A stretch of 39,286 bases of DNA from the IMG/VR virus record IMGVR_UViG_3300014957_000001. The stretch is one strand, 5' to 3'. The translations under genes and the position numbers were made by a program. The DNA is from a virus. The stretch's first letter is position 1, and the number at the start of each line of letters is the position of its first letter. Below, one piece after another: positions 1 through 39,286 of the stretch. The notes beneath the pieces were generated by a model that saw only the letters and a list, made by a program, of their open reading frames with translations, was not told the origin of the DNA and did not search any database.

Positions 1-78
1 TGTTGCTGTTGTAACAATCCCCATGCGCCAATCATCACTATCAAGATCATGTATCTTATTTCCAAGATCATGCAATCC
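1..78. repeat. Terminal overlap copy 1, identical to 39209-39286. Marks circular closure or terminal redundancy of a ~39,208-bp genome.
   Basis: Both ends read tgttgctgttgtaacaatccccatgcgcc...caagatcatgcaatcc; 78/78 identical by direct comparison. Confidence 0.95.
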
Positions 79-111
79 TTGTGCAAACCACTTCATTGTT
101 CCTTGTGCCAT
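1..111 (-). CDS. 5' end (first 37 codons, MAQGTMKWFAQGLHDLGNK...) of the virion-module gene whose remainder is 38849-39286. Only 79-111 is unique sequence.
   Basis: ATG at 111-109 is preceded by GGAG (reverse complement of gtcattactcc, 112-122). The frame continues through the 78-bp overlap into the 38849-39283 ORF. Joined product is 156 aa. Confidence 0.75.
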   Translation of the reverse strand, partial: MAQGTMKWFAQGLHDLGNKIHDLDSDDWRMGIVTTAT

Positions 112-122
112 GTCATTACTCC

Positions 123-2252
123 TTATTCAATATCATATTTAGCACCAGATGGTGCGGTTACTTTAAAAGGCTTCCTGCTTTCTTTTTTTAGTTCAAGTTC
201 TTGTTTTTTAAGTTCATGTTCTGCAAGTTTTAAAGAAGTATCAACCTGTCTATTCTGCATATCCCCTGCCATTTGCATCTTTACAACATTTTCATTGCTT
301 GAAATATCTTTCTCCTTCAACATCAATTCTGCAATCTTAACTCTACGCTCAAAGTCTTTACCCTCATTATCTTCGTTTAAATTGTTCGATAATGACGATA
401 AAATCTTAGCTTTTACAACATCTGGTGCAAGTTGTGCCTCAGTTGCCGCTTTTTGTGCTTCAGCTTGAGTCTTTTGAACATCAGCTTGTTTCTGTTGCAT
501 ATCAAGTGCCATTGCTTGTTGTTGCATTTGAGCTTGTTGCGGGTCAGGTTGTGATTGTTTGCTCATTTGCTCAAGCATTTCAATCTTATTATGCAAAGAT
601 GAATTCTCAATCACACCTTGCATCAGAATTGGTGTCAATGGAGAGTCTTTCCCTAAAGTTTGTATCAGGAAGGCAAGTTGTTTTTGCTCGTATTCACGGG
701 CAATAATACCTAATGTAGCCATTGGAACAAACTTAACATCAATAGCAGGATAACGTTCAGGGTCAAACTGCATATACCGCCATGTTGCCTTGTAAATAAA
801 CGGGATTAAGAATTCTTCCTGAAAATTTACTAATGTTCTCTTGTACTTCTTAATCATGGTAGCGGTAGCCATATCCATATTGCTATCTCTCGATACTTGA
901 GAGACTTGACCGCTAGAATCCATTGTTCCAGAAGCCATTAAGAGCATGCGTTCAAACTCTTTGCTGGTTTCCATTTGTACGCCATCACTAGCACCAAACT
1001 TGAACGGAAACATGATTTCTTGTGGATTTCCGTTAACCATTACATTCTTGCCAGCAGCAACTTCAAACTTGAATCCACGCGGAACTCTAGTTGCATCCAT
1101 TCCCATCATTGGGGCAGTAGTCAATGCAATAGAATCAAGATGCGATCTAATCGAACCATCTATAGCAGCCTGCATATTAAGTGTTTTTTCTGCTGTACCA
1201 CGTCCCAATATCCTGTTAGGCACTGTATCTGCCTGATAACAGATAATTGGCCTATCTTGCATCATATATGGTGATTCTTCAGCCTTTATGATAGCAGCAC
1301 CATTAGCCACTACAATAATGGCCTCTACCATATCCTCGTAATCTTCAAATTCATCACGAATATATGGTGAAGATTCGCCTAAAATATCCTCAATTTCTTC
1401 ATCTTCTTGATTTAAATACTCTTTTGGAACAAGTCCATAATAGGTAAGCAAAAGCACCTTATCATCACGATAATCTACTGTTTCTTGTGTTGCTTCTAGC
1501 GAGTTGTCGGTATAAAGAGTAGAAATATCTATATCACGATACTTCCCGCTTTTAATACCAGAGATTACTTTATGAATTGAAACGTATTTTTCAACAGCGA
1601 CACCCAAACAGTCATCAACAGACGTGCCATTAGGGTCAAATAGGAAGTTATTTGGATTTACAGGGGTTAAACGTACTGAAATACGCTCTTTTTCACCTAC
1701 ACCATATGCAGCAATTTGATTGTCAACTGGAACTTGCATTGGTTTATACTGCTTTTGAGTAGAAACAGTAATTTCACCTATTCCTGTTCCATAAATCTCA
1801 GCTAATAATGAGATACTTTCAATAGATTTCCTGATCTTATCTTGATCGAAATCCTCTTTTAGCTGGTTTTTTATCTTTTCTACGTCAAGTTTTGTTCCAT
1901 TTGCATCTACAACATCATCTTTTATGTCAAAATACTCACCTTGACCAAAAATGGCTTCCATGATCTCGGCATGACGTGTTTCGATTGCTTGTTGTGTTGC
2001 AGGAGAGACAATCTTGCTTCTTTCGGACTTTTTAGTCTTGTCAGAATCTTCAAACTTACCACGAAAATTACGCTCATACTTCTTCCAGTCATCAGAATAG
2101 TTCTGATCTCTGAAATCACGCCATTTATCTGTATGAGAAACAATAAAGTTTAGTAGTTCTTTATCATTTTCAGTTGGTTCATAGTATTTTTTACCTTCAG
2201 GTTCAAAAATATCTATAAACTCAGGCGTTGTTTCATCATGATTAATAATCAT
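123..2252 (-). CDS. Portal protein (putative)
   Basis: 709-aa ORF directly downstream of terL in the same operon; size and position are typical of a portal. It has a long Q/E/K-rich helical C-terminal tail. There is no motif-level proof without an HMM search. Confidence 0.7.
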   Translation of the reverse strand: MIINHDETTPEFIDIFEPEGKKYYEPTENDKELLNFIVSHTDKWRDFRDQNYSDDWKKYERNFRGKFEDSDKTKKSERSKIVSPATQQAIETRHAEIMEAIFGQGEYFDIKDDVVDANGTKLDVEKIKNQLKEDFDQDKIRKSIESISLLAEIYGTGIGEITVSTQKQYKPMQVPVDNQIAAYGVGEKERISVRLTPVNPNNFLFDPNGTSVDDCLGVAVEKYVSIHKVISGIKSGKYRDIDISTLYTDNSLEATQETVDYRDDKVLLLTYYGLVPKEYLNQEDEEIEDILGESSPYIRDEFEDYEDMVEAIIVVANGAAIIKAEESPYMMQDRPIICYQADTVPNRILGRGTAEKTLNMQAAIDGSIRSHLDSIALTTAPMMGMDATRVPRGFKFEVAAGKNVMVNGNPQEIMFPFKFGASDGVQMETSKEFERMLLMASGTMDSSGQVSQVSRDSNMDMATATMIKKYKRTLVNFQEEFLIPFIYKATWRYMQFDPERYPAIDVKFVPMATLGIIAREYEQKQLAFLIQTLGKDSPLTPILMQGVIENSSLHNKIEMLEQMSKQSQPDPQQAQMQQQAMALDMQQKQADVQKTQAEAQKAATEAQLAPDVVKAKILSSLSNNLNEDNEGKDFERRVKIAELMLKEKDISSNENVVKMQMAGDMQNRQVDTSLKLAEHELKKQELELKKESRKPFKVTAPSGAKYDIE

Positions 2253-2269
2253 TCTATTTACCTTATTAT

Positions 2270-4390
2270 TTATATCCCGGTCATTTCATCTAATGGTTCA
2301 TAATCATCATAAGAGCTATGCGGTTGATATGTAGTCTCTTGAAGGTGGCTTATATAGGCAAGGGCATCCAAACAATTATGAACAAGAACTCCATCAGCAA
2401 AAAACTCATGCCTGCCTTCAACCATTAGGTCGTAAACGGGCACGTTTTTCTCTTGCAAGCCTTGCCTGTTTTCTGTTTGTGCATTCTCTACTACAAATTT
2501 TCTGGATTGACATTTTTGGCTTAAAATTATTCCCGCATTCACAACATTGCTTTTCAGGAAGGTCTCGCATGAGAGATCGTTTAGCATGTTCTCTGTGCCA
2601 AGCAATTCCTTCTGGAGATGAATGCCATTTTTTTGTAAGGTGTCTGATACTTTCCAAATGCCGCAAACTTTGTTCTGTTTTTCCTCTGAGACTTCGTTCT
2701 TCTCTATGCTCGACTTGATGTGCGGCACTTGATAGGCAGACAAGGTTGGAGATGTCGTTGTTTTCTGAATTCCCGTCTGCATGGTGTACATGGTGTCCAT
2801 CTGGGATTCTTCCATTATGAAATTCCCAAATGTCTCGATGAAGCGATCTTGGATTTTCCTTCCATTTCGAGTGGCTTGTATAGTATAACCTGTGGTTTCG
2901 TTGTTTAGCATTTGGATAGCGGTGATACAATTTTCCGTTAAATTCAATGGTTTCGCGCATGATACATCCTTTAATGAATGACATTCAATGATTATATCAT
3001 CGTCACTTAAAGAATCAAGACTTACCCATTGCCTATTTAATGTAAATATCTTATGTTCAGGTGTTGCTGTAATACCGTACCGAGTAATAACTTCTTTATT
3101 ACCTTTACACCATGCTTTTAATACCTTTTTAAATTCACCAGACCCAGTTAACACATAATCATCAGTAGTAACTTCAGATATACACTTTTCACCATTAAGA
3201 GTCATTATTAATGTGCCGGCAGGGAAGCAATCATCGTGCACTCTTGGTGATGGGAATCCTATCATTTCGCGCTTAATCTCATCCCAATTCTCATCTTCAT
3301 TGAATACAATCCTACCATGCTCTAATAACCCTTGCAATGCGTATACTATCCTATTCTCTTTTGCAATACCACCAGTAGAAATTGAATGTATATGTGCAAA
3401 TACTTGGTTCTTACGCATTAAATCTTCCAAATAAGGAAGTACAGCTCTCATTAAAGCACCTTTTTCTATCCCAATCGCCAAAGGTTTATGTGTTCGTATT
3501 GCCATTAACACTCTAACCGCCGATTCTCGTACATCCCACCTTCCATAATCAATTTTCTGCACCCACCAATGACCATTCTCATAAACTCTAACTACTGCTA
3601 TTGCAAAATAGTCAAGATTGCTCTTTTTACCTGTTTCAGTAGTAACTCCAGTATAACCAGAAGGATCAATGGCAATATAAGTAGCATATGAGCCAAGTGG
3701 TGCTTTACCAGTTTTTAGCCACTCTATTCTTAGTAAGTTAGATCCTGCTGTATCCCATGATGCCTCATACTCTCTAAAGAACTCAGCACTGCCCATGGAC
3801 TTCTTAGCAGCTTCAATTTCTGATCTCTTGATATAAGGATTATCAGCAGTAGTGAACAACCATGATTTCCATTCAGGATCATCACCATCCTGACCTCTGT
3901 CAAATATCTTACGGAATTCAACTGCTTCAGGTTCAGGCGTACCAATAAACAATGCACCACCTTCCATATCCGACAAAGATGGTCTTATACTACTTTCCCA
4001 AGTCCCATCCTTAATATCCTTCATTTCATCCAGAATCGCATAGAACAGTTTCTTACCTCTTAACCTGTCTGGCTTGTCAGCACCACGAATCTGTATTTTT
4101 ACACCGTTCTTTAAAGTTATATCACCATCATTGATATGCGCTTTAGCAATAAGCGGTTCTGCAAGCATCATTACCAAGTCCCACATCAAGTCATATGCCA
4201 TCCCCTGAGTAGGTGCTACATACATCACCCTAGCATCCATTGAAGGGCATTGTAGAGCCTTTGTAATCAACATTACAGCCGATAACCGAGTCTTACCACA
4301 TCGTCTACCAGCAACAATCACTTTGAACCGTGTATCGTCAGTATAGACAGTTCTCTGCCACGGGGTTAGATCAAACTTTAACTCAGCCAT
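2270..4390 (-). CDS. terL: Terminase large subunit precursor, interrupted by an in-frame intein (mature TerL ~421 aa)
   Basis: Walker A-like AGRRCGKT near the N-terminus and Walker B-like FYAILDE. The nuclease-type motif is reconstituted after intein removal (SPRVHDD / CLDALAYI). The gene lies between the terS-like gene and the portal. Confidence 0.9.
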   Translation of the reverse strand: MAELKFDLTPWQRTVYTDDTRFKVIVAGRRCGKTRLSAVMLITKALQCPSMDARVMYVAPTQGMAYDLMWDLVMMLAEPLIAKAHINDGDITLKNGVKIQIRGADKPDRLRGKKLFYAILDEMKDIKDGTWESSIRPSLSDMEGGALFIGTPEPEAVEFRKIFDRGQDGDDPEWKSWLFTTADNPYIKRSEIEAAKKSMGSAEFFREYEASWDTAGSNLLRIEWLKTGKAPLGSYATYIAIDPSGYTGVTTETGKKSNLDYFAIAVVRVYENGHWWVQKIDYGRWDVRESAVRVLMAIRTHKPLAIGIEKGALMRAVLPYLEDLMRKNQVFAHIHSISTGGIAKENRIVYALQGLLEHGRIVFNEDENWDEIKREMIGFPSPRVHDDCFPAGTLIMTLNGEKCISEVTTDDYVLTGSGEFKKVLKAWCKGNKEVITRYGITATPEHKIFTLNRQWVSLDSLSDDDIIIECHSLKDVSCAKPLNLTENCITAIQMLNNETTGYTIQATRNGRKIQDRFIETFGNFIMEESQMDTMYTMQTGIQKTTTSPTLSAYQVPHIKSSIEKNEVSEEKQNKVCGIWKVSDTLQKNGIHLQKELLGTENMLNDLSCETFLKSNVVNAGIILSQKCQSRKFVVENAQTENRQGLQEKNVPVYDLMVEGRHEFFADGVLVHNCLDALAYISHLQETTYQPHSSYDDYEPLDEMTGI
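2375..3229 (-). mobile_element. Intein (285 codons, TerL residues 388-672) inserted in the nuclease motif
   Basis: Cys1 in CFPAGTLIMT (block A), TATPEH (block B, T-x-x-H), VYDLMVEGRHEFFADG (block F), VLVHN followed by Cys+1 (block G). Boundaries were placed by codon arithmetic from the ORF start at 4390. Confidence 0.85.
2418..2960 (-). CDS. HNH homing endonuclease, nested inside the intein in the +2 frame relative to terL
   Basis: His-Asn-His motif HHVHHADGNSENNDISNLVCLSSAAHQVEH and a C-terminal Cys4-type CCECG...CSREC. AAAGGA lies 6 nt upstream of ATG 2960 (alternative ATG at 2984). The ORF lies wholly within 2375-3229. Confidence 0.85.
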   Translation of the reverse strand: MRETIEFNGKLYHRYPNAKQRNHRLYYTSHSKWKENPRSLHRDIWEFHNGRIPDGHHVHHADGNSENNDISNLVCLSSAAHQVEHREERSLRGKTEQSLRHLESIRHLTKKWHSSPEGIAWHREHAKRSLMRDLPEKQCCECGNNFKPKMSIQKICSRECTNRKQARLAREKRARLRPNG

Positions 4391-4841
4391 TACTTTCTAT
4401 CACATTCAACTCTGGTCGAGCATCACCAATAACAATAGTAAAATTAGTACCACCAGTACTACTCATCCCACCATCAGACTTATCACCCCACTTAACCCTA
4501 TCCAACTTGGATGCTATCTTCATATAATGCTCAGACTGCATCCTGACCAACGAAACCTCCTCAGGTTCAGCATTCTCAACCAGATTAGTAGCCTTCCACT
4601 CCAATACATCAGCTCTTGCTCTACCAGCCAATGCAATAGCATCAGGACAGTTTAACTCAATCCAGCCACGTAAGACTACATACGGAACTCCAAACTCCTC
4701 CTTAGATATGTCAGCAGGGTTATCACCTTCAGCTAACCTCTCTACCAGTATATCTCGTATGAAGTCATTGCCTTTAGATGCTACCAGATCATCTAATAAC
4801 TGATAACCAAGTAGTTTTAGTGGTATTAACTTATCACTCAT
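4383..4841 (-). CDS. terS: Terminase small subunit (putative)
   Basis: 152-aa ORF whose stop overlaps the terL start. It has an HTH-like DISKEEFGVPYVVLRGWI and a C-terminal pattern RARADVLEWK...KIASKLDRVKWGDK typical of TerS families. Confidence 0.6.
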   Translation of the reverse strand: MSDKLIPLKLLGYQLLDDLVASKGNDFIRDILVERLAEGDNPADISKEEFGVPYVVLRGWIELNCPDAIALAGRARADVLEWKATNLVENAEPEEVSLVRMQSEHYMKIASKLDRVKWGDKSDGGMSSTGGTNFTIVIGDARPELNVIESNG

Positions 4842-4852
4842 GTTTAATTAAA

Positions 4853-5041
4853 TTAAAACGTATCCGACAATACAATATTATGTATATGATTACCACATAC
4901 AGAACACATTAATAATGGACAACCATTTTCTTTTTCTTTGTAAACAACAAAAGTCTTATTCCCACATGACTCACAACCTAAAATAGTTAAGTCGTCTTTA
5001 ATTTCAACTTTAGAACCACTAAAATTTATAACATCACCCAT
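4853..5041 (-). CDS. Small zinc-ribbon protein
   Basis: 62 aa with CESCG...CSVCG (two CxxC pairs); packed between the HTH gene and terS. Confidence 0.55.
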   Translation of the reverse strand: MGDVINFSGSKVEIKDDLTILGCESCGNKTFVVYKEKENGCPLLMCSVCGNHIHNIVLSDTF

Positions 5042-5043
5042 GC

Positions 5044-5235
5044 CTATAACCTACCATCTCTACTCTTTATACGCTCATCATTCAACATCAAAAAGTACTT
5101 AACCCTATTCGCAGGTACTACATCTGCATTCTGCCATCTACACCATGTCGCAATAGATACATCTAACTGCTTTGCAGCCATAGCCAATGTCAACCCTAAT
5201 CTCTCTCTTAACTTCTTTAATTCTTTACCAGTCAT
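5044..5235 (-). CDS. XRE-type helix-turn-helix DNA-binding protein, first gene of the leftward late operon
   Basis: MTGKELKKLRERLGLTLAMAAKQLDVSIATWCRWQN is a classic HTH_XRE pattern. AAGGAG lies 7 nt upstream of ATG 5235. The 94-aa long form in the track starts at a GTG with no SD. Confidence 0.7.
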   Translation of the reverse strand: MTGKELKKLRERLGLTLAMAAKQLDVSIATWCRWQNADVVPANRVKYFLMLNDERIKSRDGRL

Positions 5236-5484
5236 ATAATACTCCTTTTGAGTAGTATAACATAATGAGAGAGAGTGAGTGACTTTTTCTTGTGGAGAGG
5301 GGTGATAAGAAAAAAATTTCCCATACACGACTCACCCTCCCCCCCGTCGGATGTCACTATGAAACTATCAGCTCAGATCATCCACCATGATGACACATAA
5401 CTACCAAGATGAGCATGTAACCTCTCACATAACGAGAGACTATGTATGTATACGTATACAATCGCTGATATTTGTATTATTGCC

Positions 5485-5662
5485 ATTCATTTCAGAAATC
5501 CTTATTGTATTCATATACTTAACCTAAAAGCTGGTATATATTCAATATAATCAATAACTTAAGATTCGTTTTCAAAAACCTTAATGGATTCATACACTTA
5601 ACCTAAAAGCTGTATTCGTTTCAAAATTCACCAATAGAATCATACACTTAACCTGAAAGCTA
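5485..5662. repeat. Three ~49-bp direct repeats (5485-5533, 5564-5612, 5614-5662), core TTCATAYACTTAACCTRAAAGCT
   Basis: Aligned by eye: attcRtttYcaRaaa..ccttaWtgKattcataYacttaacctRaaagct. Copies 2 and 3 are tandem. Confidence 0.85.
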
Positions 5663-5818
5663 TAGATTGAGAGAGGTCGGGTAAGGGAGAGTGTAAAATA
5701 AAATATCCTTTATAATCAAATAGTTATAAATTTCAAAACGCCTTTATATACCTTTTTGCCAGAAAACCTGCGTTAATCACTATCCCCATGATTTCAAAGG
5801 CATATTTCAGAGAAAGTA

Positions 5819-5866
5819 TCTTTTAGGTTAACATGTTGATTCTAATAAGGTTTTTCAAAATGAATT
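5819..5866. repeat. Inverted (reverse-complement) copy of the 49-bp repeat unit
   Basis: The reverse complement reads aattcattttgaaaaaccttattagaatcaacatgttaacctaaaaga and aligns along the full unit of 5564-5612. Confidence 0.7.
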
Positions 5867-5963
5867 AGATTGAGTGATAAAAAGTGCCCATTCATTTTAA
5901 ATAACGCTAATGCAATCAATGAGTTAGTTAAAAAGCTAAACTATTAATATTTTTCTGATGGTT

Positions 5964-5980
5964 TATTGATATAGATCAAT
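5964..5980. promoter_or_regulatory. Operator-like site O1 (TATTGATATAGATCAAT), abutting the -35 of the early promoter
   Basis: Exact 17-bp repeat of 6027-6043. Contains the inverted half-sites TTGAT-N4-ATCAA. Confidence 0.5.
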
Positions 5981-6008
5981 TGACATATCTGGAAGCTCAT
6001 TAAAATAT
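5980..6008 (+). promoter_or_regulatory. Candidate sigma70-type early promoter for the rightward block
   Basis: TTGACA at 5980-5985. The -10 is either TAAAAT at 6001-6006 (15-bp spacer) or AAATAT at 6003-6008 (17-bp spacer). It lies about 55 bp upstream of the first plus-strand gene. Confidence 0.35.
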
Positions 6009-6026
6009 TAATTGTGCAATGTTGCA

Positions 6027-6043
6027 TATTGATATAGATCAAT
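6027..6043. promoter_or_regulatory. Operator-like site O2 (TATTGATATAGATCAAT), just downstream of the predicted start site
   Basis: Exact 17-bp repeat of 5964-5980, 63 bp centre to centre. Confidence 0.5.
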
Positions 6044-6063
6044 GTTTACCAGGGAGAGACAAA

Positions 6064-6282
6064 ATGCAGGCGAAGACACATTATATAAATGGTTGCAATA
6101 GATCACAGTCAAGCTGTGTTAACGGTAGCAAATGGGGCGTGAGTCTCGATAAGTTTTTAGGTGTTACTAATAGATGTGTAACTTGTGACAAGATAGTCAG
6201 TAAAGAATTGCAAGACTTTGAACCTATCCAAGAAACCAATTTGCTGGATAGAAACATAACAGGCATGGAGGCAGTTAAATAA
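6064..6282 (+). CDS. Hypothetical early protein (72 aa, Cys-rich)
   Basis: GGGAGAG lies 5 nt upstream of ATG 6064. The 6019 start in the track lies inside operator O2 and the promoter. Confidence 0.6.
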   Translation: MQAKTHYINGCNRSQSSCVNGSKWGVSLDKFLGVTNRCVTCDKIVSKELQDFEPIQETNLLDRNITGMEAVK

Positions 6283-6365
6283 TGATCACCTTAATATTTA
6301 CATTATGCGTAATAGCTGGCTGTTTAATAGGCCATAGAATTAATAAACTACTGAGAGGATTTTAA
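6282..6365 (+). CDS. Micro-ORF, 27-aa hydrophobic peptide (MITLIFTLCVIAGCLIGHRINKLLRGF)
   Basis: Its ATG overlaps the upstream stop (TAATG) and its stop lies 1 nt before the next ATG. It is below the 60-aa cutoff of the track. Confidence 0.4.
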   Translation: MITLIFTLCVIAGCLIGHRINKLLRGF

Positions 6366-6366
6366 A

Positions 6367-6783
6367 ATGGACTTAATCGCGAAACTACCCACAACAGACA
6401 GGAGCAACGCAAAACACCTTGACAAGGAAATAGTGCGTAAATATCACGTTGCTGGAATGCTCAACGGTGAGCTTGTATCTATCTTGACGGCGTATATCTA
6501 CATGTCACGCTCAGGCGATGGCGCAAGCCCTGTATATTGCGCGTTATGGGTACATGCTCCAGGCGTATGCTACACGTCAGGCAGGGGCAAGGCATCCGGC
6601 TATGGATATCACAAGTTCAGTGCGGGAATTGATGCAGCATTAACAAGCGCGGGTATTGAGTTGACCGATAGTAAGACAGGCAAAGTGGTCACAATTGACG
6701 GCGTAGGGGATAGCGCGATAGAAGACGCTTTCACCGCGATCGGCAAAGCGTGCGGCCTCGATAGCGTATTAATTTTAAGTTAA
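6367..6783 (+). CDS. Hypothetical early protein (138 aa)
   Basis: GAGAGGA SD. Visibly more G+C-rich than its neighbours. No family recognised. Confidence 0.7.
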   Translation: MDLIAKLPTTDRSNAKHLDKEIVRKYHVAGMLNGELVSILTAYIYMSRSGDGASPVYCALWVHAPGVCYTSGRGKASGYGYHKFSAGIDAALTSAGIELTDSKTGKVVTIDGVGDSAIEDAFTAIGKACGLDSVLILS

Positions 6784-6804
6784 CCGACTAAGGAGAATTA
6801 AAAA

Positions 6805-7176
6805 ATGAGCAACCAAATAAACAATACGCAAGACACTATCGACAGCCGCGAAATAATAGACCGCATTGAAGAACTGGAAGGCATCGAAAACCCAAGCAAC
6901 GAAGAAGCGCAAGAATTAGCAATCTTGTTAAAAGTACAGGAGCAGGCTGAGGGTTACTCAGACTGGGAGTATGGCGAGACCTTGATAAGGGAATCGTACT
7001 TTACCGATTACATCAAGGAACTGATTGCCGATTGCTACTCAATGCCTAAGGAGTTTGAATCCGGCGCGTGGCCTTGGCGGCATATGACGCTCGACTACCA
7101 AGCCGCAGCGGATGAAGCAGAATACGACTATACGCGGATTGATTTTGACGGCGTGGATTACTTAATCAGGAGCTAA
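6805..7176 (+). CDS. Strongly acidic hypothetical early protein (123 aa)
   Basis: AAGGAG SD. Many D/E residues (IDSREIIDRIEELEGIENPSNEEAQE...). Confidence 0.7.
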   Translation: MSNQINNTQDTIDSREIIDRIEELEGIENPSNEEAQELAILLKVQEQAEGYSDWEYGETLIRESYFTDYIKELIADCYSMPKEFESGAWPWRHMTLDYQAAADEAEYDYTRIDFDGVDYLIRS

Positions 7177-7177
7177 C

Positions 7178-7273
7178 ATGCAAAACTTTATAAATAACTG
7201 GGTTGCACCGTTTCTATTTGGCGCAATTGTCGCAATACTGTTTGTTGTAGCTTTATTTTTCCCAATTAAATAA
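7178..7273 (+). CDS. Micro-ORF, 31-aa single-TM peptide (MQNFINNWVAPFLFGAIVAILFVVALFFPIK)
   Basis: ATG lies 1 nt after the upstream stop. Hydrophobic core. Below the track cutoff. Confidence 0.45.
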   Translation: MQNFINNWVAPFLFGAIVAILFVVALFFPIK

Positions 7274-7288
7274 CCGGAAGGAGACAAA

Positions 7289-7459
7289 ATGACTGAGGAT
7301 CAAAAAGCATTTGAAGCGTGGATGTCAAATAACGGCGAATACCCAAGAGCCATTGCAAAAAATAATGATGGCTTATATAGTTTAATGCAAACTTTCATAC
7401 AATGGGCTGCATGGGAAGCAGCTTGCGAATATAAAACCACACAAAAGGAGATAAAATGA
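7289..7459 (+). CDS. Hypothetical protein, 56 aa (MTEDQKAFEAWMSNNGEYPRAI...)
   Basis: GGAAGGAG SD. Its stop overlaps the next start (ATGA at 7456-7459). Below the track cutoff. Confidence 0.6.
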   Translation: MTEDQKAFEAWMSNNGEYPRAIAKNNDGLYSLMQTFIQWAAWEAACEYKTTQKEIK

Positions 7460-7737
7460 AAGAACTATTCGACGTAAAAATATCAGCACAGCGCAATCTT
7501 GAGCGCGCAGGCCGTACATTCTCGATTACAGCATGGGAATATCGGAAAGCAATCAGAAATAATGCAGAACAGAGAGTTGTCGACGCTTTACGATATAAAG
7601 TAGCCGAACATCGCGCAGATATGGAAGACGCTGCCGACCATCATGAACGCATCATGGAAAAATGGTATAAATTCCGTCCTGCTGATCGTCATAAAATCGG
7701 TATTGTATTAATGCCGTCCGATGTATATGTCAAATAA
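7456..7737 (+). CDS. Hypothetical protein (93 aa)
   Basis: AAAGGAG SD and ATGA coupling to the upstream ORF. Confidence 0.7.
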   Translation: MKELFDVKISAQRNLERAGRTFSITAWEYRKAIRNNAEQRVVDALRYKVAEHRADMEDAADHHERIMEKWYKFRPADRHKIGIVLMPSDVYVK

Positions 7738-7749
7738 AAGGAGGAATAT

Positions 7750-8142
7750 ATGTCAGCAACAATAATGGCTGCAATAGCAACTACGCAAGCAGCATTGGCA
7801 ACTATCGGCGCACATAATGTGCAAGTTGCGCAATGCAAAGAATTATTGCCAATATTTAACGCTCAAACTGCAACAATTTCAGAAATACAAGAGTATGCTC
7901 AATGCGTCCAAATTCTATACCCAAAAGAATTAGGGGTGGATGTGATAATTGCGCTAAAAATCCTATTTATATTTGCATTAATTGGCATGTTGTTCGCCAT
8001 ATGGGGAACATGGAAAAAAGATCGTCAATTCGCAGAATTTTATGATTATATCATAATGGGTGTAATCGGATTTATTATTACACCATTTTTAATCTTGCTA
8101 TTAGCGTTAATTTGTTATGGCATATTCTGGTTATTCTCATAG
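7750..8142 (+). CDS. Integral membrane protein (130 aa, about 3 TM segments)
   Basis: AAGGAGG SD. Hydrophobic stretches IIALKILFIFALIGMLFAIWG and IIMGVIGFIITPFLILLLALICYGIFWLF. Confidence 0.7.
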   Translation: MSATIMAAIATTQAALATIGAHNVQVAQCKELLPIFNAQTATISEIQEYAQCVQILYPKELGVDVIIALKILFIFALIGMLFAIWGTWKKDRQFAEFYDYIIMGVIGFIITPFLILLLALICYGIFWLFS

Positions 8143-8150
8143 GGGCAATC

Positions 8151-8375
8151 ATGAACAATATTGAACAAGTAATTGATACACGTGTACATTTTAGATCAAG
8201 CGTTCCAAAATGCTCCACTGCGGAACAGTACGAAAGCTGGAAACAGATAGCACGGCTGGCAGTCCCTAATAAATATGGATTCTGTGAGGATTGCACACTA
8301 GATTTTCAATCTAAGATGATCCGCGCTCGTAAATGCGAAAACCCGCATGTGATTATTACAGATATTTCCGATTAA
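8151..8375 (+). CDS. Hypothetical Cys-containing protein (74 aa)
   Basis: ATG 8151 (MNNIEQV...) follows AGGGG. The 8112 start would overlap the membrane-protein gene. Confidence 0.55.
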   Translation: MNNIEQVIDTRVHFRSSVPKCSTAEQYESWKQIARLAVPNKYGFCEDCTLDFQSKMIRARKCENPHVIITDISD

Positions 8376-10555
8376 TCCCTTCCAGTGGCGCGTATGCTTT
8401 GTTGTAGCTCTCGCGCCTCTTGTTGCCTCTGTCTTGTTCTTTCGGCTTCCTCTTGGTAGATTAAATGCGCCCGTGGATTTACTGTAAATTGTGTAGGCCT
8501 TTTGGCTGTTCCATCTATGCCATTCTTTGGTATCAACCAAGAAAATTCTATCATCCTGTCTAGGCAATCGTGCATAACCGATACTGGCTGATCTCGCCAA
8601 GCATACGGGCCATCCTTGTGCATCTGGGTCGTAGTTGTTTCGGTCAGATTCTCAGCTACTAACCATGCCGCTAAAAACTTCGCGCCCTTGCTAGAGTCAG
8701 TCTCACAGACGACTGATTCATAAAATGCAACCATGTGCTGCAATATATGTTTAATCATATAATCAACAGCTTGTTGCGCTGTTACTTCCGAGACTTCTAT
8801 ATTGGTTGGATGAATTTTTCCTGCACAATCAACAACATGGAAGCATAGCATCATCCTTGCAATTATCCCTTCCCACTTTCCGAGTGCGGTTATAAATGCC
8901 TTGCTTATCATGCCGCTATTAATAATCCGGTAGATATACTTAACAGCATCCCTGTAAATAAAATAAGCCGGGACGCTTAACCTAACATAGTAATCATTAG
9001 GTTTTAAATCTGCTATATATTCCAACACTTGCCGCCATGCGTCCGCATAATCTGTATTGATAGCACGTTCAGCAGCTTGCCCACCTTTTTGGTTAGATGT
9101 TACGATTAAAAACCTTTGAAGCAATCCGTCATCATCCATTTTGCTTGCTAGTGCTGCCAATTTTGCAGGCTGTATCCCGCCGGATATGGTCGCGCTCCAA
9201 TTCTCTATGATATATGAGCCAGCTCCGACCTTATCAATCTGCATTTGTCCACCATTGTAAGCACGTAACCATAATGGCCTATCAGCGTTAACCCCATATG
9301 CTTTGTAAGCGTCCATAGAGCCGATCCAAGCCGATATTTCGTCATTGTGTATATATACACCTGACGGCATATCCTGCAACGCTCTTTCGAGTCCTTCACG
9401 GGTTAAAACATCACATTTTATACGCCGCCTTTCATATCGCTCAGGCTGTTTTGGTTCTTCAACCTCTGGATGCTTTGAATCAAGACTTGCAATGGTGTAT
9501 TTTTTTAATTGTGCCGCATATCTTGCATCGGCAATTTCTTGTTTTTGCTTGATAATTGCGTCGTCTTTCGCTACTTTTTTTGCAATAGCATCAACAGGTT
9601 TTAATACTGCATCCATGATCGGGGATTTTTTAGCCGAAGATTCGCCGCAACAGATAGTCCAAAGCCTGGCGGATTCATAAAATCCGTCCTTAACCTTTAA
9701 CTTTATTCTGTCATCCAATAAACCAGCTACAGCAGATAATGCAATAATTCCACCAAAAGCTGGATCAGTATTAATAACTTCAGCCAAATCAAACACATGG
9801 TCATCAATCACCTTTGGCAATAACCCGCGCTTTAACGGTTGAGCGGCAAATTTTTCAAACAAATTAATTGGTTCAGGATATTTGTCTGCGGTAGCCAAAT
9901 ATTCTTCAGGTAAAGGCGGTGGTATTCTTGGTTCAACTATCGGTATGGTATAGGTGTATATTCTTGACTCTAACCATTCACTCATTGTTTCACTATTCCA
10001 ATTACCAAATTCATTTGATAAATTCCAATCATCAGGCATTCCGTCAACATTGACAATCTGCACATTGCATTCTAATTTAGTTAGGATATAACCTATTTTT
10101 TGCAATGACCGGATGCCTTCATCGTTGTTAATAGGCAATAAAATTACATTCCTACCAGATAGATAATCCCATTTAATTGCTCTTGCAGTATTAATTCCGC
10201 CCCGCCAAGCCAAGCAAACCATATCAGGCAATAATTCTCTGGCTATATCAGCAGATTCTTCTCCATTACATACAAACACGGTTTTATCTGGATATTTTGC
10301 AAGCAAATCAAGACCATATAAAGGTCTTTGCCCCCATGCCCAACCGTAATAGTTCCAGCTTTTGCGTACATTTTCACTTCTTGCGCCATATGCAAATTCT
10401 TTATATGCAATCCCAGTGGCGGTTTTATACTTTGCAACATACCCAATACACTCGCCTTTTGGTGAGTTATACCGCCAATATTGCATTGTCTTGCCCATTC
10501 TAGGCATAGAGTCTTTAGGGGCTGGATAATTTAACCATGGAGCAGGATTAGCCAT
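8372..10555 (-). CDS. Replication protein: Toprim-type primase domain fused to a DUF3987/helicase-like domain
   Basis: Toprim-like VFVCNGEESADIA and ILLPINNDEG. C-terminal pattern ESSAKKSPIMD...IHNDEISAWIGSM...GGIQP...DGLLQRFLIV resembles DUF3987. Confidence 0.7.
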   Translation of the reverse strand: MANPAPWLNYPAPKDSMPRMGKTMQYWRYNSPKGECIGYVAKYKTATGIAYKEFAYGARSENVRKSWNYYGWAWGQRPLYGLDLLAKYPDKTVFVCNGEESADIARELLPDMVCLAWRGGINTARAIKWDYLSGRNVILLPINNDEGIRSLQKIGYILTKLECNVQIVNVDGMPDDWNLSNEFGNWNSETMSEWLESRIYTYTIPIVEPRIPPPLPEEYLATADKYPEPINLFEKFAAQPLKRGLLPKVIDDHVFDLAEVINTDPAFGGIIALSAVAGLLDDRIKLKVKDGFYESARLWTICCGESSAKKSPIMDAVLKPVDAIAKKVAKDDAIIKQKQEIADARYAAQLKKYTIASLDSKHPEVEEPKQPERYERRRIKCDVLTREGLERALQDMPSGVYIHNDEISAWIGSMDAYKAYGVNADRPLWLRAYNGGQMQIDKVGAGSYIIENWSATISGGIQPAKLAALASKMDDDGLLQRFLIVTSNQKGGQAAERAINTDYADAWRQVLEYIADLKPNDYYVRLSVPAYFIYRDAVKYIYRIINSGMISKAFITALGKWEGIIARMMLCFHVVDCAGKIHPTNIEVSEVTAQQAVDYMIKHILQHMVAFYESVVCETDSSKGAKFLAAWLVAENLTETTTTQMHKDGPYAWRDQPVSVMHDCLDRMIEFSWLIPKNGIDGTAKRPTQFTVNPRAHLIYQEEAERTRQRQQEARELQQSIRATGRD

Positions 10556-11084
10556 TATTTGCCTCTCTTGCTAGTTTTCTATACTTAATACAAATTCCTT
10601 CCAATTCCGAAATACTCCATTTTTTAAACTCAGGCGGTGACTCAAGTAAATCCACCTTGTCCTGCCCTATTTTTTTAATTAATTCAATCCTGTAACTCAA
10701 TAAATTACCATGCAAATGTGTATTACACGGCTGGCATTGCTTATGTACGTTGTCTTCATTAAACCGCAAAGACGGGCGGATTGATGTAGCCATATAATGC
10801 CCTGCATGATATTGGCCTGTATGATGCCTTCCGCAGCTTATACAAGGTTCATCCTTGTCCCTATACCTAATATACAAATTAAACGCAGCCTGTGCGTCTT
10901 TAAGCCATTCTCTGCGGGTCTTTAACTTCTTCCTTTCCTCTCTTTGTTCTTTCCTGATTGCTTTTAGCTTATTTTTAGCTGTTAAAACGTTGGCACATTC
11001 CCATCCGCACACAATTTGCAAAGGTTTGGATGGGGTAAACTTCTCGCCACATGATTTGCATTTCTTAGTCTTTAACTGGCTCAT
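10548..11084 (-). CDS. ninG: NinG/Rap-like recombination endonuclease
   Basis: N-terminal CKSCGEKF...CGWEC. Also CISCG...HAGHY...RFNEDNVHKQCQPCN...GNLLSYR, as in lambda NinG. Confidence 0.75.
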   Translation of the reverse strand: MSQLKTKKCKSCGEKFTPSKPLQIVCGWECANVLTAKNKLKAIRKEQREERKKLKTRREWLKDAQAAFNLYIRYRDKDEPCISCGRHHTGQYHAGHYMATSIRPSLRFNEDNVHKQCQPCNTHLHGNLLSYRIELIKKIGQDKVDLLESPPEFKKWSISELEGICIKYRKLAREANNG

Positions 11085-11343
11085 ACTTTGATTGCATCGT
11101 TTCGTCGTTCCAGAATTTAATCTCTCCGTTTCCTTGTTTTAAGATCCAATCAGTCCTTCTGAGCGTGTTGCAATACGAATTGTCTTTGTAAATCTGGATG
11201 TAATCCCTGAATAATTCTCCACGGAATCCATTGCTTTCAAGACAATCCAGTATTTTATCTGTGTTATCACCTGTCCACTGAATACGCTTTCCTTTTCTTG
11301 CGCGTCTAACACATTGCTCCAAAATTTCATCGCTCTCACTCAT
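11065..11343 (-). CDS. Hypothetical protein (92 aa)
   Basis: ATGA start/stop coupling with the upstream gene, within the operon. Confidence 0.6.
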   Translation of the reverse strand: MSESDEILEQCVRRARKGKRIQWTGDNTDKILDCLESNGFRGELFRDYIQIYKDNSYCNTLRRTDWILKQGNGEIKFWNDETMQSKYEPVKD

Positions 11344-11678
11344 TCTGCAACCTCTTTTAATGACATTAAGAAATTAACTGCTTGTTCGTTATTTTTAACA
11401 ATACTTCCATCCTTAATCGACAAAGCGCCAGATGTGGCACTCCATCCACTTGCATAGTAAACAGTGCCAGTCACTGCATCCATCCAGCATAGCCATTGCG
11501 CCATAATGATTGGCGTAATAACCCTGATTGAGCCTGCAATATCTGCCGTCCAAAGGTCATGATCGGCAATCCATCGCTCTTTTTTATCCTTCTTCGCGCC
11601 GGGAAGGAATACGTCCATACTTCGCACACAAAACCCTTCTTCGCCCGGCGTTTTAGCAACTGCTTTTGTTTTAATCAT
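11340..11678 (-). CDS. Hypothetical protein (112 aa from MIKTKAV...)
   Basis: GGGAG lies 5 nt upstream of ATG 11678, which also forms ATGA with the stop of the upstream 56-aa ORF. Confidence 0.6.
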   Translation of the reverse strand: MIKTKAVAKTPGEEGFCVRSMDVFLPGAKKDKKERWIADHDLWTADIAGSIRVITPIIMAQWLCWMDAVTGTVYYASGWSATSGALSIKDGSIVKNNEQAVNFLMSLKEVAE

Positions 11679-11845
11679 TGTTTCTCCCATTTGTCACATC
11701 CTTTAGCAGCTTCCAAATCCCTGTTATGCCCTTCGCCTATCAACTTCCTGTGCAGTCCACACCACCAGCGAGCCACCAAGCATAACTTGCTAGTCTTAGA
11801 TGGTGTATAGCGTCTGTGTTTGCAGGTGGAGCATTTATTTTTCAT
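11675..11845 (-). CDS. Small Cys-rich protein, 56 aa (MKNKCSTCKHRRYTPSKTSKLCLVARWWCGLH...)
   Basis: ATGA coupling at both ends fills an otherwise empty 150-nt gap. Below the track cutoff. Confidence 0.5.
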   Translation of the reverse strand: MKNKCSTCKHRRYTPSKTSKLCLVARWWCGLHRKLIGEGHNRDLEAAKGCDKWEKQ

Positions 11846-12228
11846 GCTCTTTGTTTTTTAGCCAAGTTATTTGTTATCTCAGCTATACGACGCTTGTTTT
11901 CTTCAATCTGCTCCGGTGTCAATCTATGCACCAATTGCAATTTATTAACTTCTGGCCTGTACGTTTTGCAAAGTGCTAAAAACTGCCCTTGTGTCGGCGG
12001 GTTATTACCAGTATCAAGTTTTGCAAGATCAATGCCATGCTTAATTGCTCCTAGAGAACATCCTTGCAATGCGTCTGCCCAGTCCTTCCATACATCCTGC
12101 ATATCCTGCCCTTGCCATAAATCAGCCTGCCTTTTCCCATAGGCCATTGCCAAGTTTTGGAATATCCTCTGCACCGCTTCCAATTGCTTGTTGATTGGTA
12201 ATGTCGATAATCTTGTGTCCAGTTCCAT
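11842..12228 (-). CDS. Lambda P-like replication (helicase-loader) protein, N-terminal-domain-like
   Basis: WKDWADAL...NNPPTQGQFLALCK parallels lambda P ...RQNRPFLPSPGQFVAWC. Strong SD (AGGAGAG). Lies directly after the O-like gene. Confidence 0.5.
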   Translation of the reverse strand: MELDTRLSTLPINKQLEAVQRIFQNLAMAYGKRQADLWQGQDMQDVWKDWADALQGCSLGAIKHGIDLAKLDTGNNPPTQGQFLALCKTYRPEVNKLQLVHRLTPEQIEENKRRIAEITNNLAKKQRA

Positions 12229-12994
12229 TGTTCTCTCCTATCGGTGCGAATATCTGCCTCATAGTGTCTGAAATTGAATCATGATGACTCCTTGGCCTAT
12301 TAACAATCGCTTGCGGCTCGTCATGCCATCGCCCTTGATTAATATACGTTAACGGATTTGGGATGTACCTACCATCGTCTGTTAACCACTGGTCTGACTT
12401 TGATTGCCATAACAACGCTACCAGAACATCATCAATTGGCGGTTTATTTTTTATCCAAGCTTTTTTTGCTGCAATTTTTCCGGATTTTTTTGGGTAGGCA
12501 TCCCAAAATCTGTCGAATTCATCACCGTCATGCACAGAGGGTTTAGGTTTTAATGGTTTATAGTTAGTGGTTAGTGGTTTATGGTTAGTGGTTAGGGTTA
12601 CGGTTGGGTTATTTTGGGTTAGCGTTGGGTTATTTTCTGAAACCACTTGGGTTATTTTGGGTTTCGTTTGGGTTTTTGGCCTGCCACCTAACTTGCCATT
12701 TTCCTTGTTTTTGTCACACTGAGCATGATATTCGCAAATATCATCATCAATCCGCTTGTGATGCCATCCGTCTCCACACTCAAAAAAGAAGTCTTGGAGT
12801 ACATTTTGTACATTATTCTCTAATTCAGAACCCAAACATAACCGCCTGGTAACCACTTGGGTTATTTTGGGTATTGGCTTTTCATCTAAATAATACCAGT
12901 CAATTAACGTTCGATAGATATAATGCTCTATCGGAGTTAAGTGCATGGTATCTTTACGATAATCAGCTATGTTGAATTGATAATAGTGCATCAT
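12122..12994 (-). CDS. DUF1376 (YdaU-like) protein, candidate replication initiator (O-like)
   Basis: N-terminus YYQFNIADYRKDTMHLTPIEHYIYRTLIDWYYLDEKPIP is the DUF1376 pattern. The central low-complexity linker is encoded by the iteron DNA. Confidence 0.65.
   Translation of the reverse strand: MMHYYQFNIADYRKDTMHLTPIEHYIYRTLIDWYYLDEKPIPKITQVVTRRLCLGSELENNVQNVLQDFFFECGDGWHHKRIDDDICEYHAQCDKNKENGKLGGRPKTQTKPKITQVVSENNPTLTQNNPTVTLTTNHKPLTTNYKPLKPKPSVHDGDEFDRFWDAYPKKSGKIAAKKAWIKNKPPIDDVLVALLWQSKSDQWLTDDGRYIPNPLTYINQGRWHDEPQAIVNRPRSHHDSISDTMRQIFAPIGENNGTGHKIIDITNQQAIGSGAEDIPKLGNGLWEKAG
12554..12672. repeat. Iteron cluster, candidate replication origin. Two tandem 21-bp units (12554-12595), then TTGGGTTATTTT at 12604, 12625 and 12647.
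   Basis: Direct reading shows 21-22-bp phasing. The repeats lie in the linker-coding part of the O-like gene. Confidence 0.6.
12851..12872. repeat. Fourth iteron: an exact 22-bp repeat (AACCACTTGGGTTATTTTGGGT) of 12641-12662
   Basis: 22/22 identity, 210 bp from the third iteron. Both copies encode PKITQVV. Confidence 0.7.
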
Positions 12995-13185
12995 TTATCC
13001 TTAGCCGTTAATATTTCACGCTTGGCATTTCTTAACGCTTTGATGAGCGTTTCAATATGAGCAAGCGGTATTTCTATCATATAATCTTCATTTGATGATG
13101 AAATTTGATGGATCGTTACAGAGCCAATTTTATTGACAAAAACATGGGTTTCTTCGCATGCATTAAATACCAAGGTTTTATCCAT
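12991..13185 (-). CDS. Hypothetical protein (64 aa)
   Basis: ATGA coupling to the O-like gene. Confidence 0.6.
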   Translation of the reverse strand: MDKTLVFNACEETHVFVNKIGSVTIHQISSSNEDYMIEIPLAHIETLIKALRNAKREILTAKDK

Positions 13186-13293
13186 TTATTTCACCATCGC
13201 CATAATAATTGGTGTCCACGTAGCAATACATAGCATAAAAATACCAAGCAATGCCCAACCGATAAATGTTATTCCGATATATGTTTCCATCAT
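13186..13293 (-). CDS. Micro-ORF, 35-aa membrane peptide (MMETYIGITFIGWALLGIFMLCIATWTPIIMAMVK)
   Basis: AAGGAG SD. Its ATG overlaps the stop of the Cro-like gene, and its stop abuts the next ATG. Confidence 0.5.
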   Translation of the reverse strand: MMETYIGITFIGWALLGIFMLCIATWTPIIMAMVK

Positions 13294-13502
13294 AACTCCT
13301 TTATTTTTGGTGGTTTATTGGCTTTGTTCTTATACCGATTGAATAATTTTTGATTATCCAGGTAGATTTGCGGCGGGATGCCAAGCCGTAACCAGTTATG
13401 CACCCTTTGCTTTGAGAAGCCGAAACGTTTTGCAACAGCACTAACTCCACCCATACTATTGATTATCTTGACATGCTCAAGAATGTCTTTAATTTTCTTC
13501 AC
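13290..13502 (-). CDS. Cro/YdaS-like HTH regulator (70 aa, GTG start)
   Basis: GGAGG lies 5 nt upstream of GTG 13502. MGGVSAVAKRFGFSKQRVHNWLRLGIP is a Cro/YdaS-type HTH. It is the first gene of the leftward replication block. Confidence 0.65.
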   Translation of the reverse strand: MKKIKDILEHVKIINSMGGVSAVAKRFGFSKQRVHNWLRLGIPPQIYLDNQKLFNRYKNKANKPPKIKEL

Positions 13503-13535
13503 TTCCACCTCCAATTTGTTATTGACAACACGAGC

Positions 13536-13565
13536 ATAGTAATACAGAATAAAAAGAAAAGTCAA
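13536..13565 (-). promoter_or_regulatory. Candidate leftward promoter of the replication block
   Basis: On the minus strand, TTGACT (13565-13560), an 18-nt spacer, then TACTAT (13541-13536), about 35 nt upstream of the GTG start. Confidence 0.35.
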
Positions 13566-13664
13566 ATGTAGTTTTGAAGAATAAAAATAATTATTTTGTA
13601 AAATATGTTTACTTTTCTAAAAAAGTGTTTTATGATGCGTCATCAATTACACAAAGGGGCAATA

Positions 13665-13982
13665 ATGAAAACTTACGATCCACTAACCGACGATGATTAC
13701 AGCCCTTTTGGTCATAAAGACCGTCAACAACCTTGGGGCAGGTATGTTTACTTCAATCTTGATGAAGCTATTACCAACCTAACCGATGCACAATGGAAAG
13801 AATATAACAATAAGTGCGTAGCGATTGAACATTACAAAGAGGATATTGTTGAGTGTAAAGATCGCTTACATAAATCAGTTAAACAAGAAGTTCTGCAACA
13901 AATGCAAGCCAAGTGCCATGAACACTTGATGGAATTAGTTAAAGATTACTGGATTGAAACTAAAAAGAGACTGGAGGATTAA
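13665..13982 (+). CDS. Hypothetical protein (105 aa)
   Basis: AAAGGGG SD before ATG 13665. First gene of the rightward block. Confidence 0.65.
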   Translation: MKTYDPLTDDDYSPFGHKDRQQPWGRYVYFNLDEAITNLTDAQWKEYNNKCVAIEHYKEDIVECKDRLHKSVKQEVLQQMQAKCHEHLMELVKDYWIETKKRLED

Positions 13983-14159
13983 ATGACTGAACCAGATCGT
14001 GATGATAATGGTAGATGGCAAGAAGAACAGGAACAAGAACAACAGGAACGTGAAATGGAATTTATGATGGAACGCGCCCGTGAACGAGACATGGAACGAA
14101 GAATTGCTCAATATGAACGAAGTATTGAATTGACACAACAGGAGAATGAAAATGGATAA
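13983..14159 (+). CDS. Small highly charged protein, 58 aa (MTEPDRDDNGRWQEEQEQEQQEREMEF...)
   Basis: GGAGG SD. Its ATG directly follows the upstream stop. Below the track cutoff. Confidence 0.55.
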   Translation: MTEPDRDDNGRWQEEQEQEQQEREMEFMMERARERDMERRIAQYERSIELTQQENENG

Positions 14160-14385
14160 GAGGGATGTGATTGCACTTGGGATACTGCCTGCTATCTATG
14201 CAGAGTATTTTGCAGGATTACGTAAGCAAGGTGCAGGGCCGCAAGATGAGCATTGGCGTGAAGGATTGGTGATGGATGCGTATATGATGGCAGATACCAT
14301 GATTGCGATGCGGAGCACGAAAGTTGGTGGTGAGCCGTCTCTAGTGTTTGGGGATATGCCGCCATTCCCAAGTATTAGAGATTAA
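14152..14385 (+). CDS. Hypothetical protein (77 aa)
   Basis: AGGAG lies 7 nt upstream of ATG 14152. The 14146 ATG is too close to the SD. Confidence 0.6.
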   Translation: MDKRDVIALGILPAIYAEYFAGLRKQGAGPQDEHWREGLVMDAYMMADTMIAMRSTKVGGEPSLVFGDMPPFPSIRD

Positions 14386-14422
14386 TTAGAGATTAATTAG
14401 AGATTAATTAGAGATTAATTAG
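14374..14422. repeat. 11-bp tandem repeat ATTAATTAGAG, about 4.5 copies
   Basis: attagag + 3 x attaattagag + attaattag. It spans the stop of the upstream gene and ends 21 nt before the Rad52-like start. Confidence 0.9.
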
Positions 14423-14443
14423 ATGTTTATAGGAGAAACAATA

Positions 14444-15088
14444 ATGGCTGAATTGAAATTTACAACAATGCGTGACCCAATACCTGCCAGGCTAATTAAC
14501 AAATTACCAAAACCTACCAAGCAACAAACAGACGAAGTTAAGGCGGATTATAAAAAAGGTGTTCGTTGCGATATTTGCGGTGGCTGGCATCATCCAAAAG
14601 TTGTTCACTTGGATTACTTTGGTCATGCTGCGCTTACATCTATGCTGTTGGATGTTGACCCAAATTGGACATGGGAGCCATTAGCATTGGGACAAGATGG
14701 ATTACCTGTAATAGATAGGGATGGCGGAATGTGGATTAAGCTAACAGTATTGGGTGTAACTAGGTTGGGTTATGGTGATGCACAAGGCAAGACTGGTGGT
14801 GATGCGATGAAAGAGCGTATTGGAGACGCTCTGCGTAACGCTGCAATGCGATTTGGTGCTGCTTTAGAGTTGTGGCACAAAGGTGACTTACATGGAGAAG
14901 AACCAGCTGCGATTGAGTATATAACAGCAGATCAAGTAACTGTGCTAGATGATCTAATAAAAGAATTGAAGGCAGACAAGAAGGTGGTTTTGGAATGGCT
15001 TAAAATTGAAAGTTTAGACTTGTTGACAACAGCAAATTATCAGAAAGCCGTTGATGCACTTAAAAAGAAACGCGAGGCAAGCAAATGA
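14444..15088 (+). CDS. Rad52/Sak-family single-strand annealing protein
   Basis: GYGDAQGKTGGDAMKERIGDALRNAAMRFGAALELW matches the Rad52/Sak signature. AGGAG SD before ATG 14444. Confidence 0.65.
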   Translation: MAELKFTTMRDPIPARLINKLPKPTKQQTDEVKADYKKGVRCDICGGWHHPKVVHLDYFGHAALTSMLLDVDPNWTWEPLALGQDGLPVIDRDGGMWIKLTVLGVTRLGYGDAQGKTGGDAMKERIGDALRNAAMRFGAALELWHKGDLHGEEPAAIEYITADQVTVLDDLIKELKADKKVVLEWLKIESLDLLTTANYQKAVDALKKKREASK

Positions 15089-15585
15089 ACTTATACGAAC
15101 TAACACAACAGCAACTAGAGCTAAAGCAGAAGCTCATGGAAATGAATTTAGATCAGCAAACAATAGCTGATACTATCGAAGGCTCATCACTTGAAATTTC
15201 CAAAAAGATTGAAAATTACGGCATTGTGCTGCGTGACAGAGAATCGTTTGTTGATGCAATCTCCAAAGAAATTGAACGATTAACAGAGCGGATGAATGCT
15301 GAGAAGAAGCGGATTGAACGCACAAAGAATTGGCTATTGTCTAGCATGGTTACGCTTGAAATTAAACAGGTAGAATGTCCATTTTTTACGATTGCAGTTC
15401 AAGATAATCCACCTAGTGTTGATGTATATAACGACAAACTTATACCAGCCGAATATATGCGAGTGCCTGAGCCTAAACCACCAGTTCCAGCACCAGACAA
15501 GAAATTGATATTGGCTGATCTCAAGGCTGGCAAGGAAGTTGCTGGATGTGTTCTAAAAAAAGATAAAAGGATAGTGATTAAATGA
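15085..15585 (+). CDS. Siphovirus Gp157-like protein
   Basis: N-terminus MNLYELTQQQLELKQKLMEM... plus coiled coil, with the size and position next to the annealase typical of the Gp157 family. Confidence 0.55.
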   Translation: MNLYELTQQQLELKQKLMEMNLDQQTIADTIEGSSLEISKKIENYGIVLRDRESFVDAISKEIERLTERMNAEKKRIERTKNWLLSSMVTLEIKQVECPFFTIAVQDNPPSVDVYNDKLIPAEYMRVPEPKPPVPAPDKKLILADLKAGKEVAGCVLKKDKRIVIK

Positions 15586-15926
15586 TAATAATCATGCCAG
15601 AAATTAATGAAGATGATATTTCAAAAGCACTTCGTCAGCTAACTAAGGATATTTGTACTAAAACAGGTGATAACCCATGTGGTGGCGGGTTAGGCGGGGA
15701 ATTTGGATATGGAGTTAATTATGAAAATGATGTATTCGAAATGTACCCGTATTGCTGGTGCGACAAAGATGATTGCCAATGGTGTGCTGGCGATGCTCCA
15801 AATTTCATACATAAAAAGACCGGAGCAACTATCACTTGGTACAAGTACATTGGGCGAGGTATGGAGATAAGCGATGGAGATTGGGCTGAGATATTTAATG
15901 AGTGTTTTGAAAGTATAGATGGGTGA
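15582..15926 (+). CDS. Hypothetical Cys-rich protein (114 aa)
   Basis: ATGA coupling. Contains YPYCWCDKDDCQWCAG. Confidence 0.65.
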   Translation: MIIIMPEINEDDISKALRQLTKDICTKTGDNPCGGGLGGEFGYGVNYENDVFEMYPYCWCDKDDCQWCAGDAPNFIHKKTGATITWYKYIGRGMEISDGDWAEIFNECFESIDG

Positions 15927-15929
15927 GCA

Positions 15930-16157
15930 ATGAACTCAACAGAAGCAAGGAAAGTAAAAGTCGGTGATTTAATAGTACCAGACAACGTTTGGAATAGATC
16001 AGAGCGAGTAAACAAACTGGCAACTCCGACAGAAGTGCTTGGTGTTAAGGAGGCAGTTTGCGAAACGGGAATATTATTTAGGGTTAGGTATCTATCAGGA
16101 ACAGAGGCGTGGCTATCTGCGGGGTGGTTCATGCCACCAAATAAGGAGAATAAATAA
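15930..16157 (+). CDS. Hypothetical protein (75 aa)
   Basis: ORF in operon context. Confidence 0.6.
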   Translation: MNSTEARKVKVGDLIVPDNVWNRSERVNKLATPTEVLGVKEAVCETGILFRVRYLSGTEAWLSAGWFMPPNKENK

Positions 16158-16252
16158 TGAGATTATATTTAGGCACTCATAATTGGGGATGGAAGATGTA
16201 CGGCATAGGATTTAAGAGCAAATGGTTTTTTGGTTTTTCAATTAGAAGATAG
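16157..16252 (+). CDS. Possible micro-ORF, 31 aa (MRLYLGTHNWGWKMYGIGFKSKWFFGFSIRR)
   Basis: TAATG overlap with the upstream stop. Fills the gap before ssb. No SD. Confidence 0.3.
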   Translation: MRLYLGTHNWGWKMYGIGFKSKWFFGFSIRR

Positions 16253-16261
16253 GAGAATTAA

Positions 16262-16708
16262 ATGTCAAATGATTTAAACCGTTGTGAATTTATAGGCAGG
16301 CTTGGCAAAGATGTTGAAACACGATACATGACAGATGGAAAAGCTGTTGCAAACTTTAGCATTGCAGTCGGCAGCTCATGGAAATCTAAAGATGGAGAAA
16401 AGCAAGAATCTACTGAGTGGATTAACCTTGTCGCTTATGACAAATTAGCTGAAATTTGCAGTAAATATCTTACCAAAGGTTCACAGGTATTCGTTAGCGG
16501 AAAGATGAAAACCCGAAAATGGCAGGATAAAGAAGGCAAGGATAGGTACACAACAGAGATCATCTTTAATGAAATGCAGATGTTGGGTGGCAAAGGTGAA
16601 GGCTCAGCGGCTGCACAGCAAGCGCCTGCCGAACAAAAGCCAGAAACATCAGGGAATACGGGCAGTGGGCAGGGGTTCAATGACCTCACGGACGACATCC
16701 CGTTCTAA
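16262..16708 (+). CDS. ssb: Single-stranded DNA-binding protein
   Basis: OB-fold N-terminus (NRCEFIGRLGKDVETRY...WINLVAYDKLAE), a Gly/Gln-rich linker, and the acidic tail DDIPF. Confidence 0.95.
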   Translation: MSNDLNRCEFIGRLGKDVETRYMTDGKAVANFSIAVGSSWKSKDGEKQESTEWINLVAYDKLAEICSKYLTKGSQVFVSGKMKTRKWQDKEGKDRYTTEIIFNEMQMLGGKGEGSAAAQQAPAEQKPETSGNTGSGQGFNDLTDDIPF

Positions 16709-16731
16709 GGACTGCGGGGAAAGGATAAATT

Positions 16732-17172
16732 ATGATAATCAAAATTAAAAAGTTACATGAACGCGCAATGATTCCAACATTCGCAACCGAGGGGGCTGCC
16801 TGTTTTGATTTATATGCGATGGTTGAGGACAGCAAAAAAGTATCAATATACAAACATAGTCCAGCCATTATTAGAACTGGATTATCTTTTGAAATCCCCA
16901 AAGGACACGCAATGATGATCTATTCCCGTAGTGGGCATGGGTTTAAAAATGATGTGCGATTATCTAATTGTGTTGGAGTTATTGATAGTGATTACAGAGG
17001 AGAGGTAAAAGTTAAACTTGCTTCTGATGGTGGTGGATTTGGCGTATCTCACGGCGACCGCATTGCTCAGGCAATGATTATTCCAGTGCCAGCAATTGAA
17101 GGCTTCCTTGTATCTAATGAGCTATCAGAAACAGAACGCGGTGATGGTGGATTTGGCTCAACAGGCAGTTAA
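16732..17172 (+). CDS. dut: dUTP pyrophosphatase
   Basis: Motifs AACFDLYA, SRSG, GVIDSDYRGE, GDRIAQ, RGDGGFGSTG. Confidence 0.95.
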   Translation: MIIKIKKLHERAMIPTFATEGAACFDLYAMVEDSKKVSIYKHSPAIIRTGLSFEIPKGHAMMIYSRSGHGFKNDVRLSNCVGVIDSDYRGEVKVKLASDGGGFGVSHGDRIAQAMIIPVPAIEGFLVSNELSETERGDGGFGSTGS

Positions 17173-17190
17173 TAATAAAGGATTACTAAA

Positions 17191-17472
17191 ATGAACTCAT
17201 TAGATGAAAATAATAATAAGCGAAACGCTTATCTTAAAATAATTGATGATTTAACAGATGTTATAAACGCATATGAAGGCCATAACCAGCTTTTTTCATG
17301 TCAAGGGCAAGCAATGGACGGATATTCAGCACTCGCAAATTTCGTTCAAATAGCGAAAAAAGCAAGAGAATTAAAAACCGCCATGGTGGATGCAGTAATT
17401 AAACGTGACAGAAAAAATGAAAAACGGAAAAATGAGCAACATAACCATCATCAAATAGGATTTAACGAATGA
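17191..17472 (+). CDS. Hypothetical protein (93 aa)
   Basis: AAAGGA SD, within the operon. Confidence 0.65.
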   Translation: MNSLDENNNKRNAYLKIIDDLTDVINAYEGHNQLFSCQGQAMDGYSALANFVQIAKKARELKTAMVDAVIKRDRKNEKRKNEQHNHHQIGFNE

Positions 17473-17852
17473 AAAAGCCAATAGCGATGCATGAGCAATA
17501 CCGTAAAGTGTTGGAACAGTTCTACCCGACAACACACATTGATGTTATGGCTGAAATGCTTAACCTTGAGCAAAGCCAAATACACCGGATGGCATTTAAG
17601 TGCAAGATTAAGAAGGCAGAAGGATTTAAACGTAGTAAGAAGCCAAGAGTGCCAGCAAAGACCAAGAAATATGCTGATTTAAGCAATCAACTTTCCAAAT
17701 TTGTTGAATTATTTGAAGTGCATGTGACTGCTTTAAAAGATAGTGGATATGCAAGTTTAGCGACAATAGCTGAAACTATATTAACAGAATGCTATAAGAC
17801 AGATAAGTTGCCAAAACTTGAGTATTTGAAGCGTCATGTGGTTATCACCTAA
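17469..17852 (+). CDS. Hypothetical protein (127 aa), possible HTH near the N-terminus
   Basis: ATGA coupling. MAEMLNLEQSQIHRMAFKCKIKK looks HTH-like. Confidence 0.6.
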   Translation: MKKPIAMHEQYRKVLEQFYPTTHIDVMAEMLNLEQSQIHRMAFKCKIKKAEGFKRSKKPRVPAKTKKYADLSNQLSKFVELFEVHVTALKDSGYASLATIAETILTECYKTDKLPKLEYLKRHVVIT

Positions 17853-17861
17853 GGAGTATAT

Positions 17862-18044
17862 ATGCCAGACATTTCAATGTGCCTGAATAAACAGTGCGAA
17901 AGCAGAACAACTTGCTACCGCTTTACAGCAATTCCTAGTGAGTATCGGCAGTCGTATTCAGACTTCCAGCCAGCAGATGGTGAAGATAAATGTAGAGAGT
18001 ATATGCCGATTAGCGTAACGAAAGGAGATAACGATGAGATTTGA
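17862..18044 (+). CDS. Small Cys-rich protein (60 aa, MPDISMCLNKQCESRTTCYRF...)
   Basis: AAGGAG SD. Confidence 0.6.
   Translation: MPDISMCLNKQCESRTTCYRFTAIPSEYRQSYSDFQPADGEDKCREYMPISVTKGDNDEI
18004..18036. repeat. 33-bp gene-junction repeat, copy 1 (TGCCGATTAGCGTAACGAAAGGAGATAACGATG)
   Basis: 32/33 identical to 18329-18361. Each copy carries the SD and ATG of the next gene. Confidence 0.85.
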
Positions 18045-18243
18045 AAATAACAGGGTATTTATTGTGCGATCCAAAAATAAAACAAGTTTGTTTATTGCTG
18101 ACCGACCGGGGGTTTATAAGGGGCGGCCAAACATAGAATGGGATCGTGTGCTATCAGATAATGAATGCCTTTCTTTACTTGAGAACCCGTGGTGTATATT
18201 TAAAAAGCCAAATATAAAACGACTTGCTCCGCAAAAAATATAA
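18034..18243 (+). CDS. Hypothetical protein (69 aa)
   Basis: SD AAAGGAG inside the junction repeat. Confidence 0.6.
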   Translation: MRFENNRVFIVRSKNKTSLFIADRPGVYKGRPNIEWDRVLSDNECLSLLENPWCIFKKPNIKRLAPQKI

Positions 18244-18253
18244 AGAAGCAACC

Positions 18254-18343
18254 ATGCCAGACGACCTAATTTGTGAAAAATGCAGTGACAATGATTGTGA
18301 ATTCTGCAAGGACAGGCCAGAGAGCATGTGCCGATTAGCGTAA
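18254..18343 (+). CDS. Micro-ORF, 29 aa (MPDDLICEKCSDNDCEFCKDRPESMCRLA), possible truncated paralogue of 17862-18044
   Basis: Same MPD...C...C start as 17862-18044. Ends inside junction-repeat copy 2. Below the track cutoff. Confidence 0.4.
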   Translation: MPDDLICEKCSDNDCEFCKDRPESMCRLA

Positions 18344-18361
18344 CGAAAGGAGCTAACGATG
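18329..18361. repeat. 33-bp gene-junction repeat, copy 2
   Basis: See 18004-18036. Confidence 0.85.
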
Positions 18362-18685
18362 TCAAAAATACCTAACCTTCCCTCAATCGAATTTGAGGTG
18401 ATCGACCAATACGGAGGAATGCACCGCTTTAACCGCTCGCATGGATACACATGGGAGTTCAGACTAGAACACGGTTCTATTGACAAGATAGGGAATGAGT
18501 TTCTTGATGTCTACAAGCATTTCGAAGATGGCGACGAAGGGGGCGAAGGTCGGGAACTGTTCGCGACTTTTCCGAACCCTGCGAAAGTTGGTGAAGTGGA
18601 TGATAATACCTGTCTGACAATGCCCCTGCGGGAGAAGCAATTGGAACAATGTCCACGCTGCGGGTTTATTAACAACGGGGGATAA
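18359..18685 (+). CDS. Hypothetical protein (108 aa)
   Basis: SD in the junction repeat. G+C-richer. C-terminal CPRCG. Confidence 0.65.
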   Translation: MSKIPNLPSIEFEVIDQYGGMHRFNRSHGYTWEFRLEHGSIDKIGNEFLDVYKHFEDGDEGGEGRELFATFPNPAKVGEVDDNTCLTMPLREKQLEQCPRCGFINNGG

Positions 18686-18713
18686 TGATGGGTAATAAAT
18701 GGCAAGTTGAAGT

Positions 18714-19433
18714 TTGGATATGTGGCGCGGAGAACAACGTGGTCACCGTCTTTTTGACGGGCCTGCTGAAAACTACTCAATCCAAGAGCAGCCAGTGCCT
18801 AAAGGGGTAAGTTATGAACAGATGGCTAACGCTGAGAAACAAGGATTGCGGATAGGTCGTAGTGTTAAGGATATGTCCCATTCCATCCCCACCCAACCAA
18901 TACCAAAGGAGCTATTAGAAATGGAAGAAGAACCGGACATTGAGCCAGGGTCACTGTTGTACTCGCTCAAATGGGTACAACCAGATGGGAGCGTGGGTTT
19001 CTCAAGGCCGAGGGTGCGCCCGAAGAGTCTTGAAATAGACCAGCGAGAATTATCCGGCGAGGCCGGTGTGGAGGCAGTAAAGGTTCAGAACGCGGAAGAA
19101 CCAAAGAAAGACATCCTGATCCATCACATACCTGAGCGCAAACTCTGGTTGGCTCAACGTGAGGCAGGCACGAATGAGCAGTGGCGGGAAATTAATAGAT
19201 TCGGAGTTATAATTGATATCCCAGTAGAAAAAGAACCGGAGTGGAATAAGGACGCTGAATATCATCCTATGTTCGTGTTAAAGCCAAAGACGGTTAAGTA
19301 TTATTTTTGTCTGTGTCGCAGAAAAAACGGCGGTATTGTTACGATGTCGAGAACTTGCAAGGACAGATTAAAGTATGCCGTAGGGGATGCAACCATCATC
19401 GGCAACATAGAAGAGCGTGACGTGGAGGTTTAA
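18714..19433 (+). CDS. Hypothetical protein (about 239 aa, start uncertain)
   Basis: Long open frame with coding-like composition. The TTG 18714 / ATG 18720 starts have no clear SD. Confidence 0.55.
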   Translation: MDMWRGEQRGHRLFDGPAENYSIQEQPVPKGVSYEQMANAEKQGLRIGRSVKDMSHSIPTQPIPKELLEMEEEPDIEPGSLLYSLKWVQPDGSVGFSRPRVRPKSLEIDQRELSGEAGVEAVKVQNAEEPKKDILIHHIPERKLWLAQREAGTNEQWREINRFGVIIDIPVEKEPEWNKDAEYHPMFVLKPKTVKYYFCLCRRKNGGIVTMSRTCKDRLKYAVGDATIIGNIEERDVEV

Positions 19434-19435
19434 CT

Positions 19436-19807
19436 ATGAGCTTTACCATAACAGAAACAGGCAAAGTTTTAACTGAAACAGAACAAGGCATCACCATGCC
19501 AGCGGATTACAGTTTTGCCACTGTTAATAGCTTCGTACATGGCATTGATGTACATTTTGAGGATTTAGTTAATCTTTGCCTTGGGATGGCTGATCATATA
19601 GATAAGATGAAAGTAAACATGGGAACATACTTAGATTTAGACGATGTTGTGGCCGGAAACACGCTGGCTATGAAGGAGTTGGCGGAACTGCGAAAGGAAA
19701 ATAGCGAATTGGCAGATGAAATTCGACGATTAAAGCGCGGTGAATTTATTTGCAGCAAATGCGGCCTTCGGAAAGATTCAGAACGAAGGGAAGGATATGA
19801 CTTTTAA
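19436..19807 (+). CDS. Hypothetical coiled-coil protein (123 aa) with a C-terminal CSKCG
   Basis: ATG lies 2 nt after the upstream stop. Confidence 0.65.
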   Translation: MSFTITETGKVLTETEQGITMPADYSFATVNSFVHGIDVHFEDLVNLCLGMADHIDKMKVNMGTYLDLDDVVAGNTLAMKELAELRKENSELADEIRRLKRGEFICSKCGLRKDSERREGYDF

Positions 19808-19815
19808 TAAAAAAA

Positions 19816-19854
19816 CCCCCGATGGTGCGCTGATCTAACGGGTAGCGTTGGGGG
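19816..19854. terminator. Hairpin after the rightward block; possible bidirectional terminator
   Basis: CCCCC (19816-20) pairs with GGGGG (19850-54), with an inner GCGCT/AGCGT stem. An A7 run lies upstream (T7 on the minus strand) and TGTTGTTG lies downstream. The large loop weakens the call. Confidence 0.4.
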
Positions 19855-19892
19855 TGTTGTTGAGTGATTATACTATAAGTTATATAAATAAA

Positions 19893-20159
19893 ATGACAGA
19901 ACAAGATATTAATACATTACTTGATGATTTGTGCAAATCAATGTTGATTAAGTATAACGAGCATGTACGTGAGCATTACTATGAGCCCGCGATGGTAATA
20001 ATTTTTTCACCTGATGGATATAGCAAGGCACGTTCCTGCAAAGAAGCTATTACGAGATTCTCATGCAGAAAGGATAATATTCAAATTGTGAACGGGTATC
20101 CTTTTTTAATTACACACGAACAAAAAGAAGATTTTCTTGTTATAGTTATGGATAGTTAA
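19893..20159 (+). CDS. A+T-rich orphan protein (88 aa from MTEQDINTLLDD...), moron-like
   Basis: The ORF sits between two hairpin regions. The 19848 TTG start lies inside the hairpin. No SD at 19893. Confidence 0.5.
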   Translation: MTEQDINTLLDDLCKSMLIKYNEHVREHYYEPAMVIIFSPDGYSKARSCKEAITRFSCRKDNIQIVNGYPFLITHEQKEDFLVIVMDS

Positions 20160-20291
20160 CACGTACAAAGATAATCTATCTGGCATATGTAGCTGTTGCC
20201 TACCGTTATTTGGCAATGGAGTGAATAAGCAAGAAGCTGGCCTTGTTAATATGCCGAAGCCAGCACTTTACTTAATTTAACAGGAGGAATC

Positions 20292-20567
20292 ATGCGTAAT
20301 TTATTAGCTCTATTTGTTCTTGCGTTAGCTTTTCAACATGCTCACGCGGCATTGGAAATATACGACCCTGCAACAGGGAAATATCTTGGAAATCTAAACG
20401 GAAATCAGTATGACCCGAACTCTGTTAACAATCCGTATGGGCAGTATGGTTCGCGTTATAGCCCTGACAGTATCAATAACCCATATGGTCAGTACGGTTC
20501 GAGATATAGCCCTGATAGCCCGAATAATCCTTATGCCGCGCCTTCGATAAGGTATGATAGGCGATAA
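20292..20567 (+). CDS. Secreted repeat protein (signal peptide plus 2.3 copies of NNPYGQYGSRYSPDS)
   Basis: AGGAGG SD. MRNLLALFVLALAFQHAHA/A looks like a signal peptide. There are two 48-bp repeats at 20427-20474 and 20475-20522. Confidence 0.8.
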   Translation: MRNLLALFVLALAFQHAHAALEIYDPATGKYLGNLNGNQYDPNSVNNPYGQYGSRYSPDSINNPYGQYGSRYSPDSPNNPYAAPSIRYDRR

Positions 20568-20569
20568 AA

Positions 20570-20599
20570 AAGCCGATAGCGTTCTAGCACCATCGGCTT
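20570..20599. terminator. Hairpin terminator candidate (8-bp stem AAGCCGAT/ATCGGCTT)
   Basis: Lies immediately after the stop at 20567. The A-run upstream gives a T-run on the minus strand, so it is plausibly bidirectional. Confidence 0.45.
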
Positions 20600-20603
20600 C
20601 TAT

Positions 20604-20630
20604 GACAGGGTGGTGAGAGCACCCTCTGTC
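20604..20630. other. Second stem-loop (GACA-GGGTG / CACCC-tc-TGTC)
   Basis: A 9-bp interrupted stem with a 7-nt loop and no U-tract. Confidence 0.4.
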
Positions 20631-20702
20631 ACTTACAACTAGTCTTCACCAGACGCTTGAATAGTACTATGTTTTGCTGGTGTATGCAACATGCATTACA
20701 AT

Positions 20703-20776
20703 GAGTCGTTAGTGTAACGGTAACACGCCGATCTCCAAAATCGGTAATGAGAGTTCGATTCTCCCACGATTCGCCA
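20703..20776 (+). tRNA. tRNA-Trp: tRNA-Trp (anticodon CCA), CCA end encoded
   Basis: Manual fold. The 7-bp acceptor stem GAGTCGT/ACGATTC has one G-U pair. The D stem is GTGT/ACAC with a GG loop. The anticodon stem is CCGAT/ATCGG with loop cuCCAaa. The T arm is GAGAG-TTCGATT-CTCCC with one A-C mismatch. Discriminator G is followed by CCA. Length 74 nt. Confidence 0.85.
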
Positions 20777-20899
20777 GTACCAAGACGCATGAGAATTCTT
20801 CGCGAGTGAGCACCCGGATCGCGACCAAGAAATTAGCGGGAATTCTCAGCCGTGTTGGTGAATGCGTAGGCCGAGTTGTAAAGAATTGCTTGACAACTG

Positions 20900-21304
20900 C
20901 TACGGAGTCTCAAGCACAACAGGCTCACTCTCCGACATTGCAGCAGTAGCTCCAAACATTCTGAGCGCAATATAATGTGCTTGCGCTCTAGGATGTGGCA
21001 TTCCATCTTCAATACAAACTCTGCGATAAGCACTATCTGCCTGCTCACGATAAGACATATCAACATACCCTTGTCTGATTAGCTGATAGTAAGCATCGTG
21101 TATTAGAGACGCTCTCATGCTGTCTTGTGTTTGAATGGCTGGCCCACTTGCGCCGTCCCAAGAGTATCCAGATCGGATGGTTAAATCGCCGTTGTCATCA
21201 AGCGCAATGTACTCAGTATCAACTAACGGCTTGATTGGTAAAACATCACCGTGGAAGTATTCATTCTCCACCAGTTGATATTTATAGCCTGATTTGTATT
21301 TCAT
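20900..21304 (-). CDS. DUF1353-like protein, last gene of the late operon
   Basis: SGYSWDGASGP...ASLIHDAYY resembles the DUF1353 signature. ATGA coupling to the lipoprotein gene. Confidence 0.55.
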   Translation of the reverse strand: MKYKSGYKYQLVENEYFHGDVLPIKPLVDTEYIALDDNGDLTIRSGYSWDGASGPAIQTQDSMRASLIHDAYYQLIRQGYVDMSYREQADSAYRRVCIEDGMPHPRAQAHYIALRMFGATAAMSESEPVVLETP

Positions 21305-21558
21305 TTAAACAGTGAATTTATATCAGGATTGCCGCTTGGCAAGCAAGCTGACTTAGCAATTGGCACAAACTCAGGATGCCGTATAACAGCACCAACGGGC
21401 ACAGAACAGATTGCGTTCTCAATAGCTTTGACATAGTTGTCATTCGCAGCTCTCGTATTTGAAATGGCAGTTTCTTCATATCCGGCAATCACTGGATTTA
21501 AAGCACCGCACCCTGTTAGCATTAGAGCAATACAAATCATCCATAATTTCATTCTCAC
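21301..21558 (-). CDS. Lipoprotein (possible o-spanin or exclusion lipoprotein)
   Basis: Signal peptide with lipobox MRMKLWMICIALMLTG/C. Coupled to the upstream membrane protein. Confidence 0.7.
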   Translation of the reverse strand: MRMKLWMICIALMLTGCGALNPVIAGYEETAISNTRAANDNYVKAIENAICSVPVGAVIRHPEFVPIAKSACLPSGNPDINSLFK

Positions 21559-21818
21559 TCCTTTTTTTCTATTGGTTGAGATTGAGCGAGTAAATCAGTT
21601 TTTCTGTTGCTTTCATTGCTTGAGTTAAACCAGTAACCAACTGCCAGCGCAAGGATGCTTAATGAAGCAGTGACAACTTGAGTTCGCAGATCGCTATCCT
21701 TAAAGTCATCAATCATCATTACACCAATCATAATTAGCGATGATATTGTTATAGTTAAAACTGTCAAAATATGTACAAACTTAACATTTTTGATGATTTC
21801 CAGTAGTTTTGCAGTCAT
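21555..21818 (-). CDS. Two-TM membrane protein (holin-, antiholin- or spanin-like)
   Basis: TM segments FVHILTVLTITISSLIMIGVMMI and VVTASLSILALAVGYWF. AGGAG SD. Confidence 0.6.
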   Translation of the reverse strand: MTAKLLEIIKNVKFVHILTVLTITISSLIMIGVMMIDDFKDSDLRTQVVTASLSILALAVGYWFNSSNESNRKTDLLAQSQPIEKKE

Positions 21819-21950
21819 TTTTTACTCCTATCTATTTATTTAAGTTATATGAATGTATGGCTGGTTTTTGCTGATTTTTGATACACATGTACAACAAAGT
21901 AATTTAATCACGTTAAATCGCTGTTAAATCGCTTAATAAATAAGCAATTA

Positions 21951-22424
21951 TCATCTTCCACCCATTGCCATGATAAAAAGTCTGTTGAACCATCCTTTGC
22001 CATATATATCGAAGTTTTTTGTGTCGATATATCTTATTGCACGAAGCGTCATGAACTTTGCACATTCTTTATTGGTTGAGTTTTTTGCAGCAGCTAAAGT
22101 TATCTTTCCGATTTCACCATCAACCTTAACTCCTAGTGCTTCTTGCATCATTTGCCTTGCAGGAACTACTCCTTGATTGACCGCAGCATCGAAAACAAGA
22201 TGGCTTAACGGGTCAGGTAATTCATCACCGGAAACAGCGTCCCAATAATCTGCCCGATAAATTGCTTTAGCTTGGTCGAGAGTTAGATTTTTAATATCTA
22301 CATCAGGGTATGATCGTTGACTAATTCCGAATTTTGTTGCGCCGCCGGGGTCTTTGGGGTCATCAACATATCCACCTTCGACACTAACGACTTTTGCAAA
22401 AGCAAACTCAAAGCTACCCTTCAT
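21951..22424 (-). CDS. Endolysin, GH108-type N-acetylmuramidase with a C-terminal peptidoglycan-binding domain
   Basis: VEGGYVDDPKDPGGATKFGISQ is the GH108 signature. The size (157 aa) and lysis context fit. Confidence 0.85.
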   Translation of the reverse strand: MKGSFEFAFAKVVSVEGGYVDDPKDPGGATKFGISQRSYPDVDIKNLTLDQAKAIYRADYWDAVSGDELPDPLSHLVFDAAVNQGVVPARQMMQEALGVKVDGEIGKITLAAAKNSTNKECAKFMTLRAIRYIDTKNFDIYGKGWFNRLFIMAMGGR

Positions 22425-22687
22425 TAGTATCCCCTCTCGATTAGTCTATCAATTTTCTTATTTAGCTCCTTGATACTTTCTTTCAGTTCTTCCGCCTCTC
22501 TCATGCGTTCTTCTTTAAGATGGGCAATTTCTGTCATGTTGGTTGCAATCGTAGTTTTAATATCTGAAGCCCAGTTGAACACTGCTACTATCGCGCCTAT
22601 CGTAGTGAGTATATGAGCAACATTTATAGTTGTATCAAAAGACCGCTTTCTACGATCAATAGTTAGTTCTTCGTCATGTTCGCTCAT
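22424..22687 (-). CDS. Single-TM membrane protein with a C-terminal coiled coil (putative holin or i-spanin-like)
   Basis: TM segment VAHILTTIGAIVAVFNWA. Its stop overlaps the endolysin start by 1 nt. AAGGTG SD. Confidence 0.6.
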   Translation of the reverse strand: MSEHDEELTIDRRKRSFDTTINVAHILTTIGAIVAVFNWASDIKTTIATNMTEIAHLKEERMREAEELKESIKELNKKIDRLIERGY

Positions 22688-22699
22688 GCATCACCTTTG

Positions 22700-23038
22700 T
22701 TATGGTATTAATGTTGCTCGGAGTGCTTCGATTTGTGAATCAATATCCGCGATAACCTGTGCTGGCGTTTTTGGCGGCCCAGACGGACGCGACATAGGCG
22801 CATTGGGGCGCACAACGAAATGTCGTAGGAGCGACGGTATCTGTGCTTCCAGTACAGAGATCTGCGCTTGAATACTGGAGTTAGTTCTTTCTTTTACTCT
22901 TTCAGGTGAATTAATAACAGACGATACCTCGTTATCAGTAAGGCGTGCCATACCTTTTGCCCAAGCAGGAATATCAGATTCGCTTGCCACTGAACATTGA
23001 TAAAATCCGTCAGTATTATCTTTAAATGCGATTAGCAT
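22700..23038 (-). CDS. Possible tail-fibre assembly/chaperone protein (112 aa)
   Basis: Lies immediately downstream of the fibre gene. Strong SD AAGGAGG. The role is assigned by position only. Confidence 0.4.
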   Translation of the reverse strand: MLIAFKDNTDGFYQCSVASESDIPAWAKGMARLTDNEVSSVINSPERVKERTNSSIQAQISVLEAQIPSLLRHFVVRPNAPMSRPSGPPKTPAQVIADIDSQIEALRATLIP

Positions 23039-23047
23039 GAAACCTCC

Positions 23048-24160
23048 TTATGCAATACGGACAATTGTAAATTGAGCAGCAGGACCACCAGATGTTCCTG
23101 CGTCGGTATGTGCGCGAACAACAGAAGTTGCAGCAAGATAACCAGTCCAGTGTGCAGAATCAGGCCAGTTACCAGCTCCGTAATTATTTGAAGTAATATC
23201 CAATATGTCAGCTGTGGTTATTGATATAACATTAGTTGTTAATTGTGAACTGTTTAAAGAAATTCCAAGGCATCCAGTTACAGTGAAAGAATCAGAATAA
23301 CTTATTGAATATATACCGCTAGTATTTATAGTAAATGATGCTCCATTCGCTGCGCTGTCAGCATAAGTAATATCAGAACCAGTATTTGTGACTGTAGTGG
23401 TAAACCTCCGAATGCGGGTGTTCGTGCTTCCGTATCCGTTGGCGGTATGCAGTCTAACCATGCTTGTCGGCAAAGCTGCAATAGTTGATCCGTTTGCTTT
23501 AGTATAGTTTATGCAGCGAACTACACCAGCAGCCTCACCACGGACGATGGCAGTATCACCAGCGGCAGTCGTAATGTTAGCACCAGATGGAAGGATAAGA
23601 CTTGCACCATTCGTAAATGTTAATGCACCATCAAAAACAATTGTTCGCTCTGCGCCTTGTGCAAGAGTAATCGCTGTGATCGTAGTCGTTCCCGTAATAT
23701 GAACGTAGTTACCAGTAGCAGTCGTCAGATTAATAGTCGATGCACTGGCTATATTAGAACCTTGCGCTTCGTTTATCAAGCCAGTAATACCAGTAAGCGA
23801 AGTAATATCCGAGTTAGCACCAGCCTGCGCCACGTTCGCATCACTAACGGCCGTGTTTAGCTGTGCGATCGTGAATGACCCGAGAACAGCCGCATTACCT
23901 ACCGATGTAACGTGACCTGTTAAGTTGGCATTAGTGGTTACTGTGCCGGCAGTTAAACCTGCCGCCGTTCCAGTACAATTTGTTAATGTTCCACTGGATG
24001 GAGTTCCCAATGCGCCACCAGAGTCAACCTTTGTTGCAACAGCAGTTGCTACTGCATCAAAATCTGCCCCTATTTCTGTTCCTGAAACTACTTTTGAAGG
24101 ATTGCCAGTTAATAGCGCATCCTTCGCTGCATAGTCTGTAATCTTTACGTAATTAGACAT
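23048..24160 (-). CDS. Tail fibre / receptor-binding protein
   Basis: Thr/Gly/Ala/Ser-rich repeats with a GANSDITSLTG-type fibre motif and a beta-rich C-terminal domain. Located after the nozzle-like gene. G+C-richer than its neighbours. Confidence 0.7.
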   Translation of the reverse strand: MSNYVKITDYAAKDALLTGNPSKVVSGTEIGADFDAVATAVATKVDSGGALGTPSSGTLTNCTGTAAGLTAGTVTTNANLTGHVTSVGNAAVLGSFTIAQLNTAVSDANVAQAGANSDITSLTGITGLINEAQGSNIASASTINLTTATGNYVHITGTTTITAITLAQGAERTIVFDGALTFTNGASLILPSGANITTAAGDTAIVRGEAAGVVRCINYTKANGSTIAALPTSMVRLHTANGYGSTNTRIRRFTTTVTNTGSDITYADSAANGASFTINTSGIYSISYSDSFTVTGCLGISLNSSQLTTNVISITTADILDITSNNYGAGNWPDSAHWTGYLAATSVVRAHTDAGTSGGPAAQFTIVRIA

Positions 24161-24175
24161 AATTAATACCTTAAA

Positions 24176-25720
24176 TTATTGTAATCTTCCATTTTTTGTA
24201 TATAAATCAATTCGTTGTACAGATAGGTTAAATCCATTTATATCTGTCTCAATGCCAAATTGCAATACTTTTCCTGAGCCGGAGCCATATGATGATAAAG
24301 TATTGACAGACACACTTCCTGAGTATTCATCTATTCCATATTCTGCAATACCATATTCGGCAACTGAACTTATGCCTGATAATGTTTGTGTTTGCGAGAA
24401 ATAATTAACGGAAAAATCATATGCCCATTTAAAAACAACAGCTTGTGTTTGAAATCCAATTAATGTCAATATAGCCTTCTTGAAAATTGAAGTCTGCATT
24501 GGATTACCAAAATCAATCCATGTAGTAAAATATGACATCCTATAAGTGCTTGAATTGTCGGTATAACTATGATACTTAGCAAGGTTACCCGCTTTGCCTA
24601 AATATAATATTCCAGCTTTTGTTTCATATAATGCTTTAGGATTTATATCCGTCCATGTTGTAGTTCGTGAAGAACCATCTTGCAACGGGTATCTAAGATC
24701 AAAGCAATATGTTATCGAAGATGCGGGGAATGTAAGAAGATAGAATTGATTTACTCTGGAATAACATGATTTGACATTCTCAAGTGTCTCAAGTGATGAA
24801 TAAGTAATTACGTCATCATTAACATTCTTGCTGACGTTCCTCATTGGAGAAGAACCGCCCTGTATTGTTCTCATCAATGACCTAACTCCATCATTTGATA
24901 GAAATATAATATCTTCACCTGTGTTTTGCACAGAATCACGGGCTATACATCCAATGCCAATAATGCTATCGCTTAATGTCATGGTGGATGGTGTATTTGC
25001 GCCAGAGTAAAGTAGTATTTGTTTGCGACCAAATATAACAAGGAAGTTATTATGCGTCGCTAACGCAACAATCTCATCACCACCAAGAGGCCAAACACCA
25101 ATCAAATCTAAGCTACCAGCAGAGCCACCAGTCCACTTTTGAAGTGCTATTACATCACTCCATTTTATAGTATTCTTATCTGTTGTTGTATCTGCACACC
25201 AAACCCTGCCATATGCACTTGTGGCAGCATTTGCTTGTAATACAGTACCCGAATATGAAGCATGTTCAGAAAGCCTTCTAAATGTTGTTGTAGATACTGC
25301 GGGGTCATATATCAATGGGTCATAACCACGCTGAAAGAATACAGCCATTCCATTCAACTGAGTAAATAACCAATTGTTAGCAGAAATTGTTGGTGCAACA
25401 CCGCCACCTCCATAAGTTAGCGTAACAAGTGTTGTTCCTGATAGTTTGAATAAATACCCACCACCAGCAGCAAGCGTAGTTGAAGTTCCATCATTTAAGA
25501 TTAGCTCTCCAATACAGGTTATATTTGAAGTAGATAAATCAGAATTTGCAGTATGAGTTGTTGCCCATCCTTTCCTTGAGGCGATACGACCTGACTTATC
25601 AATCACGCAATTTATTGCTTCTAAAGCAAAAGTTGAAGCTAAATCAACAGGAGCATCCTGTTTGTTAACCCCCATAAATCCGGGTGCGCTAATAGAAAAT
25701 GGAGCAATTTGCTGGCTCAT
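24176..25720 (-). CDS. Tail tubular protein B (nozzle)-like protein
   Basis: ATG 25720 overlaps the upstream stop (TAATG). The N-terminus ...APGFMGVNKQDAPVDL...EAINCVIDKSGRIASRKGW parallels the N-terminal pattern of T7 gp12. 514 aa. Confidence 0.45.
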   Translation of the reverse strand: MSQQIAPFSISAPGFMGVNKQDAPVDLASTFALEAINCVIDKSGRIASRKGWATTHTANSDLSTSNITCIGELILNDGTSTTLAAGGGYLFKLSGTTLVTLTYGGGGVAPTISANNWLFTQLNGMAVFFQRGYDPLIYDPAVSTTTFRRLSEHASYSGTVLQANAATSAYGRVWCADTTTDKNTIKWSDVIALQKWTGGSAGSLDLIGVWPLGGDEIVALATHNNFLVIFGRKQILLYSGANTPSTMTLSDSIIGIGCIARDSVQNTGEDIIFLSNDGVRSLMRTIQGGSSPMRNVSKNVNDDVITYSSLETLENVKSCYSRVNQFYLLTFPASSITYCFDLRYPLQDGSSRTTTWTDINPKALYETKAGILYLGKAGNLAKYHSYTDNSSTYRMSYFTTWIDFGNPMQTSIFKKAILTLIGFQTQAVVFKWAYDFSVNYFSQTQTLSGISSVAEYGIAEYGIDEYSGSVSVNTLSSYGSGSGKVLQFGIETDINGFNLSVQRIDLYTKNGRLQ

Positions 25721-26364
25721 TACACTGCTACCCAAACGTCATTTTCAATAAACCGTGATGATTCTAATGCAATCTGATCTGCAAGAATCCCTTTAAACAA
25801 TCCATATGCCTCAGAACTATTTAATCCTCCATCCTCTCCGCGCTCAACTAAAGCACGAGCATATGCACCCATTTCTATTGCCTCATGCGGAAGTATTAAA
25901 ACGTCACTATCAGCACTCAGGTCTGCTTGCTGAACGTACAGATTAAAGTTTAAAGTATATGTCCCATTTGGTGTAGGGAATAATTCAACTTTGCTATCAG
26001 TTCCATCATTTGTATTCCATGCGTAGTATGCAGGATTTGCGTTACTGACTGTTGTAAGCTGTTGTTGGTCAAATATCCACTTAATCGGCGCATTTCTTAA
26101 CCTTGTTTTATTTGTTGTATCGTTCACTGATATATCTTTTGGCTTCAATCCAGAGCCAGTAAGCGTATATGTAGAAGTACCAGCAGAAGTAGTTAAAGGA
26201 AGCGTAACTGACATCGCATCCCAATCCCATGCATCCTCTACCTGTCTTTTGGCATCATTAACAAACTTGCCGATCAGTTGAGAGTAACTGTTTGTAGATA
26301 CAGAGGCAACTGACGATTCTCGCATTCTAGCAAGAACAGCATTTACAATTTGTAGATATGTCAT
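25720..26364 (-). CDS. Tail tubular protein A (adaptor/gatekeeper)-like protein
   Basis: 214 aa. MTYLQIVNAVLARMRESSVASVS...KRQVEDAWDWD resembles the N-terminal pattern of gp11-type adaptors. Precedes the nozzle-like gene. Confidence 0.45.
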   Translation of the reverse strand: MTYLQIVNAVLARMRESSVASVSTNSYSQLIGKFVNDAKRQVEDAWDWDAMSVTLPLTTSAGTSTYTLTGSGLKPKDISVNDTTNKTRLRNAPIKWIFDQQQLTTVSNANPAYYAWNTNDGTDSKVELFPTPNGTYTLNFNLYVQQADLSADSDVLILPHEAIEMGAYARALVERGEDGGLNSSEAYGLFKGILADQIALESSRFIENDVWVAV

Positions 26365-28526
26365 TGTTGATCTCGCTGTGTAGATGTTAATGCAGAACCC
26401 ATCATCATGCCGTATATATCATCATTTTTAATCAATGAATTCAGCAGCATATTCTTCTCTGAGGTTGGAAGTGTATTAATAATATCCAGTGCATCTTTAC
26501 CTGATCTCATCCCTTTTGATATTTCAGCACGAGTAGCTTTATTAATCTTACCTTCAAGTAGATCAACCCCTTTGTTGGCAGCAGTTGTCCACCTGTTAAT
26601 CCATGTAGGGAGTTTTGATCGTAATGTGTCTTTATCCAATATGATTGACAATCCACCATGTCCAGAATCAGCCATGATTTTCATTTTTTCTTTTTGTTCA
26701 ATTTGTGATGCAATATCTCTTAATATATTTTTTGTATTATTTGAAAAAGCATCATCAAATCCAATCTTGCCTTCCATAACTTTTTGCACTTGTTCAGGTG
26801 CTTCACCACGAACTATTTTAACAAAAGTATCAGGATTTTCTTTGTACATTTGCCTCATTACATCAAGCATCTCAACTCTTTCAATAGCTTGGAATGCTTT
26901 ATGATATTTACGCACATAGCCAGAACCCCATTTTTCACCACCAGCAGATTCAATCGCCTCATCTATCATTGGTTTTAGATCATTCAATACTTTTGATGCT
27001 ATAGTCTTTGAAAGTCTAGGATTAGAACCTGACGATAATTGGTCAATTACCTGATTTACTGAAAGTTTCCTTATATTATATAAAGCAAAAGGATCTGTTA
27101 TCCCTCCTTCACTAGCAATAGCTAGACGTTCTTTCAAAGTATTCAATACAAGCACTTCATCTGGATTTGTGCGAGTTACTTTGCTTGCAAGTTTTGCATC
27201 TATTTTATTGATAATCGGAGTTACATCAAGTGGCGTAAGACCCGCCCTTTCTATTCCTAATAATACGTCTTGTGCATCAGCAATCTTTAATGATTTTTCA
27301 GCGGCAATATCAACAAATGCTTTACTTGCATCATAATTCTCAAGACCACGTTCTACATGCCTAGCAATTTTTACATCGCCAGCCCAACCTAACTTTCTGT
27401 TAGCAGTTTTCCATGATTGATTTGCTTGGTTGCCAAATTCCGCATATAACTTTCCAGCTTGCTGCATTGCTCCTTTTAGTCCAGTATATACAGGTTCTCC
27501 TGTTGCTGGATGTGTATATGCTTCACCAGTAATTGGATTAATTGCTCTACCACCGATATTCTCAGATATGATTGCATTTTGTTCCACATTAGCTTCGCCA
27601 GCAATTCCAGCTTTTGATAATTCTGCCTCACGAACTTTGCCAAGATAGTTTTCAATTCTTGATTGCATTAATTTTCTTGCAACCGCACTAGATTCCGCTG
27701 AATCACCCCTTGCTAATTTTGCAAGTTTATTTAAATTATCAATCTCTTGTTTATCTCCAAGCAGTCTATAGTAACTTTCAGTATGGCTACTGGAAGCATA
27801 TTTACCCAATGCTTGCCAAACATCTCTATCAATTTCTGAAGTTGCTTGTGCAGCGGTTACATCGCTTGGAGCAGATTTTAATGCTGCTTTTATTGCTGGC
27901 AGTTCTTCACCAGCCACATCCTTCATTATTTTTCCAGCATTTACTTTTGCAGTACGTCCAGAAACCAAATCTATTCCAGCACCAACAGCTTTTGAGCCAT
28001 ATTTCAATACAGGAGGAAGAACCGCCATGGCTCCTGCGCCAGTTAATGCCCCACTTGTTGCATCACTTTTATCAGAAATTCCACCTACAACTCCACCTCC
28101 AAGTAATCCACCAGCAATACCAGTAGCATAACCACCAACCTTTGGGTTAATAATTTGCCTAGCAATTCCGCCTCCACCACCAAAGGCAGCCATTGCAACA
28201 GGGTCAAGTATTTCTCCTGCTGTTTCCCATCCTGTATCTCTAGCTATATCTGAAGGCCATAATTTTTCACCAAGTCCGGGACGAATAAGATTCGCGCCAC
28301 TGCGCATTAATCCAGACATCCCAGTAGCCACATCAGCAACACCAGCCAATACTGGATGCTCACCTCGCCATGCAGTAACAGCAGATTTTCTTTGAAATTC
28401 AGGAGTTACACCTTTTTGTTTAGCACTAGAACCAAATTGCGATTCCCACGCATTCATTGCTCTAGTTGCTTCTTCATCCGAAGGAAATGGATATTCATTC
28501 CCATCAGGCATAGTGTACATATCCAT
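26361..28526 (-). CDS. Large internal virion / ejection-like protein (about 721 aa)
   Basis: GGGAG lies 5 nt upstream of ATG 28526. Gly-rich hydrophobic segments. It is the third of three large genes upstream of the adaptor. Confidence 0.5.
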   Translation of the reverse strand: MDMYTMPDGNEYPFPSDEEATRAMNAWESQFGSSAKQKGVTPEFQRKSAVTAWRGEHPVLAGVADVATGMSGLMRSGANLIRPGLGEKLWPSDIARDTGWETAGEILDPVAMAAFGGGGGIARQIINPKVGGYATGIAGGLLGGGVVGGISDKSDATSGALTGAGAMAVLPPVLKYGSKAVGAGIDLVSGRTAKVNAGKIMKDVAGEELPAIKAALKSAPSDVTAAQATSEIDRDVWQALGKYASSSHTESYYRLLGDKQEIDNLNKLAKLARGDSAESSAVARKLMQSRIENYLGKVREAELSKAGIAGEANVEQNAIISENIGGRAINPITGEAYTHPATGEPVYTGLKGAMQQAGKLYAEFGNQANQSWKTANRKLGWAGDVKIARHVERGLENYDASKAFVDIAAEKSLKIADAQDVLLGIERAGLTPLDVTPIINKIDAKLASKVTRTNPDEVLVLNTLKERLAIASEGGITDPFALYNIRKLSVNQVIDQLSSGSNPRLSKTIASKVLNDLKPMIDEAIESAGGEKWGSGYVRKYHKAFQAIERVEMLDVMRQMYKENPDTFVKIVRGEAPEQVQKVMEGKIGFDDAFSNNTKNILRDIASQIEQKEKMKIMADSGHGGLSIILDKDTLRSKLPTWINRWTTAANKGVDLLEGKINKATRAEISKGMRSGKDALDIINTLPTSEKNMLLNSLIKNDDIYGMMMGSALTSTQRDQQ

Positions 28527-28528
28527 AT

Positions 28529-30286
28529 TTACTCCCACTTACCAGACTTTGGATTCCATTTTTTTGATCTTTTAGATTCTACTGCAGGCGCAATAATTTC
28601 TTTTCGTTTACCAGATAGTTTAAAGAAGTTATCAAGCTCACCACCTTTTACTCGGCTATTCCAATCATCAATTGTCTTTTGAGCAGCCTTTTCTCTAATA
28701 TCTGCCAGTCTTAACAATGTATCTTTATTAAGAGATATATTACCTAAAAATACCTCTCTAATGAAATCACGCTCATTTGGAGTGTTCATCATTTGCGAAG
28801 TAATTCCAAGTGCTTTCATCAATGGATATGTTTCAGCACCAGTCATTGCGTTTAACAATTCGGTATCGGTTACTACTTTTCCAGCATATTTTGACCCAAA
28901 AAATGCTCTAACTCTAGCTATATTTTTACGAATATCTGCACCGATACCCGTAATAGCATCAGAGGATGCAAGTTCCTTTTTTAGATTCGCTACATTATCA
29001 AGACTTCTTTTGGATTCAAGAACTTGTTCGTATTGTTTAGCATTAAATGCTGCCGCATCTTCACCAGTTTTCTTTGCCTCGGCTTCTCTTGACGCTAATA
29101 CTGGGTCTGTTTTAGCCATTTCTTCTGCGTATTGCTTTTTATATGCTGTATCAGATGGCCTATTTCCATATCCAGAAGCGTTTTCTGTTTTTGGTTTGCC
29201 AGTAGGCAGTTTTCTAATATCTTCAGCATCCTGTGTAGCACCTCGACGTATTGCATCTCGTATTAGTTCAGCTTTCTTCTTGGGTGTTAATACTTGTTCA
29301 ACTTGAACTGGTGCAGGTGCAGGTGCAGTAACGACTGGCGCAGGTGCAGGTATAACAACAGGAGTAACAGGCGTAGGAAGTGGCACGGAAGGCTGTTCAG
29401 CAGGAAGCGGTGTAGACTCTACCGAAGGATAATCTGGAATTGCATACGTCATTGCTTGATCTGTATCACTTTCCACGCGATTTCTAGGAATAGGGTCTAA
29501 TGTAAATCCTTGTTGTTTAGCAACAGAACTTATTTGAGATGGCGTTGGTGTAGCATCAAATTTAGCTATTCGTTTTGCACTAGATTCAATCATAGAGTCC
29601 ATAGTTACTGGCGCAGGCGATTGTGGTGTAACAGTTTGTGGCAATTGAGTGGCAACTTTTGTTTCAGTTGTTTTTTTATCTCCTAATCCTTTGGTTTGTT
29701 TATATTCATTCCATTGATTTATAACCTCTTGTGCAGCCTTATTAGCAGATTGCATTGCCTCATCATGAGTTGCATTATGGTATCTAGTTTCATTCATATA
29801 AACATTATTTGCTCTTACTTGAGCCTTTCCAAATACAGATGCGTCATTATCTTTTTCAGTAAATGAATTTTTACCACTCTTTCCTTCACCCAAGAAATAT
29901 TTCTCACGCGCTTTAAGTACATTAAGTTCTGCTAGACGCTTCTCAACAGCATTCGCCAATATACCTAATTTCAATTTATATTGAGGGTCTACTATCTGAT
30001 TTGCTCTAGCACGAATTGATGCAGGGTCTTCTAAATTTACACCTTGTAGATATGTTTGTTCTTTACGTGCCTGTTCCATTTGTGGATTGACCATACCAAG
30101 CATTCCGCCTCCAACACTAGCAAGCCCTGCGCCAGCCTTATACATACTAGATGTAGCGCGTTGATATGGATTTTGATTTGCATAAGTATTTGCTTGTGCA
30201 TCTATATTTGCTTGTTGTTGTTGCTGCACTTGCATTGGGTTTAATCCAAACAAACCAGATACAATTCCACTTAATTCATCCATCAT
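28529..30286 (-). CDS. Internal virion / ejection-like protein (about 585 aa) with a Pro/Ala/Val-rich linker
   Basis: ATG 30286 forms ATGA with the upstream stop. Linker sequence PLPTPVTPVVIPAPAPVVTAPAPAPV. Confidence 0.5.
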   Translation of the reverse strand: MMDELSGIVSGLFGLNPMQVQQQQQANIDAQANTYANQNPYQRATSSMYKAGAGLASVGGGMLGMVNPQMEQARKEQTYLQGVNLEDPASIRARANQIVDPQYKLKLGILANAVEKRLAELNVLKAREKYFLGEGKSGKNSFTEKDNDASVFGKAQVRANNVYMNETRYHNATHDEAMQSANKAAQEVINQWNEYKQTKGLGDKKTTETKVATQLPQTVTPQSPAPVTMDSMIESSAKRIAKFDATPTPSQISSVAKQQGFTLDPIPRNRVESDTDQAMTYAIPDYPSVESTPLPAEQPSVPLPTPVTPVVIPAPAPVVTAPAPAPVQVEQVLTPKKKAELIRDAIRRGATQDAEDIRKLPTGKPKTENASGYGNRPSDTAYKKQYAEEMAKTDPVLASREAEAKKTGEDAAAFNAKQYEQVLESKRSLDNVANLKKELASSDAITGIGADIRKNIARVRAFFGSKYAGKVVTDTELLNAMTGAETYPLMKALGITSQMMNTPNERDFIREVFLGNISLNKDTLLRLADIREKAAQKTIDDWNSRVKGGELDNFFKLSGKRKEIIAPAVESKRSKKWNPKSGKWE

Positions 30287-31668
30287 TGCCCCCACAAGTA
30301 TCTTGTTCCAGATGCCATTCCAGACAACAAATCACCCCATTGACTCTGAGCATTAGCTGGTTGCATAGTTAATGCCGCATCCTTTATTCCTTGACCTAGT
30401 AACATTCCAGATTGCGCTGTCGCAGCAGTTCCTTTTGCACCTATGTTAATTCCCATATCCATAGCATTCTGCCCTAAACCTTCTAGCTTTGCTGCGCCAC
30501 CAATTGCTGTTGCATAAGGATTATATGCTTCTGATTGTATTCCATACATTGACTTAAGCATGTCTCCACCAGCACCAACCATACCAGAACCAAATTTAGC
30601 GTAATCCATACCGCCTTGTGTCGCTTGTGCTGCCAAGCCTAAGTCTTGTTGTTGCAGTGCATTGTAATATGCAGCCAATTCTGGATTGGCAGCAAACTGA
30701 CCTGCATTACCACCAATAGCAAGTCCACCACGTCCTTGTGCATTTAATCGCTCTTGTATGCTTGCAAGTTGATTAGCTCTAGGCGCGGCAAGTAATGCTT
30801 GCTGTTCAGCCATATATTTTGCTGCTTGCTGTTGTGGAGTGATTGATAAGTAATTATTACCTAATCCCATCATTGTGCTTGATGCTTGAGCCATTGGAGC
30901 GGTTGCAGCTTGCGTTCCACCGTATTGATTAAGGAATCCACCAGACATATCCATCAACTGGTCTTGTTGTGCCTGTAATCGCGGATTAAGTGCGTAACCT
31001 GCGGCAGTTAGATTACCATTGGCATCATAACCAAATCTTGAAGCACCAAAGTTTGTCGTTACACCAACTGGTCTGAATTTAGCTGCATCAGCAGCAATCT
31101 TAGCTGCCTGAATTTGAGCGTTCGCACTTGTTTGTGCCGCGCCTCTTGCTGCATTGCCTTGAACAAGACCACCTATTGCATTCAATCCAGTTGAAAGCAA
31201 TCCAGCCTTATTTTGTGCTGACATAGCATCATAAGCACTTGTAATTCCACTAAATAGACCACTTGACGGATGTGTACCTTGGATGTTTGCAATAGAGGAA
31301 CCAATTTCTGAAGGAGTATATCCAGCAGATAGATAAGCATTTTGTTCTGCAACTGGCAATGAGTTCCATGCGCTCATGGCAGAACTTGCAGTGCTTGTAG
31401 GACTTACTCCAAATCCTGCGCCAGCATATCCGCCCATACCACCTGACAACATGCCTTTAAGCACGCTTCCACCACTTGCTGCTGATAGTGCGCCACCAGC
31501 TAATGCTCCAGCTGCCGCTCCACCAATACTTGCGCTTGTACCAAGTAATGCACCTGCCGCTGGGCCAAGATAAGCACCTACCACTATTGGAGCAACTGTT
31601 TGAACTATTGGACTATCTATAACCTCGCCAATAGCATGTTGAATTCCAGATACAAAACTACAACCCAT
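30283..31668 (-). CDS. Gly/Ala/Ser-rich internal virion-like protein (461 aa)
   Basis: AAGGAG SD. N-terminal hydrophobic Gly/Ala tracts. Low-complexity composition. Confidence 0.5.
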   Translation of the reverse strand: MGCSFVSGIQHAIGEVIDSPIVQTVAPIVVGAYLGPAAGALLGTSASIGGAAAGALAGGALSAASGGSVLKGMLSGGMGGYAGAGFGVSPTSTASSAMSAWNSLPVAEQNAYLSAGYTPSEIGSSIANIQGTHPSSGLFSGITSAYDAMSAQNKAGLLSTGLNAIGGLVQGNAARGAAQTSANAQIQAAKIAADAAKFRPVGVTTNFGASRFGYDANGNLTAAGYALNPRLQAQQDQLMDMSGGFLNQYGGTQAATAPMAQASSTMMGLGNNYLSITPQQQAAKYMAEQQALLAAPRANQLASIQERLNAQGRGGLAIGGNAGQFAANPELAAYYNALQQQDLGLAAQATQGGMDYAKFGSGMVGAGGDMLKSMYGIQSEAYNPYATAIGGAAKLEGLGQNAMDMGINIGAKGTAATAQSGMLLGQGIKDAALTMQPANAQSQWGDLLSGMASGTRYLWGQ

Positions 31669-31670
31669 AA

Positions 31671-32030
31671 TTAACTCCTTTTAACCAAATAATAATCATG
31701 GGCATCTTGGTTGTATTGCTCATAACCTAATTTAACGAGCAAGTCACGGATGCGAACATCATGCGTTGATGCGTATAAATTACCATTAAATTCATCGGTT
31801 ATTTTTTTCATCGCCGTTACCGTTCCTTTGGTAAATTTATCAAATAACAACCAACCTCTAACATTACCCGGCAATCCATATTTCTCAAGAACAATGATCG
31901 CGTCTTTAAATTCATGTACTGTTGCAGTCTCGACTATCTTTAGAAAAGCATCACAATGTTGTTTTAATGTTTCGCCTTCATAAAACCTGCCCCTGCGCTT
32001 GTGCAGCCATTCCTTCAGGTTGCTCACCAA
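31671..32030 (-). CDS. Hypothetical protein (119 aa)
   Basis: Open frame. Its start overlaps the upstream gene by 53 nt, so the true start is uncertain. Confidence 0.5.
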   Translation of the reverse strand: MVSNLKEWLHKRRGRFYEGETLKQHCDAFLKIVETATVHEFKDAIIVLEKYGLPGNVRGWLLFDKFTKGTVTAMKKITDEFNGNLYASTHDVRIRDLLVKLGYEQYNQDAHDYYLVKRS

Positions 32031-32280
32031 AAACCCCCTGTTGTCTTAATTGGTCAACTATTTCAGGAGTGGCTTCAATAAAAGTGCCATCCTGTATAAT
32101 TCCAGCAAGTTCACCTCTTTCATTTACAACAAGACTTCCGTCATCACTTACAATATATTTCTCGCCATCCACAATGGCGACACTATTTCTAACTGCAACT
32201 GGCGTACCGTTATACATCACAGTTCCATTAAAACCAGATTGTTGTGGTTGTGCCATACCTGAAGATAACATGCCATCCAT
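31978..32280 (-). CDS. Hypothetical protein (100 aa)
   Basis: AGGAG lies 5 nt upstream of the ATG. Confidence 0.6.
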   Translation of the reverse strand: MDGMLSSGMAQPQQSGFNGTVMYNGTPVAVRNSVAIVDGEKYIVSDDGSLVVNERGELAGIIQDGTFIEATPEIVDQLRQQGVFGEQPEGMAAQAQGQVL

Positions 32281-32288
32281 ATAAACTC

Positions 32289-32501
32289 CTAGTTTATTGA
32301 CTTTGGTCTGCCACGTTTAACTAACACCCTCTCTTGCCGCGTCTCATCGGAACTTGCTTCTTGGGCATCGGGTATGATGGTTTTTGGTTCTTCATGTTTA
32401 ATCTCCTCATAATGCGACTCTTTACGCATTGTCTCAATATCCATTGCATCGCTAAATGACACGGTATTGCCAGATTGTTTACAGCGAAATGTAACTAGCA
32501 T
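32289..32501 (-). CDS. Hypothetical protein (70 aa)
   Basis: Lies within the operon and overlaps the upstream stop. Confidence 0.5.
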   Translation of the reverse strand: MLVTFRCKQSGNTVSFSDAMDIETMRKESHYEEIKHEEPKTIIPDAQEASSDETRQERVLVKRGRPKSIN

Positions 32502-32863
32502 ATTTTTGAATATCCTAAAGAATAAGTTGCAGCATTAGCATTATTTGCTGTTACCAATAACCTAAAAGTAGCAGGAATAACATCATTAGCCGTTGTATTC
32601 GCAACAGCCGATAATCCGGGATATACACGATAAGTATTTGTTGAATTTGTTATAACTGCCGCACCAGCCAAGATAGTGTAATACTTACCACTTGCAATAT
32701 CTTTGCCTTGTATTGTAAGAGTTACAGAACCAGTACCAACTGTTGTCATATCAAGTACAACAATCAATCCTTTATGATAAGGATTATGAACATCAGCAAG
32801 TGTTTGTGTCGTAGTGCGTGACGCACTAGCAAGAGCAACTACATTCCCATTTTCTACACTCAT
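32495..32863 (-). CDS. Beta-rich virion-associated hypothetical protein (122 aa)
   Basis: GAGG SD directly after the terminator. Confidence 0.6.
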   Translation of the reverse strand: MSVENGNVVALASASRTTTQTLADVHNPYHKGLIVVLDMTTVGTGSVTLTIQGKDIASGKYYTILAGAAVITNSTNTYRVYPGLSAVANTTANDVIPATFRLLVTANNANAATYSLGYSKIC

Positions 32864-32874
32864 ATGAACCTCTT

Positions 32875-32897
32875 GAAAAAGCCCCCTTTCGGGGGCA
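32875..32897 (-). terminator. Rho-independent terminator after the capsid/decoration genes
   Basis: The minus strand reads GCCCCC-GAAA-GGGGGC followed by TTTTT. It begins 6 nt after the stop at 32903. Confidence 0.85.
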
Positions 32898-32902
32898 GTT
32901 TA

Positions 32903-33226
32903 TTACCAGACTGGGCGACCTACAAGAAACCGTCCAGTTGTTGATGCCAAGTCAATAGCACCAGCAGAGTTGTTCAGCAATGTTAGAGTTACTATATTTG
33001 CCGCTGTTACTGCGCCACCAATAACAGCATCAACAGTATCAACCCCTACTGATACACCCATTACAATATCCCCAAGAGCAACACCGGGGACTGTAATATC
33101 AACAGAAGCAAATGTACCAGAACCAGTTGCCGCATTAGCAAAATTTAATGCGGTTTCTCTAACAAGCCAAAGTTCACTGAAAGCACCTTGAAACTGCTTG
33201 CTGCCACGTTCAATAACTGTAGCCAT
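32903..33226 (-). CDS. Possible capsid decoration/cement protein (107 aa)
   Basis: Lies immediately after the major capsid gene and before a strong terminator. Strong SD AAGGAGG. Beta-rich Gly/Ala/Val/Thr composition. The role is assigned by position only. Confidence 0.4.
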   Translation of the reverse strand: MATVIERGSKQFQGAFSELWLVRETALNFANAATGSGTFASVDITVPGVALGDIVMGVSVGVDTVDAVIGGAVTAANIVTLTLLNNSAGAIDLASTTGRFLVGRPVW

Positions 33227-33241
33227 AATTACCTCCTTTAA

Positions 33242-34282
33242 TTAAGCTGGAACTATGATAGGAATTGAACCATAGTCACGTAATTCAGCAGTTCCAAAGA
33301 TACAGTCAGAGGTAACCAAGTACCCAAGATACTCTTGCTTGTATTGTTGTTGCGTACGGATAGCTTGAGCTTCAGCTAATACCATTGCATCAGGATGCAC
33401 TAACAAACATGCACGATACTTGGTATCAGTTGGAGATGATGTATTCCAGTCAACAGTCAATGCAAAATCATCTGTGTATGAAGCACCTGTTGGCGCAGTA
33501 GATGAAAACGTACCAGATTGCGTACCAGTAACACTATTAACGTGAATCCACGGACACAAACTTGATGCATAAACTTCCACGCCATACAAGTTACCAATAC
33601 GACCAGTGCGGATAGTTTTCCCATCACCGATGAAAGCCTGTTCAGTAAATCTTGCAATACCACGCAATGTTCTGATTACAGTAGGAGGAACAACAAGTCC
33701 ACATTCAGCAGTATTAACATCTGAATCCTCAAGTGTTTGCATTGCCTGTCTTAATCCAGCATCAGTTAATGCAGTTCCATTACCTGTATTAGAGTTGGCA
33801 GCACCAGAGAACAATGTGGAGCCATCACCACCGATAACACCTTTTTCATACAAGGCAGCAGCAGATACAGTTCCACCTTGAGCATATGCGCCAAGTTTAT
33901 GTAGTTCTGCATCAATTCTTTTTGCTAAGGCATAACCAGCATCTTTTGTATAGAACCTACGCATACCATCCAATGCAAGAAGATCAGCAATATCTTCATA
34001 CAACTTCGAGTATTCATAGTGTTTGTTAATGCTAATTGTTATTTCGTTAGCGGTGTCTGCAATCAGTTTAACTTGAGCATTTACAGCTTTTTCAGAGGCT
34101 TCGCCACGTCCGGGATTAGGGCGATGGATTACATCACCCTTATGTTTTTGATGTTGAAAGACTTCAACAAGATTGCGCATGACGGTCTTTGCTTCATAAG
34201 TAGCAATAGCCTCGTCTTGCCATATTTCACCAATCCATTTATCGGCAACAACACGTCCAGTATTATCAGTTCCTAGTCCCAT
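33242..34282 (-). CDS. Major capsid protein
   Basis: 346 aa, directly after the scaffold-like gene and before the terminator. AAGGAG SD. The N-terminal pattern is as in T7/N4-type HK97-fold capsid proteins. Confidence 0.8.
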   Translation of the reverse strand: MGLGTDNTGRVVADKWIGEIWQDEAIATYEAKTVMRNLVEVFQHQKHKGDVIHRPNPGRGEASEKAVNAQVKLIADTANEITISINKHYEYSKLYEDIADLLALDGMRRFYTKDAGYALAKRIDAELHKLGAYAQGGTVSAAALYEKGVIGGDGSTLFSGAANSNTGNGTALTDAGLRQAMQTLEDSDVNTAECGLVVPPTVIRTLRGIARFTEQAFIGDGKTIRTGRIGNLYGVEVYASSLCPWIHVNSVTGTQSGTFSSTAPTGASYTDDFALTVDWNTSSPTDTKYRACLLVHPDAMVLAEAQAIRTQQQYKQEYLGYLVTSDCIFGTAELRDYGSIPIIVPA

Positions 34283-34330
34283 AATAAAACTCCTTTAATT
34301 TATCTGGCACTAGAAATTAGTACCAGATTG

Positions 34331-35107
34331 TTATCTAACTCGCTTTTCCATATATGCCAGCTTGAATTCTTCAGCTCTAGCATCATATGCTTTGCGATCA
34401 TTAATCATCAATTTCATAATATCAGTGCGCCGATATATCTTCTTCGATGTTTCTCCGCTACCTCCAGAATCAACTCCAGCAGCATTCAACTGTTTATCTC
34501 TTGCACCTTTTTCGGTTTCTGAGATATTCGATTGCCGCGATGAGCGTAATTCCTTATAAGTAGAAAGTAATTCGTCAGCAGCTTCAACATCATAATCATT
34601 AGCTTGCTTAAACAACTGTTGTCTAAATTTGCTTTTACCAACCCATTCAGAGAAATTATTATCCTGAACAACTTTAGTAAAATCTGGATGCTTAATAGCC
34701 AACTGTTGCTGCGCCAATACCTTACGAGCGTTATCTGCTTGTAATGCAGCAGATTGAACCATTGGATTCTGTTCAATCGCCCTACGTATAACTTCTTTCG
34801 GATTATCGAAGATGTCCATCTCATCACTGACATCTTGTTCCGGCTGTTTCTGTACTTGCAACTGTGACTTAATCAGCTCATCAGCAAGCCTGCGAACCTC
34901 ACCAAGCTCATTCGCTTGTTTACCCATTTGATTCCGGTAAAAAAGTGCTTGCTTTGCAATTTCTGAAGGACTCTTACCTTTAAATTCTTCAGGTAGAATG
35001 TCTTCCAGTACACTTTTTGATTCGTCTCTTGCTGCACTTTCCTGTTTCTGTATTCCTTGCGAAACAGTATCAAGTTCATTTATATCTGCAAATACTTCAT
35101 TTTCCAT
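34331..35107 (-). CDS. Scaffolding protein (putative)
   Basis: 258 aa, acidic and helical with coiled-coil composition. Lies immediately upstream of the capsid gene. AAGGAG SD. Confidence 0.6.
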   Translation of the reverse strand: MENEVFADINELDTVSQGIQKQESAARDESKSVLEDILPEEFKGKSPSEIAKQALFYRNQMGKQANELGEVRRLADELIKSQLQVQKQPEQDVSDEMDIFDNPKEVIRRAIEQNPMVQSAALQADNARKVLAQQQLAIKHPDFTKVVQDNNFSEWVGKSKFRQQLFKQANDYDVEAADELLSTYKELRSSRQSNISETEKGARDKQLNAAGVDSGGSGETSKKIYRRTDIMKLMINDRKAYDARAEEFKLAYMEKRVR

Positions 35108-35149
35108 GCTTTTTCTCCTTGTATACCCTATACAGGTACTATTAGTTTT

Positions 35150-35178
35150 AAATTAACACACATAAATAATTAATGCAA
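35150..35178 (-). promoter_or_regulatory. Candidate internal promoter for the scaffold-capsid genes
   Basis: On the minus strand, TTGCAT (35178-35173), a 17-nt spacer, then TAATTT (35155-35150), in the 80-nt gap before the scaffold gene. Confidence 0.35.
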
Positions 35179-35187
35179 GTATCTATT

Positions 35188-35418
35188 TTATCTCTTTTCT
35201 TTTGCAAGTTGCCTATGCCGCTTTTCTCGAATATCTGCCCATCTATTCCATGCGCCGGGGAATCCTTCATCTGTCCCGTCAAGAATCACATTCCCAAGTC
35301 CAAGTGTTTTCTTCGCTTCTTTGCCACATGTTCCACATGGAACAATTTCAACTGTATAGTCAATAAATCGTTCCGTAATATGCCCATCAACACATTTAAA
35401 ATCACGTAACACTCTCAT
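35188..35418 (-). CDS. Small zinc-ribbon-like protein (76 aa)
   Basis: Contains CVDGH...CGTCG. Its start overlaps the upstream stop. Confidence 0.6.
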   Translation of the reverse strand: MRVLRDFKCVDGHITERFIDYTVEIVPCGTCGKEAKKTLGLGNVILDGTDEGFPGAWNRWADIREKRHRQLAKEKR

Positions 35419-35648
35419 TATTCACCTCTTTGTTGCTCAAATCCTATCTTGCTCATATCTTTTAATGAAAGCATCCAGTTCATCATAGATATTTCACCAC
35501 GTTTAAAATGTAACGTTTTTTCATCTTGAATAGACATTACATTATTTGTCGCATTAAGCATTCCTTGTATATCTTCCATTAAGTCAGCCCATGCTTCAGT
35601 ATTCATCATTGCCAAACGATTCTCATAATAACGTTGTAATTTATCCAT
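35418..35648 (-). CDS. Hypothetical protein (76 aa)
   Basis: Lies within the operon. Confidence 0.6.
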   Translation of the reverse strand: MDKLQRYYENRLAMMNTEAWADLMEDIQGMLNATNNVMSIQDEKTLHFKRGEISMMNWMLSLKDMSKIGFEQQRGE

Positions 35649-35660
35649 AATTTACCTGTA

Positions 35661-37241
35661 TTAATTGAAGTATTTCATTCTTAAAATTGCTGCTATATAT
35701 GATAAATCTGCATCAATGTTTTCATCTTCGTGAATAATATCAATATCTTGCGTATATTCAATAGGTATTGCTTCATATTGAATTTGCTGTACTTGAGCTT
35801 CTTGTATCTTTTCTTGTTTTACAGATTTTATTGCTTGTAACTTTGCTTTCTGAATCTTTAATGCAAGTTTAAGTTTTAAGATTAAATTATCTAATCCCAA
35901 ATCCTCGTTGAGTCTTATATCTTGTTCAACTAACCTAATTTCTGACTTTACTTCATCTTCTTTTTCTTCAAGTTCAAAGTAAGTAAGATCATTGAATTCT
36001 TCTTTAAATTGCTTGACAGTTTTTTTACGGGTAGGAGCAACGTATGTTTCCCATCCACTACCTTGTGCAGATGCTAGTGTTATTCCAGCCGTATAACCAC
36101 TGGCGTTTGCCGTTCCGAGAGTAGCAATTATATTTAATCCACCACCTAAAGCTATACTTGCATCAAATCCACTAGCTGTTGCAGTAGCAAGTGTAGTGGT
36201 GATAAAGAGCTGTCGATCTACATTAGCGGTAAATCCACTTGCATTTGCAGTAGCAAGTGTAGTTGTAATAGATAATTGTCTGTCTACATTAGCAGAGAAT
36301 GCACTTGCGATTGCAGTAGCAAGTGTTGCAGTTACATTAAGATCACTGCTAATATTAGCTGTAAAACCACTTGCAGTGGCGGTAGCAAGTGTAGTTGTAA
36401 TAGATAGTTGACGATCTACATTTGCTGTAAATCCGCTTGCAGTAGCCGTTCCTAATGATGTTGCGATTACAAGTTGTCGATCTATATTAGCAGTAAACCC
36501 ACTCGCATTAGCAGTAGCCAATGTGGTTGTGATATTAAGATCACTACTAGCTACACTAACAAATACCCTCCGCTCTTGGGGGGCGAATATTCGCCAAGGG
36601 TTGCGAGATATTTCTCGTGCTAAACTATCCCCGATATCCCCTTCGATAACACAAAATAAGGCACAGTCTATTTCCGATGTCCAATTGGCGTTGGTAGTGG
36701 CTCCAAGGTAATTTAAAGAATCTCCTTGTGTATATGTAGACGTCCTACAGACAATCCCATAAAACTGACCATTGTTTAAGGCCACATCTGACCTAGTTGT
36801 AGACTGCAGAACTCCGTCTAAGTATACACTTCCGAATCCCCTGAGCTTATTTTCATGGCCGGCATCCCAACCGTTACTCAAATCTATAGAGAATCCAATT
36901 GTTAATGCAGTATCTGTGGTGCTAGCCAAAAAATCTACCAAGTTGACTGAAAAAGAAGTTCTACGACTAGCAACCGCTATGACAGTTAATCCTCCCGCCG
37001 GAGGGTTCCTATCCAGAGTAATGAAATTGGTAGTTTGCGCCCTTGGGCCTGGAGCGCGTAATATCCTACCAACCGAAGCAATACTTGGTAAGATGCCGTT
37101 GAGCGCAAAAGACTTGCCAGTGGCTAGATTTATTGGGCATGAGCCGAGTACGAGGGCAGAGAGTCGAAACGGTATTTTAGAACGGTCTATTTCAACCAGA
37201 CTCTGCGGCTGGCTAGTCCACGGGATTTTACGGCGTATCAT
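35661..37241 (-). CDS. Chimeric structural-module protein: LamG/ConA-like N-terminal domain, seven 22-aa repeats, and a C-terminal coiled coil
   Basis: The N-terminus IPWTSQPQ...NPWRIFAP resembles phage LamG-jellyroll proteins. Residues 235-391 are repeats. The C-terminus is K/E/Q-rich and helical. Confidence 0.6.
   Translation of the reverse strand: MIRRKIPWTSQPQSLVEIDRSKIPFRLSALVLGSCPINLATGKSFALNGILPSIASVGRILRAPGPRAQTTNFITLDRNPPAGGLTVIAVASRRTSFSVNLVDFLASTTDTALTIGFSIDLSNGWDAGHENKLRGFGSVYLDGVLQSTTRSDVALNNGQFYGIVCRTSTYTQGDSLNYLGATTNANWTSEIDCALFCVIEGDIGDSLAREISRNPWRIFAPQERRVFVSVASSDLNITTTLATANASGFTANIDRQLVIATSLGTATASGFTANVDRQLSITTTLATATASGFTANISSDLNVTATLATAIASAFSANVDRQLSITTTLATANASGFTANVDRQLFITTTLATATASGFDASIALGGGLNIIATLGTANASGYTAGITLASAQGSGWETYVAPTRKKTVKQFKEEFNDLTYFELEEKEDEVKSEIRLVEQDIRLNEDLGLDNLILKLKLALKIQKAKLQAIKSVKQEKIQEAQVQQIQYEAIPIEYTQDIDIIHEDENIDADLSYIAAILRMKYFN
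36069..36539. repeat. Seven tandem ~66-bp (22-codon) repeats, consensus L-x-I-T-T-T-L-A-T-A-x-A-S-G-F-T-A-N-V-D-R-Q
   Basis: Read from the translation. Boundaries were placed by codon arithmetic (L235 to S391). Confidence 0.85.
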
Positions 37242-37244
37242 GAA

Positions 37245-37718
37245 TTACGCAGTCGCGCCTACATCAGATTTAGGGGTGACCTTTAACACCCAACCTATGG
37301 GAATGTTTACGCCTAGTCCGCTTTCTATGTAAAACTCACAGTCACCAGCTCCGGGAAGTGGTACATCTGTTATTTGTAATGTTTGTGTAGTCGAAGCAGT
37401 TGTCGCCGCCGAGAGTTGGAACACGCCCATGAAATGTTGCTTATTACTCACTCCAGGTATCGGTTCATCAGTAGTACCATCTACGTTCATATCCCTACGG
37501 TATAAATATATGTTTGTTGACGTAGAGGCAATCGAAGCCGTTGGGGATACAGTAAGCGTTACATCACACCTTGGGTATCTATTAAGGTTTCCCGTGAACG
37601 AAAGCAACGCCGCTGAGACATCCGCCGAGCCGCTGAACGTTGCGGCAGCCATAGAAGCCCCACTTGAAGCATGAGTAATCTGCGTTGATGTCGTTACCTT
37701 AGTTGTTGTATCAGCCAT
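37245..37718 (-). CDS. Hypothetical beta-rich protein with a Thr/Ser-rich N-terminus (157 aa from MADTTTKVTTSTQ...)
   Basis: AAGGAG SD before ATG 37718. Overlaps the glycosyltransferase stop by 8 nt. Confidence 0.6.
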   Translation of the reverse strand: MADTTTKVTTSTQITHASSGASMAAATFSGSADVSAALLSFTGNLNRYPRCDVTLTVSPTASIASTSTNIYLYRRDMNVDGTTDEPIPGVSNKQHFMGVFQLSAATTASTTQTLQITDVPLPGAGDCEFYIESGLGVNIPIGWVLKVTPKSDVGATA

Positions 37719-38358
37719 TTTTATACTCCTTCCAATTCCATGATGACCCACCTAAATGGGAGATCAACTTACTTGCATCTTGATCTAAATATACCTTATA
37801 CCCTGCTGCTCTAACTCGCTCGTAGAACGGATTGTCTTCTGTTGTGTACCCATTGTCTTCAGGGATAAACTTCGGCAAAAACCATGGCTGCGGAGTATTC
37901 TTGAATACCTCAACTTCAAACACACTCACCCCAAAGCCTGAATAAGCTATCGGCTTTAGCCCTGTTGATTTTTCCGTCGTAGCCACTCTTTTATCGTTCA
38001 GCCCAACAGCAACGAAAGAATCACATGCGTCTGTTTTTATTAGATAATTAGTGCAAACTACTGGCTGCCTACGGCCTAACATAACGTCTATTATGTGCGG
38101 CTCGAACACCATATCATCATCCAAGAACATTAGATGTGTCATACCTGAGTCAATAGCACGACGTACTAGCTTTTCCCTGTTTGTATGAATCACACTCGAT
38201 TCAACCACGTCCATTTTCACTTCAATAGTGGCCTCAGGTCGTGACGGAATAGCATTTGCGGATAGGTATCCTATAAGCCCAGCAAGTGAGTAAGCAAACC
38301 CCATCTTGACTGTCCCTGCTGTGGGAATGGCTATTACCAGCTTAATATCGTCGCTCAT
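37711..38358 (-). CDS. GT-A-fold (family 2-like) glycosyltransferase
   Basis: N-terminal strand LVIAIPTAG, DxD motif in THLMFLDDDMVF, and a distal TEDNPFYERVRAAGYKVYLD...ISHLG pattern. ATGA coupling upstream. Confidence 0.65.
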   Translation of the reverse strand: MSDDIKLVIAIPTAGTVKMGFAYSLAGLIGYLSANAIPSRPEATIEVKMDVVESSVIHTNREKLVRRAIDSGMTHLMFLDDDMVFEPHIIDVMLGRRQPVVCTNYLIKTDACDSFVAVGLNDKRVATTEKSTGLKPIAYSGFGVSVFEVEVFKNTPQPWFLPKFIPEDNGYTTEDNPFYERVRAAGYKVYLDQDASKLISHLGGSSWNWKEYKNG

Positions 38359-38837
38359 TGTGCGTTAAATATAGAAGCGACTTCGGTCAAGTCAATGCTG
38401 CCGACGTAGGTGCGGTCTTTAGCAGTAACAGTGCCTGTTGTTTTATCCGTTCCACCAAGAACAACTTCAACAACACGCATGTTCTCCGTGCCTGCCTGCA
38501 AAATTTTCTCTGCATTACTACCAGCGGTTGCTGACCCCCATACATCTACTACCCAATCCCTAACTTTTTTACGAGTGAAGTCTCTAGTCTGCGCGAGGAA
38601 GAAGCCCCATGAGTCCCGTTTACCTGCCGCGATGCTGTCGAATGTGCTGTAACTTGGAGCGTCATCCGATACGACCGCAGGAACAGATGTCTTCCACGCC
38701 AGCACAGGCGGCGATGCATATGCTGCGAGAGCGTTGGCTATAAACCCGTAATCTGTTCCCGGGCCAGATGTGTACGTAACCAACACCGGGTCAGCCAATA
38801 CATACGCTTTAACTACTGCTTTTTGTTCTGGTGTCAT
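38355..38837 (-). CDS. Hypothetical protein (160 aa)
   Basis: AAAGGA SD. G+C-richer. Coupled to the glycosyltransferase gene. Confidence 0.6.
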   Translation of the reverse strand: MTPEQKAVVKAYVLADPVLVTYTSGPGTDYGFIANALAAYASPPVLAWKTSVPAVVSDDAPSYSTFDSIAAGKRDSWGFFLAQTRDFTRKKVRDWVVDVWGSATAGSNAEKILQAGTENMRVVEVVLGGTDKTTGTVTAKDRTYVGSIDLTEVASIFNAQ

Positions 38838-38848
38838 GATTTATCCTT

Positions 38849-39286
38849 TTATGCTTGTGATAATGCGAATGAACCAGATGCGTTCAATGTGATATTTACA
38901 GCTCCAGCTACTAATGATGCTGCACCAGTTGAACTTATTTCAAGATAACCAATCGCTCGTTTATTAGCATCAGTATTATTGTATATAATACCGTAAGCAC
39001 CATTAGTGAAACCGGATGCATCTTGAGCTAATTGCATTACTGTATCAGCCCAATCCATGCTTGCACCTGTAGATGTTAATGTCCATGCTTCAGATGTAAG
39101 AACTAATGGGCCAGTATAACTTGTGCCAGTTGTAGCCACTTGATTTGTAGCGAAATTTGTAGTTCCTGTTCCGCCCCAATGAGGCGCAGCAGTATTTACA
39201 GCAGGAACTGTTGCTGTTGTAACAATCCCCATGCGCCAATCATCACTATCAAGATCATGTATCTTATTTCCAAGATCATGCAATCC
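38849..39286 (-). CDS. Body and 3' end of the junction-spanning gene (156 aa in total): Thr/Gly/Ala-rich beta-type virion-module protein
   Basis: The ORF is open to the window end. Its true start is ATG 111-109 in the first copy of the overlap. Confidence 0.75.
   Translation of the reverse strand, partial: GLHDLGNKIHDLDSDDWRMGIVTTATVPAVNTAAPHWGGTGTTNFATNQVATTGTSYTGPLVLTSEAWTLTSTGASMDWADTVMQLAQDASGFTNGAYGIIYNNTDANKRAIGYLEISSTGAASLVAGAVNITLNASGSFALSQA
39209..39286. repeat. Terminal overlap copy 2 (identical to 1-78)
   Basis: 78/78 identity with the window start. Confidence 0.95.

Follow-up and report, generated by a model that had tools for sequence, protein, structure and literature searches.

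A predicted class-1 intein in a phage terminase gene contains an overlapping, out-of-frame gene of the HNH homing-endonuclease type

Inteins that carry an endonuclease out of frame are already known from phage terminases. Gosselin, Arsenault and Gogarten (bioRxiv 10.1101/2025.01.02.630785) describe actinophage inteins in the terminase large subunit (TerL) with endonuclease-VII HENs located in 'reading frame 3 relative to the intein', and these authors too propose the invasion of an intein by a free-standing homing-endonuclease gene (HEG). A second related case is the ShiLan-domain 'hidden' third-frame HNH in mycobacteriophage DNA methylases (Arsenault et al., Genes 2025, PMC11855218). Furthermore, Dassa et al. 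2009 (PMC2677866) reported fractured genes in which split inteins flank a free-standing HEG, together with a model that predicts HEG invasion of an intein. The locus considered here belongs to a 39,286-nucleotide stretch of viral DNA (IMG/VR record IMGVR_UViG_3300014957_000001), referred to as the window, and consists of a terL gene with a predicted class-1 intein and, nested in the intein, an HNH gene in another frame.

The window shares with the actinophage systems the TerL host, the class-1 intein, a same-strand nuclease ORF between the splicing blocks and an open intein frame, and its +2 offset (frame 3) of the nuclease relative to the intein is that of Keitabear. The arrangement was initially taken to be undescribed for inteins. 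This view does not hold, since out-of-frame HENs in TerL inteins, and with them the general architecture, appear in this 2025 preprint; the present case differs in its nuclease family and its far wider spread. The actinophage nuclease is of the Endonuclease_7 type (IPR004211, CVDHDH...CN), whereas that of the window is HNH_3 with a zinc ribbon. No BLASTP similarity is found between the window HNH and the Keitabear frame-3 product, and the alignment of the two inteins is limited to the final 21 residues. Regarding distribution, the set covered there comprises PhagesDB actinophages only, whereas the window family occurs in viruses of many bacterial phyla and archaea, and no PhagesDB-type phage is present among the tblastn matches listed for it. 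Frame-specific dN/dS, conservation of start signals and a fractured derivative, given below for the window family, are not reported in the accessible part of the preprint.

The comparison with the remaining systems follows similar lines. The ShiLan element (PMC11855218) also has a third-frame HNH in an insertion that is stop-free in the host frame, and it raises the same translation question; in contrast to the canonical splicing blocks of the window, its insertion is devoid of intein splicing domains and is thought to be kept in the mature protein. Its HNH has a GTG start and no RBS, with leaderless-type initiation proposed, whereas a Shine-Dalgarno (SD) motif and ATG are usual in the window family. 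With the fractured genes (PMC2677866), the window has in common a free-standing-type HEG with its own signals at the intein endonuclease site, the ends of which overlap the flanking coding regions. There, however, the host gene is divided between two ORFs, with nucleases of the GIY-YIG or Vsr-like kind, while the window terL is continuous over 706 codons; because the host frame is continuous, the intein would be of the cis-splicing type and not split as in fractured genes. The canonical bifunctional inteins (in-frame HNH or LAGLIDADG) show the same splicing blocks, nuclease DNA between blocks B and F and presumed homing logic, but the window nuclease lies outside the intein polypeptide and is encoded in the +2 frame.

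The terL precursor ORF (2270..4390; minus strand, as for all features below), taken from the ORF list, encodes 706 aa, i.e., a 387-aa N-extein, a 285-aa intein and a 34-aa C-extein, then a stop. It matches Pfam Terminase_6N, Terminase_6C (weakly) and Intein_splicing, and PHROG 2 (terminase large subunit) at 4e-39. A blastn search with this gene against 50,697 phage genomes gives no match, which suggests a phage without a close cultured relative. The N-extein (3230..4390), which spans the TerL ATPase and the greater part of the nuclease domain, ends with ...FPSPRVHDD. The insert that follows (2375..3229, 285 codons, TerL residues 388-672) starts with Cys1 and ends with His-Asn before Cys+1, and yields matches to Intein_splicing and Hint_2. 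Its coordinates in the initial annotation are exact, and the splicing hallmarks are all found: Cys1 (CFPAGTLIMT), block B TPEH, VYDLMVEGRHEFFADG, VLVHN and the +1 Cys. The match to Intein_splicing (PF14890; 43.9 bits vs a cut-off of 35.8) is split, profile positions 35-155 being distributed over intein residues 33-285. The N-terminal splicing domain (residues 1-86; 2972..3229) carries blocks A and B (CFPAGT..., TPEH) and matches the NrdJ-1 intein 8ubs, and Cys1 and T56-P-E-H59 are invariant in alignment A3. The C-terminal splicing region (residues 262-285; 2375..2446) comprises blocks F and G, VYDLMVEGRHEFFADGVLVHN, followed by C, and is kept in 81 members of the family, the +1 residue being C or S. 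Between the two, residues 87-261 (2447..2971) form a TerL-frame 'linker', the stop-free translation of HNH-coding DNA. The C-extein, CLDALAYISH...TGI and a stop (2270..2374), begins with the +1 Cys nucleophile. The nucleophile, the blocks, the profile score above threshold and the existence of intein-less relatives identify the insert, at the sequence level, as a class-1 intein (Hint fold), and the intact blocks in an essential gene suggest that the precursor undergoes protein splicing.

Excision of the intein in silico restores the nuclease motif RVHDD-CLDALAY, as proposed from the first reading of the sequence, and the intein-less relatives read RVHDD-LLDALAY. The insertion point (RVHDD|LLDALAY) falls inside the conserved nuclease-domain motif HDD|xDAxxY, with Leu at the +1 position of the intein-less relatives vs Cys in the window. 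Among the full-length IMG/VR TerL relatives (40-79% aa identity), 37/38 have no intein and read HDD|L(L/I/V/P)D, the truncated ORF L129 being set aside from this count; the sole other carrier among the 38 is the genome L090. An intein-less allele (L091) reads AGAGTTCACGACGAT^TTGTTGGACGCCTTGGCATAC at the insertion site. The element is present in some alleles and missing from others, i.e., a presence/absence polymorphism is observed.

The nested HNH ORF (2418..2960) occupies the +2 (= -1) frame of terL and encodes 180 aa from the ATG at 2960 to the TGA at 2420..2418; with the ATG at 2984, further upstream, as the alternative start, the ORF has a long form of 188 aa (2984..2418). An SD-like AAAGGA (2967..2972) precedes the ATG at 2960 by 6 nt. 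The 188-aa form matches Pfam HNH_3 (PF13392) with E=2.3e-16 and 59.6 bits vs a cut-off of 24.8, and PHROG 15471 'HNH endonuclease' at 3e-22, so that the profile search of both frames returns the expected families. The catalytic motif HHVHHADGNSENNDISNLVCLSSAAHQVEH (HNH residues 56-85; 2706..2795) corresponds to the region aligned to HNH_3. In an alignment of 60 sequences, H59, H60, N68, N72 and H81 are invariant, and D62, N67 and H85 are conserved in at least 90%. The C-terminal Cys4 zinc ribbon, C139-x2-C142...C156-x3-C160 (2481..2546), consists of invariant Cys columns, C139, C142, C156 and C160 showing no variation in the same alignment; its similarity to FCS-type and YacG-type zinc fingers and to NinG is weak. 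The profile score and the conserved catalytic residues place the predicted product in the HNH_3 / His-Me finger family, and its family, location, sporadic distribution and purifying selection suggest a homing-endonuclease function.

Structure predictions differ sharply between the two frames. The AlphaFold model of the HNH frame has a mean pLDDT of 93.4 and, with regard to the beta-beta-alpha-metal fold of the family, contains strands 56-60 and 73-77, then helix 78-91; the protein is composed of the HNH_3 catalytic domain, a helical region and the Cys4 zinc ribbon. Foldseek comparison of this model with the PDB gives weak matches only (E 0.2-0.9), including Cas8-HNH, likely because of the elongated multi-module shape. 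The best of them is I-HmuI (E = 0.21), which is also the best sequence-profile match among nucleases, although weak (E ~0.2). I-HmuI (PDB 1U3E), from the phage group I intron nickases, resembles the window HNH in its Pfam HNH_3 domain and elongated multi-module monomer; in contrast, the C-terminal DNA-binding part of the window protein is helical with one or two Cys4 zinc ribbons and no HTH, and its gene resides in an intein instead of an intron. In the TerL frame, the N-terminal splicing domain is modelled as beta strands with block pLDDT of 50-84, and the C-terminal region shows strands at 265-284 with pLDDT of 66-81. The linker between them (intein residues 87-261) has pLDDT of 26-35 and no secondary structure, and no domain match is found by profile search in the TerL-frame reading of the overlap, in agreement with its initial description as linker-like. 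The alignment used for this prediction came from a word-indexed protein search that took the intein (285 aa) as query; the search gave 6 matches only, is too shallow for a survey and served solely this purpose. The TerL-frame overlap is accordingly modelled as a disordered linker between folded splicing modules.

The HNH frame possesses its own start signals. Among 73 distinct members of the family, 72 have a start codon just upstream of the conserved HNH N-terminus, ATG in 63 of them, and an SD-like motif together with a start codon is found in 45. An HNH-frame stop precedes the start at a median distance of 9 codons, and at no more than 3 codons in 12 members. In the window, the open stretch of this frame starts exactly at the ATG at 2984, with a TGA directly upstream. 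No RNA hairpin masking the HNH RBS or start is predicted between 3020 and 2930, where the MFE of -13 kcal/mol (z = 0.34) is like that of shuffled sequences. Alternatively, the HNH could form part of the intein/TerL polypeptide through programmed -1 frameshifting, with or without a shift back. The HNH frame is indeed the -1 frame of terL, a clear SD-like motif is missing in ~40% of members (28/73), and frameshifting can be stimulated by SD-like sequences. However, direct reading of the sequence reveals no X_XXY_YYZ slippery heptamer between 2984 and 2960; a stop precedes the conserved start family-wide, and in the window a TGA stands immediately before the ATG at 2984. Moreover, the HNH reading ends at its own stop within block F, which would leave the intein incomplete in any shifted product. 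Frameshifting is rejected on these grounds as very improbable; the own ATG, the mostly present SD-like motif and the stop just upstream point instead to synthesis of the nuclease by internal initiation.

The nested layout is not limited to the window. L090, a separate 39.3-kb IMG/VR metagenome genome from another sample, has an identical frame structure, although its terL differs from that of the window at 73/2121 positions (3.4% nt divergence). In four GenBank isolates, namely Acinetobacter phage Highwayman, Tetrasphaera TJE1, Rhodobacteraceae phage LS06-2018-MD07 and C. difficile phiCDHM19, the terL CDS is likewise uninterrupted and contains an HNH homologue at +2; no mention of an intein was found in papers on the GenBank phages carrying the nested element. 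The layout is present in 76/80 of the best IMG/VR relatives, always in the same relative frame, with the reservation that the survey profile was built mainly from nested members and its top matches are biased to nested loci. It is also found in 34/57 genome or MAG loci from Actinomycetota, Chloroflexota, Bacteroidota, Planctomycetota, CPR bacteria and archaea. The layout is conserved in hundreds of viruses, the family having at least 559 loci in IMG/VR, and the nested HNH represents the standard state of a large predicted TerL intein family and not a peculiarity of the window. Vibrio phages 1.245.O and 1.238.A/B have a fractured terL, the HNH of which belongs to the window family and keeps its relative frame. 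The contig L086 (ENA), with broken terL frames and probably an indel-rich assembly, was left out, and the protein match P0007 is not placed on any contig. The same-strand overlap measures ~540-770 nt in the element family.

These data also bear on a technical explanation, in which two compensating indel errors, near 2985 and 2415, have shifted the HNH out of frame and it is really a normal domain of the intein. In favour of this, the window sequence is of the metagenome type and comes from an uncultured virus, and the 1.2-kb singleton JGI contig P0225/L135 has an N-intein in frame with the HNH. Its C-intein, however, is not in frame; the candidate in-frame fusion is a one-base shift, by error or as a pseudogene, and not a canonical intein. 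Among the 270 best protein matches (best 120 plus best 150), none joins the HNH in frame to both intein halves. Both frames are kept in L090 despite its 73 differences, the same +2 offset recurs in the sequenced isolates and in the IMG/VR and genome loci, and in many members an HNH-frame stop directly precedes the HNH start. The probability of an artefact is practically negligible, and this explanation can be regarded as effectively refuted already.

The two frames are open over the terL/HNH overlap to a greater extent than expected by chance, as the initial annotation had supposed. After synonymous-codon permutation of the HNH ORF, the TerL frame is stop-free in 0.17% of 20,000 trials, and when codons are resampled from the genome's own usage in 0.01% (mean ~7 stops); the third frame contains 14 stops across the overlap. 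In free-standing HNH homologues, the frame corresponding to the open TerL frame has 4-20 stops. The overlap codons of nested members contain 0 stops/14,423, a partly circular value because the members were chosen as nested; the informative comparison is that of 76/80 and 34/57 nested loci with a per-sequence chance of ~0.03-0.1.

In 22 family pairs, dN/dS is 0.08-0.29 in the HNH frame and 0.75-3.5 in the TerL frame of the overlap, where amino acid identity is the same as in the third, non-coding frame. The same pattern is readily apparent between the window and L090. In the TerL frame, the N-extein shows 40 synonymous and 0 nonsynonymous differences, the N-splicing domain (TerL nt 1162-1430, window 3229..2961) 13 and 2 (15 differences) and the C-extein 4 and 0. 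Across the HNH ORF the ratio is reversed to 2 synonymous and 12 nonsynonymous, while the HNH frame has 11 and 3. Selection changes frame exactly at the overlap, where amino-acid-level selection acts on the HNH frame alone and the TerL-frame product is subject to stop avoidance only, and not to selection as a protein. The TerL frame would be selected only for openness because its product is spliced away. The earlier suggestion of selection on both frames is confirmed for purifying selection on the HNH and for stop avoidance in TerL, but not for the amino acid sequence of the latter. It could still be supposed that the HNH ORF is a non-functional, decaying relic, open by chance or hitch-hiking, with only the terL frame selected. 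Under the homing cycle, an endonuclease is expected to decay once it is fixed, and one such case is seen in L052, where the HNH is broken. The low dN/dS of the HNH frame, the 11 vs 3 substitutions against L090, the invariant catalytic and zinc-binding residues and the pLDDT of 93 all argue against this reading for the window, and it is considered improbable.

A further alternative is a domesticated packaging factor, i.e., an accessory nuclease that works with the terminase and is kept in terL for co-expression. HNH proteins of the HK97 gp74 type work with the terminase. In Acinetobacter BP10 and Pseudomonas PAE1, free-standing HNH homologues directly adjoin terS or terL, and the nested gene has long been under purifying selection. 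HNH nucleases adjoining terminase genes have also been reported (PMC3592412). On the other hand, no other TerL relative recovered, at 72-79% aa identity or lower, has the intein and HNH unit, which indicates that the unit is dispensable and sporadic. L052 retains an intact TerL frame with its broken HNH, the domain belongs to HNH_3, the family of I-HmuI-type homing enzymes, and in L073 the intein and HNH unit occupies a second TerL site, in the Walker B region, as fits mobility. Although slightly less remote than the relic, a packaging role is likewise not expected.

Taken together, the data are probably best explained by a class-1 terL intein with an overlapping, out-of-frame HNH homing gene that is internally initiated and mobile. 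The domain matches, the recurrence in one relative frame and the purifying selection on the HNH support the original proposal of a free-standing-type homing-endonuclease gene overlapping a mini-type intein. The N-terminal (~86 aa) and C-terminal (~24 aa) splicing modules would lie in the terL frame, with a complete HNH gene between them on the same strand. Ribosomes translating terL would read the HNH DNA as a stop-free, disordered 175-aa linker, and splicing would yield a 421-aa TerL, the linker being discarded with the intein; a disordered linker of this length between the splicing modules could make splicing slower. Internal initiation at the ATG at 2960 would produce the free 180-aa HNH protein, of ~21 kDa. 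In a mixed infection, this protein may introduce a nick or a cut close to the insertion site of a terL allele that lacks the intein, and recombinational repair would copy the intein and nuclease gene into the cut allele, the Cys+1 codon also replacing Leu. The relative frame would be locked, as a single indel in the overlap kills the essential TerL and an in-frame nuclease needs two simultaneous indels.

It is somewhat favoured that the family as a whole is an old, very widespread, frame-locked dual-coding TerL intein, in which the endonuclease has remained separate while identity fell to ~30-35%, across viruses of archaea and of many bacterial phyla. Intein-evolution models have a free-standing HEG invading a mini-intein, which later gives rise to an in-frame bifunctional intein or to a fractured gene with a split intein. 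If the proposed reading is true, the nested element is a living intermediate foreseen by these models, and the fractured terL of the Vibrio phages, with the same HNH in the same frame, is a derived state. Annotation pipelines would then systematically overlook one of two genes; gene callers give TerL or HNH for nested loci, never both, which exposes a blind spot. A mini-intein tolerating a 175-residue arbitrary insert and a compact HNH that may target a conserved terminase motif could also interest protein engineers and phage-genome editors. The locus offers a clean natural case of a long same-strand overlap in which one frame holds all the amino-acid information and the other is only kept open. 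With a single family available in contiguous, decaying and fractured form, and several of these states in culturable phages (Highwayman, phiCDHM19, TJE1 and Vibrio 1.245.O), it provides a testable system for how split inteins arose as well as for the 'splicing first, endonuclease invades later' model of intein origin.

The terL gene of the window (4390..2270, minus strand, 706 aa) matches the Pfam families Terminase_6N, weakly Terminase_6C, and Intein_splicing, the last above its curated threshold and with a match interrupted by a large insertion, in agreement with the splicing domains claimed in the initial annotation. The intein, whose position had been given exactly, occupies 3229..2375 on the minus strand (TerL residues 388-672) and carries Cys1, block B TPEH, and blocks F and G with the His-Asn end, followed by the +1 Cys. 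On the same strand as terL, in the +2 (= -1) frame, an ORF at 2984..2418 encodes an HNH-family product (HNH_3, E = 2.3e-16; PHROG 15471 'HNH endonuclease', 3e-22), as had been proposed. The Shine-Dalgarno (SD) sequence ascribed to it, AAAGGA, is indeed found at 6-nt spacing before the ATG at 2960; the upstream ATG at 2984 has a TGA directly 5' and no SD-like motif. The observation itself is confirmed, and its structural interpretation, an HNH ORF lying out of frame inside a TerL intein, is supported.

The phage genome, about 39 kb and circularly permuted, looks complete and carries portal (2252..123), major capsid protein (34282..33242), helicase and primosomal genes. The gene order putative terS (4841..4383), terL, portal carries on past the ends of the window in the direction of the capsid gene. 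No close cultured relative was found for this phage, the closest cultured TerL relatives being only 32-38% identical. A near-identical genome from another IMG/VR sample (L090, IMGVR_UViG_3300047457_000387, 39,326 bp) keeps both frames and differs from the window at 73 of the 2,121 nt of terL.

The double open frame is unlikely to be due to chance, as had been stated. When synonymous codons were permuted within the HNH ORF, the terL frame stayed open in 0.17% of 20,000 trials; with codons drawn from the usage of the phage's own genome, about 7 stops are expected and the frame was open in 0.01% of trials. The third frame of the same region contains 14 stops, and in free-standing HNH homologues the frame corresponding to the open one holds 4-20 stops. 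The clearest answer on which frame is selected comes from the comparison of the window with L090, in which changes were counted as synonymous/nonsynonymous per segment and frame. In the TerL frame the counts are 40/0 for the N-extein, 13/2 for the intein N-splicing domain and 4/0 for the C-extein; in the overlap they are 2/12 in the TerL frame and 11/3 in the HNH frame. Over 22 family pairs, dN/dS is 0.08-0.29 in the HNH frame and 0.75-3.5 in the TerL frame, whose amino-acid identity in the overlap is the same as in the third, non-coding frame. By these substitution counts and family dN/dS values, the HNH nuclease is the one real protein of the overlap. The earlier proposal of selection on both frames consequently stands for the HNH frame; in the overlap the TerL frame is constrained by the absence of stop codons and nothing else. 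The AlphaFold models agree with this assignment: the HNH frame is predicted with a mean pLDDT of 93.4, and the intein frame is predicted to fold only at residues 1-86 and 262-285. The stretch between them (pLDDT 26-35, no predicted secondary structure) corresponds to the featureless linker noted initially.

The nested layout is neither an artefact nor unique to the window. Four GenBank phages (Acinetobacter phage Highwayman, Tetrasphaera phage TJE1, Rhodobacteraceae phage LS06-2018-MD07 and C. difficile phage phiCDHM19) supplied the best tblastn matches of the HNH protein, in each case within a single-ORF terL CDS. In 4/4 the match lies at +2 to terL, which is open throughout; the intein site is the same conserved nuclease-motif region of TerL, and the HNH proteins can be aligned over their whole length, with 33-42% identity. 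IMG/VR, scanned with a profile, returned at least 559 relatives; among the best 80, HNH is nested in 76, although the profile was made mostly of nested members and its top matches are skewed towards nested loci. The host ORF there measures 600-1,180 codons or is truncated by a contig end, always occupies the +1 frame relative to HNH and, where sampled, encodes a TerL, with the Terminase_6 and Terminase_3 families both represented. Of 57 loci in assemblies taken one per species, 34 are nested, ranging from Streptomyces, Corynebacterium, Chloroflexota, Bacteroides, Planctomycetota, Nitrospiraceae and CPR bacteria to archaeal MAGs (Thermoplasmatales, Woesearchaeota, Thorarchaeota); the more distant matches are free-standing genes. 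The relative frame is the same in L090, in the four GenBank phages and in 76 of the 80 best IMG/VR loci, and none of the relatives searched has HNH in frame at both junctions.

A single case of N-intein and HNH in one frame was found, a 1206-nt singleton (L135, JGI contig Ga0451923_1259692; protein P0225) in which N-extein, N-intein and HNH share a frame and the C-intein lies at +1, one base off the usual offset of the family; a sequencing error, a pseudogene or another kind of fractured arrangement could account for it. Of the HNH relatives found in the protein collection, the closest at protein level is P0019 (51% identity); it lies on L086 (ENA ERZ25039490 contig_67228, 2551-4639), which was set aside because its terL is broken into several frames, probably in an indel-rich assembly. 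Regarding annotation, the gene list of a Streptomyces sp. prophage (L087, JBJDOP010000001.1, 427700-436374) includes the nested HNH (4001-4675, 224 aa) but lacks terL, even though the TerL-plus-intein frame runs open through it for 774 codons (2496-4817). The GenBank phages show the converse, terL being called and HNH missed. Annotation pipelines call just one of the two overlapping genes.

Start codons, SD-like motifs and upstream stops fit independent internal initiation of the HNH ORF, as read from the sequences. A start codon shortly before the conserved N-terminal strand is present in 72 of 73 distinct nested members (63 ATG, 7 GTG, 2 TTG), and 45 have an SD-like motif at a proper distance. 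From that start back to the preceding HNH-frame stop the median distance is 9 codons, and 12 of the 73 have the stop within 3 codons; such a stop just upstream excludes translation as a frameshift fusion in most members, the window included. The HNH start of the window showed no significant RNA structure. At its other end the HNH ORF stops in or beside block F, with a median of 16 codons left to the intein C-terminus.

With L090 as the exception, the other full-length TerL relatives in IMG/VR (37, at 40-79% identity; a truncated ORF, L129, was left out) lack the intein, and the proposed insertion point is borne out by their sequences, RVHDD/LLDALAY or close variants (slashes mark intein junctions). 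The Cys of the intein-bearing allele (window codon 2372-2374) therefore replaces the Leu of the intein-less ones (L091-L128, HDD-L-LDALAY); the splicing nucleophile apparently arrived together with the intein. The insertion register varies slightly by subfamily (HDD/C versus HDDxxDA/C). In one lineage, represented by the IMG/VR loci L073 (2997-5519) and L076, whose host protein is TerL by PHROGs (phrog_38, 1e-47), the same intein with nested HNH sits at the Walker-B-like motif '..IIIVDDP/CFAPE..', which suggests that the unit switched sites within terL. Free-standing homologues lie directly upstream of terS in Acinetobacter phage BP10 (L001, 3016-3657; 43% identity) and between terL and the next structural gene in Pseudomonas phage PAE1 (L088, 2265-2882; 32% identity), so that the nuclease family seems to favour the terminase neighbourhood also outside inteins.

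Derivatives of the arrangement were found as well. The IMG/VR locus L052 (3334-3639) has a premature stop in the HNH frame (102 codons open) and an intact 1,113-codon TerL frame, and its sister loci L045 and L047 carry a full HNH; this is a decaying endonuclease within a still-open intein. In Vibrio phage 1.245.O (L089, NC_055736.1, record 3334-9963), terL is fractured at the HDDA/C site, with stops in the terL frame and three separate ORFs: terL-N plus N-intein (161-3037), HNH (2923-3633) and C-intein plus C-extein (3572-3889). Here gp14 is TerL-N with the N-intein, then a stop; the homologous HNH ORF is still in the +2 frame; and gp15, in the terL frame, is a Met followed by the C-intein (..VVVHN/C) and C-extein. 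The gene as a whole is fractured in the sense used by Dassa et al. 2009. A second, LAGLIDADG-type intein lies in the ATPase domain of gp14. Vibrio phages 1.238.A and 1.238.B are known from the same tblastn match (24% identity, Hint-domain/terminase annotation), the ORF layout having been inspected in 1.245.O.

The statement that this arrangement is undescribed for inteins is out of date. Gosselin et al. (bioRxiv 10.1101/2025.01.02.630785) present an out-of-frame homing endonuclease in an intein as not reported before and propose invasion of an intein by a free-standing one; the arrangement in the window is of this recently described kind. Their Keitabear intein, as translated here, has the same +2 offset as the window, but its nuclease is of the unrelated Endonuclease_7 type and the inteins are only marginally similar. 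A hidden third-frame HNH is reported within a methylase insertion, which lacks splicing domains (PMC11855218), and the split version described by Dassa et al. 2009 (PMC2677866) has GIY-YIG or Vsr-like nucleases. The literature searched, of incomplete coverage, yielded no description of the HNH_3 and zinc-ribbon TerL intein family and no mention of an intein in phiCDHM19, phiCD119 or TJE1. What is new here is the different nuclease family, the different intein lineage and the far wider distribution; selection specific to one frame is directly evidenced, and a fractured derivative is linked to the family.

In the mechanism proposed, protein splicing of the intein would preserve TerL function, and during co-infection the HNH, translated on its own, would nick or cut terL alleles without the intein, whose repair would copy the entire intein and HNH unit into them. 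The relative frame of HNH and terL would be frozen, because a single indel in the overlap would kill the essential TerL and an in-frame nuclease would need two simultaneous indels.
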